A stretch of 64,000 nucleotides of DNA from the IMG/VR virus record IMGVR_UViG_3300023049_000387, positions 1 through 64,000 of that record; one strand, 5' to 3'. The stretch comes from an uncultured virus (IMG/VR IMGVR_UViG_3300023049_000387). Taxonomy: Duplodnaviria; Heunggongvirae; Uroviricota; Caudoviricetes. The notes beneath the pieces were generated by a model. It made no database searches. It was not told the DNA's origin and worked only from the letters and a program-made list of their open reading frames with translations. Numbering within the stretch: the first letter of the stretch is position 1; the number at the start of each line of letters is the position of its first letter. Below, in pieces: positions 1 to 64,000 of the stretch. The position numbers and the translations under genes were made by a program.

Positions 1-40
1 ATTCCGAAAGGTATTGTGGGTTCGAGTCCCACTACGCCCA
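1..40 (+). tRNA. 3' part of a class II tRNA (long variable arm), truncated by window edge
   Basis: variable-arm hairpin, T-arm GTGGG-TTCGAGT-CCCAC, 3' acceptor strand; anticodon outside window. Confidence 0.8.
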
Positions 41-50
41 CTTAGTACAT

Positions 51-123
51 GCTCCGTTCGTCTAGTGGACTAGGACCCCAGGCTTTCAACTTGGTAACGG
101 GAGTTCAATTCTCCCACGGAGTA
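51..123 (+). tRNA. tRNA-Glu(TTC)
   Basis: acceptor GCTCCGT/ACGGAGT, anticodon arm CCAGG-CTTTCAA-CTTGG, T-loop TTCAATT. Confidence 0.92.
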
Positions 124-205
124 CTAGTTTTAATATTGTTTAAAATAGGATTATAATAATATAATGCTTATATTTGCCTATTATTTAATTTTAAAAAGCT
201 TTTAA

Positions 206-370
206 ATGGAAAAAAACACAATACAAGATTTTAAGTGTGTATATGTTTATAGAACTGGTAAAAAAATACATGAATGTGTATTTAAAGCCTACAATGTTGA
301 GCAAGCTAAGACACATTTTTCGTTTTTTTATCCGAAAAGGATATTGAAAGAAATTGAATTACAAAAATAA
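206..370 (+). CDS. small hypothetical protein (54 aa, MEKNTIQDF...)
   Basis: ORF read from sequence; TATATTTG motif upstream (~169-176); abuts next ORF. Confidence 0.5.
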   Translation: MEKNTIQDFKCVYVYRTGKKIHECVFKAYNVEQAKTHFSFFYPKRILKEIELQK

Positions 371-376
371 ATTATT

Positions 377-595
377 ATGGTTTTAAAAATAGAGATAGAA
401 GGAATTGGCGAATTCGACATAAAACATGATTTGTTACATCGAGGTAATCGACCAAGACTGAAAACTTACCATAAAGGGATATTTAGAGAAGTATCTTTTA
501 ATAGCTTTGAAGACTATCTGAATCCTACCTATCAGAGAGGATTTGATTATGAAGGAACTGAGATACAGATTAAAATTTTAGAAAATACAGATTAA
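377..595 (+). CDS. hypothetical protein
   Basis: ORF track; N-terminus (IEIEGIG) resembles that of ORF 21794. Confidence 0.6.
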   Translation: MVLKIEIEGIGEFDIKHDLLHRGNRPRLKTYHKGIFREVSFNSFEDYLNPTYQRGFDYEGTEIQIKILENTD

Positions 596-642
596 TTTAA
601 GAGGGAGAGTAAACTTTTAATATATAGTGTAATATAACAATT

Positions 643-717
643 ATGAGAACAATTAATAACATAGCAATAATAGCGATAGGCAAAGGGAAAACTCATTGGC
701 TGGGAATTGTTATGTAA
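643..717 (+). CDS. attenuator leader peptide 1 (24 aa, MRTINNIAIIAIGKGKTHWLGIVM)
   Basis: short ORF between a TAATATATA motif (618-626) and a terminator; ATA/GCN/GGN-rich, matching downstream tRNA-Ile(TAT), Ala, Gly. Confidence 0.75.
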   Translation: MRTINNIAIIAIGKGKTHWLGIVM

Positions 718-740
718 TTAATTTAATTATAAATTATCAT

Positions 741-774
741 AAACCCAGTCAGAAATGACTGGGTTTTTTATTTT
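741..774 (+). terminator. attenuator terminator upstream of tRNA cluster
   Basis: AAACCCAGTCA-GAAA-TGACTGGGTTT + T tract; 5' arm can alternatively pair with TGGCTGGG (697-704). Confidence 0.85.
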
Positions 775-783
775 ATTATAAAT

Positions 784-857
784 TGGTATGTAGCTTAGAT
801 GGTAAAAGCACATGGCTTATATCCATGAGATAGTGGGTTCGATACCCATCATACCAA
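784..857 (+). tRNA. tRNA-Ile(TAT)
   Basis: acceptor TGGTATG/CATACCA, anticodon arm CATGG-CTTATAT-CCATG. Confidence 0.88.
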
Positions 858-865
858 CAAAATAA

Positions 866-939
866 GCAGGTAACGCATAAGTGATGGTGCACTAGCCTTC
901 CAAGCTAGAATAGAATCGGTTTGATCCCGATTACCTGCT
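866..939 (+). tRNA. tRNA-Gly(TCC)
   Basis: acceptor GCAGGTA/TACCTGC, anticodon arm CTAGC-CTTCCAA-GCTAG. Confidence 0.85.
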
Positions 940-950
940 CGATATAAAAT

Positions 951-1024
951 GCAAATGTAGCTCAATTGGCTAGAGTGTCTGATTTCCATTCAGAAAGTTG
1001 TAGGTTCGAATCCTATCATTTGCT
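951..1024 (+). tRNA. tRNA-Gly(TCC)
   Basis: acceptor GCAAATG/CATTTGC, anticodon arm TCTGA-TTTCCAT-TCAGA. Confidence 0.88.
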
Positions 1025-1031
1025 CATTAAT

Positions 1032-1109
1032 GGGGGATTAGCTCAGTCTGGTCGTAAGCGATAGCTTTGCAAGCTGTGTCATACATCGGTTCAAATCCGA
1101 TATCCTCCA
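1032..1109 (+). tRNA. tRNA-Ala(TGC)
   Basis: acceptor GGGGGAT/ATCCTCC with G3:U70, anticodon loop TTTGCAA. Confidence 0.88.
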
Positions 1110-1401
1110 CAGGTTAATTAAAAAAAACAATAATTATAGAAGATTTGAGTGCGAGATAGATAGAGAGAGGAGTAATTACTAAATTTGCATCAGATGAATT
1201 GGAGAAGTTGTCTAAAAATCATCAGGCTAGAAAATATCAAAGCTTCACTATAGATAGGTGAGTTGTTGATATTGTGGACATGTCACCGATTTCTAAGCTA
1301 ACAAATTCAGTAGATGTGATAGTTTATGGTGGTGATTCATTAATGGAGATTTCTTAGAAACATATTAATAATATATATATAGAGAAAATGTACATATTAT
1401 T

Positions 1402-2157
1402 ATGATTATAAGATTTAGAAGTAGAGGAGAAAAAGTTAAGGATTTGCAAAACTTGTTAGGACTAAAACCTGATGGTATATTTGGTCCTAACACTTTGAAA
1501 GCTTTGAAGAATTTTCAAAGAGATAATGGATTAAGCGTAGATGGTATAGTTGGTCCTAATACTTGGTCTGTTTTAGTAAAAAACGATAAGAATAGAATAA
1601 GACCAATTTACGATGTTGATCTAAACGAAGAAGATTCTGTATCTGATCCAGAGTGTATGTTCTGTGTAGAAGATATTGAGGAAACACAACCTTTGTCCCC
1701 TAGTACAAGGGAACTTATAAACCTAATAGAATCTAGTGATATTACTAGGAATATAAAAAGGCTTGTTTTCCATTGTACTGCAACATCTCAAAAAGCTACT
1801 GTATCTGCCATTGTGAATTATTGGAAGAATACACTTGGGTGGCGTTCACCAGGTTATCATATAATTGTTAGGCCAGATGGAACTTGGAATCAACTACTAG
1901 ACTTTAACAGAGTCTCTAATGGTGTTCGTGGTATCAATTCTACTACTATAAATATATCATATATTGGTGGTGTTGACCGAAATGGTAGAGCATTGGATAA
2001 TAGAACTAAAAAGCAAAAGGATGTCTATGAAACCATTTATAGAGCTTTTAAGCATAAATTACCTAGAATAACATTTCATGGACATAATGAATTTTCATCA
2101 AAAGCATGTCCATCTTTTAATGTTAAAAATTGGATAAAGTCTTTAAGAGTAATTTAA
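1402..2157 (+). CDS. endolysin: peptidoglycan-binding domain + N-acetylmuramoyl-L-alanine amidase (Amidase_2)
   Basis: PG_binding_1 motifs (DGIFGPNT, DGIVGPNTW); T7-lysozyme-like HCTA, GYH, GHNEF..KACPSF. Confidence 0.9.
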   Translation: MIIRFRSRGEKVKDLQNLLGLKPDGIFGPNTLKALKNFQRDNGLSVDGIVGPNTWSVLVKNDKNRIRPIYDVDLNEEDSVSDPECMFCVEDIEETQPLSPSTRELINLIESSDITRNIKRLVFHCTATSQKATVSAIVNYWKNTLGWRSPGYHIIVRPDGTWNQLLDFNRVSNGVRGINSTTINISYIGGVDRNGRALDNRTKKQKDVYETIYRAFKHKLPRITFHGHNEFSSKACPSFNVKNWIKSLRVI

Positions 2158-2285
2158 TTAGTATATATTTGCATAGTAAGAATTCTAAAAGAAAGAAAAA
2201 TTATAATATTATTTTACTATATATCATGATGTTGCATGTTTTTAGATGAATTAACAACACTAATCACTTAATAATACAAATCTAT

Positions 2286-2714
2286 ATGACCACAATTCAA
2301 ACAAATAATATAATTAACTTTTATTTCAATATTAGCACTGAATGTGGTATTGATATATTACATCTATCACCAAGCTATCTTAGAGAAAAGTGGATACTCC
2401 ATATAGGAACTGATATTGAAAATAATAATATAACCAAAAGTGTTAAGTTGGATACTTGGACTAAAATATGGGGTGTTACTGATAAAAATACAACATCAAT
2501 ATATTATATAATTCTAGAATTAAATTCAGTTCCACTAAGGGAAGCTAATATAACGTCTGTAGTTAATAAAATTATTCCTTATATTGATGAAAATAAGATA
2601 AACAAAGAAGAATATAATGGTTTACACCCATCAATAAATAGTTGTAAGGATCAATGGATGATGAAGAAAGAAAACAAAAGATACTTAAATATTCAAATGT
2701 TATTGAATGACTGA
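2286..2714 (+). CDS. hypothetical protein
   Basis: ORF track. Confidence 0.6.
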   Translation: MTTIQTNNIINFYFNISTECGIDILHLSPSYLREKWILHIGTDIENNNITKSVKLDTWTKIWGVTDKNTTSIYYIILELNSVPLREANITSVVNKIIPYIDENKINKEEYNGLHPSINSCKDQWMMKKENKRYLNIQMLLND

Positions 2715-2737
2715 TATTTATATATAAGAGAAAAACA

Positions 2738-3193
2738 ATGAAATTAAGAAAGACTATAGCAACCACAATGAGAGGATATCTTAATGAGAATAATAGTAAT
2801 GAAAGTCATTTTTTATCTGAAAGTGAAAAATATGGCTCTTATGAAGGTATTATTCATTCTGATATAGAAAAAGTCAAGAATTAGTTCTCAAAACGAGGTA
2901 TTGACTACAATTCATATCTTAATCAAATTGAACTACCTGTAGCATTTTTAAACAATATAAATGTAGAATTAAAATATAGAGGAAAGGGATATGGTGATGA
3001 ACTATATTTTGATTTTGAACAGAATTGTTATTATTATAACACTAAATGCATAATATTAGAAAGTGATAGTGGCGAATCACAGAAGAAAGGTTTTAATTTG
3101 GACAATTGGTATGAAATCTTAGACTATGAGATAATTGGGGAAGAAAGTGGTAATTCAATTATGAAAAAAAAATTAATTAGTTCACAACGATGA
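2738..3193 (+). pseudogene. GNAT-family acetyltransferase interrupted by an in-frame TAG (2882-2884)
   Basis: frame continues through the TAG; acetyl-CoA motif NINVELKYRGKGYG and LDNWYE..Y. Confidence 0.65.
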
Positions 3194-3254
3194 TGGTGAT
3201 AATAGTGCTTTACTTAATTCTGATTATGAAATGATAATTATTTAAAAATAAATT

Positions 3255-3476
3255 ATGGGACTATACGATACAGTAAAAGTACCTTGCCCTTCATGTGGTG
3301 AGAAGAAAGATTTTCAAAGTAAGAGTGGTGATGGTTTTTTAGAAGTAGTTGATTTAGAAAACTGCCCATATGATATACTAGTAGGCGTAAACAGACATTC
3401 ACCCCATACTTGTAAGTGTGGAGAAATATTTAAAGTGGATTTAAATACTAGAAAAAGTGTAAAAACAGAAAAATAG
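3255..3476 (+). CDS. small Zn-ribbon phage protein
   Basis: MGLYDTV..CPSCG..FQSK..CKCG. Confidence 0.7.
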   Translation: MGLYDTVKVPCPSCGEKKDFQSKSGDGFLEVVDLENCPYDILVGVNRHSPHTCKCGEIFKVDLNTRKSVKTEK

Positions 3477-3733
3477 ACTATGATAATGTCCCAAATATCT
3501 ATTAAATAAGGGACTTTAAAAATTAGGTAATTTTATACATTGTTGTGCAGAGTAGGTTATTAATTTAATTATGAGATGAGTAGTATTAATTATATAAAAA
3601 ATACAACTTATTATCTGTTTGTAAGTATAAGTGTGTAAGTGCTACTTATGATAAACTTCTAATATCACAAACAATCAATTTTAATAAAAGCATATACTAG
3701 AAAATAGAAAATAAAAAATAATAAATTAAATAT

Positions 3734-4969
3734 ATGAATAACACATCAATTATAGATTCATTTACTGAGCTTAAGTCAGACAAAATGATTAATAAAATAG
3801 AGATAATGGAAATCCTAGACTCTGTTTTTAGATTTGAGTTTAGAAAAAAATATGATACAGATGAAAACTTTGATATAATTCTAAACCCAGATAACGGAGA
3901 TTTAGAAATATGGCAAAACAAAATCGTTGTACAAGATGGCGAGGTTGAAAACCACAATACTGAAATAGAAATTTCAGAAGTTCTTAAGGTGGAGTCAGAT
4001 TTTGAAATAGGGGAAGAATATCCACAAGAATTCAAAATATCAGAATTAGGAAGAAGATCTATATTAAGTTTAAGACAGAATCTAAAGGCTAGAATAAAAG
4101 ACTACGAAAATAAATCAACAATAGAGAAGTTTGAAGATATGATTGGATATATTTTCAATGCCGAAGTCCATCACATAAAAAGAAATATGGTTATATTACT
4201 AGATGATGAGGGTATTGAAATTTGTTTACCAAAAGATAATCAGATACCTGGTGAGTTTTACAGAAAAGGTGATACAATATCATTTGTGGTAGAAGAAGCT
4301 GAAATTAGAAACAATAAGCCATACATTATTGCATCAAGAACATCAAGTAAGTTTCTAGAAAGAATAATGGAACAAGAAATACCTGAAATATTCGATGGTC
4401 TAATAAATATAAAGAACATAGTTAGAGTACCTGGTATTAAAGCTAAGGTAGCAGTGGAAACATATGATGATAGAATTGATCCTGTTGGAACTTGTGTTGG
4501 TAGTAGAGGAAGTCGAATAATGGCAGTTACTAGAGAGCTAAATGGTGAGAGTATAGATATCATAAGCTACACAAATAATATGGATTTATATATAACTAGG
4601 TCGTTAAAACCAGCCGTTGTTAAATTTATAAAGGTAGAAGATGGTAAAGCTGACGTTCATTTAAATGGTGAAGATATTGGTAAGGCTATTGGTAAGAAAG
4701 GTTCTAATATAAGATTAACTAGCTTACTTACTGGTCTAGAAATAAATCTTATAAATGATGAGCAAGCTACAGAGGAAGATATAGATCTTATGGAATTTTC
4801 TGATGAAGTTGATTTATGGGTAATAAATGAATTTAAAAAAGCTGGTATAGATACTGCTAAATCATTACTATCTTATGGTTTTAGTGAACTTGTAAATATG
4901 ACAGATTTAGAGGATGTGACTATTGAGAAGATAATAAAAATAATCAAACAAGAATTTGTTGATAGTTAA
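3734..4969 (+). CDS. nusA: transcription termination/antitermination factor NusA
   Basis: NusA N-domain, S1, KH (RIDPVGTCVGSRGSRI; GKAIGKKGSNIRL), C-terminal HhH-like tail; 411 aa. Confidence 0.95.
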   Translation: MNNTSIIDSFTELKSDKMINKIEIMEILDSVFRFEFRKKYDTDENFDIILNPDNGDLEIWQNKIVVQDGEVENHNTEIEISEVLKVESDFEIGEEYPQEFKISELGRRSILSLRQNLKARIKDYENKSTIEKFEDMIGYIFNAEVHHIKRNMVILLDDEGIEICLPKDNQIPGEFYRKGDTISFVVEEAEIRNNKPYIIASRTSSKFLERIMEQEIPEIFDGLINIKNIVRVPGIKAKVAVETYDDRIDPVGTCVGSRGSRIMAVTRELNGESIDIISYTNNMDLYITRSLKPAVVKFIKVEDGKADVHLNGEDIGKAIGKKGSNIRLTSLLTGLEINLINDEQATEEDIDLMEFSDEVDLWVINEFKKAGIDTAKSLLSYGFSELVNMTDLEDVTIEKIIKIIKQEFVDS

Positions 4970-4978
4970 AACAAAATA

Positions 4979-5206
4979 ATGTCAAATAGAAACTATAAAA
5001 TAGATAAGGAAATCGAGGTAACACTTAAAGTTAAAGTAAAGATTAATTCTTGCAATGACTATAATAGGTTGAACGAATTACAAATAGAAAATAATGTATC
5101 TGATTTTAAAAATGATATTAAAGAACATCTGCTAGATAAGCTAAGAAATAGCTATCAAGAAGAAGTTACAATAGGTATTGATTTTTGGGATTATGAAGTA
5201 GATTAA
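4979..5206 (+). CDS. hypothetical protein
   Basis: ORF directly after nusA. Confidence 0.55.
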   Translation: MSNRNYKIDKEIEVTLKVKVKINSCNDYNRLNELQIENNVSDFKNDIKEHLLDKLRNSYQEEVTIGIDFWDYEVD

Positions 5207-5265
5207 TTAAATACCATAAAATACTTGTATAATATTTTTTATTTGTATATTTGTAAAAAAATAAT

Positions 5266-5535
5266 ATGAAAACTTTTAAGAAATCATTTATTATAATAGG
5301 ACTTGGCGTACTTAACATACTACATGCTAGCCTTCATATATTTCAATTTGTTCAATCTTTTATGCTTGTAAAGGCATCTATAGAACTACAAGACACACCA
5401 ACAAATCACAGTGGTTTATTTTCAGATTTACTACACAGTCCATATTTTACAATAGTTTGGGCATTAGTAGGCATCTTGACCTTATACATCGGTATCAAGG
5501 ATTTTATTCATCATAAAAAATGTAAAAATGGGTAG
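5266..5535 (+). CDS. small membrane protein (2 TM)
   Basis: two hydrophobic segments; TATATTTG upstream. Confidence 0.65.
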   Translation: MKTFKKSFIIIGLGVLNILHASLHIFQFVQSFMLVKASIELQDTPTNHSGLFSDLLHSPYFTIVWALVGILTLYIGIKDFIHHKKCKNG

Positions 5536-6433
5536 TTTTAATATAATATGTTCAATATCTAATACAGTCATAAGTGACGGCGATAGAGCAAGTATTCAGA
5601 TATTAGTCCCTGGTGGAAGTGAAAATTTCAATTCACATAAGAACATAATTGTATCAGAAAGTGGTACACAAGAGTTCTTCTCACCATTTGGGTTTCCAAT
5701 AAATGGTCGATATGATAGCTATGGAAGATTAAGACATATAGAAAATGACATAAATGTAGAAATGTTAGAAAAATTCTTTAACATAAATATATATGAATTA
5801 CTTAATCTAATACATTCTAGTAGTAGAACTTATGATGAAGAGGTTAAAAACACAGACATAATTGACAATTTGTTCATATCTTTTTTTAGAACAGAAGTCA
5901 TTGACTACATAGACAATGGAAGCCTAGATATAAATATTGACAACCCCGAAGAATATACTAGAGGTGCTTACATAAAAAGTATTTTAGATGGTATTGATGA
6001 TTATAACATAACAAACATATCAGAAAGAATATCATATATTGAAAGTATGGCAGAAGCTGATATTACAGAAGAAATTTCGAAAGAGTTTTTTGATTTAATA
6101 AGAAAACAAACTACAAGAAAAAAGACATATATTCAATCATTATGGCAATATAATATGTTTGAATTGCTACCAATTGATTTAATATTTAAAGACTATATAA
6201 TTAAACAATATAATCTTATTTCAACGATGACAAATGAATTGAAAGTATTATTGAGACCAAGCTTATATGGATCACAAGAAGGTGATGATTTATATAGATA
6301 CAAATTTAATAAAGAAATAAATAATCTAATCATTAATGATTTAGAATCAGAATCAGAATGGTTAGATGGTGAAGAAAAATCCATTATAAAGACACATAAT
6401 CGATCTGTCAAACTAGACAAATTGTATTCATAG
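5528..6433 (+). CDS. hypothetical phage protein
   Basis: 301-aa ORF, MGSFN..CSIS..GRYDSYG. Confidence 0.75.
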   Translation: MGSFNIICSISNTVISDGDRASIQILVPGGSENFNSHKNIIVSESGTQEFFSPFGFPINGRYDSYGRLRHIENDINVEMLEKFFNINIYELLNLIHSSSRTYDEEVKNTDIIDNLFISFFRTEVIDYIDNGSLDINIDNPEEYTRGAYIKSILDGIDDYNITNISERISYIESMAEADITEEISKEFFDLIRKQTTRKKTYIQSLWQYNMFELLPIDLIFKDYIIKQYNLISTMTNELKVLLRPSLYGSQEGDDLYRYKFNKEINNLIINDLESESEWLDGEEKSIIKTHNRSVKLDKLYS

Positions 6434-6697
6434 ATGAAATTTAATAAAGAAGATAGCCTTATTGGTATGCATTTTGTATACATGTCTGGATATGATAAGA
6501 ATCCTAAATTTGATAAGATAATAAAACTCGTTGAACCAGTAGGTTTAACTATACAAGAATTTATAAATAAAGCTTATTATCCTATAGATTCATATGTAAT
6601 TTCACAAAATGGCATAAGGTACGAAATGAGAGAGATAAAGCTAACTCCAATTAGTGAAATTAGAAAAAACAGATTAAAAAAATTAGGAATTAAATAG
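6434..6697 (+). CDS. hypothetical protein
   Basis: ORF abutting upstream gene. Confidence 0.6.
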   Translation: MKFNKEDSLIGMHFVYMSGYDKNPKFDKIIKLVEPVGLTIQEFINKAYYPIDSYVISQNGIRYEMREIKLTPISEIRKNRLKKLGIK

Positions 6698-6713
6698 ATA
6701 TATGTAATTAGTT

Positions 6714-7151
6714 ATGGCAGAACTTAAAAAGAAAAGAAAACGTTATAGATTAAATACATTTTTCTACATTGAAGTATATGATATAGCAGCACTTAGGAGT
6801 AAAAAACTAAATAAAGTAATGGGATTAGATAATAACATAAGACCCACCTATTTTAGTACACTAAGTAGAAATACTTCTATAAAGAATATATATCTTTCTA
6901 GCTTTTGGAAGAAGAAACAAAGTGCTATCAACCAAAAGGCTGCTATGAAAGAAATGTGTGATAAAAAGAATCTAACTATGGAAATAATCGAAATTAATAG
7001 ATTAGAGTTTATAAAATTAATACCGCTAAAAGTACCAGAGTGTTCAAAATGGGATATGGGATTATACATAATTAATATAGGCATTGTGCGTGATGAGAAA
7101 GCATATATGGAAACATTAAAGTGTAGGGAAATAGACAACATTAATGAATAA
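6714..7151 (+). CDS. hypothetical protein (possible paralog of 7144-7560)
   Basis: shared RY..F/YYIE.Y...LR..KL pattern. Confidence 0.6.
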   Translation: MAELKKKRKRYRLNTFFYIEVYDIAALRSKKLNKVMGLDNNIRPTYFSTLSRNTSIKNIYLSSFWKKKQSAINQKAAMKEMCDKKNLTMEIIEINRLEFIKLIPLKVPECSKWDMGLYIINIGIVRDEKAYMETLKCREIDNINE

Positions 7152-7560
7152 TCAAAATAAGACACGAATTAGATATCTATATTATATAGAAATGTACACA
7201 CTTGTACAATATAGAAGATTAAGGATTGCTCAAGTGTTGTCTCATCAAACAGAAACATTAGAGACCCTTTACTATAATGGACCTAGGGGATATATCGAAC
7301 CCCAAAATAATATATACTTTGCCTTATTTTTTAGAAGTTCAGAAAGTGCAAGGAAGTGTATAAACCTAGTTAGTGAGAATAACTACAAAAATTTTCAATT
7401 TATTATTAACAAAATTAGTTCGACTGACTTTGTTAATATAATACCAACTACAAAACCATTTAGGATAAACACAAGTCTTACATCAAGATACTACTATAGA
7501 AATAACCTAGGGCTAAGAAATGTTGAACTAACTCACTTAAAAGAATTAAATTTAAAATAA
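7144..7560 (+). CDS. hypothetical protein
   Basis: ORF overlapping upstream stop. Confidence 0.6.
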   Translation: MNNQNKTRIRYLYYIEMYTLVQYRRLRIAQVLSHQTETLETLYYNGPRGYIEPQNNIYFALFFRSSESARKCINLVSENNYKNFQFIINKISSTDFVNIIPTTKPFRINTSLTSRYYYRNNLGLRNVELTHLKELNLK

Positions 7561-7570
7561 TTAATACACT

Positions 7571-7945
7571 ATGGAAAGCATGGATACAAATATTAAAGAC
7601 ATTATAAGAGGTATTAAAATTGATATAGTTAATAATAGATATAAATGTATATCAGCATACAAAATACCAAAAGACGTTGAGCATTGGTTGAATTGTCCAA
7701 TTTGTGATTTAAAGCCACTTATATGGGAATTTAATAATGGATCTTCTACTGGTTGTGGCTGTGGTGAAAACCAATACAGAAACTTTAGTATTGTGACAGA
7801 ATCTATAATGTCACATATAAGTAGAAATAATGGATCTGCACTTAATTATGACCATCGTAAATTGAAAAATAACTGGAATCATTGGGTATGTACTAGAGAA
7901 GAACTAGAAACACACAAAGGATTATTAGAAGAGGGTAAGTGGTAG
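7571..7945 (+). CDS. Cys-containing hypothetical protein
   Basis: CPIC..CGCG motifs. Confidence 0.6.
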   Translation: MESMDTNIKDIIRGIKIDIVNNRYKCISAYKIPKDVEHWLNCPICDLKPLIWEFNNGSSTGCGCGENQYRNFSIVTESIMSHISRNNGSALNYDHRKLKNNWNHWVCTREELETHKGLLEEGKW

Positions 7946-7946
7946 T

Positions 7947-8288
7947 TTATTCCACAATATCTTCTGCTGTTTCTGATAGTGCTATACAAGCCTTTGCAGT
8001 TTCTTCGTGTTTAAACTCTAAACACCTATCAGCACAATAAACAGAACTTTCAAATACCAAATCCGATATATTAGAGAGATGGTGTGATTTATTCTCAAGT
8101 GCATACACAAAAGCTTCACATATCTTAATAAACTCTCCTAGGTCTACTGAAAAGGCTTTAACTTTAGTCTTTTCCATTGACTTATTTAGTAACTCTATAC
8201 AGCTATTAACATCATCTATTAGCTGAGAGTTATCATTTACCTCCTCTGTTTCTTCATTCTGTTCTAAAAACTTTTTAAGATGTATCAT
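7947..8288 (-). CDS. hypothetical protein with MxHLKKF.E N-terminus
   Basis: ORF; TAATATATA motif upstream. Confidence 0.65.
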   Translation of the reverse strand: MIHLKKFLEQNEETEEVNDNSQLIDDVNSCIELLNKSMEKTKVKAFSVDLGEFIKICEAFVYALENKSHHLSNISDLVFESSVYCADRCLEFKHEETAKACIALSETAEDIVE

Positions 8289-8404
8289 TATAATTTATTT
8301 ATTTACTTATATATTAAATATTTACATAGTAAACAGATACAAATGTTAAAGTATCCTTTTTATATAAACTTTTCCATAGGTATGTATATATTAATAAAGA
8401 AACT

Positions 8405-9076
8405 ATGGTAGAGTTATTACATTTTGATATAGAAACCACAAGTGAGTATGAAAACTTCGAATCATTTAAGGAAAACGATGAGAGGGGATCAGCTTTATTT
8501 GAAGCCAAATGCAAAAAAATGAATTGGATAGAAAAGTGTGGGAGTATAGAGCAAGCATACATTGAAAATGGTGGGATAATATCAACATATGGTAAGATAA
8601 TATGTATATCATTTGGATTTACCGTTAACGGAGAAAAAAGAATAAAATCGTTATACTCTGATAATGAAAAGGATTTAGTCAATAAGTTCAATGAATCTCT
8701 AAAATACATAGAAAAAAAAGCTTTTCATTTATGTGGATTCAGGATAAAACATTTTGATATTCCTTGGATATTACACAAATTACATAAATATGGTATAGAG
8801 CCAGTTGATATGATATATGTATATGATAAGAAACCATGGGAGATGAGAGTAGCTGATATGTCTGATGATTGGAAAACTGGTTACTTATTATCACATACCT
8901 TTGATGAAATGTGTTATGAATTAGGTGTGGAATCCCCTAAGAATGAACTAGATGGTTCTAAAGTCCATAAAGCATACTGGTCTGGTAATTTAGATTCAGT
9001 TGTAAAATACTGCGAATCAGATGTTTCATCATCAATTGATGCTGGGATTAAACTATATAAACATTATAAACATTAG
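8405..9076 (+). CDS. 3'-5' exonuclease (DnaQ/PolB-exo-like)
   Basis: ExoI FDIET, ExoII GFRIKHFDIP, ExoIII YCESDV. Confidence 0.88.
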   Translation: MVELLHFDIETTSEYENFESFKENDERGSALFEAKCKKMNWIEKCGSIEQAYIENGGIISTYGKIICISFGFTVNGEKRIKSLYSDNEKDLVNKFNESLKYIEKKAFHLCGFRIKHFDIPWILHKLHKYGIEPVDMIYVYDKKPWEMRVADMSDDWKTGYLLSHTFDEMCYELGVESPKNELDGSKVHKAYWSGNLDSVVKYCESDVSSSIDAGIKLYKHYKH

Positions 9077-9078
9077 AT

Positions 9079-9519
9079 ATGGGAGAAAAAATCACAAAAG
9101 GAGATTTATTTTTATTTACATCACATTATGATAATGGTCGTTCAGTCCATTACTATGGTTCACTTGTAGAAATAATTGGTATTGCAAGTAATAGCATAAT
9201 GATGGTAACTGGTGAAGGAGATTTAAACACTAAAGAGAAATTGCTTATAAGAATAATAAAGGATAGTAACTTTAAAGACATTGATTCTAGTAAATTTTCT
9301 AAAACGCTTGTAAAAGATTTAAAAATTAAATTTAAATTTAATCTAGAAAATGATACCATTGAAGCAGATTCACATGATGTGCACAAGATAAATATAGACT
9401 ATGGATTAGTTGAAATTGATAAAAAAATAGATAGGCTTTTAAAAGAGAAAACTCTTTACAATGACTTTCATATCAGGACAAGAAAGCTAAGGAAATTATT
9501 AGATGATTCTAATGACTAG
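9079..9519 (+). CDS. hypothetical protein
   Basis: ORF track. Confidence 0.6.
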   Translation: MGEKITKGDLFLFTSHYDNGRSVHYYGSLVEIIGIASNSIMMVTGEGDLNTKEKLLIRIIKDSNFKDIDSSKFSKTLVKDLKIKFKFNLENDTIEADSHDVHKINIDYGLVEIDKKIDRLLKEKTLYNDFHIRTRKLRKLLDDSND

Positions 9520-10067
9520 TTATTCTCAAATGGACTTATCTTAGAATCTATCAAAGACATCAATTCATTGTGTGTTTGTGATAGATTCCTTGATACTAAA
9601 CCATCTAAAATAAATCTAGTTTCTGTCACATACTTGCTGACAAATTTATCACTACCTTGTTCTAAATCTGAGCAATTGTGTAATCTATCAGCTAACTTTA
9701 TAACAAGAGCATAACTAGTCATATTTAGCATTTTATCTAATAAATACTCTGATTTACCTACCTTCTCTATTTTGTTATTATCAGATGTAAGTTCTTCTAC
9801 TATACTACTGACCATTTTTCCAAACTCTTCTTCTATATTACTAATAGTAACATCACAATCTTCAACAGTGTCGTGAAGTAATGCCGCAATACAAATTAGC
9901 TCCTTATTTTTACTCACCTTGACCTCCCTAACTATTTTGCTTACTGCAATTGGGTGCCATGCATATTCTTTGCCAGAAAATTTTCTAAACTGTCCATCGT
10001 GTGCCTCTATCATAAATAATAGAGCCTTTCTTAGCTTTGTTTCTTTTTTAGTTTTCATAGTTGTCAT
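9516..10067 (-). CDS. HD-domain (p)ppGpp hydrolase-like protein (SpoT-HD/Mesh1, small alarmone hydrolase)
   Basis: AHDGQFRK..G.EY.WHP..V, AALLHDTVED, V.ELT, IKLADRLHN. Confidence 0.88.
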   Translation of the reverse strand: MTTMKTKKETKLRKALLFMIEAHDGQFRKFSGKEYAWHPIAVSKIVREVKVSKNKELICIAALLHDTVEDCDVTISNIEEEFGKMVSSIVEELTSDNNKIEKVGKSEYLLDKMLNMTSYALVIKLADRLHNCSDLEQGSDKFVSKYVTETRFILDGLVSRNLSQTHNELMSLIDSKISPFENN

Positions 10068-10154
10068 ATATATTAAACAAATATAACCTTTTTATTTGAT
10101 ATATACAACAGGGGAGATATATACTTTTATATATATAATAAAATATAAAAAATC

Positions 10155-10313
10155 ATGGGTACAAAGAATAAAATGTTTTCATTTAGAATACCACCAAAAT
10201 TATTAGAAGAATATCACGAAATGTGTGATGAGAACTCAATAAACATATCAAAAAGGATTAGAAAGTTCATTGAGCGTGATTTAGAAGGATGGAGAAATAA
10301 GAAAAAGGAATAA
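10155..10313 (+). CDS. ribbon-helix-helix DNA-binding protein (52 aa)
   Basis: not in track; MGTKNKMFSFRIPPKLLEEYHEMCDENSINISKRIRKFIE fits RHH strand-helix-helix pattern. Confidence 0.65.
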   Translation: MGTKNKMFSFRIPPKLLEEYHEMCDENSINISKRIRKFIERDLEGWRNKKKE

Positions 10314-10423
10314 ATTTAATAAAATATTTCATAAATACTTTAATAATTCGAAATATATTCAGTATGTTTGTATCATATAATTTACTACAGATAATAGTAT
10401 TATGAACAAACAAAGAAGTTATT

Positions 10424-10660
10424 ATGAAAAATCTTAAAAAATGGTTTAGAAATTTATCAATTACTAACCTTGCTCACTACTACTGGCTAAAAATAAGAGA
10501 AGAATCAAAAGATAGACATGGTGAAAAATTATGTTATTGTGGACACACTAATAAATGTAGTTGTGATGACCCAGATAAACAAACTTTTAAAGATTCTGTA
10601 AAAAGAGGAACTATAATTATATTTGATAAAAAGAACGGTTGGAAAACTTCCAAAAAATAA
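10424..10660 (+). CDS. hypothetical protein (CxCGHxxxCxC)
   Basis: ORF track; TATGTTTG motif upstream. Confidence 0.55.
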   Translation: MKNLKKWFRNLSITNLAHYYWLKIREESKDRHGEKLCYCGHTNKCSCDDPDKQTFKDSVKRGTIIIFDKKNGWKTSKK

Positions 10661-12001
10661 ATGTAATAAATATAAAACTATGGAATCTAATAAAAAAGAA
10701 ACTAATGGGATATTGTCAGTAGTTCTAAATGTTTTCCTAGTAGCTACAGAAAATAGGCTAATAAGCTTCGCTATCAAAAATAAAGAATTAAGCCCTGAGC
10801 AGACTAGTTATATAGAGTCTGAATACGGCAAAATAGAATCTATCGAAGATGGTAGTAGTGGGTTCACTAAAACTGTTATATACATTTAATAAAATGAACT
10901 ATGTTAATTAGAAAAATGTATACCTTGTACATAAATACAACACTTAGAACTGCATACTTTGGTAATCTAAAGTTTGGATGTAGAATAGGTGGTGCAAAGT
11001 TTGGTAAAGTAATTGATTGTAATTTATCTGATTTGAAACACAACCTAAGAATACTAGCAGAAGAAAATTATTTAATTAATAAACGCACGTATTAAAATGA
11101 AAATAACAAAAGGAACATTCAAATATACTGGTATTAACGATATAGATATTGACTTAGTCACAGACAAGTGGAATCATTTATGGATGCTTGCTGAGTGGAA
11201 AGTAGACAATTCTTGGAAAATAGTCAAATATATTAGAAAAGACTCTCAAAATACCGAGATAAAGCTAACGATATCATGTGAACAAGCAACTGAACTTATT
11301 AAAAACCTTGGCTTAATTAATATTAATACTGGGTTTCAAAGTGGTTACTCTTGGAGGACTAAAAAGGATATGGTGTATTTAGAGAACTGGAGATTGGCAA
11401 GACATAAGAAATTACAGACCAAATTAATAACAAACAACTTTTAAATTATGAAAGATACATTTAGATACTTCATCAGAAAGAACTTCTCTGAGATTGGCGA
11501 AATAAGCAATGAGGATATTGATGAAATCGGAATTGAATTTCACAAGTACTTGGATAGCAAATTAAATGATGACCAAAAGGCTAAAATACTACCAAAAAGT
11601 GCGATTGATGTAATAATGAATAGCGACCACCCACTTAAAACAAACGGATTTGAGCCAGCATATATGCTACATTTTACACAATGGACAAAGGAACAAAGTG
11701 AATCGCAAGACTAGTTAAATGTTTTTATAAATTTTTTGGCTATTAGCTTCTATATTTACACAATAATAATAATAAAACAATGAATAAAGACAATAATTCT
11801 ATTATAGATACTAATGTACCTCTTTTTAAGTATATCGAGATTAAGGATTATGACAATGATAGTGTTGTTAAGCGACTAGATGTAAGCGATAAATCCGATA
11901 GGCGTATAGATACTATCGAAAGTGGGATTGATATAAACTTAAACCATGACCAATACTATACGTTTAGTCATGATAGTGAAGTTGAATTAGAACTCATATG
12001 A
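10623..12001 (+). other. run of small hypothetical early-type ORFs (10623/10680-10889, 10901-11095, 11097-11444, 11448-11714, 11780-12001)
   Basis: tightly packed co-oriented ORFs; no recognisable domains. Confidence 0.55.
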
Positions 12002-12030
12002 AAATAAATTTAAATCTTTTTAAAAAACAC

Positions 12031-12141
12031 TTGTGAGAAACAAATATTAGTTATATATTTGCACAGAACCTAAAATAATTTAAACTTTTAGTAAAAAAAA
12101 GAATATAAATAACCAAAGGAAGAAATAAAATTTAATATATA
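12031..12141 (+). promoter_or_regulatory. compound promoter region of tRNA cluster 3: TATATTTG (12054-12061), AAACTTT..TATAAA (12082-12109), TAATATATA (12133-12141)
   Basis: three recurring motif classes; homologous to 16740-16849. Confidence 0.6.
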
Positions 12142-12147
12142 ATAGTG

Positions 12148-12267
12148 ATGAAAAATTTAAACCTAAATACAAATAGAAACTTAACGCTCAATGTGGTGAA
12201 TATTATGTTATGTAATAGACCATCTAGGGGTTCTAGTGTATTTAATAAATTTCATCTTATGACATAG
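12148..12267 (+). CDS. attenuator leader peptide 2 (39 aa, MKNLNLNTNRNLTLNVVNIMLCNRPSRGSSVFNKFHLMT)
   Basis: codons 3-24 encode only N,L,T,R,V,I,M,C, the amino acids of the downstream array; contains antiterminator TCTAGGGGTT (12223-12232). Confidence 0.78.
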   Translation: MKNLNLNTNRNLTLNVVNIMLCNRPSRGSSVFNKFHLMT

Positions 12268-12290
12268 TGAAATAAAAAATACAAATAACT

Positions 12291-12330
12291 AAAACCCCTA
12301 GAAATGAAAATTCTAGGGGTTTTTTTGTTT
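12291..12330 (+). terminator. attenuator terminator upstream of tRNA cluster
   Basis: AAAACCCCTAGAA-loop-TTCTAGGGGTTTT + T tract ending just before the first tRNA. Confidence 0.88.
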
Positions 12331-12333
12331 TAT

Positions 12334-12418
12334 GCTAGTGTGGTGGAATGGTAGACACGAGGGATTCAAAATCCTTTAATCAGAAATGATTATATGAGTT
12401 CAAATCTCATCATTAGTA
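12334..12418 (+). tRNA. tRNA-Leu(CAA)
   Basis: anticodon arm AGGGA-TTCAAAA-TCCTT, long variable arm. Confidence 0.85.
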
Positions 12419-12430
12419 CATATATTACAA

Positions 12431-12504
12431 TCCTCGTTAGCTCAGTGGTCAGAAGCTCTCGTCTGTTAAACGAAAGGTCGGTGGTTCGAATCCACCACGA
12501 GGAG
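12431..12504 (+). tRNA. tRNA-Asn(GTT)
   Basis: acceptor TCCTCGT/ACGAGGA, anticodon loop CTGTTAA. Confidence 0.9.
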
Positions 12505-12512
12505 CAAATAAT

Positions 12513-12594
12513 CGGCATATACCAGCCCAAGCTGATACCTTGGAGAACTGTAGTTGGTAAGTTGAAAACGTAGGTTCGAGTCCTACTGTGCCGA
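12513..12594 (+). tRNA. non-canonical tRNA-Ile(GAT) lacking a D-arm at the normal position
   Basis: acceptor CGGCATA/TGTGCCG, anticodon arm CCAAG-CTGATAC-CTTGG only 7 nt after the acceptor, perfect T-arm. Confidence 0.7.
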
Positions 12595-12608
12595 CTTTTA
12601 TGACACTT

Positions 12609-12693
12609 GTCGGAGTGGTGGAATGGCAGACACGCTGGGTTTAAGCTCCAGTGGGCAGTGATGTCCGTGAGGGTTCGAGTCCCTTCTCCGATA
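12609..12693 (+). tRNA. tRNA-Leu(TAA)
   Basis: anticodon arm CTGGG-TTTAAGC-TCCAG, long variable arm. Confidence 0.9.
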
Positions 12694-12702
12694 CGAATAA
12701 AT

Positions 12703-12792
12703 GCCAGTGTGGTGAAATTGGATGAAACACGCTAGTCTTAGGAACTAGTACCCAAGAGGTAAACATTGTCGGTTCGAGTCCGACCACTGGTA
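12703..12792 (+). tRNA. tRNA-Leu(TAG)
   Basis: anticodon arm CTAGT-CTTAGGA-ACTAG, long variable arm. Confidence 0.9.
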
Positions 12793-12802
12793 CAAAATAA
12801 AT

Positions 12803-12883
12803 GCCTTAGTAGTCCCGATTGTCTTCTAAACAATTAAGGGTAATTGGAAGCTGAAAATATAGGTTCGAGTCCTATCTAGGGTA
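12803..12883 (+). tRNA. non-canonical tRNA-Arg(TCT) lacking a D-arm at the normal position
   Basis: acceptor GCCTTAG/CTAGGGT, anticodon arm ATTGT-CTTCTAA-ACAAT, perfect T-arm; same layout as 12513-12594. Confidence 0.7.
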
Positions 12884-12892
12884 CAAATAAAA

Positions 12893-12966
12893 AGTTCTGT
12901 AATTCAGGGGTTCAGAATGCTTCCCTTACAAGGAAGAAGTCGTTGGTTCGAATCCAACCAGAACTA
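12893..12966 (+). tRNA. tRNA-Val(TAC)
   Basis: anticodon arm CTTCC-CTTACAA-GGAAG. Confidence 0.9.
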
Positions 12967-12972
12967 CAAAAT

Positions 12973-13044
12973 GTACCTATGACCGAGTGATTTAGGTAGG
13001 TGGCTGCAACCCATCGTACGGGGGTTTGAATCCCTCTAGGTACT
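12973..13044 (+). tRNA. tRNA-Cys(GCA)
   Basis: anticodon loop CTGCAAC, U73 discriminator. Confidence 0.85.
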
Positions 13045-13051
13045 CTAATAT

Positions 13052-13124
13052 GCTGACATAGCTCAATTGGTAGAGCATTTGATTTGTAATCAAAAGGTTG
13101 TGGGTTCGAAGCCCTCTGTCAGCT
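13052..13124 (+). tRNA. tRNA-Thr(TGT)
   Basis: anticodon arm TTTGA-TTTGTAA-TCAAA. Confidence 0.9.
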
Positions 13125-13134
13125 CTGAAAAAAT

Positions 13135-13224
13135 GCACTAGTGGCGAAGTGGATGAAACGCATCAGACTTAAAATCTGATACCCTTTGAGGTGAACAACG
13201 TGGGTTCAAATCCCACCTGGTGTA
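13135..13224 (+). tRNA. tRNA-Leu(TAA)
   Basis: anticodon arm TCAGA-CTTAAAA-TCTGA, long variable arm. Confidence 0.88.
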
Positions 13225-13228
13225 CTAA

Positions 13229-13314
13229 ATCGCTATGAACAGATGTGGTAATTGTGCTTGGCTCATATCCAAGTTAGAGAAATCTTATTGTTGGTTCAAG
13301 TCCAACTAGCGGTA
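13229..13314 (+). tRNA. tRNA with CAT anticodon (Met/Ile2) and enlarged variable arm
   Basis: anticodon arm CTTGG-CTCATAT-CCAAG; extra arm TTAGAGAAATCTTATT. Confidence 0.8.
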
Positions 13315-13316
13315 CA

Positions 13317-13357
13317 AAAAAAGAGGGGATATAATTAATTATATCCCCTCTTTTTTA
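13317..13357. terminator. bidirectional intrinsic terminator
   Basis: AAAAAAGAGGGGATATAAT/ATTATATCCCCTCTTTTTT between convergent units. Confidence 0.85.
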
Positions 13358-13368
13358 TATTATTTGTT

Positions 13369-13800
13369 TTATTTATTTTTAAGACTTTCTATATCATCCC
13401 TTATCTCATCTATATCATCTAAAGATATATCATCCAAATCTTTACCAGCATCACCAGTATTATCTGTTACTACAGGAATAACATCTTCTATCCCTTTATC
13501 TATTTCCTTAGCAATGTAATCATCCCCTGCAATACTCTCTCTTTCTATTTGTAAACAGAACTGTGCTAATACTGCTAAATCATCATTTTTCTGTGCTAAA
13601 TCGAATACTTTGCTATTAAGTTCATATTTTGACATACCTCTAAATTTCTTTCTAGTATAGTAGTCATAGAAATCTTGCTCTTCTCTAGACATAACATTAG
13701 ATGGTTTTCTATCAATACCAAATATCTCTGTCTTTTTAGCTTTTGCAGTTACTGCTTCGCTCACTTTTTTATTGTTAAAGTCTTTATATTTTTTTATCAT
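13369..13800 (-). CDS. hypothetical protein (putative virion-packaged)
   Basis: MIKKYKDFN N-terminus; TAATATATA upstream. Confidence 0.65.
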   Translation of the reverse strand: MIKKYKDFNNKKVSEAVTAKAKKTEIFGIDRKPSNVMSREEQDFYDYYTRKKFRGMSKYELNSKVFDLAQKNDDLAVLAQFCLQIERESIAGDDYIAKEIDKGIEDVIPVVTDNTGDAGKDLDDISLDDIDEIRDDIESLKNK

Positions 13801-13818
13801 ACTCTTATATATTAATTT

Positions 13819-14454
13819 TTATTTACCATTTATTTCTTCAAACTCTTTTTCTAAATAAAGATAAATGTATTTTTTATACCTTTTCTTAATATCATCACTC
13901 ACCGCCCTTGATATTCCCATCCATAGACCAATACTTTTTAATTTAGAAAATGCATCTTTTATATCATTTGGATTTCTTTCCATTATTAGGTCTGTTATAG
14001 ATTGTGAAAAAGCCATTACCTCATCTTTATTCGAAAAATAAGCCTTTTGATCTGAAATGTTTCCTAAAAATTCAAAATTTAAATCAGCTGGTCGTCTCAA
14101 ACCTTGTTTTAAATGTATATTTTCATGCTTTAATACGTGGATAGCAAAACTGATATCATTACTCTCAAGATATCTTACATTATTAGCAAGAACCAATCTA
14201 GGCTTTTTAGTAACTGGGTTTAATAAACCAAATACTTTCATACCATTTGGTGGTGCATCTTCCCTCATTTTATCAGTTGGTAATTCATCATAGAATGTTC
14301 TGTAATAAACAACCTCTATATCATTTTTTGCACCAATTCTTTGTAATTCATCAACACTAATACTCCACTCAGCCTCGACCTCTTTTATAAACTTTTCTAA
14401 ATTATCAGACTTCCAATCTATTATTGCCTCATTAAACTTTTTTAAATGTTTCAT
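13819..14454 (-). CDS. HExxH zincin-like protein with MKHLKKFNE N-terminus
   Basis: HENIH motif, downstream E (DEVMAF). Confidence 0.6.
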   Translation of the reverse strand: MKHLKKFNEAIIDWKSDNLEKFIKEVEAEWSISVDELQRIGAKNDIEVVYYRTFYDELPTDKMREDAPPNGMKVFGLLNPVTKKPRLVLANNVRYLESNDISFAIHVLKHENIHLKQGLRRPADLNFEFLGNISDQKAYFSNKDEVMAFSQSITDLIMERNPNDIKDAFSKLKSIGLWMGISRAVSDDIKKRYKKYIYLYLEKEFEEINGK

Positions 14455-14470
14455 TATTATTCTTTTTTTT

Positions 14471-16696
14471 TTAGAAATTTTCGTTTAATGGAAAATTCTT
14501 TAGATAAATTTTATCATTGGCATTATCACCAAATATTAAATATTTAGAGTCATCACCCAATATATATTGATTCAATACTTTATTATGAGCTTCCTCTGGG
14601 ATAACATCACTAAAAAGTCTTATGTTAGTAACCTTCATATCAGATGCTAATATCTTAGGATTTTTATCAATATTATACTGAATAGGTTCTATGTCTTGTT
14701 TATTATAATACTCTTTTCTCAAAATTGTACTATTAAGCATTTTTGCATCATCTTCTATATCTACATTTCTCTTATATATATAATTTTCAATATACCTTTG
14801 ACGTTGGTTTAAATTTAGCACATAACAATACCAAGTATCTTCCTCTAATGCATCACTTTCCCCATCATTTAACTCAAATATATATTCTTCTTCATTCATA
14901 GTAACTGTAATGCTATCATTCTTTAGACTAGACTTCCATCCTTTATTAATCCCATTGTCATAAACGTCCATAAATTTATAAACTTCATCTTTTATGTAGT
15001 TATTTATACTAAACCAAACTTGTAATGATATGTTGTCAGATACATCAAGTATAGAATTAAAGTTCTTGTATTGAACTGCCAAACCATTATATTCTACTGT
15101 TGATAAATCATAACAATATTTAGATATTATGGTTGTTGAGTTTTCAATAAGTTCTTTATCAACTTCAGAAAAATACTCAAGTCTAATAGGATCTCTAGAT
15201 AAAGGTTGTTGTTCCTTCTTATTAGCAATTGACTTCTTATCTTGTTCTATCTCCTTTCCAAATAGTTCATCAATAGTAGTATTCTTTGTTAACTCACTAA
15301 TGCTATTAGAAATTTCTGGAATATCTGTCTGAACATTTGATTTTTGAGAATATTTTTTGAGAATAAGTTTATAATAAACAGCCGCATTATTAAAATTTCT
15401 AAACTGTTGAGCATGGTCAACTTGATACATTCTATTAACTTGACAAAAATGTATAAAATCTTCTTTAGAAGGTCTTCTCTGGACACCAAACATTTCCTTA
15501 AATTGTTTCTTTGTTATATGTGCTTCCATTGAATCAAATAATCCTAAATCGAATATGTTCATCTTAATCTGTGAGTCTGGAAAATTATTACCATCAATAG
15601 ATATTTTTAAATCTCCCTCACACACAACATTATATAATTGATATTCATTAAGTGTGTGGTCTTGACCATTGGCATCTGGATCAGTTGCATAATAAGTTAC
15701 TTTATGTCCTAGTACTTGTTCAGAGTCTGTACTTAATTTTTCATATAGTTGAGTAGCTTGTGTTTGTTCATAAGGATTATATAACTGAGCCTTGTCTGTA
15801 TCTGTCATTGGTTTAAATGCATCATTCTCACCTTCACAGTTGTTACCTGTTGTGTTTAAATTATCATTCATTATATACTTACCTTCACTGTTTATATAGC
15901 CTATCTGGTTGGATTTACAACATTCTCTTATCCCAAATAGATTACTCTTTTTATAATCTTCCTTAACATTTTGAAAATCTCCTACTAAATTTATGTCTTG
16001 AAACCTAGACACTGATCCCGATTTGTTATCAATAAGATATTCTATTTCAAAGAAACGTATAGGGTTTATCCTTTTGGTTGTTATATTTTCTTTAGTCAAT
16101 GGTTCCCATTCAGTCCAAGTTCTAGAGTTATCTTGTGAGAATCTATACTTTATACTTATGTCATCTAAACTAGTTATATTAATGATTTGTATATCTTCTA
16201 ATTTAAAAACTTTATATATGAAAGGTGCTTTTACTATCTTAGAATCACCTGGCTCTATATAAAATGCTTGTTCACCATTGAATTGTATTTCTTGTCTATC
16301 TATAATACCTTCTAATTTATATTCTAGTATTCTTATACTACCTATTTCAGAAGTTCCCTTTCTCACCCATTTAATTTCAAGGTACATACTATCTAGTGTA
16401 TCAACAACTGGGAAGTTGGTTATATTAATATTTAAGTCTAACCACTCAGACCATGTGTTACCATCTCTGGAAACTCTATAATATTGTAAGAGAAATCTAT
16501 CTTGTTTAAGACCTAAACTATCGTATGTAAATCTTTTGAACTTTTCCACATTATCTAACTTATCAAAAGATAATATGTATTCATCATTGATAGAATTTAG
16601 ATAAGGAGTTTCATCTTCAACACCAGTTGCCATCACGTCATATTCATCTGATATAGTTATTATTCCTTTCTCAAAATCTGAGTTTATATTTACCAT
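14471..16696 (-). CDS. virion structural protein with T4 gp14-like neck domain
   Basis: central QVLGHKVTYY..PSKEDFIHF..MYQV..YYKLILKKY segment recalls gp14-like head completion proteins; late motif upstream. Confidence 0.55.
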   Translation of the reverse strand: MVNINSDFEKGIITISDEYDVMATGVEDETPYLNSINDEYILSFDKLDNVEKFKRFTYDSLGLKQDRFLLQYYRVSRDGNTWSEWLDLNINITNFPVVDTLDSMYLEIKWVRKGTSEIGSIRILEYKLEGIIDRQEIQFNGEQAFYIEPGDSKIVKAPFIYKVFKLEDIQIINITSLDDISIKYRFSQDNSRTWTEWEPLTKENITTKRINPIRFFEIEYLIDNKSGSVSRFQDINLVGDFQNVKEDYKKSNLFGIRECCKSNQIGYINSEGKYIMNDNLNTTGNNCEGENDAFKPMTDTDKAQLYNPYEQTQATQLYEKLSTDSEQVLGHKVTYYATDPDANGQDHTLNEYQLYNVVCEGDLKISIDGNNFPDSQIKMNIFDLGLFDSMEAHITKKQFKEMFGVQRRPSKEDFIHFCQVNRMYQVDHAQQFRNFNNAAVYYKLILKKYSQKSNVQTDIPEISNSISELTKNTTIDELFGKEIEQDKKSIANKKEQQPLSRDPIRLEYFSEVDKELIENSTTIISKYCYDLSTVEYNGLAVQYKNFNSILDVSDNISLQVWFSINNYIKDEVYKFMDVYDNGINKGWKSSLKNDSITVTMNEEEYIFELNDGESDALEEDTWYCYVLNLNQRQRYIENYIYKRNVDIEDDAKMLNSTILRKEYYNKQDIEPIQYNIDKNPKILASDMKVTNIRLFSDVIPEEAHNKVLNQYILGDDSKYLIFGDNANDKIYLKNFPLNENF

Positions 16697-16739
16697 AACT
16701 CTATATATTAAAAAAGATTATTTTAATTTAAAAAAAACC

Positions 16740-16849
16740 TTGTATAAACCATTTATTTATATTATATTTGCATAGAAATAATATAATTCTAAACTTTTAT
16801 AAAAAAAAGTCTATAAATAACCATAGAGAGAAATAAAAGTTAATATATA
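16740..16849 (+). promoter_or_regulatory. compound promoter region of tRNA cluster 4
   Basis: TATATTTG 16763-16770, AAACTTT..TATAAA 16791-16817, TAATATATA 16841-16849. Confidence 0.6.
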
Positions 16850-16856
16850 AAACATA

Positions 16857-16961
16857 ATGAAAAATTTAAACTTAAACATAGTAGTTAACCCTCAACCCCA
16901 AGTTGATATCGATCAGGATTCTGATACGAAAGGTGCTAACTATGTTTTAAATTTAAGTTGA
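16857..16961 (+). CDS. attenuator leader peptide 3 (34 aa, MKNLNLNIVVNPQPQVDIDQDSDTKGANYVLNLS)
   Basis: PQPQVDIDQDSD matches downstream Asp/Gln/Pro tRNAs; antiterminator GCTAACTATGTTTT (16935-16948). Confidence 0.78.
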   Translation: MKNLNLNIVVNPQPQVDIDQDSDTKGANYVLNLS

Positions 16962-16977
16962 TATTTAAATAATAAAA

Positions 16978-17023
16978 ACAAAAACTCGGTTAGTCTTTTA
17001 GATTAACCGAGTTTTTTTTGTTT
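16978..17023 (+). terminator. attenuator terminator upstream of tRNA cluster
   Basis: AAAACTCGGTTAGTCT-TTT-AGATTAACCGAGTTTT + T tract. Confidence 0.88.
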
Positions 17024-17027
17024 ATAT

Positions 17028-17100
17028 AGCTCTGAGGTCAAATGGTTAAGATGTACGTCTGTCTCACGTAACGGAGTGGGTTCGATTCCCATCAGAGCTG
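17028..17100 (+). tRNA. tRNA-Asp(GTC)
   Basis: anticodon arm TACGT-CTGTCTC-ACGTA, G73. Confidence 0.88.
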
Positions 17101-17112
17101 CTAATATTAAAT

Positions 17113-17186
17113 TGCCCCATAGTGTAATTGGCTAACACATCTGGTTTTGGTCCAGAAGATTGCAGGTTCGAACCCTGCTGGGGTAA
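17113..17186 (+). tRNA. tRNA-Gln(TTG)
   Basis: anticodon arm TCTGG-TTTTGGT-CCAGA. Confidence 0.9.
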
Positions 17187-17195
17187 CAAGTTAAT

Positions 17196-17269
17196 CGAGA
17201 AGTGACTAAGGTTATAAGCACGGGTGCATTGGAGGCATCAGTTAGCAGGTTCGATTCCTGTCTTCTCGA
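17196..17269 (+). tRNA. tRNA-Pro(TGG)
   Basis: acceptor CGAGAAG/CTTCTCG, anticodon loop ATTGGAG; atypical D-arm. Confidence 0.75.
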
Positions 17270-17281
17270 CAAATTTTTAAT

Positions 17282-17353
17282 AGTCCATTAGTGTAAAGGT
17301 TATCATTTCCGACTGTCTCTCGGAAGATAGGGGTTCGAATCCCCTATGGACTG
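17282..17353 (+). tRNA. tRNA-Asp(GTC)
   Basis: anticodon arm TCCGA-CTGTCTC-TCGGA. Confidence 0.9.
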
Positions 17354-17359
17354 CAAAAA

Positions 17360-17433
17360 TGCTCTATAGTGTAATTGGTTAACACGTCTGGCTTTGGTCC
17401 AGGAGATTGTAGGTTCGAACCCTACTGGGGCAA
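17360..17433 (+). tRNA. tRNA-Gln(TTG)
   Basis: anticodon arm TCTGG-CTTTGGT-CCAGG. Confidence 0.9.
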
Positions 17434-17442
17434 CAAGTATAG

Positions 17443-17515
17443 CGAGGGTGTAGTGTAATCTGGTAACACACGATGTTTGGGACATCGAATTGCTGTTCGA
17501 ATCGGACATCTTCGA
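17443..17515 (+). tRNA. tRNA-Pro(TGG), apparent 8-bp acceptor and short T-stem
   Basis: CGAGGGTG/CATCTTCG, anticodon arm CGATG-TTTGGGA-CATCG. Confidence 0.78.
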
Positions 17516-17652
17516 CAAAAATTATAGTTAAAACTAAATGTTGTTAATAAGCAACATTTTAGCACTTTTTGTTGTTAATAAGCAACAAAAAAAATTAACA
17601 CAAAAAACAACATATAATTCAAACTAAACTGTTATATTTGAATATATAGTAT

Positions 17653-18105
17653 ATGGATCGTATATATAAAATTAAGTTTGATGTTACTGATGAAGAGTTA
17701 GATGACCTATTTATGTATTTCTCTGATGAAGACCTAGATGATGTTGAAGAGTTAGAGGCTGAGGCATATTTCTATTTTCACGAAGAAGGTAACTATGTAT
17801 GTTATTTAATAACTACTGAGGTAGAGATGAGAACTTACGTGGGTGTTATAGATAAAAACAAAATAAATATATATGTTAAAGATTTTTCCGATAGAATATT
17901 AAATTCAACTGTTAATCTAGAAGATAACTTAAGACATAACATCGATAAGGAAAATTGTGAAGACTTTGAAGACTTCATTATTTGCCTAAATGAATGGGTT
18001 CTTGGAAAATTAGATATAGACTTTGTATTAGATAGGATATCTAGCGTAGGAATTGATAATCTAACAGAAAATGAAAAATACTTTTTAAACTCATATAAAA
18101 TATGA
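17653..18105 (+). CDS. acidic hypothetical protein
   Basis: ORF; C-terminal LD.I...GI..LT..EK.FL helical motif. Confidence 0.65.
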   Translation: MDRIYKIKFDVTDEELDDLFMYFSDEDLDDVEELEAEAYFYFHEEGNYVCYLITTEVEMRTYVGVIDKNKINIYVKDFSDRILNSTVNLEDNLRHNIDKENCEDFEDFIICLNEWVLGKLDIDFVLDRISSVGIDNLTENEKYFLNSYKI

Positions 18106-18482
18106 ATATATTCTTAGATGATATAAGAGAACCAAATATGTCACATAATAAAACTAAAGGATTAGGTAATGAATATTCTGATTCTAATAAATGGATTATA
18201 ATAAGAGATTATTTTTCTTTCATTAAATTCTTAGATGATAATATAGAAAATATAACACTTATATCATTTGATCACGACATAGCTTCATATAAAGATAGTA
18301 AAGAATACACTGGTAAAGATGCTGCCAATTATTTAATAGAGATATGTTTAGATAATAGTTTAAAAATGCCTAAATGGTATGTACATTCTGACAACACAGT
18401 TGGTGCTCATAATATAAATAGCATACTACATAACTATGTTAGGGTTGTTGAGCAGTTTAAAGGTCCAAATCACCACCTCTAG
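18102..18482 (+). CDS. cyclic-phosphate-processing receiver-domain-like protein
   Basis: IFLDDIREP, ISFDHD, TGKDAA, VHSDNTVG motifs. Confidence 0.7.
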   Translation: MNIFLDDIREPNMSHNKTKGLGNEYSDSNKWIIIRDYFSFIKFLDDNIENITLISFDHDIASYKDSKEYTGKDAANYLIEICLDNSLKMPKWYVHSDNTVGAHNINSILHNYVRVVEQFKGPNHHL

Positions 18483-19494
18483 TGTTATATCCACCACATG
18501 TGCTATCAAGTAGATAGTATCCCTCATATTCTACATTATTGTTATATAAAATTTTTCTTTCCTTATCGTAATTTCTGAAAGTATCCATAAATGGATAAGC
18601 ATTATAATCACCTTCTAACTTTATGTTCATATTAACTCTATATGTCTTATCACCATAGTTCATTAAATCCATGTTTTTAATACTATTGTGAGTTCTGTAA
18701 CCCCAACCATTATCCTTAGCATATTTAACTAACTTATCACCATCTGAATCAGTGAAATAATATCTTCTATCCATATAATATTCTACATCCCCAAGTTCAT
18801 CACTTATAGTATTAATACCATTTAGTTTAAATACTAAAGCTCTAGCTAATAACTTACCATCTTTAACTAATATTGCTAGGCTACAAACATCTTTATTATT
18901 TACAAACATTTTAAACAAATTAGAATCAACGCCTACCATACAAGACTTCCCTAGTGTACCAGTTCGTTTTTTTATAAAGTGTTTGTCCGCGTCATACCAC
19001 TCTGGTATTTCATCACCAGATACTATTTCAATGTGTGCTTCTGAATAATTTGAGTTTGATTTATATTTATTTACAAAATTTTCAACTTCTTCTTTACTAA
19101 ATCGGCTCGGGAATGCTCTATTAATAAATTTGCCTATTTTAAACTCACTTCTATTCCCTTTGTATATGCCACCAACATCATTATTGTGTATCTCATCTGC
19201 CAATTCTTCACTAAACTCATCAAATTTAGTTATGGGTACTCTGACATTATTATTAACTTTTCTAATAGCACTATTCATTGTTGTAAAACTAACATATCCT
19301 TCTTTTTTACCGTTATCAATAAAAGTTATATCTGGGTTTATATCCTCGCCTTCTAATGAAAGTAATGCATCTGATATATCACCACCAATTATTGATATAG
19401 TATTTCTAAAATTTGGTGAGTAATACACAACAGATTCTGTTATTAACTTTTCCATAATAGAATGGTTTTTAAAACTTAAATAATTTTTAATCAT
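18457..19494 (-). CDS. conserved phage protein (SCM..ARAL..MDR.Y..YPFMDTF type)
   Basis: 345-aa ORF; late motif upstream. Confidence 0.65.
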   Translation of the reverse strand: MIKNYLSFKNHSIMEKLITESVVYYSPNFRNTISIIGGDISDALLSLEGEDINPDITFIDNGKKEGYVSFTTMNSAIRKVNNNVRVPITKFDEFSEELADEIHNNDVGGIYKGNRSEFKIGKFINRAFPSRFSKEEVENFVNKYKSNSNYSEAHIEIVSGDEIPEWYDADKHFIKKRTGTLGKSCMVGVDSNLFKMFVNNKDVCSLAILVKDGKLLARALVFKLNGINTISDELGDVEYYMDRRYYFTDSDGDKLVKYAKDNGWGYRTHNSIKNMDLMNYGDKTYRVNMNIKLEGDYNAYPFMDTFRNYDKERKILYNNNVEYEGYYLLDSTCGGYNTRGGDLDL

Positions 19495-19532
19495 ATAAGG
19501 TATATATTAAATATAATTACTACATTTGCAAA

Positions 19533-20051
19533 ATGAAGCCAGCCTTAAACATATCCGAATTAAAGACACCATTTATCATAATGTTGATTGGATTACCACT
19601 ATCTGGCAAAACCACTTGGATTAAAGAGAATATACTAAATATGAAAGGTTATGAAAATATTGATATTATATCTAGAGATGATATAATTATGGAGTTATCA
19701 AGTAGTGATGATTATAATAAGTCTTATTCAGAAGTTGATGAGAAAGAAGTAAATACACTATTAAGAGAAAGGCTCATAGAATCTAACAAAAATAGAAGAT
19801 GTGCTATTGTTGATATGACTAATATGTCTAAAAAAAGAAAAAACACTCTTAACTATTTTAAAAAAGATTATACTAGAGTAGCTATTTTATTCCCTTTGTT
19901 AGATGATGAAAAGTATACTATTAGAAATGATAAAAGAAAACGAGAAGAAAAAAAGCATATCTCCTTAACAGTATTAAAGGATATGTTAGAAAAATACGCA
20001 ATTATTAATGAGGAAGATAAATTTGATATAGTAGTTACCGTTGAAAAATAA
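19533..20051 (+). CDS. P-loop kinase (AAA_33 / polynucleotide-kinase-like)
   Basis: GLPLSGKTT, ISRDD, IVDMTN, RNDKR. Confidence 0.8.
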   Translation: MKPALNISELKTPFIIMLIGLPLSGKTTWIKENILNMKGYENIDIISRDDIIMELSSSDDYNKSYSEVDEKEVNTLLRERLIESNKNRRCAIVDMTNMSKKRKNTLNYFKKDYTRVAILFPLLDDEKYTIRNDKRKREEKKHISLTVLKDMLEKYAIINEEDKFDIVVTVEK

Positions 20052-20063
20052 ATAAAAATATAA

Positions 20064-20765
20064 ATGAAGTATTTAGGGAGTAAGAATAGAATATCTAAGT
20101 ACATATTGCCAATTATACTAGAAGGTAGAACTAATGGACAATATTATGTCGAGCCTTTTGTGGGTGGTGGGAACACAATTGATAAAGTTGGTGGCAATAG
20201 AATTGGTTCTGATAGTAATAAATATATGATAGCACTACACAAAGCTTTACAAAAAGGCTGGATACCACCAAAGAATGTGTCTAAGGAAGAATATCTACAT
20301 TTGAAGGATAACAGAGATGATTATCCACTTGAAATGGTTGGTTACTTTGCTACACAACTAGTATTCGGTAGTGTGTGGTTCGGCTCTTATAGAAGAGATA
20401 ACAAAGGAAATAGAGACTATGATATTGAAGCATATAATAATGTTATGAAACAACAACCAAATCTAACAGATGTTGAATTTGTTTGTTGTAGCTATGAGTG
20501 TCTAGATATACCACCAAACAGTCTTATTTATTGCGATCCACCTTATAGAGGTGCTAGACCTTATATTGGTGATAATAAAATTAATCATAATATGTTTTGG
20601 GACTGGTGTAGAAAGGCATCAAATGAAGGTCATCAAGTATTTATAAGTGAATATAATGCTCCTGATGATTTTGAATGTGTGTGGGAAAAAGAAATATCAT
20701 CAAGTGGGAATGGGATAACAGATAAAAAGTTAAGAGCCACAGAAAAACTATTCACAATAAAATAA
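20064..20765 (+). CDS. DNA adenine methyltransferase (D12 class)
   Basis: KYLGSK, YVEPFVGGG, YCDPPY. Confidence 0.9.
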   Translation: MKYLGSKNRISKYILPIILEGRTNGQYYVEPFVGGGNTIDKVGGNRIGSDSNKYMIALHKALQKGWIPPKNVSKEEYLHLKDNRDDYPLEMVGYFATQLVFGSVWFGSYRRDNKGNRDYDIEAYNNVMKQQPNLTDVEFVCCSYECLDIPPNSLIYCDPPYRGARPYIGDNKINHNMFWDWCRKASNEGHQVFISEYNAPDDFECVWEKEISSSGNGITDKKLRATEKLFTIK

Positions 20766-20834
20766 AAAATATATACAAATCAATTATTTATTCGTATATT
20801 TGTTTAAACAAAACCATAAACTAAAACTATAACC

Positions 20835-21074
20835 ATGGTAGACACATTTAAAAATCATAGATTTGAAAGAAATTTATTAGAGAAAAAAATGGTAGATGAG
20901 TTCTCAGAGGAAGTAAACTTAGCAGAAATAGAATCAAGAGTTTTTGGTGATTTTAATTCTAAGTATGAAATACTAACAAAAAGAGAATTAAAAATTGTAA
21001 ATTCTACTGTACAATGGTTAGGTACAGAAGTTGGACAAGACTATCTTAAAAGATGTGGATTTGAAAAAGTATAG
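20835..21074 (+). CDS. hypothetical protein
   Basis: ORF; TATATTTG upstream. Confidence 0.6.
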   Translation: MVDTFKNHRFERNLLEKKMVDEFSEEVNLAEIESRVFGDFNSKYEILTKRELKIVNSTVQWLGTEVGQDYLKRCGFEKV

Positions 21075-21079
21075 AATAT

Positions 21080-21167
21080 GAGAGAGTTCCAGAGTGGTCA
21101 AATGGGCTTATATAAAGTAATATGAGTGTCTTAACAGACTTCGGGGTTCGAATCCTATCCTCTCTCA
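21080..21167 (+). pseudogene. degenerate tRNA-Tyr-like gene
   Basis: acceptor GAGAGAG/CTCTCTC, Tyr-like D-arm and variable arm, GTA in an irregular loop, distorted T-stem. Confidence 0.55.
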
Positions 21168-21249
21168 CTAATTGGGTGCTAGTATAATAGGCAAAGCTTA
21201 ATTGTGATAAGCCCTTCCCATCTCGAAGGATAAAATCATAGCCCTTTGT

Positions 21250-21281
21250 AAAAAAGTTTATCTTTTAAAGATAAACTTTTT
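21250..21281 (+). terminator. hairpin / putative terminator
   Basis: AAAAAGTTTATCTTT/AAAGATAAACTTTTT. Confidence 0.55.
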
Positions 21282-21299
21282 AAATTTAATTAAAAAATT

Positions 21300-21797
21300 A
21301 TGAAAAAAGAAGAAAATCTAGAATTAAGAATGTATGGACTAGTCCCTTATAATATATCGGACATACAAAAGGGAATACAGTTTGGACACTCCGTAGTTAG
21401 ATATGGAAGAAATGTTACTAAACTCAATTCCTTTAATAAATATCATAAACAGTATATAGATTGGGCAGATAATCACGAAACTTTTGTTATATTAAATGGT
21501 GGTACTACTAACATCAGAAAAGGTATTGATGGTAATTGTCTAGGTAGTCTCAATAATTATCACAAGATGTTAACTGATAGAGGTATCCTAACAAGTGATT
21601 TTTACGAACCAGATCTCGGAGATCAATTAACTGCCTTTTGTCTAATAATAGACGAGAGAGTTTTTAATAGGAAAAAATATCCTGAATATGACACTGACAT
21701 TCTTGGTGGTCAATCTTATGAAGAATGGGTTGATACAATAGGTGGTGAGGAAAATGTATTTATAAGAAATTTACTATATCCACTTAGACTAGCATGA
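21300..21797 (+). CDS. peptidyl-tRNA hydrolase type 2-like phage protein
   Basis: MY.LV..IS.IQKGIQFGH, T.VILNGG, FYEPDLGDQLTA, C-terminal LRLA. Confidence 0.65.
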   Translation: MKKEENLELRMYGLVPYNISDIQKGIQFGHSVVRYGRNVTKLNSFNKYHKQYIDWADNHETFVILNGGTTNIRKGIDGNCLGSLNNYHKMLTDRGILTSDFYEPDLGDQLTAFCLIIDERVFNRKKYPEYDTDILGGQSYEEWVDTIGGEENVFIRNLLYPLRLA

Positions 21798-22150
21798 TAA
21801 CTGAAATTAATATAGAGGGGATAGGAATAATAGAAGTTACTGAAATAATAGAAGTTACTGATTTTAACACTCTATCAAATTCATATACAACATACACTGA
21901 TGTAATACCTTCTATAGATTGGTCAATTATTACAAATTTGGATTTGGATCTATTGAATAAACTAAAAAATATGTACAAATTTAATGTTAATAGCAATGTG
22001 TTTAATTTTTATAACACATTTGTTAAAAATGTTACGTATGGATATAATCCCAATTCTAAATCAATGCATATTACTTTTTGCAGTGATCACTTTGTAAGAT
22101 TAAGCAAACAAGAAATAAGAAGCTACAAATTAAAAAAAATACTTCATTAA
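21794..22150 (+). CDS. hypothetical protein
   Basis: ORF overlapping upstream stop. Confidence 0.55.
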   Translation: MITEINIEGIGIIEVTEIIEVTDFNTLSNSYTTYTDVIPSIDWSIITNLDLDLLNKLKNMYKFNVNSNVFNFYNTFVKNVTYGYNPNSKSMHITFCSDHFVRLSKQEIRSYKLKKILH

Positions 22151-22279
22151 AACACAATGAATCAGTTGGTTATAAAAACTAAAAAAATTATTGAGCAAAT
22201 TATAACAATTTAATTAAAACTATTTTGTATATTTGTCCATATTTAAGAAACAAAATACTTATCAATCACTATAAACATT

Positions 22280-24421
22280 ATGAATAAAAATCAAATTATG
22301 CAAAAAGACAAAGAAGGGAAAGATTACTTAAGAAAAACTATCGATGTGAAAAACTCTATTGCAGATGATGGACCACCAGATGAAGATTTTAAAGTCCCTG
22401 ACAAGAAGAATGGTAAATCTAAGACTCCTGTCCTTGATACATATAGTAGAGATCTTACTAATATGGCAGAAGATGGTAAGCTAGATCTTATTGTTGGTAG
22501 AGATAAAGAAATAGAACGTGTTTCTCAAATTTTATCTAGGAGAAAAAAGAACAATCCTATTCTCATTGGTGAAGCTGGTGTTGGTAAATCTTCTATTGCA
22601 GAAGGTCTAGCACTTAGAATTGTACAGAGAAAGGTAAGTAGAGTTCTTTTTGATAAAAGAATTGTTATGTTAGACTTAGCATCTATGGTAGCTGGTACTA
22701 AATATAGGGGTCAATTTGAAGAAAGAGTTAAGGCTCTTATGAGTGAAATAGAAGATGAACCAAATGTTATTCTTTTTATCGATGAAATTCATACTATGGT
22801 TGGTGCTGGTGGAGCATCTGGTAGCCTAGATGCCTCCAATATGTTCAAACCAGCATTAGCACGTGGTGAAATTCAGATAATTGGTGCAACAACATTAGAC
22901 GAATACAGAAAGCATGTTGAGAAAGATGCTGCTTTGGAAAGAAGATTTCAAAAAGTAATCGTAGAACCTGCCACACCAGAGGAAACTTTACAAATCATAG
23001 GAAACATCAAAGATAAATATGAGAAGCATCATAATGTGGTTTACTCACAAGAGGCAATTGAATCTTGTGTTGATCTTACAGTCAGATATATGAGTGATAG
23101 ATTCTTACCAGACAAAGCAATTGATGCATTAGATGAGGCAGGATCAAGAGTTCATATCTCAAATATAGTTGTTCCTAAAAGGATAACTGAAATCGAGAAA
23201 AAGATTGAGGATATTAAAGAAGAAAAGAAAAAAGTAATTAGGTCTCAAAAATATGAACAAGCTGCTAGACTTAGAGATGTTGAGAAAGAACTTGATGCCG
23301 AATTAGAATTGGCTAGAGATAAGTGGGAAGAAGATACTAAAAATAACCCACAAGTTGTGTCACAAGAAGATGTTGCACAAGTAGTATCTATGATAACTGG
23401 AGTTCCTGTTAGTAAGGTTGGGCAAAAAGAAAATTCTAAATTAGCCAAAATGTTTGATGTTATTTCAAATAACGTTGTTGGTCAAGACAAAGCAGTTAAA
23501 AAAGTAGTACAAGCTATACAGAGAGGTAGAGTTGGTATGAAAGATCCTAACAAGCCAATTTTCTCAGGAATACTAATTGGTAATAGTGGAGTTGGTAAAA
23601 CTGAATTGGCTAAACAAATTGCTAAGTATATGTTTGACTCAGAGGATTCTATTATTCGTTTAGATATGTCTGAATACATGGAGAAAGTCTCCCTTACTAG
23701 AATCCAAGGTTCTGCACCTGGATATGTTGGATATGAAGATAGTAATGTATTGGATAAGGTAAGGAGAAAGCCTTACTCTGTTATTCTTTTTGATGAAATT
23801 GAGAAAGCCCACCCTGATGTTGTCAATCTATTTTTACAAATGTTAGATGATGGAGTTGTAACAGATTCACATGGAAGAAAAGTATCTTTTAAGAATTGTG
23901 TTATTCTGATGACATCAAACGTTGGTACTAGAAAGGTTAAGAGTTTTGGAACTGGACTAGGCTTCTCAACAAAAACATCAGTTGAGAAAGAACACAATAA
24001 AGTTAAAGCTATTTTACAAAAGGAATTAAGTGTGGCTTTTCCACCAGAGTTTATCAATAGATTAGATGATATTATCTACTTCAAAGATTTGGACAGAGAT
24101 GACATTATGAAGATTGTTGAACTTGAAATTACTAAGACACTTAAAAGAGGTTCTGATATTGGATATAATCTAATTGTAACAGATGAATTGAAGGAACACC
24201 TTCTAGATGTTGGTTATAACTTAGATAGTGGTGCTAGACCTCTTAAAAGAGCTTTACAGACTTGGATTGATGATTATGTAACAGAGTTTATCATCCAAGA
24301 AAGTCCTAAAGAGGGTTCTACACTAACAATTAGCTATGATAAAGATTTGGATGAGTCAGTAGTTAGTCTTGGTAAGAAAAGAAAGAAGAGAGTTTCTAAG
24401 CCCAGGGACGAAGAAATTTAG
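22280..24421 (+). CDS. clpC: ClpC-like AAA+ ATPase lacking the N-terminal Clp-repeat domain
   Basis: Walker A GEAGVGKS and GNSGVGKT, Walker B FIDE/LFDE, GTKYRG and GYVG pore loops, UVR-like M domain, LGF loop. Confidence 0.9.
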   Translation: MNKNQIMQKDKEGKDYLRKTIDVKNSIADDGPPDEDFKVPDKKNGKSKTPVLDTYSRDLTNMAEDGKLDLIVGRDKEIERVSQILSRRKKNNPILIGEAGVGKSSIAEGLALRIVQRKVSRVLFDKRIVMLDLASMVAGTKYRGQFEERVKALMSEIEDEPNVILFIDEIHTMVGAGGASGSLDASNMFKPALARGEIQIIGATTLDEYRKHVEKDAALERRFQKVIVEPATPEETLQIIGNIKDKYEKHHNVVYSQEAIESCVDLTVRYMSDRFLPDKAIDALDEAGSRVHISNIVVPKRITEIEKKIEDIKEEKKKVIRSQKYEQAARLRDVEKELDAELELARDKWEEDTKNNPQVVSQEDVAQVVSMITGVPVSKVGQKENSKLAKMFDVISNNVVGQDKAVKKVVQAIQRGRVGMKDPNKPIFSGILIGNSGVGKTELAKQIAKYMFDSEDSIIRLDMSEYMEKVSLTRIQGSAPGYVGYEDSNVLDKVRRKPYSVILFDEIEKAHPDVVNLFLQMLDDGVVTDSHGRKVSFKNCVILMTSNVGTRKVKSFGTGLGFSTKTSVEKEHNKVKAILQKELSVAFPPEFINRLDDIIYFKDLDRDDIMKIVELEITKTLKRGSDIGYNLIVTDELKEHLLDVGYNLDSGARPLKRALQTWIDDYVTEFIIQESPKEGSTLTISYDKDLDESVVSLGKKRKKRVSKPRDEEI

Positions 24422-24696
24422 GCTTCGAAAGAATGCCCCCCTATATTCTGTAGAATAGGCACATATTCAAGCGAGTTAGATTTCTGACTCGCTTTTCTTA
24501 TGTTATCATTGCTTATAGAATGTACCATTTCATTTGGATACTTAGTAAAGTACTCAATCATAGAATCTACATTTTCATCCTCAGACAAACTCTTGTTCCA
24601 TAAATCTGGTAGGTTGTACTTATTCATACTCACATACTCCTTTACTTTTAAATCTAATACAGGATTGAACTCTTTCCATTCTTTTAAATATTCCAT
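24418..24696 (-). CDS. hypothetical protein
   Basis: MEYLKEWKEF N-terminus. Confidence 0.6.
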   Translation of the reverse strand: MEYLKEWKEFNPVLDLKVKEYVSMNKYNLPDLWNKSLSEDENVDSMIEYFTKYPNEMVHSISNDNIRKASQKSNSLEYVPILQNIGGHSFEA

Positions 24697-24700
24697 ATAA

Positions 24701-25300
24701 TTATATTTTTTGTATTATAGTAGTAATATTCTTTGTCTCTAATACCTTACTCTTATCTAATAAAAATTCTATGTCATAGAAGTTGAAACTAAACGTTAGT
24801 GTAAATTCTTTACCAGTAACTCTTTGTTGGGAGTAATTGAAATTGACATCTGATAAACTCCTAAGAATTATCTCACCAAATTTAATTATGTATATAGCAT
24901 CTCTATGTATGTCCAATGATGTTATAGTAAATGGATCCAGAAAAGAATTCTCAACATCTATATAATGCTTGTTTATAATATCAAATAATAGCCAATAATT
25001 AAGATAAGCATCAACTGATCTAAAAGTTATTTGAAGTTCTCTAGTAGATACTATATCTTGTGGATTCTTAGAAGGTTTGAAATTTCTTTTCTTACCCCTC
25101 ATTCTTATCTGCTCTGGCATATCAAAAGATATACCTGGAAAATTCACTGACAAGATTGTAGAATTTATATAGTCTATGACGTTTTCATACTGAACCCAGT
25201 TTTTTTCCAATATAGGTTGATAACTCTCTATCAATTCATTTGGAAGAAATGATTGTGGTAGGTTAAAGATGAACTGTGATGATTGCGAACTAAGTCTCAT
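24701..25300 (-). CDS. tail tube / tail completion-like protein (T4 gp3/gp19-like)
   Basis: SVNFPGISF..LQITF..NYW..F..FTLTFSF pattern; late motif upstream. Confidence 0.5.
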   Translation of the reverse strand: MRLSSQSSQFIFNLPQSFLPNELIESYQPILEKNWVQYENVIDYINSTILSVNFPGISFDMPEQIRMRGKKRNFKPSKNPQDIVSTRELQITFRSVDAYLNYWLLFDIINKHYIDVENSFLDPFTITSLDIHRDAIYIIKFGEIILRSLSDVNFNYSQQRVTGKEFTLTFSFNFYDIEFLLDKSKVLETKNITTIIQKI

Positions 25301-25344
25301 TCAATTATATGTATTTATAGTATATATTAACTTATGAAAATCTC

Positions 25345-27294
25345 TTATTCATTGAATATATCATCACCAGAATCCCTAAATCTAACATCATTTGGTCTGC
25401 TATTAGTATTGGGTGTATTAGCAGAACTAGACTTTTTAATTGGTCTGTTGTCATCACTAATAACTCTTCTAGTTACTATTGCAGTTTCCTTCTCTGGTTC
25501 AGTTACAACATCTTGTTCTACCCCACCATTTTCTATGTCATCATTTAATTCTCCAACATTGTTCATATCATCATATATTTTAAATAACCCAGTATAGACA
25601 ACTGAAGTAGTTGATGAATTAGTACCAGTTATATAAAAAACGTTTATACCACTAGTAAATATTTGTTTTATTTGACTGAATTTACCTTGTGTTATTTTAA
25701 ATACAACTATACCATTTGCTAGGTCTACTTCACCAGATTCTATAAAAGGAGAGAATGATATTGATGTTTTGTCGTTCTTTATGGTAAATAGAATTTCAGA
25801 ATAACCTGTTAAATCTAGGTATTTTGGTTTTTCATTAGTACCAGAAGCTATTGTGAATGATATTACATTATCAAACGGATATAAAAGTATTTGTATTTTA
25901 CCAAATCCATAGAACCTACTTTCGTCCAATACTGAACTTTCTGATTTAGCCATTATATTAAACCTATCTACCAAAACAGGGAATGGTACTTTAACTTGTT
26001 CTACAATAACGCCACCATTGCCACCATTATTACTATTGTTATTATTTGAATTTAATTCATCTAGTGTTATTCTAGGTCTAATAGGTGATTTAGGAGTGTT
26101 GTTTATTGGTATAACACCAAAAGAGTTAGCAACTCCAACTAAATCTGGATTTATTGAAGATTTTATATTATACACCTTTGGCTTGGATGCATTAGCTATA
26201 TTTATTTTAGTCATTCTAAGAGAATACTTAGATACCTCATCTTGTAACATACCATATGATGCCCTTCTTATTATATAAGACTGGTCAACAGAGTCTATAA
26301 GTCTAAGTTCTACATCTATAATAGCAGTTGTAGTTGAGTACTTTATAATAGGTCTATATTCAACAGTCTCATTGAAGTTATTAGTAAGTGTTATAGTAGT
26401 TGTTTTACCCCTTATATTTTGCTCATATATCGTTATATTGTATTGTACATAGTATCTGTTACCCAATGGTATTGCATCATCTATAAACCTTTTAAATTCA
26501 GCTATATTACCATTGTATGTTCCATAAATCTCAAAAAAGTCACCATTAGGCGAGTTTTCTATTTTAAGACCTAGTTTTTCAAATTCTGGTGTCTGTGGAA
26601 TTGTTGTAGTAATTGCACTTTCTAATAAATATGTCTTTATTTGATTTATTCTCTGAGTTTTATTTATAAAATGAAAATCTATAAATACTGGGGAATTTAT
26701 ATTTAGACCAAGACCATTAGTAAGAACAGAGTTAAGACTATTTTCAGTTGGTTCTTGATTTGTTAATTGTGTAGAAACCTCACTTAAAGCTGGTATATCT
26801 AATACAATATTCTTACCCCAAAGTTTCTCTTGGAATAGAAGTGGTGGTGATGAAAAATTAAGTAAATACTGTTGTTCAACATCTGTCATATCAAAATAGA
26901 AATTTGATAAATCATGTTGTGTTTGATTTAACCTATCAAATGCATATATTCTAACATAAAATCCTAAGTATTGTCCAAATGTCCAATTTATAGGTAAATG
27001 TATTTTAACTGTATCATGTCTTAGTGGTGAGGATGCAGTATAGTTTTTTTCTTGTAAAAATGTATAATTACTTTCATCTACCTTACCCCATTTAGATTCT
27101 ATTGGATCTAGTCTAAATAATTGATTTGTTTTTGTATTGCTAGTGGATGATGTACTTGTTGAAAAATATCCAGTTGTCCTATCTTTTGAGTTAACCAATA
27201 TGTTATATGGTTCACTCAGTAGGTTAGCATCATTATAAATATATTCTAATAATATATCTTTATTTAATTTTACAAATTTAGAGATTTTAGCCAT
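25345..27294 (-). CDS. putative virion structural protein
   Basis: 649 aa, beta-rich composition, TAATATATA upstream. Confidence 0.6.
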   Translation of the reverse strand: MAKISKFVKLNKDILLEYIYNDANLLSEPYNILVNSKDRTTGYFSTSTSSTSNTKTNQLFRLDPIESKWGKVDESNYTFLQEKNYTASSPLRHDTVKIHLPINWTFGQYLGFYVRIYAFDRLNQTQHDLSNFYFDMTDVEQQYLLNFSSPPLLFQEKLWGKNIVLDIPALSEVSTQLTNQEPTENSLNSVLTNGLGLNINSPVFIDFHFINKTQRINQIKTYLLESAITTTIPQTPEFEKLGLKIENSPNGDFFEIYGTYNGNIAEFKRFIDDAIPLGNRYYVQYNITIYEQNIRGKTTTITLTNNFNETVEYRPIIKYSTTTAIIDVELRLIDSVDQSYIIRRASYGMLQDEVSKYSLRMTKINIANASKPKVYNIKSSINPDLVGVANSFGVIPINNTPKSPIRPRITLDELNSNNNNSNNGGNGGVIVEQVKVPFPVLVDRFNIMAKSESSVLDESRFYGFGKIQILLYPFDNVISFTIASGTNEKPKYLDLTGYSEILFTIKNDKTSISFSPFIESGEVDLANGIVVFKITQGKFSQIKQIFTSGINVFYITGTNSSTTSVVYTGLFKIYDDMNNVGELNDDIENGGVEQDVVTEPEKETAIVTRRVISDDNRPIKKSSSANTPNTNSRPNDVRFRDSGDDIFNE

Positions 27295-27411
27295 TAATGT
27301 AATTGTTTTACATATATATTAAATGGTAGTTGCTCTAATTAAGTTGTTTTAAAGTGTTCATTATTTTAAAGTGTTCAGTGTCACTGAACAGGATAAAATA
27401 ATGAACACTTA

Positions 27412-29661
27412 TTAAATAATCTTTTTAATTATCCCTAGCCTATAGTCGTAAGAGAAATTAATAGCTATATAGGGTGATTTATCTAACCTAGCTTTTCTTC
27501 TAAGATCGTCTATTTTAATATTTTTATAATGTTTATTACTATTTATACCATAATTATATTTATACCCAGAAGTAGGTGATGATATATTTTTTATTATTTT
27601 TATCATCTTACCTACCGAAATGGCGGTACCACCTTCATTAAAATCTTTATCAAAACTATCGTACATGCTCTTGGTGAATGGACCAACCCATTTGCCTTTA
27701 ACGTCCTGTACTATAAAAAATACTTCTGAACCGTTGCTTCTAAGTGGGTTAGAATTTGCCGACATATAACTTGGTGGTGTTGTGTTATAATGCTTGACTG
27801 GGTATATATTGTTACTCGAACTTTCATTACTTTGATGAAGACTGTCATCTATGTAATCTACTATTTCAGTATTATTTGTAATATTAAAATCATTATAATG
27901 TACATATATCTCGTCAAGTGTTAAGGAACTACCACTCAATAATTTTAAATGATCAACCCAAAGTTTTCTTAAACTCTCATTATATTTTATATCAACGACA
28001 TAGCCATTTGATGTGGTGGGACAAGTGTCTATAATATTTATAGTAGCAGTTTTATTCCGACCCCATCTGTTACATCTTCCTATCCGTTGTAATGTGGATT
28101 CTGGGGATAATGGTATCTCATATAGATTATTAAAAGATATATCAAGAGCCGCTTGTAAAATAAGTGTTGATATGTAAGGCTTTCTGTTAGTTGTTTTAGA
28201 ATCCTTACCATAATCCTTTAATAATTTATCAAACATCTTTAATTTATCACCTTCTATGAAATTAGAGTGTATTAATATAGCATCTGTTAACTCCTTTGCA
28301 ATTTCTTGAGATTCTTTTATTGAGTTAACAAATAATATCTCATCGTTTGATATTGTACTAGGTATCTTATTTATAATATTAACTTTATATTCTTTCTTAT
28401 GTATAGAAGGTAAGTGGTTTTTTCCATTAGGTATAATCTTAGTTTTGTTTGAATTAGTAGTCCACAAATGGCTTATATCGATGGGTGTAGCACTTAATAA
28501 CAAAGTTCTAGAATCTGTCTTTATGTTTCTAACTCTCATAAGGTTTATAAAGAGGCTAAATATAGGTAAATCAGTTACATTTTCATGATACTCATCAAAT
28601 ATAACATCACTATGTATTATAAAATACATAAGAGACATGTCTTTACCAGCATTACTATATGGTCTTAGATAATAATCAATGTTTGTAATAATGATATCTG
28701 CTTCTTTTCCTTCTCCATTAAAGCTTGACTTTTGAACCTTCCCAGCATACCTTAGTTCTATATTTACTTTCTTTTCAGAGTCTTCTAATTCTTTTACAAT
28801 AGAATAGTATGTTGATATTGCTATATTATTTCTAGGACATACCCACAATAACTTTTTATCTGACTTCTCACTCCACATAAGACCTAACATAGTTTTACCA
28901 AATCCTGTAGGTGCTTTAATTATTGTAGTTTTATCCTCATCCTTAATATCATTTATAATCTTTTTTTGCTCTTTGAATCTTTTGTCGTCAGGGAAGTGAC
29001 AAACTTCAAATAAGAACTTGTTTGCTTTTTTAAGATTTATATCATCAGCACCAGATATAGTTCTATCAGAATAAACTAATATCATTCTAATTAATGTTAT
29101 ATCTCGGTTGAGGTTGTCTGTTTTTTCTTTCCTATCTTTGTTAAATAAAAAGTAATCAGGTCTAGTATTGTTATTTTTTTTAGGATTATTAATGATATAC
29201 TTACTGTCAATTAGTTTACCAAGCTCTTTCTTCATGGTATCTATATCACTAGATGGTATACTACCTAAAACATCTTTGGCACAAATCCCCTCATTGTCCA
29301 AGATACCATGATGCCAATATATTAGATTGGGTATTATGTTTTTACCAACACAATTCTTTATTTCGTTGTCTTTGAAATAATTTACATAATCGAAATAAGT
29401 ATCTACAAAAGCCCATGAAACTTGTTGATGTAAGTACTTGTTTTTATGTTTCTTATCTACTTTCTCTCCATTTATATGTTTTTGGAAAGAGTCTGTTGAC
29501 TTCCCAATATCGTGTAATAGAGAAGCTACCTTTATGTTTACCATTAAGTGTTCTTTCACATTTGGTAATTTTTTTAATTCTTTCACAGCCTTATCACTGA
29601 CTTCCTTTGAATGTTCCTCTAATGATATATTATTACCATTATTCGACTTTGCTACTATCAT
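27412..29661 (-). CDS. cas3: CRISPR-associated helicase-nuclease Cas3 (HD + SF2 helicase)
   Basis: LEEHS, LHDIGK..FQ, HQQ, WHHG, SDR; APTGFGKT, DEYH, SAT, QRIGRCNR. Confidence 0.92.
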   Translation of the reverse strand: MIVAKSNNGNNISLEEHSKEVSDKAVKELKKLPNVKEHLMVNIKVASLLHDIGKSTDSFQKHINGEKVDKKHKNKYLHQQVSWAFVDTYFDYVNYFKDNEIKNCVGKNIIPNLIYWHHGILDNEGICAKDVLGSIPSSDIDTMKKELGKLIDSKYIINNPKKNNNTRPDYFLFNKDRKEKTDNLNRDITLIRMILVYSDRTISGADDINLKKANKFLFEVCHFPDDKRFKEQKKIINDIKDEDKTTIIKAPTGFGKTMLGLMWSEKSDKKLLWVCPRNNIAISTYYSIVKELEDSEKKVNIELRYAGKVQKSSFNGEGKEADIIITNIDYYLRPYSNAGKDMSLMYFIIHSDVIFDEYHENVTDLPIFSLFINLMRVRNIKTDSRTLLLSATPIDISHLWTTNSNKTKIIPNGKNHLPSIHKKEYKVNIINKIPSTISNDEILFVNSIKESQEIAKELTDAILIHSNFIEGDKLKMFDKLLKDYGKDSKTTNRKPYISTLILQAALDISFNNLYEIPLSPESTLQRIGRCNRWGRNKTATINIIDTCPTTSNGYVVDIKYNESLRKLWVDHLKLLSGSSLTLDEIYVHYNDFNITNNTEIVDYIDDSLHQSNESSSNNIYPVKHYNTTPPSYMSANSNPLRSNGSEVFFIVQDVKGKWVGPFTKSMYDSFDKDFNEGGTAISVGKMIKIIKNISSPTSGYKYNYGINSNKHYKNIKIDDLRRKARLDKSPYIAINFSYDYRLGIIKKII

Positions 29662-29714
29662 ATTAATATTTTAGACTGCGAATATACTAATAAAAAAAAC
29701 AATTGCTATATATA

Positions 29715-31254
29715 TTTATGATTACCTTATGTATTAATATGATTACTACTAATAATTAGCTTCGATTGTTGCGAAGGTCGGTTTTGATTACCTTATGTAT
29801 TAATATGGTTACTATCTCCAAAAAGGGGTGTTAAGTCTACTTCGTAGTTGTGATTACCTTACGTATTAATATGATTACTATCTACATAACTTTTACTCCT
29901 GGGAGAAGAGTAGTTGTGATTACCTTGCGTATTAATATGATTACTATCATCACGTTTACAATGATTAAAGGGGTGATGGTTGTGATTACCTTGCGTATTA
30001 ATACGATTAGTACAAACCGCTAGCATTCATGTTGTGATTACCTTGTGTATTAATATGATTATTATCTCCTTTAACTGAAAATTAGACCATTTCATGTTGT
30101 GATTACCTTGCGTATTAATATGATTAATATTTCATATTCAGACAGTTTAAACGTGTATTTAGTTGTGATTACCTTATGTATTAATATGATTACTATCTAA
30201 AGTAGGAGGCAGAACATCATCTATATTGTTGTGATTACCTTACGTGTTAATATGATTACTATCATGCTACCATGCTTTATAAAATAATTACCAGTTGAGA
30301 TTACCTTACGTATTAATATGATTACTATCTTAAAATCAAAACAGCCAATATAGACGAGTGTTGTGATTACCCTATGTATTAATATGATTACTATTTTTTG
30401 TATAATCCTAGCCATAATGGCGTTGTTGTGATTACCTTATGTATTAATATGATTATTATCACTTTTCAAAAAGAGTCCTATTAAGTATTTGTTGTGATTA
30501 CCTTGCGTATTAATATGATTACTATCAAAAATAACACTAAGATATTCAGGTTCTATGTTATGATTACCTTACGTATTAATATGATCACTATCTAAGCCTT
30601 TTGGTAGATATTTGTGTTAAGGTTGTGATTACCCTATGTATTAATATGATTTCTATATAGTGCTATTAAAGCATATGTCAATAAAGTGTTGTAATTACTA
30701 CATTTAATTATTTAGTGGTTTGTTTTAAAATGTCAAAGAACTATTTTTATCTATGTAGATAATTACCTTACGTATTAATATGATTACTATCAAAGAATGA
30801 TGAAGCTACTTATTAAGCTACCGTTGTGATTACCTTACGTATTAATATGATTACTATCTAGGAGGTCTTTTGCTACAAATTTTTATGGGTTGTGATTACC
30901 TTGCGTATTAATATGATTACTATCATAATCGAGTTGTTGGAACTTTGATTTGTGGTTGTGATTACCTTGTGTATTAATATGATTACTATCTTGCAAGATT
31001 TTCTAGCTTGCGTTGTAAGTGTTGTGATTACCTTGCGTATTAATATGATTACTATCATGCTGTAATTAAGATGATGGTAGGTCCATGTTGTGATTACCTT
31101 GCGTATTAATATGATTACTATCTATCACGTACCAATTCATTTTTACCCTTATGTTGTGATTACCTTGCGTATTAATATGATTACTATCAGAAAATTTATC
31201 CAAAGGAATACTTATCCCGTTGTGATTACCTTGCGTATTAATATGATTACTATC
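29715..31254 (-). CRISPR. CRISPR array: 23 repeat units (36 nt, one split) and 22 spacers (mostly 30 nt)
   Basis: + strand consensus GTTGTGATTACCTTGCGTATTAATATGATTACTATC, ~66-nt period; repeats perfect at the cas6 end and degenerate toward cas3; strand inferred from cas operon and degeneration gradient. Confidence 0.97.
30730..30743 (-). promoter_or_regulatory. boxA-like antitermination element inside the array
   Basis: minus strand TAGTTCTTTGACAT resembles boxA (GYTCTTTAACA-type). Confidence 0.55.
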
Positions 31255-31305
31255 CTAACTTATATATCTAGCTGAAAGCTAGATATATAAGTGTCATTTA
31301 GGATA
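31251..31305. repeat. CRISPR leader hairpin
   Basis: perfect 16-bp inverted repeat ACTTATATATCTAGCT/AGCTAGATATATAAGT (31258-31292) plus outer TATCCTAA/TTAGGATA. Confidence 0.8.
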
Positions 31306-31314
31306 TAAAAACTA

Positions 31315-32019
31315 CTAAAATAGCTCTTCTTTTGGATGGTATTTGCTAATATTATCAGTTCTAATTAGAGTCCCAAACCCCGAACCAGTGCTATTACCCA
31401 ATCCATAATTATATATATGTTCAATAAGACTTCTATCACCATATATAGTGAGTGGACAATAGCTAGATTTGTTTCTGATGTTATTTACATAAACATTTAT
31501 AGTTCTGTTTGATTTGTTATTATGACCAATTTCAATTTTGAAGTCTTTGAAACTTAATCCTTTATTTATCTTAGAAAACTTGGATCTAGTTTGTTCTTCT
31601 AAAGCTTTTTCAAATCCACTATCTTTTAATGTTAAAAATCCTAATTTTGTCTTTAGAAGAATACCATTCCTAAGTGTTTTAAAATGATTATATCCACTAT
31701 AAAAATTTCCAGATATGTAATCAATACCATTTACTTTCATACCCTTTCCTAGATTACCATCTAAATGTAATCCATTTATGACTTTACCGATAAAATCTTC
31801 TTTCAACGAACTCACAACAATAAAGCCACCATTTGGAAAATTTACATCTCGTCCACCATTTATAAACACACCACCTTCTAGGTTTGATATTGTATAATCT
31901 GATACAGAGTTATGATATTTGTTGTTCTTGCCTAGACATTTATGTATAAATCCATTTACTATTTTCTGATTATTAATTAATGGTTCAGTGTTTGGAGTAA
32001 AACTAATTTTAATTCTCAT
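31315..32019 (-). CDS. cas6: CRISPR endoribonuclease Cas6
   Basis: C-terminal G-loop YNYGLGNSTGSGFG; N-terminal YH..S.YTIS. Confidence 0.9.
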   Translation of the reverse strand: MRIKISFTPNTEPLINNQKIVNGFIHKCLGKNNKYHNSVSDYTISNLEGGVFINGGRDVNFPNGGFIVVSSLKEDFIGKVINGLHLDGNLGKGMKVNGIDYISGNFYSGYNHFKTLRNGILLKTKLGFLTLKDSGFEKALEEQTRSKFSKINKGLSFKDFKIEIGHNNKSNRTINVYVNNIRNKSSYCPLTIYGDRSLIEHIYNYGLGNSTGSGFGTLIRTDNISKYHPKEELF

Positions 32020-32029
32020 GTTTTATGTT

Positions 32030-32899
32030 TTAATGGTTAATAATTTGATTTGATATATCAGATACTTTTTTGTATTTATCAAACTCTCTGCTACTTATAT
32101 CTTCTTCATCAATGATGCCATCAATAAATACAATACCACCATCTAATATAGTTGAAAATGGCTTCATCACACTCTCCCTTTCTCGTAAAAAGTCATTTAC
32201 TGGTATTAATATTTCACCATTGTATATTTCAAACTTCTCAATACCACTATTTACCAATATAGGACTTCCGTCTTGTATTGATGAAGTTACAGTATTTTTA
32301 CCAGTCTGGATAGTTCTAACCAATGCTGTTTTACCAAGTCTAGAAATAGCTACAAAAACAGCTTTGACTTTTGTGTCATCTTTTATATTTCTTATCTCTG
32401 ACTCTATGTCTTTGTAGTTATATTCTAGAATGTTCTTTTTAAGTATTTTTGAAAACTCCTTTACAAAATACCCCCAGGCTAGACCTTTATTATAAGTCAT
32501 ATATTTTCTAACTAGTTCCCAATTCAATTTAATTGATGGATTAAATGAATTGTAGAAAGCTTTCTTAGTTGATATAGTCTCTAGATACTTATTGACCTTA
32601 TTGTTTTTAAAAACAGGTTTAAACACAGTTTCTACACGAATAAGTGAATTTGACACCAAGTCATCAATTTCACTTATTCTCTTATAAAAGACTTTTCTAT
32701 GAAGAGGAACAGGTCTCTCACCTAGAAGTACATGAATTGAATTAGACAATTGATGATGTGTTATTGGCTCTACATAAGAAAATAAGTTATTTCTATTAAC
32801 TCTATGAACTTTAGGCCCAGAATATATAGACTTGTCTTTAGTGCCTTTATTATACCTAAATAATTTGGCATCTTTGAATATTAGTTTAAGATATTCCAT
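32030..32899 (-). CDS. cas5: Cas5 (Cas5fv/I-F2-like)
   Basis: position between cas7 and cas6; ITHHQLSNSIHVLLGE and C-terminal GEILIPV..STILDGGIVFI resemble Cas5fv as recalled. Confidence 0.65.
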   Translation of the reverse strand: MEYLKLIFKDAKLFRYNKGTKDKSIYSGPKVHRVNRNNLFSYVEPITHHQLSNSIHVLLGERPVPLHRKVFYKRISEIDDLVSNSLIRVETVFKPVFKNNKVNKYLETISTKKAFYNSFNPSIKLNWELVRKYMTYNKGLAWGYFVKEFSKILKKNILEYNYKDIESEIRNIKDDTKVKAVFVAISRLGKTALVRTIQTGKNTVTSSIQDGSPILVNSGIEKFEIYNGEILIPVNDFLRERESVMKPFSTILDGGIVFIDGIIDEEDISSREFDKYKKVSDISNQIINH

Positions 32900-32908
32900 A
32901 AATTATTT

Positions 32909-33994
32909 TTATTTCTTTTTAGACTTTAATGCTTTCTCTTCAGCCGCCTCTTTGATTATAGCCTTTTCTTTTTCGATACCTTTATTAATTCTTTCTTCTG
33001 TTTTTTCAACTATATGACCACTAACTTCCTCATAAAAATCAAAGGGTTTAAACGAGATATTTTTAATATCTTTCATATTTTTTATATCATCCCAACCTTC
33101 TGGATTTCTCATAGTATCTACATAAGGATCTCTTACTAGCTTTATTCTAACGCTAATTACATCAGCACTAGCATTACTTCTTTTTATTTGTGTTTTTAAC
33201 AAACGGTATATATATTCTTTTACCAAATATACAACATTATCATCATTCAGCTTAATACCATATTCTGCAAGATCTAGACATGATGTTGATAATTTGTAAT
33301 ATGCCAACTTTGTATCAGTGCTATTAAGATTCATATTCAAAGACTTTATCAATATCTCAGCATTATCTGGATTAAATCCATATCTATCGAAAGCTGCATC
33401 ACAAGATAAAAATTGTAATTGTCCAATGTCTATAAAGGAAGTACCACTATATTTTATATCTCCTAAAGACTCATATTGAAACAAGCTTGTACTACCCTTT
33501 CCAGAGATTGGAGACTTTTTACTACCTGCTTTAACTGCTTGTGGTAAAGTAGGTAGTGCAGTACATGTCTGTTGGATATTGCCTGTGGTTATTGGACCTT
33601 TTCTTTTTAAACTTTCACCCTTTGTTGCTTTCAAATAACCCTTTAGGATTGCATGTGTAGATCCTAGGTAGTTATAAAGAGTATTCTTATCATATAAAGC
33701 TCTTGGGTTATCTTCTACGTAATCTTCTTTAAACAGTGCCTTGTTAAAACATTCTGCTGATATCTTAACCTTAAAATCTAACTGACCTTTCTCGTTATAG
33801 AAGAAATTCTTTTTAGAATAGTTACAATTATCGTTAATCTGTGCCAATGCTTTTACTTTTGGCATTCTATCATCATCTTTTTTATTAGCATCTTTGAAGA
33901 ACATGAACTTCTGATCTGTTGAATCAAAGTTTACAATACCACTTCCTTCTAATTTAAAGTCTACTAGAATACCACTTACTGGTGAATTACTCAT
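32909..33994 (-). CDS. cas7: Cas7 (Cas7fv/I-F2-like)
   Basis: VDFKLEGSGIVN, ISAEC...LF, STSLFQYESLGDIKY..IGQLQFLSCDAAFDR, EYGIKLNDD match blocks of Shewanella Cas7fv as recalled. Confidence 0.8.
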   Translation of the reverse strand: MSNSPVSGILVDFKLEGSGIVNFDSTDQKFMFFKDANKKDDDRMPKVKALAQINDNCNYSKKNFFYNEKGQLDFKVKISAECFNKALFKEDYVEDNPRALYDKNTLYNYLGSTHAILKGYLKATKGESLKRKGPITTGNIQQTCTALPTLPQAVKAGSKKSPISGKGSTSLFQYESLGDIKYSGTSFIDIGQLQFLSCDAAFDRYGFNPDNAEILIKSLNMNLNSTDTKLAYYKLSTSCLDLAEYGIKLNDDNVVYLVKEYIYRLLKTQIKRSNASADVISVRIKLVRDPYVDTMRNPEGWDDIKNMKDIKNISFKPFDFYEEVSGHIVEKTEERINKGIEKEKAIIKEAAEEKALKSKKK

Positions 33995-34024
33995 AATTTA
34001 TGTTTTAAGTTTATATTATTTTGA

Positions 34025-34032
34025 CAAATATA
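34025..34032 (-). promoter_or_regulatory. Bacteroidota-type -7 promoter element (TATATTTG) for the cas operon
   Basis: TAnnTTTG 31 nt upstream of cas7 start. Confidence 0.6.
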
Positions 34033-34113
34033 CAAAACATATTCTATTAAAATGTAGTTTTTTACTTTTATTATGAGATAATACAGTAATCGATTATTTT
34101 ACATAGTCAGAAT

Positions 34114-34509
34114 TTATAAATTTTCTTGTCTAAGCCTATCCCCAACCTCTTTAATTATCTGATCATCAGATAATTCTGGGTTTTTTTCTTTTAATGTTCT
34201 AAATAACTCATTTTCTTCCTTTTGTAGTTTCTCAATCTCTTTATTCATGGGTGCCATAAGTGTTTCTAGCTTATTTCCCTCTACCTCTACCTCTTTAATA
34301 ACCTCCATTAGCTTAGATATTGACTTCTCTGGATCAGTTACCTTCTTACTCTTGATGTCTTTTTGTAGCTTATCTAGACTCTCTATATTCTTATCTAGAA
34401 TAGATACTATTTCTTTTGATCTTTTGTGATATAGTTCTATATTAGATGAAACCTTTAAATACTCTTGTCTTATAGTTACTGCTGATTGTAATAAATTTTC
34501 TTGAATCAT
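34114..34509 (-). CDS. coiled-coil hypothetical protein
   Basis: ORF track. Confidence 0.65.
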   Translation of the reverse strand: MIQENLLQSAVTIRQEYLKVSSNIELYHKRSKEIVSILDKNIESLDKLQKDIKSKKVTDPEKSISKLMEVIKEVEVEGNKLETLMAPMNKEIEKLQKEENELFRTLKEKNPELSDDQIIKEVGDRLRQENL

Positions 34510-34516
34510 ATTATAT

Positions 34517-35491
34517 CTATTTTTTTAGTTCACTAATTCTTTTCTTACCCGCTTCTTTTACAGTCTTAGCAGTCTCGCCTTTTAAAGCTACATCAATTTC
34601 TTCTACTGTTTCTAACTTAGATATCGATTTAACCCTATCACTTGCACTAGGCTTTTTACTAGATTTAGCTTTAGGTTTAGATTCTTTCTTATCAGATTCA
34701 GATTCACCATAGACTTTTATCTCAATTTCTCTCTTAATTCTATCTTTTACTAAGGATGGATTATGTAATAACTCTCTAGTGAATTCCTCAGCTAAAAAAT
34801 CAATAATAGATACATTATATGAATCCTCCATCATCTCTATAAAATCTAGACGAGGTATTTTCCTATCTATCTCTAAATCAAAAGTAAACGGTACATTCTT
34901 CTTGACATTTTTAAACATTGCTATAATCGGATCTTCATCTATCCTCTGTGTTTGTTGTATAGGTTCTGCATTAGATTGTCTTGTTGTAGTTTCCCTAGTT
35001 TCGCTAGTTTGTTTAGTATCATAAGATATATCTTGTGATTTTCTAGCATTACTAGGATTTTCACTAGGGGTATCATCACCGTTTATGATTCTATTCATAG
35101 CTTCATTCTGCTTATTCACACTATCAGAAACATCAACCTCAGCACCATACTTTTTAGCTAATGCTGCTCTTTCTTCCTCTTCGCTAGATTGTATGATTGC
35201 ACTCTCATTACTAGAAGGTTTAAAAGAGTCATCTCTATCAAAACTAACATTTTCATCAATCATATCATCTGTTTTTAGATTTTTGATGTCATTAAGCACA
35301 CTAGAAAAGGCACTAGATGTATCTAAAAAAGAACTAGGATCTATTTGTTCCGAGTATTTAGATGTATCTAATAATACACTCTTATCAATCTTAGTCTTGT
35401 TTTCTAAAACTACAGTATCCCCAAAATTATCTAAAACTCTTATAGTTTCTCCTGTCTTATTGTTTCTAAAAGTTTTGTTAGCTAAAGTCAT
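34517..35491 (-). CDS. hypothetical protein (likely start MTLANK)
   Basis: long ORF; upstream extension in the track is AT-rich intergenic-like. Confidence 0.65.
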   Translation of the reverse strand: MTLANKTFRNNKTGETIRVLDNFGDTVVLENKTKIDKSVLLDTSKYSEQIDPSSFLDTSSAFSSVLNDIKNLKTDDMIDENVSFDRDDSFKPSSNESAIIQSSEEEERAALAKKYGAEVDVSDSVNKQNEAMNRIINGDDTPSENPSNARKSQDISYDTKQTSETRETTTRQSNAEPIQQTQRIDEDPIIAMFKNVKKNVPFTFDLEIDRKIPRLDFIEMMEDSYNVSIIDFLAEEFTRELLHNPSLVKDRIKREIEIKVYGESESDKKESKPKAKSSKKPSASDRVKSISKLETVEEIDVALKGETAKTVKEAGKKRISELKK

Positions 35492-35602
35492 GTTATTTAT
35501 TTTATTTTTTATTGTTTTAATAATTTTGTTTAAATATTCTATCAAAACACTTTTATTATTTATTATTATATACTTAAATATTAATTTGTTTAATAATACA
35601 AC

Positions 35603-35636
35603 AAAAAAAAGCACACATTGTATAATGTGTGCTTTC
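35603..35636 (-). terminator. terminator after SSB gene
   Basis: AAAGCACACATT/AATGTGTGCTTT with A tract on + strand. Confidence 0.7.
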
Positions 35637-35653
35637 TTAATATTAACTATCTA

Positions 35654-36628
35654 CTAGAGGTCGTCAAAAAAGTCATCTTCGTCAGTACTAACTGCTTCTT
35701 CTTTACCTTCCGTGAAGTTATTCTCGAAATCGAAGTCGCTTGATTCGGGCTTTTGTTCAGAAGCACTAGTTGAATTAGCACTATTAAAGCTATTAGACGA
35801 CTTACCAAGTAATATATTCGTAATTTCTGAAATTTTCGAATGTTGTTCGTCAGTAAGTGGCTTAGGACCGAAGTCTTCTACATTATGATCTCTATCTAAT
35901 AAAAATCCTTTAATCTTTCCTTGTGCCTTTTGACTTACTTTGTTATTTTCATCTAAAGGTACATTCTTAAACTCTTTAGTTTCTTTAAAGTAGATTGGTA
36001 GAGATGTAGTTTGTTGCTTAAACATACTCATTTTGTAATCAGGGTAAGTTGCATCTCCTGTAGAGATTTCTTTTACGATTAATACAAAGTCCTTACCATC
36101 TGCTAGTTCAAACACATTACAAGGTTCACCAGAGATTTCTCCATTCTTTTCTGCCGAAATCTTGTCCTTAATTGTCTTACCATACTGCATAACCATAATC
36201 TTACCAACTAACTCTGGTTGTTGCTCATCTTCAAGTACTAATACATAAGAGTAGTACTTTCTAGAGTAGTTAAGAACGTTCGCCTTCTCAACAAGAACTG
36301 CATTCTTAGAGTTCTTCATCTGGTAAAAAAGATTTGTAAGTGGACATGGTTCTCCAAAGTTTTTAGGAGAGTCATAATAACCACCTAATTCTCTTGGTTC
36401 TTTAATTTCTACATAGTGTGAAATCTTTTCAAGTGCTACTTGTCCTAATTTACCTTCCTCTGTTAGGTTAGGTAAAAACCTAACAACTGAACGATATCCT
36501 CTTTTAGTGTCCTTAACCTTTGTCAAGTCAACACGATAAATTCCATCGTTGTTTGAGGTCTTTTTTTCCTCTAAGAAGTCCATTTTCGTGTCTAGACTTC
36601 CGTCAAATAATTGATCTAATTCTTCCAT
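35654..36628 (-). CDS. single-stranded DNA-binding protein (T4 gp32-like)
   Basis: VVRFLP, PCP, RKYYSYVLV.ED, GKIM..YGK.I, GKDF.L, PDY..S.F, acidic tail DDFFDDL. Confidence 0.88.
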   Translation of the reverse strand: MEELDQLFDGSLDTKMDFLEEKKTSNNDGIYRVDLTKVKDTKRGYRSVVRFLPNLTEEGKLGQVALEKISHYVEIKEPRELGGYYDSPKNFGEPCPLTNLFYQMKNSKNAVLVEKANVLNYSRKYYSYVLVLEDEQQPELVGKIMVMQYGKTIKDKISAEKNGEISGEPCNVFELADGKDFVLIVKEISTGDATYPDYKMSMFKQQTTSLPIYFKETKEFKNVPLDENNKVSQKAQGKIKGFLLDRDHNVEDFGPKPLTDEQHSKISEITNILLGKSSNSFNSANSTSASEQKPESSDFDFENNFTEGKEEAVSTDEDDFFDDL

Positions 36629-36830
36629 AATATTGCTTTTTATTTATTTTTATATTCAACTTAATTGTTGATATATGTTATATTAAAAAGGTCTGAAAAG
36701 TTTAGATTTATTTTTATTTATTTTTCTTTATTTCTCGACACTTTATAATACTGAATCTTTATATAAGCAATATTACTGTTTGTTTATTTTTTAGTATTTA
36801 TTTAACATATTCACTCTATCTATCTAAGGT

Positions 36831-37034
36831 TTACTGGGTCCAAATAATAGATAGTTCAATTAAAGGAACTTCTAATTTTGGTATATCAAAGTCTTTGAAA
36901 GATATTGTTGCAGTATCTGTTTCTTTATTATATACTCTAAGATATACCATTTCCTCATATTTCCAAAACACTAAACAACCTTCAAATAGCTTGGAATCTG
37001 GTCTTGTTGTTTTATCTGTTGTATCTAATTTCAT
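36831..37034 (-). CDS. hypothetical protein
   Basis: ORF overlapping upstream stop. Confidence 0.5.
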   Translation of the reverse strand: MKLDTTDKTTRPDSKLFEGCLVFWKYEEMVYLRVYNKETDTATISFKDFDIPKLEVPLIELSIIWTQ

Positions 37035-37771
37035 TGTTTCTTAGTCTTTATAACATTCACTCTATCTAGCTGATACTTCTCTATGTCTAAAGAATGGTTA
37101 TCTTTCATAGTTCTAAATATACTTATACACATCTCACCCATTAATACACAATCTGTAAGTGCATCATGGTATCCTTTCATATCTATATCTAGTGCTGGAC
37201 CGATTTTGGACAAAGAAGATGATATAAGACCATTGTCTCTATCAGATGTTCCAATTTTATTTAGGAGTTCTTTATAATGGTTATCAGTTTCAGATAATTT
37301 TTGGAAAATAGGTATTAAATATAACCTAATAAGCATTTTAGTATCAAAAACTTCTTCAACTATTTTATGATTATACCTACCAGTTAACATATCAACATCA
37401 AACGGTGCGTTTTGTGCAACTAATAGACTAGGAGTATTTTGTTTTATAAATTCAAAAAAACTATCTAGTACAATATTTTCATTTTTATACACATAATCAC
37501 CATCATCATAATGATTAAACTCTAATATAGGCTTAACTATATCATAACGCCTAATTGTTTCAGCGGTTAATAATATTTTTTCATCAAATTCTGCCTTGTA
37601 TAAGAATTTATTTTCTAAATAATCATATTTAACTAACTTAGCAGACACTTGAGTTAGTTGCTCTATTTTAGAACCTTTGAGTCCTGTGGTTTCAGTGTCC
37701 AGTAAAATCCAATTTATTTCAGATTTATTTTCTAACCAACTAAGCATTTCTGGTATTGACTTGTAATTCAT
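37031..37771 (-). CDS. DEDDh 3'-5' exonuclease
   Basis: LDTETTG, AQNAPFD, FDT, HDALTD. Confidence 0.88.
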   Translation of the reverse strand: MNYKSIPEMLSWLENKSEINWILLDTETTGLKGSKIEQLTQVSAKLVKYDYLENKFLYKAEFDEKILLTAETIRRYDIVKPILEFNHYDDGDYVYKNENIVLDSFFEFIKQNTPSLLVAQNAPFDVDMLTGRYNHKIVEEVFDTKMLIRLYLIPIFQKLSETDNHYKELLNKIGTSDRDNGLISSSLSKIGPALDIDMKGYHDALTDCVLMGEMCISIFRTMKDNHSLDIEKYQLDRVNVIKTKKQ

Positions 37772-37787
37772 TTTATTTATTTTAAGG

Positions 37788-38321
37788 TTATTCTTCTAGT
37801 TTAAACATAGTCTTTTCATCTGCCGAGTACATAACTTTTTTAGATGATAGAGTAGCATTGTAATTATCAACAACATACTTTTTACCCTTACCTTTCTTCA
37901 CATAAGCTATTGTGATATGTGGATTATAATCAGGGAAGTCTGTAGTATGTGGCAATATAGATAATTTTTCATTAATATCTAACAATTCTTTAGTTTTTTT
38001 AACTTTGAATTTAACAACATCAAACTTATCATTCTCAAATAAATCAACTGACTCTAATTCTATATCAATAGAAGTATAACCTTCAAATGCCTTTTTCACG
38101 TCATCTATGCTAACTTCATCTTTATGAAGTCCAAATAGAAGTGTTAAGTGAGGCTCATCTTCCAAACCATCTTCACCTATATCCTCTTTGTCTATAAAGC
38201 TAGTTATTTCTTCCCAGTTCTTAACATTGAAGTATAACATAGCACATCCATATTCATATATTTTTTCTTCTTTGGTTTCGTTTTTCTCATTGATGAACAA
38301 TGAATAGCTTGTAATTATCAT
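37788..38321 (-). CDS. 2H phosphoesterase (T4 57B/Acb1-like)
   Basis: two HxT motifs: EPHLTLLFG and YNPHITIAY. Confidence 0.8.
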   Translation of the reverse strand: MIITSYSLFINEKNETKEEKIYEYGCAMLYFNVKNWEEITSFIDKEDIGEDGLEDEPHLTLLFGLHKDEVSIDDVKKAFEGYTSIDIELESVDLFENDKFDVVKFKVKKTKELLDINEKLSILPHTTDFPDYNPHITIAYVKKGKGKKYVVDNYNATLSSKKVMYSADEKTMFKLEE

Positions 38322-38554
38322 ATTTTTACTTATTTTTAATTTATATATATATTAAAATATTATATTTGTAAAAAAAAACAACTGCTATGGAAAAATTTTC
38401 AATGAAAGAACTTCTTAAAAATAAGTATGGAGAACCAGAAAAGAATAAAAAAACCGCTTCGTCTACTAAAAAGTCAACTAAGAAAAAAGTAAATGATGGT
38501 AGTAAGTATGAAACTAAAATAGTTAATGGTATTAAGTATATGGTTCTTAGGTAA

Positions 38555-39103
38555 TTACTTAATCTTAATATCTAAGTAGCTTTCATCTTCATCTGCACCT
38601 AAATCTTGTTCCATATCAAGGTCGAATCCTTTATCAACAACATGGTGCATTACTGAGTCAAATTTACTTTTGTGTATATCTAGCTTATCTAACATCTTAT
38701 CCAATACTCTTACTGTTACAGATTCACCATCACTTCTCATTTTTTCTAAACGAGGAAGTATTTCAGTTGCTATTTTTTCTGTCTCGGTGTGATCTGTATT
38801 ACCTCTAGAATCTTTATCATACTCAAAGCTTTCGTTAAAAGGAGACATTAAGTGTTTTAAGTTCCATGATGGTATAAACTTTTTATTCTTTTTTTCAAAA
38901 TCTTCATATGACTCTAATCCATTCTCAATAGGATTTCTAATATACACAATATTAGCACCTTCCTTACTCATATCTGATATTCTATTCCCTATATCTGTCT
39001 TAGAAGATAACTTCATAACTCTTTCCAGCTGGTCTACACTTTTTTGCCTAGGTAAAGATTCATTTATTACTTCTACTTCACTGAATTTGCTTAAATATTT
39101 CAT
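38555..39103 (-). CDS. hypothetical protein (MKYLSKFSE N-terminus)
   Basis: ORF; late motif upstream. Confidence 0.65.
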   Translation of the reverse strand: MKYLSKFSEVEVINESLPRQKSVDQLERVMKLSSKTDIGNRISDMSKEGANIVYIRNPIENGLESYEDFEKKNKKFIPSWNLKHLMSPFNESFEYDKDSRGNTDHTETEKIATEILPRLEKMRSDGESVTVRVLDKMLDKLDIHKSKFDSVMHHVVDKGFDLDMEQDLGADEDESYLDIKIK

Positions 39104-39151
39104 AGTTTATTTTACTCATTTTAAGTTTATCACTTACGTTATATATTAAAT

Positions 39152-39181
39152 AAAAAAACCCATAATATAATTATGGGTTTT
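39152..39181 (-). terminator. terminator after nrdB
   Basis: AAAACCCATAAT/ATTATGGGTTTT. Confidence 0.7.
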
Positions 39182-39203
39182 CATTAAAATAAAATATAAA
39201 TCT

Positions 39204-40172
39204 CTAGAAATCTTCATCAAGGTCATCATAATCAATAGCTTTATCAGATACTTTTTGATATTCACCCACTCTTTTTTCGAAAAAGTTGGTTTTGTTTTGT
39301 AAAGAAAGCATGTCCATAAAATCAAATGGATTTTCAGAATTATAAACTTTTTCACAACCTAGTTCTAATAACCAGAAGTCTGCAACAAACTCTATATACT
39401 GCTTCATAAGGTCTGAGTTCATACCAATAAGTGCAACTGGTAAAGATTCTGATACGAATTCTTTCTCAATTTCAACAGCATCACATAATATAGCCTTAAT
39501 TCTTTCTTTTGGAACTTGGTCTATAACATGATCGTTATGTATCATAGTTGCAAATTGACAATGTAAGCCTTCATCTCTTGATATAAGTTCATTTGAAAAT
39601 GTAAGACCTGGCATTAAACCTCTTTTCTTCAACCAGAAGATAGAACAAAATGATCCAGAGAAAAATATACCCTCAACTGCTGCAAAAGCAATTAAACGCT
39701 CAGCAAATGAATCTGATTCAATCCATTGTAAAGCCCAATCTGCTTTCTTTTTCACAGAAGGCACAGTCTCTAGTGCATTAAACAAGCGGTCTTTCTCCTC
39801 ATTATCTTTGATGTAAGTATCAATTAATAGAGAGTAAGTCTCCGAGTGAATATTTTCTACCATGATTTGGAAGCCATAAAAGAATTTAGCCTCTGCATAC
39901 TGAACTTCAGTTAAGAAATTTTCAGCTAAATTCTCGTTAACTATCCCGTCACTTGCTGCAAAGAAAGCCAAGACATTCTTAACATAAAATCTTTCATCAT
40001 CATTTAACTTATTTTCCCAATCGTCCATATCTTGTGATAGGTCAATTTCTTCGGCAGTCCAAAATGAATGTTCTGCTGTTTTATACATTTGCCAAATATC
40101 GTTATGTTGTAATGGAAATATTACAAATCTATTTGGATTTTCCTTTAAAATTGGTTCTTCTTGTTTGCTCAT
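39204..40172 (-). CDS. nrdB: ribonucleotide reductase class Ia beta subunit
   Basis: [47 protein letters not shown]. Confidence 0.96.
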
Positions 40173-40288
40173 ATAATTAAATTTTGTTTACTATATATAT
40201 CATTATAACTCTACTATGTTTAGTTATTTCTAGATATTTTTTAATATCTTTTGATATGTTTAACTTATATTAATACAGGACCTGTTTA

Positions 40289-42025
40289 TCAATATATTTT
40301 TTCAAACTTTATCTGTCCACAATCAAATATTTTATAAGAACCAAGGTTATCTTCCATTATTTTGGATTCTGATAAATTTTTATCATAACCCATCTTAATA
40401 AGCTTTTTCTTAGTCCACTTTTGTTTATTTGATCTATTTTTATTAACTATATATGAATAATTGGGATATGTGATATTTTTAATATAAAATCCTAGATTAG
40501 TATACAAATTACCAGTTGACCATGATTTATCTGCAAATGATATGACACGAGTTGGTTTATATGTTTTATTAAAATATGATATTAATTTACTAGCACCTCC
40601 TATAACACTAGTATTTATTTTATTACAAAACCTTGACAAATTCCATTCAGAGTCTAACATCTTCTTACGTCCTTCAAAATGGTCAAATGTCATCAAGGAC
40701 ACCAATTCATCATTGTAATATAGTCCTATTTTTAAAGACGCAGATACATATCCCTGTATATGGTTATTATTTAAGAAGTTTCTATATTCACTAACATCAT
40801 CTATTTCTTTTATAACACATTTTCTACCATATATTTTATTATCCGTTAATCCAATCCAATTTTTTATCTGACTTTCTAAGATATCCCTTCTATCTGACCA
40901 ATCATCTTCCCAAATATGTATAATTCTTATATCCCTTTTGTTAAAATGCTTGGTTTTGTCTAGGTGATAGTTTTTATCTTTGAATAATTCACTATGCCAG
41001 TATAATCCATTAAACTCAAATCCAATTTTTAATTCAGGTAAATATATGTCTATTTCTAGACCATCTCTATAGGATTGTATAATTTGTCCATTATATATGC
41101 TCTTTATAAAGTTATACAATTCTAATTCCTTAAACGAAGTACTCATAACTGGGAAACATGTAGTGCATTGCTTATTATTTAGTCTATTCCTAGAATGGTA
41201 TAAACTAGAATTGGTAATAAATGTGTGGTTTTCTTTGTTATCACAATACATCTCATGTTTTCCCAAACCTAAGTAATTCATATAATTCGTACTAGTATTT
41301 AAGTTAGTTCTAATATCACAACCTCTATATTTCTCAAACATTAATTCTTTATACATTTTAGTTTTTGTATAATTATTAACACCCCATCTATTTATATTGT
41401 CTTTTTTAAGTTTATCAATCACTTTTCCCAACTTCATATGATGTGTGACACCATATTTTACCATATTTTGCTTCTTTATTATATTTTTAATTTCCTCTGA
41501 CTCAAAAGGATTATCAACACCAAAGTTATGTTTAGTTGTTATTTTTTTCTTTGCCTTTATTTCATCTATTTGTGATACGTTATCAACTCCATATCTTTCA
41601 TTATTTGTCTTTTTCACTTTTTCATTCACTTTATCGTAATCTATCATAGATTTACTTTTTTTGATTTTATCTCTGACCACTTCACTTTTAGATGGATTAT
41701 CAACACCCCATTTATCTATGCTATTTTTTTTAAAAGATAATATTTTAGTACTAATTAAGGCTAAATTATTATTAGAACATTTATAAGAACAAAATTCCCT
41801 ATATCCCCTTTTTATTGATAAAAATTTTACATTACCATCACATGATTTACACTTAGCTTTTTCATTTTCTATTAAGTATACCTTTTCTGTAAATGATATT
41901 CCAATTAAATTATTTGTAAATTCATAAAAATTGGGCAAATTCTTTTTAACCCAAGACTCTTTTACTGAGTGTTGACTTACCTTTTCTATAAATGTATTAT
42001 ATTCTTCTCTTGTTTTATTATCCAT
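40289..42025 (-). CDS. Hef-like homing endonuclease with YGVDN repeats
   Basis: repeated K(W/Y)GVDN; EIDIYLPELKIGFEFNGLYWHS, IHIWEDDW; C-terminal RFC..IFDCG. Confidence 0.8.
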   Translation of the reverse strand: MDNKTREEYNTFIEKVSQHSVKESWVKKNLPNFYEFTNNLIGISFTEKVYLIENEKAKCKSCDGNVKFLSIKRGYREFCSYKCSNNNLALISTKILSFKKNSIDKWGVDNPSKSEVVRDKIKKSKSMIDYDKVNEKVKKTNNERYGVDNVSQIDEIKAKKKITTKHNFGVDNPFESEEIKNIIKKQNMVKYGVTHHMKLGKVIDKLKKDNINRWGVNNYTKTKMYKELMFEKYRGCDIRTNLNTSTNYMNYLGLGKHEMYCDNKENHTFITNSSLYHSRNRLNNKQCTTCFPVMSTSFKELELYNFIKSIYNGQIIQSYRDGLEIDIYLPELKIGFEFNGLYWHSELFKDKNYHLDKTKHFNKRDIRIIHIWEDDWSDRRDILESQIKNWIGLTDNKIYGRKCVIKEIDDVSEYRNFLNNNHIQGYVSASLKIGLYYNDELVSLMTFDHFEGRKKMLDSEWNLSRFCNKINTSVIGGASKLISYFNKTYKPTRVISFADKSWSTGNLYTNLGFYIKNITYPNYSYIVNKNRSNKQKWTKKKLIKMGYDKNLSESKIMEDNLGSYKIFDCGQIKFEKIY

Positions 42026-42148
42026 TTTCTATATATAATCTAAACCATCGCTCCTTGCAAAAAACACTAAAAATATATTTTTTATAATGATTATGTTGTC
42101 AATATATAATTATTTAGTATATTTGTTTTAAATTAATAAATAAATAAA

Positions 42149-42499
42149 ATGAAATTCATATACAATAGTGTATTTTACATTTGTAATAAGATTGTTAGTA
42201 ACATAAGACCTAATAGCTGGCAAAGTTGGGAATCAGTCAGAATGACATGCACCATTCCAAAAAAAGTGTATTTAGATATTAAAGGAACTAGTGGCGATAT
42301 TGAATTTATAATATATGATGATAATAGTCCTAAAGTGTCTTATGTATTATACAATTCTACTATAGAAAGAATGACAATTTCATCGGCTTTCAAAAACGGT
42401 GATGTTAGAGTTACATTTATATTGTCAGTTACTGATTCACAAGCTATAGAAAATAAATCATTTATAAGAAATTTAAAGTTAAAGCAAGTATATCTTTAA
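42149..42499 (+). CDS. hypothetical protein
   Basis: ORF; TATATTTG upstream. Confidence 0.6.
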   Translation: MKFIYNSVFYICNKIVSNIRPNSWQSWESVRMTCTIPKKVYLDIKGTSGDIEFIIYDDNSPKVSYVLYNSTIERMTISSAFKNGDVRVTFILSVTDSQAIENKSFIRNLKLKQVYL

Positions 42500-42502
42500 A
42501 AA

Positions 42503-42592
42503 TAAAAGCCAGAAGTAGCGAATTTCTGGCTTTTTATAGTTGTTATAACTACACCGATCCTAAAGTAAGGGCATTCGCCCCTCGGTGTTAAA
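42503..42592 (-). ncRNA. candidate small structured RNA
   Basis: three hairpins directly downstream of a minus-strand TAATATATA motif; ends in a terminator-like hairpin. Confidence 0.35.
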
Positions 42593-42683
42593 AGTATATA
42601 TTATTATTCAAAGCCTCCTTTTATTAAACTTTTTAGAACATTGAGCATAAAACAATAAATAATAAATAATAAAAATCATTAAA

Positions 42684-42992
42684 ATGACAAAACACGAAGT
42701 AAAAGTAGAAATCACAGAGAAAGACTCTATCTTGAGTATGATTAACAAAGCCTATCCCAAAAGTATGAAGGGTAGGATAAATGGTAATGAGAACTTTATG
42801 GAAATATATAGCACTAGTGATAGTTTTTCTGTATTCAAAGGTCTTAATGGCTCAACTGCTAAGATAAGTAATCAAGAGATTATAGATGGAACTATTAGAG
42901 TTATGGTAAAGGAAGAGAAAGGAATTGTCAAACTATACCCCATTTCTATTTATTGTATAGATGATGAACAAGGTAGATATATCTTTTACTAA
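42684..42992 (+). CDS. hypothetical protein
   Basis: ORF track. Confidence 0.65.
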   Translation: MTKHEVKVEITEKDSILSMINKAYPKSMKGRINGNENFMEIYSTSDSFSVFKGLNGSTAKISNQEIIDGTIRVMVKEEKGIVKLYPISIYCIDDEQGRYIFY

Positions 42993-42993
42993 T

Positions 42994-44022
42994 ATGAGAG
43001 ATATAAAACTAGATTGGAATGACATATCATTAGTACCACAGGGTACAAGTAGCATATCTTCAAGAAATGAAGTTACTATAAAAGACTTATATAATATGCT
43101 TCCTTTATTCACTGCACCAATGGATACAGTTATTGATGGGAATAATTCTAAAACATTTCACGATAAGGATATAAACGTTTGTCTACCCAGAAATGTTAAG
43201 TTCAAGAAAGGCAGTGAACAGAAGTATTTCTATTCATATGGACTTGATGATATTATAGAGAAAGTAAATAATGATTTGTTATTACCAAATAGGATACTAA
43301 TAGATGTTGCTAATGGTCATATGGAAAAACTTATAAATATATCAAAAAAGATAAAAGATAAGTATGGCAATGATAAGGAACTTATGGTTGGTAATATAGC
43401 CAACCCAGAAACATATAAAACTTATTGTGCTATTGGTGTTGATTATATAAGAGTTGGTATAGGTGGTGGAAGTTCTTGTACAACATCTGCCAATGTATCT
43501 ATCCATTACCCAATGGCATCGCTTATATCAGAGTGTTATGATATAGGATTGTTGTATGCTAAGCCAACAAAAATAATAGCAGACGGTGGCTTTAGAAGCT
43601 TTTCAGATGTTATAAAAGCCATTGCAGTTGGTGCTGATTATGTTATGCTTGGTGGTATTTTTAATAAATGTATGGAAAGTTGTAGCACTAGTTATACTAA
43701 GCTTAGTGATAATACTTATGTAGAAAAGGATTATATGACTGCTAGGACATTATTTGAAAGTGGTGATAATGTATATAAATACTATAGAGGTATGTCAACA
43801 AAAGAAGTACAGAAAGCCTGGAATAAAAAAGATTTAAAAACAGGTGAAGGTATAACCAAATATAACTTGGTCGAATATACTTTGGACGGATGGGTAGAAA
43901 ACTTTAGCGATTATTTAAAATCCGCTATGTCATATACTGGATGTAGAACACTAGAAGATTTTATAGGCGGACCAGAGATTATTCAAATATCACAAATGTC
44001 TTTTAATAGATTCCATAAATAA
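42994..44022 (+). CDS. IMP dehydrogenase / GMP reductase family protein (no CBS domains)
   Basis: APMDTV, IDVANGH, RVGIGGGSSCTT, IIADGG, YRGMS, SAMSY.G; likely start MRDIK. Confidence 0.9.
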   Translation: MRDIKLDWNDISLVPQGTSSISSRNEVTIKDLYNMLPLFTAPMDTVIDGNNSKTFHDKDINVCLPRNVKFKKGSEQKYFYSYGLDDIIEKVNNDLLLPNRILIDVANGHMEKLINISKKIKDKYGNDKELMVGNIANPETYKTYCAIGVDYIRVGIGGGSSCTTSANVSIHYPMASLISECYDIGLLYAKPTKIIADGGFRSFSDVIKAIAVGADYVMLGGIFNKCMESCSTSYTKLSDNTYVEKDYMTARTLFESGDNVYKYYRGMSTKEVQKAWNKKDLKTGEGITKYNLVEYTLDGWVENFSDYLKSAMSYTGCRTLEDFIGGPEIIQISQMSFNRFHK

Positions 44023-45176
44023 AGAGCAAGAAATCTTGTTGTCTAAACATTTTGGGTGTTCAAGATTCATATATAACCATTTTCTTAATGAGCGTAAAGA
44101 ACAATATCAAAAAGATAAGAAATCAGATAACTATTATGTTCAAGCAAAATCTTTAACAGAATTAAAGAAAGATGAAGATTATAAATGGTTAAAAGAAGTT
44201 AATAGCCAGACTATACAATTTGCTTTAAGGTGTTTAGATACTTCTTATGTTAATTTTTTTCGTGGTAATGCTCAGTTTCCTAATTTTAAATCAAGAAAAA
44301 ACAAAAACACATTCACTATTCCTCAGTTTGGTAGATTAGAAGAAAATAAAATAATTATACCTAAATTTAAAGGTGGTATTAAAGTTAAATTAGATAGGAG
44401 AAAAATTAAAGGCAAAATTGGTAAAATGAGCATTACTAAAACACCAACAGGTAAATATTATGTTTCTATTTTCACCGAACAAGAAATCGAACAATTACCT
44501 AAAACTGGTAAAAAAGTGGGTATTGATTTAGGTATCAAAGATTTTGTGATTACCTCAGATAATAAAAAATATAAAAATAATAAATATACTAAAAAGTATG
44601 CTAGAGAATTAAAGAAAGTACAACAGCATTTATCTCGTAAACAAAAAGGTAGTAATGGGTTTGAAAAACAAAGACTCAAAGTTGCTAAAATTCACGAAAA
44701 GATAGCAAGTTGTAGATTGGATACCTTACACAAAGTTAGTAGAGAACTTGTCGAATCTTATGATTTAATAAGTGTTGAAGATTTGAATGTAAAGGGTATG
44801 ATTAAAAATCATAAGTTATCTAAACATATTGCTGATGTAAGTTGGGGTAATTTTGTTACATTACTTCAATATAAGTGTAATTGGTATGGAAAAGAACTTG
44901 TTAAAATAGGTAGATTTTTTCCATCATCAAAAACTTGTAATAGTTGTGGTTGGATAAATCAAGGATTAAAACTTTCAGACAGAGAATGGACTTGCTCACC
45001 TTGTGGTGAAACTCATGATAGGGACATAAATGCAAGTAAAAACATTCTAAAAGAAGGTTTAAAAATATTTGGGCAGGGACTGTCCAATACAAAGGTGGAG
45101 AGTAAATCAGACTTCTGTGAAGAAGCACACTCTGTGAAACCCGAAACACATTAGTCTTTAGCTAATGGGTAGTTCA
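44018..45176 (+). mobile_element. IS605/IS1341-type remnant with right end, no left end or tnpA
   Basis: right-end hairpin CATTAG-TCTTTAG-CTAATG followed by GGTAGTTCA. Confidence 0.7.
44036..45154 (+). CDS. tnpB: IS200/IS605-family RNA-guided nuclease TnpB, N-terminally truncated
   Basis: HFGCSRFIYN, RuvC GIDLG / VEDL / DRDINA, CxxC..CxxC Zn finger. Confidence 0.92.
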   Translation: MLSKHFGCSRFIYNHFLNERKEQYQKDKKSDNYYVQAKSLTELKKDEDYKWLKEVNSQTIQFALRCLDTSYVNFFRGNAQFPNFKSRKNKNTFTIPQFGRLEENKIIIPKFKGGIKVKLDRRKIKGKIGKMSITKTPTGKYYVSIFTEQEIEQLPKTGKKVGIDLGIKDFVITSDNKKYKNNKYTKKYARELKKVQQHLSRKQKGSNGFEKQRLKVAKIHEKIASCRLDTLHKVSRELVESYDLISVEDLNVKGMIKNHKLSKHIADVSWGNFVTLLQYKCNWYGKELVKIGRFFPSSKTCNSCGWINQGLKLSDREWTCSPCGETHDRDINASKNILKEGLKIFGQGLSNTKVESKSDFCEEAHSVKPETH

Positions 45177-45516
45177 TTTTATACATTATGAAAGTTTTAA
45201 AACCAGCCTTAGTAGTTTTGTCTGTTTTAGACAAACAATCTATTTTATCAGCTATTCTTTCTTCATCACCACCTTTCTCTATCCACACAGCATCTATTAA
45301 CATGTTATCAGATAATATCTTACTTATATCAATGTAAGATTCTCCTTCCAATGTATTAGCATAAAACTGTGTTTTTAATGGACTATCCGCAATTTTGTGT
45401 ATAGTTAATGTTTCATCATCAAATTCAATTGTCTCTATATAAGTTTCGTCCACTTCAGCACTTTCTTTTATAAACATTGCCATTGTTTTTATAAATCTTT
45501 TGTTTCTTTTTCCCAT
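45151..45516 (-). CDS. hypothetical protein whose last codons lie in the IS right end
   Basis: ORF overlaps 45151-45176. Confidence 0.6.
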   Translation of the reverse strand: MGKRNKRFIKTMAMFIKESAEVDETYIETIEFDDETLTIHKIADSPLKTQFYANTLEGESYIDISKILSDNMLIDAVWIEKGGDEERIADKIDCLSKTDKTTKAGFKTFIMYKMNYPLAKD

Positions 45517-45518
45517 AA

Positions 45519-45959
45519 TTATATTGAGTATTTTTTGAGTATTTTTTTTATATCACTAAATGATTTTGTAGTTAGTTTAGCTCTTTTGACATCCATGTAA
45601 TCAATTTCACCATCCTCATAATCAAATTCTAACCAAGTAAGTGTCCCAGCTTCAATCTTCACAAAGCATTTAGTTTTCTCTTTCTTATCAGTCATATCAT
45701 ATGTGACCGAAAAATTAAATCTAACTTGCTCTGGTATACTTCCTTCGTAACTATTATCCCTATTAGGATCTTTACTATCTAAACGATAGTCCATAAATAC
45801 CTTATTAGATCCTGGTACAAATGCAACTCTTTTATATGTTGCTTTAGGATTACTAAAAGTTAGAGTTTTGGGAAAATCCGACTCTTTGAATTTTTTATAA
45901 TATTCTAATGAATAGTTTAATTCAGGCGTATAATTTTCGAATTTTTTAATATGATTCAT
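45519..45959 (-). CDS. hypothetical protein (MNHIKKFE N-terminus)
   Basis: ORF; late motif upstream. Confidence 0.65.
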   Translation of the reverse strand: MNHIKKFENYTPELNYSLEYYKKFKESDFPKTLTFSNPKATYKRVAFVPGSNKVFMDYRLDSKDPNRDNSYEGSIPEQVRFNFSVTYDMTDKKEKTKCFVKIEAGTLTWLEFDYEDGEIDYMDVKRAKLTTKSFSDIKKILKKYSI

Positions 45960-45987
45960 AAAGTATATATTAAGTTACAAATATTGC

Positions 45988-46812
45988 TTATCTTATCAAA
46001 TCTAAATCAATCTTAATGAACTCATCTTTATATCTCCATATGAATCCCATTGCTGTCTTTGACAAACCCCTACACACATTTGCTATATTGCCTTTATTAT
46101 AACCTAGTTCTCTATTTACTTGAGCTGGGGAATCCCATTCTTTTAAAAAGTTACCATCTAAACTATATTGATACACAATTTTCTTTGAGTTACTAAGTTG
46201 TTTTTTCCAAACTTCTTTTTCTTTTTTAATATTATGGTCTTGTAAAGACTGCCATATTTTCTTTCCACTAAAACCTAATTCCTTAGAAATACTTGGTATA
46301 GATAGATTATCCGTTATATATAATTTGTATAGTAAGTCTTTATCAATTACTTTTTTAATATTATTACCACTCCTATTATAGTTTGGCCTATCTATGTATA
46401 TGTCTTTCACAGACTTTGAAATTTCTTCTTTATGTGAATTTGTCAAAGTACATCCTAGTTTGGATTTTCTCATTTTTAGCTTACTATCTTTATTATGTTT
46501 ATAACCATTGAGTCCTATGCCACCACTAGTTAAGTTTGTTAGGTTAAATCCCCAGCATCTTAGTTGTGTTATCCAGTAAGTTTCCCAAAACTCCCAATCC
46601 TCACTAGAAACCTCATCAATAACTTCTATAGTAGGTTTTTTATCTTTTTCAAGTAGAGATCTAATCCAATTAGCTTTGTGAGATTTTGATCCTAGCTTAG
46701 AAGTTGTTATATGTGCATTTAGCCTTTTATTTACCTTTAATTGGGTTTTGCCAACATACCTTATCTGATTAGTTATTGGATCTACTAGTGTATATATGCA
46801 TATTGTTTTCAT
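45988..46812 (-). CDS. GIY-YIG homing endonuclease with NUMOD3/NUMOD1-like domains
   Basis: CIYTL..RYVGKT..RL..H, E..WI, GFNLTN; VYQYSLDG..CRG..KTAMGFIWRY. Confidence 0.85.
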   Translation of the reverse strand: MKTICIYTLVDPITNQIRYVGKTQLKVNKRLNAHITTSKLGSKSHKANWIRSLLEKDKKPTIEVIDEVSSEDWEFWETYWITQLRCWGFNLTNLTSGGIGLNGYKHNKDSKLKMRKSKLGCTLTNSHKEEISKSVKDIYIDRPNYNRSGNNIKKVIDKDLLYKLYITDNLSIPSISKELGFSGKKIWQSLQDHNIKKEKEVWKKQLSNSKKIVYQYSLDGNFLKEWDSPAQVNRELGYNKGNIANVCRGLSKTAMGFIWRYKDEFIKIDLDLIR

Positions 46813-46861
46813 ATATTATATATGAGAAAAATATGGATACCATAGATGGTGAACAAAGATT

Positions 46862-47647
46862 TTATTTTTTAACCATGAAGAAGAATGATGAATTAGACAT
46901 TTCGCCTATATAATCCGTAACCTCCTTAGTTTCCTCCTTTCCCTGTGATACCAAGTCAGCTCCATTTATCTTAACAGCACCAGGCAATGAGAAGTCATAC
47001 CTACCAACCATGTTGCCTAGTTGTTGTTTAGCATACCCTGCTACATATTTAAAGAAAAGGTCATCGTTAAATAAATTCTCTTTAGGAATATCGGCATAGG
47101 CTTCCATAATCACGTTGTGCTTAATATTAGTCAATATGTGTAATCTGTGGTTTAATTGGTTGTATTGGTGCTTTAATGTATACTTATTCATCTGGTTAAG
47201 CATATCAGACATACTATCTAGTACTGTTTTATACACCCCAAGCTCACCGATTGTGGTTACGTAGGAAGATAGGTAGGGTTGATTTGTAACACCTAAATTA
47301 ACCGACATATTAGGAGTATTAATACCCAACTGAAACAATGAATCCCCTCTAACTTCATATAAGTAAGTTACAGACTGTATTTCACAAGGAACTGTCACAT
47401 AGTTATACTTAGTAAATTCATCTGTCTGAAAGGCTTCCTTTCTTATTAAAAAGTACATTTTCTGAACTGCATACATATAAGACCTATAGAAATATGGCAA
47501 TGCTCTTTTTTCTATTGTAAGCCTTATTGCCTCATCTGGTAATGTCTTAGGTAAAGAACATGCTATTGTTAATTCTGTTTGTATAGAATCTATAAACTCT
47601 TCTATTGTTTGACCACCTTGAAATGGTTTGTAATCTTCTCCTTCCAT
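46862..47647 (-). CDS. neck / head completion protein (T4 gp13-like)
   Basis: FKYV...AKQQLG...RY...LPGAVKING..L...GKEE. Confidence 0.75.
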   Translation of the reverse strand: MEGEDYKPFQGGQTIEEFIDSIQTELTIACSLPKTLPDEAIRLTIEKRALPYFYRSYMYAVQKMYFLIRKEAFQTDEFTKYNYVTVPCEIQSVTYLYEVRGDSLFQLGINTPNMSVNLGVTNQPYLSSYVTTIGELGVYKTVLDSMSDMLNQMNKYTLKHQYNQLNHRLHILTNIKHNVIMEAYADIPKENLFNDDLFFKYVAGYAKQQLGNMVGRYDFSLPGAVKINGADLVSQGKEETKEVTDYIGEMSNSSFFFMVKK

Positions 47648-47734
47648 AAATAAATAGTATTTTACTTATATATTATTTTCTGATATTAAGAAAGTGGCTA
47701 TATTTGATATATACTAAAACATATATGCTTACTC

Positions 47735-49543
47735 ATGCGAGAACTAATAGAAAAAAAGACATGCAATATAGGATCATTGTGTAGCTTTTTGAATAAAAGT
47801 GAGAATTTTTTGTATTTAAAACACATAAATGACTCACTTGGTAAATCATTTATGGATATTCCCTTAACAACATCAGAAAAAATATATTATTATATAAATA
47901 GAATTAATATACCGAATCTATGTTTTTGTGGACAAAGAACTAAGTTCATAGGCTTTAAAAATGGACATAGAAAAACATGTGGTTCTAAAGAATGTGTAGT
48001 TATATCAAGAAAAAATACTTGTATAGATAAATATGGTGTAGACAATCCCAAGAAGTCAAAAGAGATAAAAGATAAAGAACAATATAAGATTAAAGAGAAA
48101 TGGGATGGTAAGCATTATATGCACAATAATGATGTTAAGGCTAAATTTAACTCCACTATGGATGATAGGTATGGTGTTAAATGGGCTCAGCAATCAAATC
48201 TAATATCTAAGAAAAGCATAAGTACCTTTTCACACAACACAGATAGAGAGGATATAATTAGAACAAGGGCAAATTCTAATAAGGACAAATCATTAGATGA
48301 AAAGAAGTTAATAGATGAAAAGAAGAAGAAAACACTAGAAGAAAATTGGGGTAGTATATCATTATTTAATGACTATAGGAATGAGAAGATAAAAGAATCA
48401 TCAATGAAAAAATGGGGAGTTGACCATCACTTTAAGGCAAATACAATAGCTAAAAAAAGAATTGATTCTTATAATAATACACAAATGAAAAGCCTTATAG
48501 ATTCTTTACCAAAAGAAGTATCCTTTATATCAAAGAAGCAAAATAATAACAATACTGATACTGTGTTTAAGCTAGTGTGTGAAACATGTGATAAGCATTT
48601 TAGTATAAATAGACAACTTATGTGGTTTCGTATTAATTCAAATAGTGGAGTATGTGTATATTGTAATCCTATATCTAGTGGTAAATCTAATAAAGAGCTA
48701 GAAGTATTAGACTTTATAAAAAGCATATACAAGGAAAAGATTGTTTCAAATGCTAGGAATATTATATCAAAGGAGTTAGACATATATATACCTTCTTTAA
48801 AAATAGCATTTGAGTTTAATGGACTTTACTGGCATAGTGATTTGTTTAAGACCAAGAGTTACCATTTAGACAAAAGTAAAGAGTGTGAAGATGTTGATAT
48901 TCAATTAATACACATTTGGGAAGATGATTGGGATTATAAGAAAGATATTGTAAAATCTATTATATCTTATAAGTTAAATAAATCAGATAGGATATTTGCT
49001 AGAAAGTGTGTTATTAAAGAGATAAAAGATAACTCTATAGTTAAGAAGTTTTTATTAGACAATCATATACAGGGATTTGTTGGTTCTAGAGTTAAAATAG
49101 GCTTATTTTTTGAGAAAGAACTAGTTAGTTTAATAAGTTTTGGTAGCCTTAGAAAATCTTTAGGTCATAAATCCTCTGCAAATAGATGGGAGTTATTAAG
49201 GTTCTGTAATAAGATAAATACATCTGTTATAGGTGGTGCATCTAAGTTATTTAATTTCTTCATAAAGAATTATAATCCAGAATATGTAATGAGTTATAGT
49301 GATTCGTCTAGGGGAAAGGGAAATCTGTATGATGTATTAAAATTTAAGAGAAATCATCAAACTGTACCTAATTATTACTGGGTTATTGATGGTATAAAAA
49401 CACATAGGTTTAACTGGAGGAAGGACAAGCTTGTTAAAATGGGGTATAGTTCAGATAAAACAGAAATAGAAATAATGAATGAAATTGGATATTATAGAAT
49501 TTTTGATTGTGGATCTTGTAGATGGGACTGGTTGGGTAAATAA
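47735..49543 (+). CDS. Hef-like homing endonuclease (paralog of 40289-42025)
   Basis: KYGVDN repeats, ELDIYIP..FEFNGLYWHS, IHIWEDDW, RIFDCG. Confidence 0.8.
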   Translation: MRELIEKKTCNIGSLCSFLNKSENFLYLKHINDSLGKSFMDIPLTTSEKIYYYINRINIPNLCFCGQRTKFIGFKNGHRKTCGSKECVVISRKNTCIDKYGVDNPKKSKEIKDKEQYKIKEKWDGKHYMHNNDVKAKFNSTMDDRYGVKWAQQSNLISKKSISTFSHNTDREDIIRTRANSNKDKSLDEKKLIDEKKKKTLEENWGSISLFNDYRNEKIKESSMKKWGVDHHFKANTIAKKRIDSYNNTQMKSLIDSLPKEVSFISKKQNNNNTDTVFKLVCETCDKHFSINRQLMWFRINSNSGVCVYCNPISSGKSNKELEVLDFIKSIYKEKIVSNARNIISKELDIYIPSLKIAFEFNGLYWHSDLFKTKSYHLDKSKECEDVDIQLIHIWEDDWDYKKDIVKSIISYKLNKSDRIFARKCVIKEIKDNSIVKKFLLDNHIQGFVGSRVKIGLFFEKELVSLISFGSLRKSLGHKSSANRWELLRFCNKINTSVIGGASKLFNFFIKNYNPEYVMSYSDSSRGKGNLYDVLKFKRNHQTVPNYYWVIDGIKTHRFNWRKDKLVKMGYSSDKTEIEIMNEIGYYRIFDCGSCRWDWLGK

Positions 49544-49547
49544 AGCA

Positions 49548-50231
49548 TTATCTTAACTTCATTTTAATAAATGTCATAACAATATTTTCTTTTGTTTTAT
49601 TATCCTCTGTATTAAACCATTTCCAGGTAAAGGTAGATTCCAAAAATACTGTTTTATCTCGATAAGAATCTATTACTCCTAACATGTTATCCTTATCACT
49701 TTCATCTAGGCTATAATTTATATCTAACCCATCACATATTCTATACATAGCTATTCTATCCTTATCTTTATATGCAACAGTAGCATTTATATACGTATTA
49801 TTTTTTTTCTTATCTTTAACTTTATCTGGATGTGTTATTTTAGCAATAGACCTATATAATTGTTTTAACTTTATATCACCATCCACTTTTCCAACAGACT
49901 CTTCAATGCTTTCCTTCTCTTCCTTATTATCATCATTCTTTTCACTTTCTTGTGATATTTCATTTTTAAGTTCTTTTATTTTATTTTCTAAGTCTTTATT
50001 TAGAGCTTGTTCTAATTTATTGTTATATGCTTTTTTAAGACTAGGATTATCTTCTAGAACATCATCAATAGCTTTTGTGAATAAATCATCAGAATTTGAG
50101 ACTATTTCGGATACATAATTATAGTTTTCTTCTATATAATCTAACTCTTTTATAAGTTTTTTCAATTCTAACTCTTTAATTCTATCCATTGGGTGGTGGT
50201 TACCTTTATATTTATATATTATAAGAAACAT
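49548..50231 (-). CDS. J-domain-like protein
   Basis: LYRSIAKITHPDK (HPD motif); start probably MDRIKE. Confidence 0.7.
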   Translation of the reverse strand: MFLIIYKYKGNHHPMDRIKELELKKLIKELDYIEENYNYVSEIVSNSDDLFTKAIDDVLEDNPSLKKAYNNKLEQALNKDLENKIKELKNEISQESEKNDDNKEEKESIEESVGKVDGDIKLKQLYRSIAKITHPDKVKDKKKNNTYINATVAYKDKDRIAMYRICDGLDINYSLDESDKDNMLGVIDSYRDKTVFLESTFTWKWFNTEDNKTKENIVMTFIKMKLR

Positions 50232-50278
50232 GTTTTGTTTATATTTTAATACATAATATACAAATTAATATATACTCT

Positions 50279-50890
50279 ATGAAACATATAAAACCTTATA
50301 AGATATTCGAGAGTGCTAGTACTAACTTCCCAACTACAAAAGAGGAAGTTATAGAAGTGTGTGAAAAGTATGATATAAGAAAATACACTATTAATGATGA
50401 TTTAAGTATTGATGTTAATGGTGGTGTTTTTTTGCGTAATAAAAAATTAGAATACTTACCACTTAGATTTAATTATGTGAGTGGTAGTTTTAATTGTTCT
50501 TATAATCGTAAATTAAGATCATTAAAAGGTAGTCCACAAACAGTATCTGGTGATTTTTATTGTAACAGTAGTGGATTAAAAACATTAGAAGGTTGTCCGC
50601 AAACAGTAGGTGGGGATTTTAATTGTTATAGTAATGAATTAAAATCATTAGAAGGTAGTCCACAAACAGTAGGTGATGGTATAAATATAGAGGAAAACAC
50701 AGTAAATTTATTAGTGTATACCTTTATTGAAAATGCTGATAGCTTTATGATAGAAGATTTTAACGACTATGAAATAGTTAGAAATAGAGATACTGTTATG
50801 TTAGATAGACTACAAACTTTCATTAGAGATAATGATTTAGAAATGCCTGATTTGGAAAAAATTAAAAAACACTATAAAATAATAGAATAA
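50279..50890 (+). CDS. LRR-like 22-aa repeat protein, paralog 1
   Basis: L.SLEGSPQTV.GDF.C..N repeats; shared N- and C-termini. Confidence 0.85.
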   Translation: MKHIKPYKIFESASTNFPTTKEEVIEVCEKYDIRKYTINDDLSIDVNGGVFLRNKKLEYLPLRFNYVSGSFNCSYNRKLRSLKGSPQTVSGDFYCNSSGLKTLEGCPQTVGGDFNCYSNELKSLEGSPQTVGDGINIEENTVNLLVYTFIENADSFMIEDFNDYEIVRNRDTVMLDRLQTFIRDNDLEMPDLEKIKKHYKIIE

Positions 50891-50892
50891 AA

Positions 50893-51687
50893 ATGAAACA
50901 TATAAAACCCTATAAGATATTCGAGAGTACGAGTCCTAACTTCCCAACTACTAGAGAGGGAGTTATACAAGTGTGTAAAAGGTATGAAATAAAGAACTAT
51001 ACCATTAATGATGATTTAAGTATTGATGTTAATGGTGGTGTTGAATTATATGGCGAAGGCTTAGAATATCTACCGCTTAAATTTAACTACGTAAGTGGTG
51101 TATTTTACTGTTCATATAATAAATTAAAATCGTTAGAAGGTAGTCCAAAAACATTAAATGGTCGTTTTAGTTGTTCTAATAATAATTTAGAATCATTAGA
51201 AGGTAGTCCGCAAACAGTAGGTGGGGATTTTAAATGTTCTTCTAATGGATTAAAATCATTAGAAGGTAGCCCACGAACAATAAATGGTCGTTTTAGTTGT
51301 TCTAATAATGAATTAAAAACATTAAAGGGTAGTCCACAAACAGTAAATGGTGATTTTAATTGCTTTAACAATAAACTAGAATCATTAGAAGGTAGTCCAC
51401 AAACAGTAAATGGGAATTTTCTTTGTTTTAATAATGAATTAAAAGACTTAGAATACTTCCCAGAGGTAAATGGGATTATATATATAAAGAAAAACACAGT
51501 AAATTTATTAGTGTATACCTTTATTGAAAATGCTGATAGCTTTATGATAGAAGATTTTGTAGATTATGAAATAGTTAGAAATAGAGATACTGTTATGTTA
51601 GATAGACTCCAAACTTTCATTAGAGATAATGATTTAGAAATGCCTGATTTGGAAAAAATTAAAAAACACTATAAAATAATAGAATAG
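50893..51687 (+). CDS. LRR-like 22-aa repeat protein, paralog 2
   Basis: as above, more repeats. Confidence 0.85.
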   Translation: MKHIKPYKIFESTSPNFPTTREGVIQVCKRYEIKNYTINDDLSIDVNGGVELYGEGLEYLPLKFNYVSGVFYCSYNKLKSLEGSPKTLNGRFSCSNNNLESLEGSPQTVGGDFKCSSNGLKSLEGSPRTINGRFSCSNNELKTLKGSPQTVNGDFNCFNNKLESLEGSPQTVNGNFLCFNNELKDLEYFPEVNGIIYIKKNTVNLLVYTFIENADSFMIEDFVDYEIVRNRDTVMLDRLQTFIRDNDLEMPDLEKIKKHYKIIE

Positions 51688-51689
51688 AA

Positions 51690-52358
51690 ATGAAACATAT
51701 AAAACCCTATAAAATATTCGAGAATAAAAGTCCTAACTTCCCAACTACAAGAGAAGAAGTTATACAAGTGTGTAATAGGTATGGAATAGGAAACTATACT
51801 ATTAATGATGATTTAAGTATCGATGTTGATGGTGATGTTCATTTATATAGTAAAAATTTAGAATACTTACCACTTAGATTTAGTTATGTGAGTGGTGCAT
51901 TTCTATGTTTTGATAATGAATTAAAAACATTAGAAGGTTGTCCACTAACAGTAGGTGGTAATTTTGGCTGTGGTTATAATGAATTAAAGACATTAGAAGG
52001 TAGTCCACAAACGGTAAATGGGGATTTTAATTGTTATAATAATGAATTAAAAACACTAGAGGGTGGTCCACAGACAGTAGGTGGTAATTTTAGTTGTTAT
52101 AGAAATGAATTAAAAGACCTAGAACACTTCCCAGAAGTAAATGGAATTATAGATATAGAGGAAAACACAGTAAATTTATTAGTATATACTTTCATTGATA
52201 ATGCTGATATATTTATGATAGAAGACTTTGTAGACTATGAGATTGTTAGAAATGGTGATACTGTTATGTTAGATAGACTCCAAACTTTTATTAAAGATAA
52301 TGATTTAGAAATGCCTGACTTAGATAAAATTAAGGAACACTATAAAATAATAGAATAA
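51690..52358 (+). CDS. LRR-like 22-aa repeat protein, paralog 3
   Basis: as above. Confidence 0.85.
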   Translation: MKHIKPYKIFENKSPNFPTTREEVIQVCNRYGIGNYTINDDLSIDVDGDVHLYSKNLEYLPLRFSYVSGAFLCFDNELKTLEGCPLTVGGNFGCGYNELKTLEGSPQTVNGDFNCYNNELKTLEGGPQTVGGNFSCYRNELKDLEHFPEVNGIIDIEENTVNLLVYTFIDNADIFMIEDFVDYEIVRNGDTVMLDRLQTFIKDNDLEMPDLDKIKEHYKIIE

Positions 52359-52407
52359 CTAATACATTATCTTATTTTTATATATACTTTAAATGCTTTA
52401 AAAGAAT

Positions 52408-52920
52408 ATGAAAAATCTTAATTTAGAACAACTTTATAATTTAAAGAGCAAATTAATAAGTAATAGAGAGCTTAGTAGTTTGAAAATGTATAACGTTTTA
52501 GATGCTATAAAAATAGAAGAATCTAAACTAACTGAAAACACTTCGGCTACTGGCGGACCATCAGCAGGTGGTGGTGCAGGAGCTATCGTCTCATCACAAC
52601 CATCAGGTCTTGGTGGTCAGACTATAGGAACTAGCTGGGCAAGCAATGGTGGAACATCTGGATCTGGTGATGTGGCAGCACCTTATAATCCAAGTGGTAA
52701 TAATAGGGTTTTCCAAATGGTACCGATGGGTAGAAATCATGGTGCTATGACTGGTAAGAAGTCAAGAGAGAAGAAAATAGATTTAAAAGCTCTTAGAAAT
52801 TCATTCAATCAGAAGAAAAAAGATGATAAGAATGGTGTTAAAGATGATAGCAAGAAGGGCAAATCTGTTATGAATTTCAATAACTTCTTAAAAAAAGAGT
52901 TTACCACAATTAAAAAGTAA
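52408..52920 (+). CDS. Gly/Ser-rich basic hypothetical protein
   Basis: ORF; TAATATATA upstream. Confidence 0.65.
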   Translation: MKNLNLEQLYNLKSKLISNRELSSLKMYNVLDAIKIEESKLTENTSATGGPSAGGGAGAIVSSQPSGLGGQTIGTSWASNGGTSGSGDVAAPYNPSGNNRVFQMVPMGRNHGAMTGKKSREKKIDLKALRNSFNQKKKDDKNGVKDDSKKGKSVMNFNNFLKKEFTTIKK

Positions 52921-52921
52921 A

Positions 52922-53590
52922 ATGAAACACATAAAACGTTACAAGATATTCGAAAGCAATAGTCCTAACTTACCAACTACTAGAGATGGTGTTATAAAAG
53001 TGTGTAAAAGGTATAGAATAGAAAACTATACTATTAATGATGATTTAAGTATTGATGTTGATGGTGATGTTTCCTTAACTAGTAATGGCTTAGAATATCT
53101 ACCAGTTAGATTCAATTATGTGAGTGGGAGTTTTTATTGTTATAAAAATGAATTAAAATCATTAAAAGGTAGTCCACAAACAGTAGGTGGTCATTTTTAT
53201 TGCCATAGTAATAAATTAAAAACATTAGAAGGTTGTCCACAAACAGTAGATGGTTTTTTTGATTGTTCTCATAATGAATTAAAGACATTAGAAGGTAGCC
53301 CACAAACAGTAGGTGGTAATTTTTATTGTAGCTTTAATGAATTAAGAGACTTAGAACATTTCCCAGAAGTAAGTGGTAGTATAAATATAGAGGAAAACAC
53401 AGTATATTTACTAGTGTATACTTTTATTGAAAATGCTGATAGCTTTATGATAGAAGATTTTAACGACTATGAAATAGTCAGAAACCGAGATACTGTTATG
53501 TTAGATAGGCTTCAAACATTTATAAGGGATAATGATTTAGAAATACCTGACTTAGAAGATATTAAAAAACACTATAAAATAATAGAATAA
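52922..53590 (+). CDS. LRR-like 22-aa repeat protein, paralog 4
   Basis: as above. Confidence 0.85.
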   Translation: MKHIKRYKIFESNSPNLPTTRDGVIKVCKRYRIENYTINDDLSIDVDGDVSLTSNGLEYLPVRFNYVSGSFYCYKNELKSLKGSPQTVGGHFYCHSNKLKTLEGCPQTVDGFFDCSHNELKTLEGSPQTVGGNFYCSFNELRDLEHFPEVSGSINIEENTVYLLVYTFIENADSFMIEDFNDYEIVRNRDTVMLDRLQTFIRDNDLEIPDLEDIKKHYKIIE

Positions 53591-53637
53591 TAATATAAAC
53601 TTAAAATGTTTATGGTATATAATTAAAAAAGTTATTT

Positions 53638-54195
53638 GTGTTTAATAAGAAAATAATAATAGTTGGGAAAAGTGGATCTGGTAAAGATTACTTAATGGAT
53701 AGTTTAGATAAAGAAAATATGGTAAAGTGTTTAAAATATACAACACGTCCAATTCGGAAGAATGAGAAACATAATATAACTTACCATTATACTAATAATA
53801 AAAAATTCGAACACTATATAAAAAATAATGAGATGGTAATATATCAAAAAATAGAGATAACATCTAGTTTAGATAAACCAATCTGGTATTATGGTATAAC
53901 TCTAGATAATTTTAATACCTCTGATTTTATGGTAATGACACCACATGAAATCAATTCATACTTAAAAAACAACCAAAGAGATAGCATATTTGTAATATAT
54001 CTAGATATAGATAAAGATGTTAGAAAAAAAAGAGTTATTAATAGAAATGACCACAGTGATAGTGTATCTCGAAGATTCATTGGGGATGATATAGACTTTA
54101 AAGATTTTAATATTTATGATTTACAAATCACTGATACTTTTTTTGATACATCCAATATAATTGACATAATAAAAAATTCCATTAAAAGACTTTAA
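53638..54195 (+). CDS. gmk: guanylate kinase-like protein
   Basis: GKSGSGKD, YTTRPIRKNE, YHY, WYYG. Confidence 0.82.
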   Translation: MFNKKIIIVGKSGSGKDYLMDSLDKENMVKCLKYTTRPIRKNEKHNITYHYTNNKKFEHYIKNNEMVIYQKIEITSSLDKPIWYYGITLDNFNTSDFMVMTPHEINSYLKNNQRDSIFVIYLDIDKDVRKKRVINRNDHSDSVSRRFIGDDIDFKDFNIYDLQITDTFFDTSNIIDIIKNSIKRL

Positions 54196-54202
54196 TTTAA
54201 TA

Positions 54203-54919
54203 TTATGGTTCTATCTTACCCTCAAATGTATTTCCACTTAGCTTACCATTTATAGAGTCACAAACAGCCCCTGATCCTGATATAGTACTTTCTAGTATAG
54301 ATAGAATAATATTTAATATTGAATATATTTTCAATAAATTTTTAGTAGACTCATAAAATTGTGAACTACAAATCCCCTCTATCAAATCTATAGTTAATGA
54401 TATATTAGAGTTGTTCTTAACTCTCATTTTATCTATAACTATTTGTGGAATACCAACATCATTAGCCTCTTTTTCATAATCATAAATTATGATATTCAAC
54501 AGATTCAGTAAAGAAGTTGATAGTTCTGCTTGATCCATATCTTGATAATTTTTACAATCAATATAATTATAAATGTTTTTTTTATAAGAAGCTAAGAATA
54601 TTGTCAAATATTTTCTAAATACAACAGTCCTATATGCAGTCGAAAGTTGTAATGCAGGAAGTTTAGATATAGTCCAGTAATCAACATAATTAAATATGTC
54701 ATGATTAAGTACATCTGATTCAGTAGCATCCTTAATTGGCTTTGATGTCTTTGTTTTACTTCTCATAAATCTTTTTATAATACTTGTATAGAAGTTGCTA
54801 AGAATATCACCAAACCACCTACTTTTAACAATAGATACTATTGAAAATATGGCAACAATAGACAAAATGCCTAACACACCATACTCATCTATTAATTGTC
54901 TTATGTCTGAGAAACCCAT
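54203..54919 (-). CDS. membrane-anchored protein (one N-terminal TM)
   Basis: YGVLGILSIVAIFSIVSIV hydrophobic segment. Confidence 0.6.
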   Translation of the reverse strand: MGFSDIRQLIDEYGVLGILSIVAIFSIVSIVKSRWFGDILSNFYTSIIKRFMRSKTKTSKPIKDATESDVLNHDIFNYVDYWTISKLPALQLSTAYRTVVFRKYLTIFLASYKKNIYNYIDCKNYQDMDQAELSTSLLNLLNIIIYDYEKEANDVGIPQIVIDKMRVKNNSNISLTIDLIEGICSSQFYESTKNLLKIYSILNIILSILESTISGSGAVCDSINGKLSGNTFEGKIEP

Positions 54920-55013
54920 TCGTTTTTAAATTATTTTTTAACCTTTAAGTGTATTATATATTTAATTTCTCAAATGGAAATGCAACTAATGTCTTAAATA
55001 CATTAATGAATAG

Positions 55014-55382
55014 GTGGGATTGATAAATTTAATATATAAAAGAAAAATAAAGATGGGGTTAAAGAAAAATATAAATAAAATACACTCTGACTTATCAGAT
55101 AAGTTTTCTTCAGTAGTAATAGTAGAAAAATATAACAAAAAACATAGCAATTATATAGAAATAGTTGTTAATGAGGAAAATAGGACTATGTTTTCTATAA
55201 TTAAGAAAGAAGATCTAGAGAGAGAAGAATTTAAATGGTCGTATAAGTCAAATCCTATGCTAGAGGACTCTTACCTCGTAGAAAGAAATTCTAGTATTGA
55301 TAAATTTACAAGTGATGTTAAAGATATTTTTGAAAAGGATAGATTTGATTATGATTACATAAGAGATATTGAGAAAAAATAA
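55014..55382 (+). CDS. hypothetical protein
   Basis: ORF; start possibly 55053. Confidence 0.6.
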   Translation: MGLINLIYKRKIKMGLKKNINKIHSDLSDKFSSVVIVEKYNKKHSNYIEIVVNEENRTMFSIIKKEDLEREEFKWSYKSNPMLEDSYLVERNSSIDKFTSDVKDIFEKDRFDYDYIRDIEKK

Positions 55383-55396
55383 AACAATAAAATAAT

Positions 55397-57124
55397 ATGT
55401 CAGTTACTAAATTTTCAGAAATAACCTTTAGTGGTATAAAGGAAGAAATCGAGAGGTATCTAAGAGAGACTTATAATAAAGCTGGTGTGTTGTTCTCCCC
55501 CGCCTCTCCTTATGGTCAGATATTATATGTTGTGCAAAACTTACACCAAATGTCACTATTGTATCTAAAAAACTCAATAAGTCAATTTGACTTAACCAAT
55601 CCAGGGTCTAACAATCCTAGAATAATAAGAAACGAAGCAATAGCAGCTGGTCATATACCAGGTAGAGCAATTAGTTCATCTGGTACAATAAGAATGACAC
55701 TTAAAACAGACTCTGATATATCAAGTAGCATACCTGGTGGTAGAATTACATTTACAAATAGAACTCTAATTAGAAACAATACTAATTCATTAGATTATTC
55801 TATTAACCTAGGCGTTGATACTATCACACATAAGATAACACCAAATTATAGCTTATTCTTACCAATAATTCAAGGTAGGTGGGAAGTAAGGCGATATACA
55901 GGTGATGGATCTCAATTACAAACCTATTCAGTTAGAAATCCTGGACAAAGAGACATAGAAAATTTTAATGTTGAAGTTACTGTTAATGGAGATGTTTGGG
56001 AATCCAAAAAACACATATGGGAAATGATACCAGAAGAAGAGGCATGTGTTATAAGAACTGGGTTTAATGGTGGTGTTGATATAATATTCGGGAACTCTGG
56101 ATTTGGTGCTATTCCAAAGATAGGATCTATTATAACTGTTAATTATTTATTAACAGATGGTTCTAATGGTAATATGTTCAGAAGAACTAGAAATGACTGG
56201 AGATTCGTTGGGGATGTAATAGATGGAAATGGTGAGGTTATTGATCCTACTGATGTATTTAATATAGACATATATACTGATGTAAACTTTGGTGCTGATG
56301 CAGAAAGCATAGAGTTTACCAAAAATATATTACCAATATCTAGTAATAATTTTGTATTAGCATTACCTCAACAGTATGCATATCAAATTAAAAAATTAGG
56401 TGTTTTCTCACATGTTAATGCATATGAAAGGACTGGTACTATATTTATAGTTGCAACACCAAATGTAAGACTATTCAAAAACCAAAATGCTGATTATTTT
56501 ACAATAGATAAAAGAGCCTTTGAGTTAGATAGATATGAAAAATCTAAAATAGATAAATATCTCAAATCTAGTGGAACAATACAACTTACTAGAAAATATA
56601 GAATAGACTCACCAAAATTATCATATTATGTTATGAATGTTTTTGTAATACCATATTCTGACACAACCGATGATTCTGTAAATGCACAAATATTAGATAA
56701 AATATCCGAGTATTTCTTAGATTTGAGAAGAATAGACAGAATACCTAAGTTAGACCTAATACGTGAATTGTCAACTATAACAGATATACATTCGGTTGAT
56801 GTTAAATTCATAAGTAAAAAAAATGAAGACTATCATAGAGAGAATATAAATAGGCAAAAAAATAGCCTAGCTAAATTTGACTCCAAGTACAACAATGATA
56901 TATCCATAAAGAAGTCAGTATCTTATAACCCAAATGAAGTCATTGGATTAGATCCAGTGTTAGGTGATATTATATTTGAACCAGAAGAATTGCCTATAAT
57001 AAGAGGTGGGTTTTATGATCGTAATGATATATACTATTCTACAGATATAGATGTTAATCAAATGAAGTCTGTGAATATAATTAAAAAGGGAACTGTTGAT
57101 TCTAAAAATAAACCAAATTCATAA
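55397..57124 (+). CDS. baseplate wedge protein (T4 gp6 / baseplate J-like)
   Basis: F..IK..I..YL N-terminus, IIFGNSGFGAIP..GS.I.V.YL.TDG..GN, GADAESIE. Confidence 0.8.
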   Translation: MSVTKFSEITFSGIKEEIERYLRETYNKAGVLFSPASPYGQILYVVQNLHQMSLLYLKNSISQFDLTNPGSNNPRIIRNEAIAAGHIPGRAISSSGTIRMTLKTDSDISSSIPGGRITFTNRTLIRNNTNSLDYSINLGVDTITHKITPNYSLFLPIIQGRWEVRRYTGDGSQLQTYSVRNPGQRDIENFNVEVTVNGDVWESKKHIWEMIPEEEACVIRTGFNGGVDIIFGNSGFGAIPKIGSIITVNYLLTDGSNGNMFRRTRNDWRFVGDVIDGNGEVIDPTDVFNIDIYTDVNFGADAESIEFTKNILPISSNNFVLALPQQYAYQIKKLGVFSHVNAYERTGTIFIVATPNVRLFKNQNADYFTIDKRAFELDRYEKSKIDKYLKSSGTIQLTRKYRIDSPKLSYYVMNVFVIPYSDTTDDSVNAQILDKISEYFLDLRRIDRIPKLDLIRELSTITDIHSVDVKFISKKNEDYHRENINRQKNSLAKFDSKYNNDISIKKSVSYNPNEVIGLDPVLGDIIFEPEELPIIRGGFYDRNDIYYSTDIDVNQMKSVNIIKKGTVDSKNKPNS

Positions 57125-57372
57125 TGCTATACGAGAAGAAACAAAATTCTGAATTATTGTTTATGAAAAGCAGACATAATGATAATACTTCCTTTGTCAA
57201 ATATGATGAATCGGTACTAGATAATAGCCTAAGCCCACATATATATAAGAATGATACAATGAATACATTTTTAAAATTACTACAACCTCTTGTATCTATA
57301 ATCCTAGACCACATGAATGTTGTTAAAAACTTCAAAAACTATATCGTTGATAAATACGATTATAAGCAGTAG
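57124..57372 (+). CDS. small protein coupled to the baseplate gene
   Basis: TAATG stop/start overlap. Confidence 0.6.
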   Translation: MLYEKKQNSELLFMKSRHNDNTSFVKYDESVLDNSLSPHIYKNDTMNTFLKLLQPLVSIILDHMNVVKNFKNYIVDKYDYKQ

Positions 57373-57422
57373 AGAAAAACATTTTAGATATTTAATATAT
57401 AACAATAAATATAAACAAACAA

Positions 57423-58109
57423 ATGGCAGATAGTAAAAGAAAGGTAGTTGGATTTAAAAAATTTTCCGACATTAAAAGATCTAAAGTAGAAGAAGTCGAT
57501 TTATCAACTGGTATAAAACCAGATGATGGTTCTGACATACCTATGAATCCTAACTTATCTAGAAAATCTACTAAGATAGAAAAACCAGGTTCTAGTAAGA
57601 ATTTAAAGCCATTTAAGCAAGATGTTAGCTTACCTAATGATAAAGATTTAAAAACAGTTAAGGATTCTGTGAGTAAAACTATTGGTAAGACTGCTAGCCA
57701 AGAAGAAAAGGAAGAGAAAGTATCTAATGAACAAGTAGAAACTATTGGAAGAGTAGCCAAATTTCCTAAGAATGCAGAAGCATCAAAGGCATATAGCTTC
57801 TTAGAGAGCGTTAAAGTGTCTAAAAAGTCAATATGGTATATAATGATAGAGAAGCAAAATAACGAGCTACAGATGGTTAAATACAATTATAAAGAAGGTG
57901 TTAACCTAAACAAGTTTGTGAATGAATTAAAGACATACTATGTGAGTAAGTATAGTGGTAATAAAGAAGCTTGTAGAGTAATAGAAAAAATAGAAGTGGG
58001 TGGAAATGATAAGTTTTCAATGGTCAAGAATATACCTCTTATAGATGTAGATGGGAAGAAAATGATTACGGTTATAACAGAGGACTTGATAAGTCTTTTG
58101 AGCAAATAA
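57423..58109 (+). CDS. hypothetical protein
   Basis: ORF; TAATATATA upstream. Confidence 0.7.
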   Translation: MADSKRKVVGFKKFSDIKRSKVEEVDLSTGIKPDDGSDIPMNPNLSRKSTKIEKPGSSKNLKPFKQDVSLPNDKDLKTVKDSVSKTIGKTASQEEKEEKVSNEQVETIGRVAKFPKNAEASKAYSFLESVKVSKKSIWYIMIEKQNNELQMVKYNYKEGVNLNKFVNELKTYYVSKYSGNKEACRVIEKIEVGGNDKFSMVKNIPLIDVDGKKMITVITEDLISLLSK

Positions 58110-58125
58110 GTAAAATATTTATTAA

Positions 58126-58154
58126 CAAAAAACCACTCATTTGAGTGGTTTTTT
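58126..58154. terminator. bidirectional terminator
   Basis: AAAAAACCACTCA-TT-TGAGTGGTTTTT between convergent genes. Confidence 0.8.
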
Positions 58155-58722
58155 ATATTCTATCCGTGATGTATTTAACTCTTTTCGAAATATCAATATC
58201 AGTTAAATCATAATGATCAATATTTTCTAGTTCTAAGTAAGACTTTATCCATTTCTCTATATTACTTATTTCATTCTCATTATGAAACCTTATTCCGTCA
58301 TTTATATCATTATTAACCATAGATGGTATGTAGAATATGCTATCTATCTTATTTATATGTTTTAATATTTCTTTTTGTAAATGATTTATTGATGCTATAT
58401 CTTTATTTGACAGTTCTTTATCAAATAGTTGCCTAAAGTAAAAATAATTTAGAATAGAGGAGGAATCACAAACAATATAGTCTTTTGTTTTCATAAACAT
58501 TTTCTCCTTGTTAAGTTGTTTATAAAATATAACCATTTGGTCTATTGGTGTATCTGGTGTCCCATATTCAGCTATATAGTCAGTTGCTACCTCTGATACA
58601 AATATAGAATTTATATTATTTTTCTTTAGTGCTGTATGCACCTCAGTTGCTAGTGTAGACTTCCCACTATTAGGTGGCCCAACTACCATTATTATTTTAC
58701 CTTTAGAATTTATATCTTTCAT
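58153..58722 (-). CDS. NadR/AAA_28-like P-loop kinase
   Basis: GPPNSGKST, VSEVA, IVCDSS, DGIR. Confidence 0.75.
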   Translation of the reverse strand: MKDINSKGKIIMVVGPPNSGKSTLATEVHTALKKNNINSIFVSEVATDYIAEYGTPDTPIDQMVIFYKQLNKEKMFMKTKDYIVCDSSSILNYFYFRQLFDKELSNKDIASINHLQKEILKHINKIDSIFYIPSMVNNDINDGIRFHNENEISNIEKWIKSYLELENIDHYDLTDIDISKRVKYITDRI

Positions 58723-59182
58723 AGTTTACAAATGTATAATCATATTCATTTTTATAATCTTTATTATTACTTTCGCTTAGTACTTCAGTCCAGTTTTCAT
58801 CTAGTTCAGGAAATGTGGTATCGCCGTCAAAAGTGTTATGAACGATAGTTAGGTATAACTTATTTGCAATTGGTAGTGCTTGTCTATATATCTCACCACC
58901 GCCAATCACAAAACAATCATTGTTAGTTAACATAAGAGCCTCTGGTAATGAGTTACACATCACACAACCTTCTACTTCATAATCTTCATTTCTAGTAATT
59001 ATTATATTCCTTCTATTTGGAAGAGGTCTACCAATTGATTCATATGTTTTCCTACCCATAACTACTGCACTTCCACTAGTTATGCTTTTAAACCTCTTCA
59101 AGTCATTGGGTAGCTTCCATATTAAAGAATTGTTATTACCAATAACTCTATTTTCTGACATTGCCACTATTATAGATATCAT
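58703..59182 (-). CDS. folA: dihydrofolate reductase
   Basis: IG.NN.L.W.LP.DL..FK, MGRKTYESIGRPLPNRRN, IGGGEIY, GDT.FP. Confidence 0.95.
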   Translation of the reverse strand: MISIIVAMSENRVIGNNNSLIWKLPNDLKRFKSITSGSAVVMGRKTYESIGRPLPNRRNIIITRNEDYEVEGCVMCNSLPEALMLTNNDCFVIGGGEIYRQALPIANKLYLTIVHNTFDGDTTFPELDENWTEVLSESNNKDYKNEYDYTFVNYERYKF

Positions 59183-60360
59183 TATTTGTTAAAAATTTTT
59201 TCGTTATGATTTATCTTAGATATATCATCTTCACTAAACAGTGAAGGATTGATTGATATTAGATTTTTTAGAATTTTAAAATCAGACTTAGCTTCCTCTT
59301 TCCTACCAGTATAATAACTAGCTACCACATTTGCCTCCACAAACTTCCATTCATATAAAGAGTTATCTAAAAATAATATTCTTTGGGGATATGGATTTTT
59401 ACCACAGAAGGTTGACTTTGAAAACTTAGTATAAATATATGCCTTATCCCAATCCCCCATTTGTAAATAATAATCTATAATTGCTTTTATGGATTCGCCC
59501 CTAAGTGGATCTAATGAGTAAGCTTTTAGTAGTTCTTGATGTGTTAAATACCAAGGTTCTTCAAGGCGTTTCATAATAGTACCTATTCTAAACTGTGAGA
59601 AGAATATTTCTTCTTTAAAACCATCTTTTCTTTCAACTCTTTCTTTATAGTAATGCATAGATCTTCTTAGCCTTTCATCATTATCACTTTTTGACTCAGT
59701 TGAAGCTGAGTCATAATAGGACTGTGCGGTGTAGAATATCCATCTTGGATCTGTTCTATCATTATCTATATAATTCTCTAGAATAGATGCATGTGATCTA
59801 TATTTGTCTGAAATATTACCTTGCCACGATGCTCCCTCCATCTTAACATCAACATACAATCCTTTGATTACACCACCTAGACTATATTCTTTTTGTGTTG
59901 GCCTTATAAATTCGTGTACTGGTCCATACCATTCAAATTTTTTTGACAATTTAAAAAAAGTATTTCTAGTATATTTCATCTTACCAATATGTGCACTTAG
60001 CATATAGATATCCTTTAATAAGTTTTTTCTATTAAAGTCTTTGGATATAACTAATGTCTCGTCACAATCTATCCAAAACCCATAAGATTTATCAAGATCC
60101 CATTTAAGTAATTTTGAAGTTTCTATCAACTTCTGCATAGAATGATTTCTACTATTTTCAAAGTTGTCAAATGGTCTATCAAATACATAAGTAGGTATGT
60201 TATTGTCTTTACCAAACTTTTTTATAATATCTTGTGTACCATCCGAAGAACCAGTATCAGTTGCTACTATTAAGTCAACTATTGGCTTAGTTGAATAAAG
60301 CATTTTCTCTATAATATGAGATTCGTTTTTACAAATAAAATTAAGTGCAAGTTTAACCAT
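59182..60360 (-). CDS. GT2 glycosyltransferase with TPR-like C-terminus
   Basis: ICKNES, DTGSSDGT, IDCDE, GPVHE, FY.AQSY.D. Confidence 0.85.
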   Translation of the reverse strand: MVKLALNFICKNESHIIEKMLYSTKPIVDLIVATDTGSSDGTQDIIKKFGKDNNIPTYVFDRPFDNFENSRNHSMQKLIETSKLLKWDLDKSYGFWIDCDETLVISKDFNRKNLLKDIYMLSAHIGKMKYTRNTFFKLSKKFEWYGPVHEFIRPTQKEYSLGGVIKGLYVDVKMEGASWQGNISDKYRSHASILENYIDNDRTDPRWIFYTAQSYYDSASTESKSDNDERLRRSMHYYKERVERKDGFKEEIFFSQFRIGTIMKRLEEPWYLTHQELLKAYSLDPLRGESIKAIIDYYLQMGDWDKAYIYTKFSKSTFCGKNPYPQRILFLDNSLYEWKFVEANVVASYYTGRKEEAKSDFKILKNLISINPSLFSEDDISKINHNEKIFNK

Positions 60361-60450
60361 TAAATTTCTTATTTACTTTTATATAATTAAATATTGGTTA
60401 AGTTTGGTATTTTAATATATAAATTTAAAGAAGCTAAATCTGTATAAAAC

Positions 60451-61466
60451 TCATATATTTAGCTTCTTTAAATTTATAACACGCTTCTCTTCCTTTTGAA
60501 GATTTTCATCAATATAGATATTATAGGATTCTTCATAATTATCTATTACAAAATCTAGTACACGACCACTTGATACTATATTAGTAGAACACCTTGTCCT
60601 ATAAACAGTTGATAAGAATTTAAAATTATCACCAATAGTCAAATTTGTGTTTACCGATTGCAGTGTTATTTCTTTTGTGGTGTTCATATCATGTTCTTGT
60701 CTTATCTCAACAAGCAAATAATAATTAGAAATCCCATATCTAGAAACACCCACGGTTATTATCTTCGAATGTACTGGTATTGTTAAAGTAATTGGAGTGT
60801 TACTACCATCCATCATAAAATCATATTCTAGTATTGTTTTCATTTAATTATTTTTAAAATTTAAAAAATATACATTTAACAAATCATCATTATAACTAAC
60901 TAAACACATCATAGTTGTCACCGTCATCATAACTTTCTTCTTCATTTAAATATAGTGTAGTTATATAAAAATCTGTTGTTACTTGAAAACTTCTACTTTC
61001 TAAAACATATGACATATCTCCTAGTTTCATAAACTCACCAATATTGGGCATTATTATATGTTTAATATCACTTATTTCACTTGGTATGTTATTTTTTAAA
61101 ATGTTCAAGTTAAAAGTTCTTTTATTGGCTTTACACATCTCCACACTAGGCTTTATTTTTAACAAATGCTTCATATTATTCTAATATATGTTTTAATACA
61201 GATTTTCGATATGCTTTTTTGGTAGGTATATAGTAATCCATTTTTTTAACACCAATTATAAAATGTTTAAATTTAGGTGGATATATCTTAACCTTTTCCC
61301 TTTCACTACTATACGAATCAGCATAAACTTTCCGATATATAACAAGTGGTCTTTCTAGATTGTTCCTAAATTTAAAATTTTTCCACATAAATAGTATGTC
61401 ATATCTTTTTGAACTCACTAGTGAACTGAACCATATTTTATCGCTATTGTTCATTTTATTCACCAT
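60451..61466 (-). other. three small hypothetical ORFs (60451-60843, 60896-61174, 61176-61466)
   Basis: co-oriented ORFs behind TATATTTG (~61536-61543, minus strand). Confidence 0.55.
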
Positions 61467-61554
61467 TGACTTTAACTCTTTTTTATGCTTTCTAATATTT
61501 CTATATTATCCATTTATACATTTAATTAACTTATGCAAATATAGGTTAAATAAT

Positions 61555-62028
61555 TTACTCCTCAATCAATATAGACTTCAAATTTGCAGGTGAATAATTG
61601 ATTGATTTCAAAACCTTATTGTCTAGTGTTCTGTATACTAAATACTTTTTACCCTTTTTAACCCAATATGACACCGTGCCATCTTTATCCAAGTAATGCT
61701 TAATAGTTTTATCAGCTTCTTCAATAGAACCACAAGCTTTACTCATATTACTTCTGTGGACTTCGTTGAATATTTCTTCATACTTATCACCTATTCCAAA
61801 TTCTAATATGGCTCCTGATAGCACGTAATTCAAATCTGCAAAAGCATCTGCTATTTCTACCAAATCTTTTTCTCTTATTGCACCAATAAACTCATTTAAT
61901 TCCTCCTTTAGAAGTTCAGCTCTCAAATCACACCTATCTTTAGATGGTATTTGTGGATTATCTAATACTGGTAAGTCAAATAATTTGTGGAACTCTTCTA
62001 CTTTTTTTTCTGCATCTGTGTTTTTCAT
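61555..62028 (-). CDS. MazG-like NTP pyrophosphohydrolase (PRA-PH family)
   Basis: LLKEELNE, EIADAFADLNYV, EVHRSNMSK. Confidence 0.85.
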   Translation of the reverse strand: MKNTDAEKKVEEFHKLFDLPVLDNPQIPSKDRCDLRAELLKEELNEFIGAIREKDLVEIADAFADLNYVLSGAILEFGIGDKYEEIFNEVHRSNMSKACGSIEEADKTIKHYLDKDGTVSYWVKKGKKYLVYRTLDNKVLKSINYSPANLKSILIEE

Positions 62029-62111
62029 TTTGATATCTTTTCTTGTTATATGAAAAATATCTATATGGTTTAATTATTTTAATATATAAGCTATAAAAAT
62101 AAATTATAAAG

Positions 62112-62990
62112 ATGAAAAAAAGATATATCCACACCTTCTCTAATTTCAGAACAGATAAGAATATAAAGCCTGTGATGACTGTAAATGAAGAATTTATAGG
62201 TAAACTATTTAAAGGTTTGAAGAATAAAATATCTATTGGATTTTCTAAAATGTTTGGATCTGCAAAGAAGGTTGAAAAGCTAATGGATGAGTATAAATCT
62301 GAAATACTTTCTTCACAAGAACAAAAGAGAGAAGCCATAAAAAAATACGGTGAATATATAAACTCAGAGAAAGATTCTAAGGATGATATAGATGTAGATG
62401 CACTTAAAAATAATATAAAAAAAGCAACAAAAAACTTTGAAGATGAGGTGAGAATAATAAAAAAGAAATTTGACATTAGATTTGATGAGATTGTGAGAGA
62501 AGAGTCTAATAAGAAGATTAAAAGTTACATAAGTCTTAAGAAGTTAGAAATGCAACAAGATGTACTTAGAAAAGAAACATCTAGTATACTAAATGATACT
62601 GGTCTTACAGAAGATATGGCTAAAGATGATGAATTTTTTAAGAGTATGATTGATGGTATAGAAGAAAAGATATCAAAAAATAAGGAATCTCAAAGTAATA
62701 GAAAGAAAGAGTTAGAGGAAATATCCAAAGATGAAGCTTTTGACTTAAAGAAAGCTAAAGAACTTGCAGAAAATGGCGAGGAATATGAATGGAATGGTTC
62801 TCCTTATCTAGAAAAGGGTTTTAGTAAGGGGGATAAAATAGCCTATTTTTCTAAGGGAAATAAGGATAAGACTAACGCAATAGTAATATCTAATAAAGAT
62901 GGTTTTGTTGAAATAGAAACAGAAGAATCAAAACAAGATAGTAAAACATTTGATATCAAAAAAAGTTCTATTATTGAACTAGTTGAATAA
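62112..62990 (+). CDS. coiled-coil hypothetical protein
   Basis: ORF; late motif upstream. Confidence 0.7.
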   Translation: MKKRYIHTFSNFRTDKNIKPVMTVNEEFIGKLFKGLKNKISIGFSKMFGSAKKVEKLMDEYKSEILSSQEQKREAIKKYGEYINSEKDSKDDIDVDALKNNIKKATKNFEDEVRIIKKKFDIRFDEIVREESNKKIKSYISLKKLEMQQDVLRKETSSILNDTGLTEDMAKDDEFFKSMIDGIEEKISKNKESQSNRKKELEEISKDEAFDLKKAKELAENGEEYEWNGSPYLEKGFSKGDKIAYFSKGNKDKTNAIVISNKDGFVEIETEESKQDSKTFDIKKSSIIELVE

Positions 62991-63675
62991 TATGAGAAAT
63001 AGCAAAAATTTATATAGGAAAAAATTAGAAAAGATTTTTAAAAAGATTGACCTATTGGCTTCAAGAGGAAGGGATAGTGAATTAAAATTTTTCAAATATA
63101 TTAATGAATTACTTGACAAGGGAGACTATACAACACTTGTAGAGGCTCTATACATATATTATAACATAGATGTATCAAAAGAGTCAGATGTTAAATCACA
63201 TAGGCTTAAAACGTGGTACAGAGTATGTGAACAGACCAATTCAAAATTTTCTAAACGCTTAAACACATTACTAAAAAGGTTAGCAAAAGAATGGAGTACA
63301 GAACTAAGTAGTGATGGGATCAAATACCTAGAAGTATACCAAGTGGGACTTGGGGTATTTGTTAAGAAAGAGGACAATGCATCTGTTGTGTCGGACATTT
63401 TAATAGGATATATAAGAGAGGTTGATGATTTTTTAGATGAATCTAAATACCATATTAAAAATAAACACTATGCAAAACTTATTGGTGATAGGAAAACTCT
63501 TGTAGAAATAGAATATAATAAAGTCACAGAGGAAGGTATAGTTATAAATGGATTAATAGAGTTAATTGACACACCACCAGATTCTACACTAAGCGAAGAT
63601 CATAAGCTTATAGAAAGATACGAGATTGCATTAAATATGCTAATTGATGAATATGAAAATCCTACTGATATTTAG
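62983..63675 (+). CDS. hypothetical protein
   Basis: ORF track. Confidence 0.65.
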   Translation: MNNMRNSKNLYRKKLEKIFKKIDLLASRGRDSELKFFKYINELLDKGDYTTLVEALYIYYNIDVSKESDVKSHRLKTWYRVCEQTNSKFSKRLNTLLKRLAKEWSTELSSDGIKYLEVYQVGLGVFVKKEDNASVVSDILIGYIREVDDFLDESKYHIKNKHYAKLIGDRKTLVEIEYNKVTEEGIVINGLIELIDTPPDSTLSEDHKLIERYEIALNMLIDEYENPTDI

Positions 63676-63740
63676 ATTGGTAGTAAATGATATCCTAAAC
63701 TTTTGTACTCATTGATACTATAATAAATAAAAGTTTAAAC

Positions 63741-64000
63741 ATGGCAACAAATATAAAAGCAGTAGATTTTCAAATATTGACTAAACACTACAAGACATAC
63801 AGATTAGGTGTTGGTAAGATAGAAGAAAAGAAGAAAGAATTTTTAAATGAATTAGAGCCTTATAAAAAGGAAATAAACAAACTTTTAAAAGATTCTTCAA
63901 GCAATGGCAAGAGAGATGAAAAAACTGATATGCAAATACAGACAGTATCAGAGAAAGCATTAGATTTGGAAAAGGGATTTAAAGAAGAATTGAAAAAGAT
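63741..64000 (+). CDS. partial ORF, weakly Skp/OmpH-like (MATNIKAVDFQIL + coiled coil)
   Basis: open to window end. Confidence 0.45.
   Translation, partial: MATNIKAVDFQILTKHYKTYRLGVGKIEEKKKEFLNELEPYKKEINKLLKDSSSNGKRDEKTDMQIQTVSEKALDLEKGFKEELKK

Follow-up and report, generated by a model that had tools for sequence, protein, structure and literature searches.

The segment from 16857 to 17516 on the plus strand of the analysed window is probably a ribosome-mediated (leader-peptide) transcription attenuator that regulates tRNA genes, judging from its own sequence and those of its relatives. The window is 64,000 nucleotides in length and corresponds to positions 1–64,000 of a lake phage contig of 78,802 bases. 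An attenuator had been proposed for this site in an initial annotation; the proposal is supported by the anatomy of the region, by the match between leader and tRNA array, by homologs, and by the conservation of the terminator and of the pairing between segments 2 and 3.

The leader ORF (16857–16961, plus strand) is 34 codons in length and ends with a TGA stop; it encodes the 34-residue peptide MKNLNLNIVVNPQPQVDIDQDSDTKGANYVLNLS. Codons 12–23 (16890–16925, plus strand) form the putative sensor block PQPQVDIDQDSD, which reads P Q P Q V D I D Q D S D; it contains two Pro, three Gln and four Asp codons, interrupted by three non-cognate codons (Val, Ile and Ser). The initial annotation had counted 9 Pro, Gln or Asp codons in these 12, which is correct, and the block is the sole one of its kind: when the 78,802-base contig was scanned in six frames, at least nine such codons per 12 were found in 1 of 69,730 stop-free stretches, the leader block itself. 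Pro, Gln and Asp together account for 12.4% of the codons in the long ORFs of the contig. Codon reading also bore out that the Pro codons of the leader are CCT and CCC. Natural strain variants of the leader, observed in the reads of four DNA runs, replace Val16 by Ile and Asp17 by Asn.

The leader is followed by six tRNA genes on the same strand, in the order of Asp-Gln-Pro-Asp-Gln-Pro. The first copies of tRNA-Asp (GUC, 17028–17101) and tRNA-Gln (UUG, 17113–17187) and the second copies of tRNA-Asp (GUC, 17282–17354), tRNA-Gln (UUG, 17360–17434) and tRNA-Pro (UGG, 17443–17516) were detected by both ARAGORN and Rfam. The other tRNA-Pro (UGG, 17196–17269) is a diverged copy; it is missed by ARAGORN under default settings and scores 30.4 bits in Rfam, with a gathering score of 29. 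Its anticodon loop ATTGGAG is read as UGG, Pro; in relatives, tRNAs of this type are identified as Pro(tgg). With ARAGORN supplying five genes and Rfam the sixth, two diverged tRNAs for each of Asp, Gln and Pro are present, as first described; the duplicates are identical in 52 of 76 (Asp), 66 of 75 (Gln) and 50 of 80 (Pro) aligned columns.

The candidate promoter of the leader (16739–16770, plus strand) is of Bacteroidota type, for which the consensus is TTTG-N19-21-TAnnTTTG. It consists of CTTG at 16739–16742, a 20-nt spacer and the '-7' box TATATTTG at 16763–16770; the box is kept in six homologs (alignment A1). In 19 of the 24 leader-array units compared, TAnnTTTG is present within 120 nt upstream of the ATG, versus 0.114 expected per 120 nt. 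A scan for sigma-70-type promoters, giving 9 sites versus 7.7 expected, was uninformative and told less than the Bacteroidota-type box. The leader is without a Shine-Dalgarno sequence; a 5′-UTR element, TTAATATATA (16840–16849, plus strand), lies 7 nt before the ATG within conserved columns of alignment A1, and it is found as well before the leader at 12148.

Segments 3 and 4 form an intrinsic terminator on the plus strand, with the 5′ arm at 16981–16996, the loop at 16997–16999, the 3′ arm at 17000–17015 and a T8 tract at 17012–17019. The stem (16981–17015) is of 16 bp and −19.6 kcal/mol, and the terminator ends 8 nt before the first tRNA, so that there is no room for a separate promoter between the T-tract and the array. 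Segment 2 (16935–16948, plus strand), the predicted antiterminator strand with the core GCTAACT, pairs with the terminator 5′ arm. As had been noticed before, GCTAACTATGTTTT (16935–16948) and AAAACTCGGTTAGT (16981–16994) pair at 12 of 14 positions, two of which are G:U; the second of these segments turned out to be the 5′ arm of the strong terminator. The duplex is of −10.9 kcal/mol and, taken alone, is borderline when compared to 300 shuffles (z = −1.7, with a 0.053 share equally good). Among 18 terminator arms from other leader classes, none pairs equally well with the 16857 leader, and own arms reach a mean of −10.1 kcal/mol compared to −7.4 kcal/mol for arms of other classes. The position of segment 2 is regular; it starts −3 to 12 nt after the last cognate codon in 24 of 24 units and ends within the ORF in 21, and in three poly-Gln leaders it extends 9–11 nt beyond the first base of the stop codon.

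Both alternative pairings are maintained in 47 homologs. The terminator is paired in 84.5% of the cells and the antiterminator 2:3 in 83.2%, the latter falling to at most 52% when slid; slid controls of the two pairings stay at or below 52–56%, and their covariation scores were matched by 0 of 500 shuffles. Pair 160–184 of the terminator covaries, being AU in 23 and GC in 15 cases, and the segment 3 core GTTAGT is retained even where the stem is replaced and the core moved into the loop. Among the same 47 homologs, Pro and Gln codons differ in their third bases. For segment 1 (codons 3–11, 16863–16889, plus strand), a single-sequence fold predicts pairing with the ORF 3′ end; this helix between segments 1 and 2 reaches −25.5 kcal/mol and z = −3.8 here, and z is at or below −1.0 in 22 of the 24 units. 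Its register is not conserved by column-wise covariation in the homologs (56.5% of the cells paired versus 61.5% in shuffles), and RNAalifold, run on 6 and on 47 homologs, returned the terminator only, plus one 4-bp GATC helix in the 47-homolog set, and no helix between segments 1 and 2.

From metagenomes we collected 54 distinct homologous leaders; in the DNA fetched, at least one tRNA lies downstream of 49 of them. Behind 49 of 49, the array begins with a Pro, Asp or Gln tRNA, and these three types make up 194 of the 199 typed tRNAs behind them. Homologous leaders before arrays lacking Asp, Gln and Pro tRNAs, named in the initial annotation as the observation that would speak against an attenuator, were looked for and found in 0 of these 49 cases. 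Comparison of related phages, also proposed there, revealed that leaders do change as the array content changes, in split, mixed and merged arrays. Relatives with a separate Gln-tRNA array carry a second leader, MTT..QQQQQQ.., ahead of it, and their first leader retains its Gln codons nonetheless; arrays for Pro, Gln, Lys, Tyr, Thr and Gly have leaders composed of those six residues; and a merged Tyr/Glu/Ile/Thr/Gly/Ala array goes with a merged leader. Two wider scans were of little use. An IMG/VR scan with the core GTTAGTC..GATTAAC was unspecific, with a tRNA within 200 nt behind in 0 of 116 among the matches listed. A leader-pattern scan of 185,579 species genomes gave two matches, of GC 0.55–0.56 and with no nearby tRNA, which we took as chance.

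Leaders also match their arrays elsewhere. In the same contig, the leader MRTINNIAIIAIGKGK.. is located ahead of Ile, Gly, Gly and Ala tRNAs, and the leader MKNLNLNTNRNLTLNVVNIMLCN.. ahead of Leu, Asn, Ile, Arg, Val, Cys, Thr and Met tRNAs; array-matched leaders were also found in IMG/VR contigs, in two megaphages of >630 kb and in phi4:1, a cultured Cellulophaga phage that has three such units at 87.0–90.0 kb of NC_021788. Between 3 and 9 amino acids are sampled by a single leader, and the elements are modular and repeated per array. In a set of 24 units picked by hand, cognate residues make up 292 of the 661 in the leaders, versus a shuffle mean of 127.4 (sd 16.9; 0 of 100,000 shuffles), and in an independent automatic set of 18 units the count is 238 of 491 versus 118.6 (sd 14.4; 0 of 100,000 shuffles); the compared units are partly homologous, and the Wilcoxon and shuffle figures therefore overstate independence. 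Nearly every amino-acid kind of an array is present in its own leader (83 of 84 kinds in the hand-picked and 65 of 67 in the automatic set). In each of the two megaphages, the true leader-array pairing outscores all others among the 5,040 permutations. No leader was detected in the DNA fetched for some tRNA blocks (L160, L161, L169 and the first one of L164); two of these are located behind HNH-endonuclease-like ORFs.

In related megaphages, the same module is present ahead of six phage aminoacyl-tRNA synthetase genes, and each leader is cognate to its enzyme: NNRN for AsnRS, DD for AspRS (twice), IIII for IleRS, LLL for LeuRS and VVV for ValRS. Four short synthetase-like ORFs of about 210–250 aa have no leader or, at W01 345482, no ORF listed. 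Two more putative class-I synthetase matches are located at W01 32.6–33.6 kb and G001 258.7 kb.

Arginine offers a view of what the leaders may sense. The leader Arg codons are CGN in 10 of 12 cases with ACG or TCG tRNAs in the array and AGR in 9 of 9 cases with TCT or CCT tRNAs, against a genome background of 66 CGN versus 614 AGR. Because the Arg codon families track the Arg anticodons of the array, the sequences point to sensing at the codon level rather than the amino-acid level. Array anticodons can read 266 of the 292 cognate codons by strict wobble and 284 with four-way wobble at U34; no tRNA matching seven Ser AGT codons and one Arg AGA codon was detected in the respective arrays. For Pro, all four CCN codons are used in the homologs, for which a U34 tRNA would require four-way wobble. 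The initial annotation had cautioned that UGG reads CCT and CCC only through expanded wobble and that sensing may be at the amino-acid level; the first part holds, and the second disagrees with the Arg families, which follow the anticodons.

We infer translation of the ORF and read-through upon stalling in it, in the following way. Host RNA polymerase would initiate at the Bacteroidota-type promoter, about 86 nt upstream, and transcribe the 34-codon leader. With ample Pro-, Gln- and Asp-tRNAs, the ribosome would pass the sensor block and reach the stop, covering segment 2 or freeing it too late; terminator 3:4 would form, and transcription would stop 8 nt short of the array. Scarcity of any one of the three aminoacyl-tRNAs, the presumed physiological trigger, would make the ribosome stall in codons 12–23, and segment 2 (GCTAACT..) would stay free and pair with the terminator 5′ arm; with 2:3 paired, RNA polymerase could continue into the Asp-Gln-Pro-Asp-Gln-Pro array. 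When no ribosome is on the ORF, segment 1 may pair with the ORF 3′ end. Since the tRNA products would relieve the stall, the supply of each tRNA set would be under a negative feedback loop. The phage thus probably makes Pro, Gln and Asp tRNAs when ribosomes run short of them.

The same parts might follow another logic, either as a general sensor of translation capacity or with the opposite polarity, in which fast translation would lead to read-through; we regard this as unlikely. It draws on the direction of the switch, which we infer, on the unconserved register of the helix between segments 1 and 2, and on the modest 2:3 duplex, whose shuffle share is at or below 0.05 in only 9 of the 24 units, the poly-Gln leaders and L141 being weak. 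However, the 2:3 pairing is maintained in the 47 homologs, and the leaders track the arrays per amino acid and per Arg codon family, which a general sensor does not need. Since 18–33 nt separate the stop codon from the hairpin downstream, the terminator cannot be masked by a ribosome that is terminating there.

Sensing might also work without a ribosome, as in a T-box with several specifiers, the leader codons pairing directly with tRNA anticodons and so stabilising the antiterminator; here too, tRNA identity would be sensed and a terminator would alternate with an antiterminator. We reject this as highly improbable, since the cognate codons are concentrated in the single ATG-to-stop frame (292, versus 128 and 83 in the other two frames and 105–145 on the reverse strand), the gaps read in the ORF part of alignment A3 (47 homologs) come in multiples of 3, and a leader samples as many as nine amino acids without a T-box-like scaffold. 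At 16000–18000, Rfam gave no T-box or other cis-regulatory family above threshold; with E up to 1, only tRNAs and three sub-threshold chance matches were returned.

An equally slim chance is left for a hairpin that acts as a pre-tRNA processing or stability element or as a bidirectional insulator, with the leader acting on RNA decay. An A-run and a T-run border the hairpin, which has a terminator score on both strands, and RNase P has to cut just downstream of it; on the other hand, no gene on the minus strand runs into it (the gene at 14471–16696, upstream, is directed away), a long T-tract together with a G+C-rich stem base is the standard signature of a terminator, and the conserved 2:3 pairing would be left unexplained. 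That the leader is simply a small protein gene carrying a terminator of its own, with independent transcription of the tRNAs and an incidental composition match, is hardly credible and was rejected: its phi4:1 counterpart gp075 is annotated as a protein, but the 8-nt gap here, the hairpin-tRNA gap of 5–22 nt in 19 of the 24 units (64–235 nt in the other five), the leader-array match in both data sets and peptides conserved only in the sensor block and pairing segments all argue against it.

The attenuator we favor resembles the leader-peptide attenuators of enterobacteria, such as trpL, hisL, leuL and pheL, the multivalent thrL and ilvL, and pheM for pheST. Like them, it has a short ORF rich in regulatory codons, alternative antiterminator and terminator, and a terminator before the regulated genes, and aminoacyl-tRNA supply would be sensed through ribosome speed; the synthetase leaders of the megaphages parallel pheM-pheST, a classical use of attenuation. 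Different from the enterobacterial systems, the phage leaders would regulate tRNA genes, the product being the molecule sensed; they are phage-encoded, modular, per-array, sample 3 to 9 amino acids each, have a Bacteroidota-type promoter and no Shine-Dalgarno sequence, and are unrelated in sequence to the leader families of Rfam (Trp, His, Leu and Thr), none of which matched at 16000–18000. T-box riboswitches also sense tRNA status and switch terminator and antiterminator upstream of translation-supply genes; however, they use one specifier codon and direct RNA-tRNA contact without a ribosome, whereas the phage leader is a framed multi-codon ORF.

Phage T5 (23 tRNAs) and Rhodococcus phage Francesca (18 tRNAs) also have many clustered tRNA genes with small ORFs interspersed, but the same pipeline found no terminator within 250 nt upstream of any of their tRNAs. 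In the literature, we found no description of leader-peptide attenuation of tRNA genes; it is known for amino-acid genes. The trn operon of Anabaena sp. PCC 7120, with 26 tRNA genes, is under repression by TrcR, and translational stress induces it (PMC10272220). Like the phage array, it is a spare tRNA array turned on under translation trouble; different from the phage leader attenuator, it has a protein repressor at the promoter and is not amino-acid specific, and the words leader, attenuat- and terminator are absent from that paper (PMC10272220).

Tentatively, and with more doubt than for the attenuator itself, the leaders might constitute a private, modular supply-on-demand network, with a codon-sampling leader before every tRNA array and synthetase gene, that replaces failing tRNAs. 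If so, the phage would monitor per codon family whether the host tRNA pool decodes its AT-rich genes; tRNAs could fail because codon usage is mismatched, because the host is shut off, or because anticodon nucleases directed against phages cleave the tRNAs of the host, and exactly those that fail would be replaced. The leaders would then act as natural sensors for defence systems that target tRNAs, and the diverged duplicates would be nuclease-resistant spares released by the leaders. Phage tRNA genes are mostly discussed as constitutive codon-usage helpers or as decoys against tRNA-cutting defences. The present analysis suggests that large Bacteroidota phages gauge decoding speed directly and transcribe a tRNA set or synthetase only on demand, which would extend textbook attenuation to the tRNAs themselves. 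Leader content helps in naming odd tRNAs, and the leaders may serve synthetic biology as compact, natural, codon-specific sensors. The leader design would also account for small 'hypothetical' ORFs in tRNA arrays, and its presence in the cultured Cellulophaga phage phi4:1 makes it testable at the bench; the leader ORF there, gp075, is annotated as a hypothetical protein.

The unit extends over positions 16739–17516 on the plus strand of a 78.8-kb contig, which is AT-rich phage DNA with a G+C content of 29%. It begins with a promoter-like element, CTTG-N20-TATATTTG, followed by about 86 nt of untranslated sequence and by a leader ORF of 34 codons, MKNLNLNIVVNPQPQVDIDQDSDTKGANYVLNLS (16857–16961). 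The ORF is separated by a 19-nt spacer from a hairpin of 16 pairs (16981–17015, −19.6 kcal/mol), which runs into T8. Six tRNA genes (Asp, Gln, Pro, Asp, Gln, Pro) start 8 nt after the T8 and end at 17516. The initial annotation had described two diverged tRNAs for each of the three amino acids, and the array was confirmed: the first Pro gene, missed by ARAGORN, scored 30.4 bits with Rfam, and the copies are identical in 52/76 (Asp), 66/75 (Gln) and 50/80 (Pro) columns. The leader was said to hold nine Pro, Gln or Asp residues among codons 12–23. Our count agrees; this block is the only one of 69,730 stop-free 12-codon windows (six frames, whole contig) to reach nine, and it stands 5′ of the sole Asp/Gln/Pro array of the contig. 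Together, Pro, Gln and Asp make up 12.4% of the codons in the long ORFs of the phage. Variants in salt-lake runs change Val16 to Ile (G>A at 16902) and Asp17 to Asn (G>A at 16905), or shorten the T-tract by one T (17012).

The proposal would have been contradicted by homologous leaders in front of arrays lacking Asp, Gln and Pro tRNAs. Using a degenerate pattern restricted to the sensor block, we found 67 metagenome loci, corresponding to 55 distinct sequences; one was false (inside a large protein), leaving 54 leaders, and another five loci were truncated where their contigs end. tRNAs were present in the DNA fetched behind 49 of the 54 leaders. The first tRNA was Pro, Asp or Gln in all 49 arrays, and these three kinds accounted for 194 of the 199 typed tRNAs; none of the 49 arrays lacked Pro/Asp/Gln tRNAs, and the contradicting case was therefore not found.

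Like the present array, the other two complete tRNA arrays of the contig are preceded by leaders. Among eight strong terminator-like sites on the plus strand, three lie directly 5′ of the three complete arrays, each with a short ORF ending 19–23 nt upstream. The second leader, MRTINNIAIIAIGKGKTHWLGIVM (from 643), and its terminator (741–766) precede Ile(UAU), two Gly(UCC) and Ala(UGC) tRNAs at 784–1110; the Gly gene at about 869–940 was found under relaxed ARAGORN settings only. The antiterminator of this unit, TGGCTGGG/CCCAGTCA, has a predicted energy of −13.6 kcal/mol (z = −4.1). The third unit has an TATATTTG box at 12054, a leader MKNLNLNTNRNLTLNVVNIMLCN.. (12148–12267), a terminator (12291–12323) and 11 tRNAs (Leu, Asn, Ile, Leu, Leu, Arg(UCU), Val, Cys, Thr, Leu, Met), with a strong terminator at the end of the array (13319–13354).

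The closest public records to the window are the megaphages LR745206 and LR756502, which exceed 630 kb and come from a subsurface sample and a freshwater lake according to PMC9723777. Each contains seven leader-terminator-array units. Arrays of His, Phe, Trp and Lys tRNAs, of Arg and Ser tRNAs, and of Glu and Tyr tRNAs follow a His/Phe/Lys/Trp, a Ser/Arg and a Tyr/Glu leader, respectively, and a separate Gln array follows a poly-Gln leader (MTTSFQQQQQQQINRTD); the other leaders are Ile/Gly/Ala, Leu/Asn/Thr/Val/Met and Pro/Asp, the last being the homolog of the leader at 16857–16961. In each megaphage, the true leader-array pairing is the single best among 5,040 permutations. We assembled a hand-picked set of 24 units, dropping two regions identical to the window (L146 and L156) and excluding weak hairpins with no array behind them. 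In this set, the array that follows is cognate to 292 of 661 leader residues, compared to 127.4 (sd 16.9) for shuffled pairings (0 of 100,000 shuffles as high), and 83 of 84 array amino-acid kinds are present in their own leader. An independent set, 18 script-chosen units (one spurious) from 15 more tRNA regions of five IMG/VR contigs, gave 238 of 491 cognate residues versus 118.6 (sd 14.4; again 0 of 100,000) and 65 of 67 kinds. It includes new combinations: MNTVFNIFDFNFEAAEADF.. before Phe, Glu, Asp and Ala tRNAs, MKTTTININVITITNCVNNTT.. before Asn, Ile, Val, Cys and Thr tRNAs, and a merged leader, MTTITNITIAIEAIGGYEAGY.., fronting a merged Tyr/Glu/Ile/Thr/Gly/Ala array. Sequence comparison could hardly make a firmer case for the match between leader and array. 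In the independent set, no leader was detected for the tRNAs of L160, L161, L169 and the first block of L164. In L164 and L169, the first tRNAs stand immediately 3′ of HNH-endonuclease-like ORFs (CxxC...H motifs), which suggests that homing-endonuclease insertions split these arrays from their leaders.

The same module is found 5′ of all six full-size synthetase genes examined in the two megaphages (L005 3876–3979, L244 1525–1639, L245 1900–2015, L246 1567–1665, L247 on the minus strand, and L248 1415–1531). Each leader carries a cognate run: MKTMTINNRNRLTDII for AsnRS, ..LNDDR.. and ..LKDDR.. for two AspRS, ..TIIIIR.. for IleRS, ..NILLLPLT for LeuRS and ..NLVVVNVSV for ValRS. Of four short synthetase-like ORFs, three have no leader; the fourth (W01 345482) was not among the ORFs listed by the script. 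Three matched units also occur in the cultured Cellulophaga phage phi4:1 (NC_021788; L172 8566–8687, 9490–9662 and 11272–11419). The leader MKIQRLHLQELEQPIISGGTGV precedes Pro, Glu, Gln, His, Leu, Leu and Arg tRNAs, and MKTNYCTYNNSNWSFSY.. precedes Tyr, Ser, Ser, Asn, Trp and Phe tRNAs. A frame without ATG, ..KKIKVQLTKTGITVIDKTKGARAYLGDTVIG, annotated as hypothetical protein gp075, precedes Ala, Lys, Ile, Gly, Met, Asp, Thr, Val, Arg and Met tRNAs and is probably a leader starting at a non-ATG codon. In phi4:1, the first ATG lies 4 nt downstream of a TATGTTTG box, and the mRNA may therefore be leaderless. The script used on phi4:1 found no comparable unit in T5 or Rhodococcus phage Francesca. 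In 19 of 24 units, a TAnnTTTG box is found in the 120 nt 5′ of the leader (0.114 expected per 120 nt); we take it to be the Bacteroidota promoter type, pointing to transcription by the polymerase of a Bacteroidota host.

The terminator is conserved as a structure. Among 47 homologs, 84.5% of cells are paired versus at most 55.5% when slid. Both partners have changed in 19 cells, a number attained by 0 of 500 shuffles, and one pair occurs as AU in 23 sequences and as GC in 15. The pairing proposed between the leader (16935–16948) and the terminator arm, GCTAACT.. with ..AGTTAGT, is likewise conserved as a predicted antiterminator: 83.2% of cells are paired (at most 52% slid), and its covariation score was matched by 0 of 500 shuffles, with the duplex of the present unit taken alone being borderline (z = −1.7). 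Where the stem is replaced in homologs, the GTTAGT core is retained and ends up in the loop. In all 24 units, the segment that pairs best with the 5′ arm begins −3 to 12 nt after the last cognate codon; it ends within the ORF in 21 and extends 9–11 nt beyond the first base of the stop codon in the three poly-Gln leaders; the stop codon is 18–33 nt 5′ of the hairpin. Leaders pair with their own arms at a mean of −10.1 kcal/mol, versus −7.4 kcal/mol for other-class arms (Wilcoxon p 1.5e-4, for units that are not independent), the shuffle share is ≤0.05 in just 9 of 24 units, and poly-Gln leaders pair poorly. A long helix is predicted between ORF codons 3–11 (16863–16889) and the ORF 3′ end, enclosing the sensor block (−25.5 kcal/mol, z = −3.8); single-sequence prediction gives z ≤ −1.0 in 22 of 24 units. 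Its register is not conserved in the homologs, and the helix therefore stays a prediction. Taken from sequence, these features support a leader-peptide attenuator, for which we infer which way the switch works and what sets it off.

Several features indicate that the leader is read as codons. In the 24 units, cognate codons number 292 in the ORF frame versus 128 and 83 in the other forward frames and 105–145 on the reverse strand, and the gaps read in the ORF part of the 47-sequence alignment are multiples of three. The initial annotation had cautioned that amino acids rather than codons may be sensed. Pro codons in the alignment use all four third bases. Under strict wobble, the anticodons of the respective array can read 266 of 292 cognate codons; four-way U34 wobble raises this to 284, leaving seven Ser AGT and one Arg AGA. 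Arg codons are CGN in 10 of 12 cases in leaders preceding Arg(ACG/UCG) tRNAs and AGR in 9 of 9 in leaders preceding Arg(UCU/CCU) tRNAs, against a background of 66 CGN and 614 AGR in the long ORFs of the contig. Arg codon families thus track the Arg anticodons of the array, which argues for sensing at the codon level, at least for Arg, and answers the caution in part.

We take the parts and logic to be those of leader-peptide attenuators of the trp/his/leu/thr/ilv/pheST kind. Different from these, the present module is phage-borne, has tRNAs as its regulated genes, samples three to nine amino acids with a single leader, and recurs for every array. An Rfam scan matched the unit to neither leader families nor the T-box. 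Among regulated tRNA arrays in the literature, the closest that we found is the Anabaena trn operon, which is controlled by the repressor TrcR; that paper mentions no leader, attenuator or terminator (PMC10272220). Full-text searches of the literature outside subscription journals turned up no account of tRNA genes controlled by a leader peptide.

A TTAATATATA element, present at 16840–16849 and 12132–12141, is located 7–9 nt 5′ of the leader ATGs there and about 21 nt upstream in the case of the leader at 643. It is conserved in homologs and may serve as a translation-initiation context. The tRNA at 12803–12883 in the third unit (39.1 bits with Rfam, missed by ARAGORN) has the anticodon UCU (Arg), an almost missing D arm and a long variable arm, and the leader of its array contains AGA codons. 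Position 37 of tRNAs is a purine as a rule. Both tRNA-Asp copies (17028–17101 and 17282–17354) have the anticodon loop CTGTCTC, with the pyrimidine T at this position, and their LR745206 homologs have CTGTCAC; the loop may have been altered in the way proposed for escape from tRNA-cutting defences. Immediately 3′ of the array, 17527–17600 contains two copies of a TGTTGTTAATAAGCAACA-type hairpin, which may be the terminators of the Asp/Gln/Pro array; one strain variant is without 31 bases at 17538–17570 in this region.
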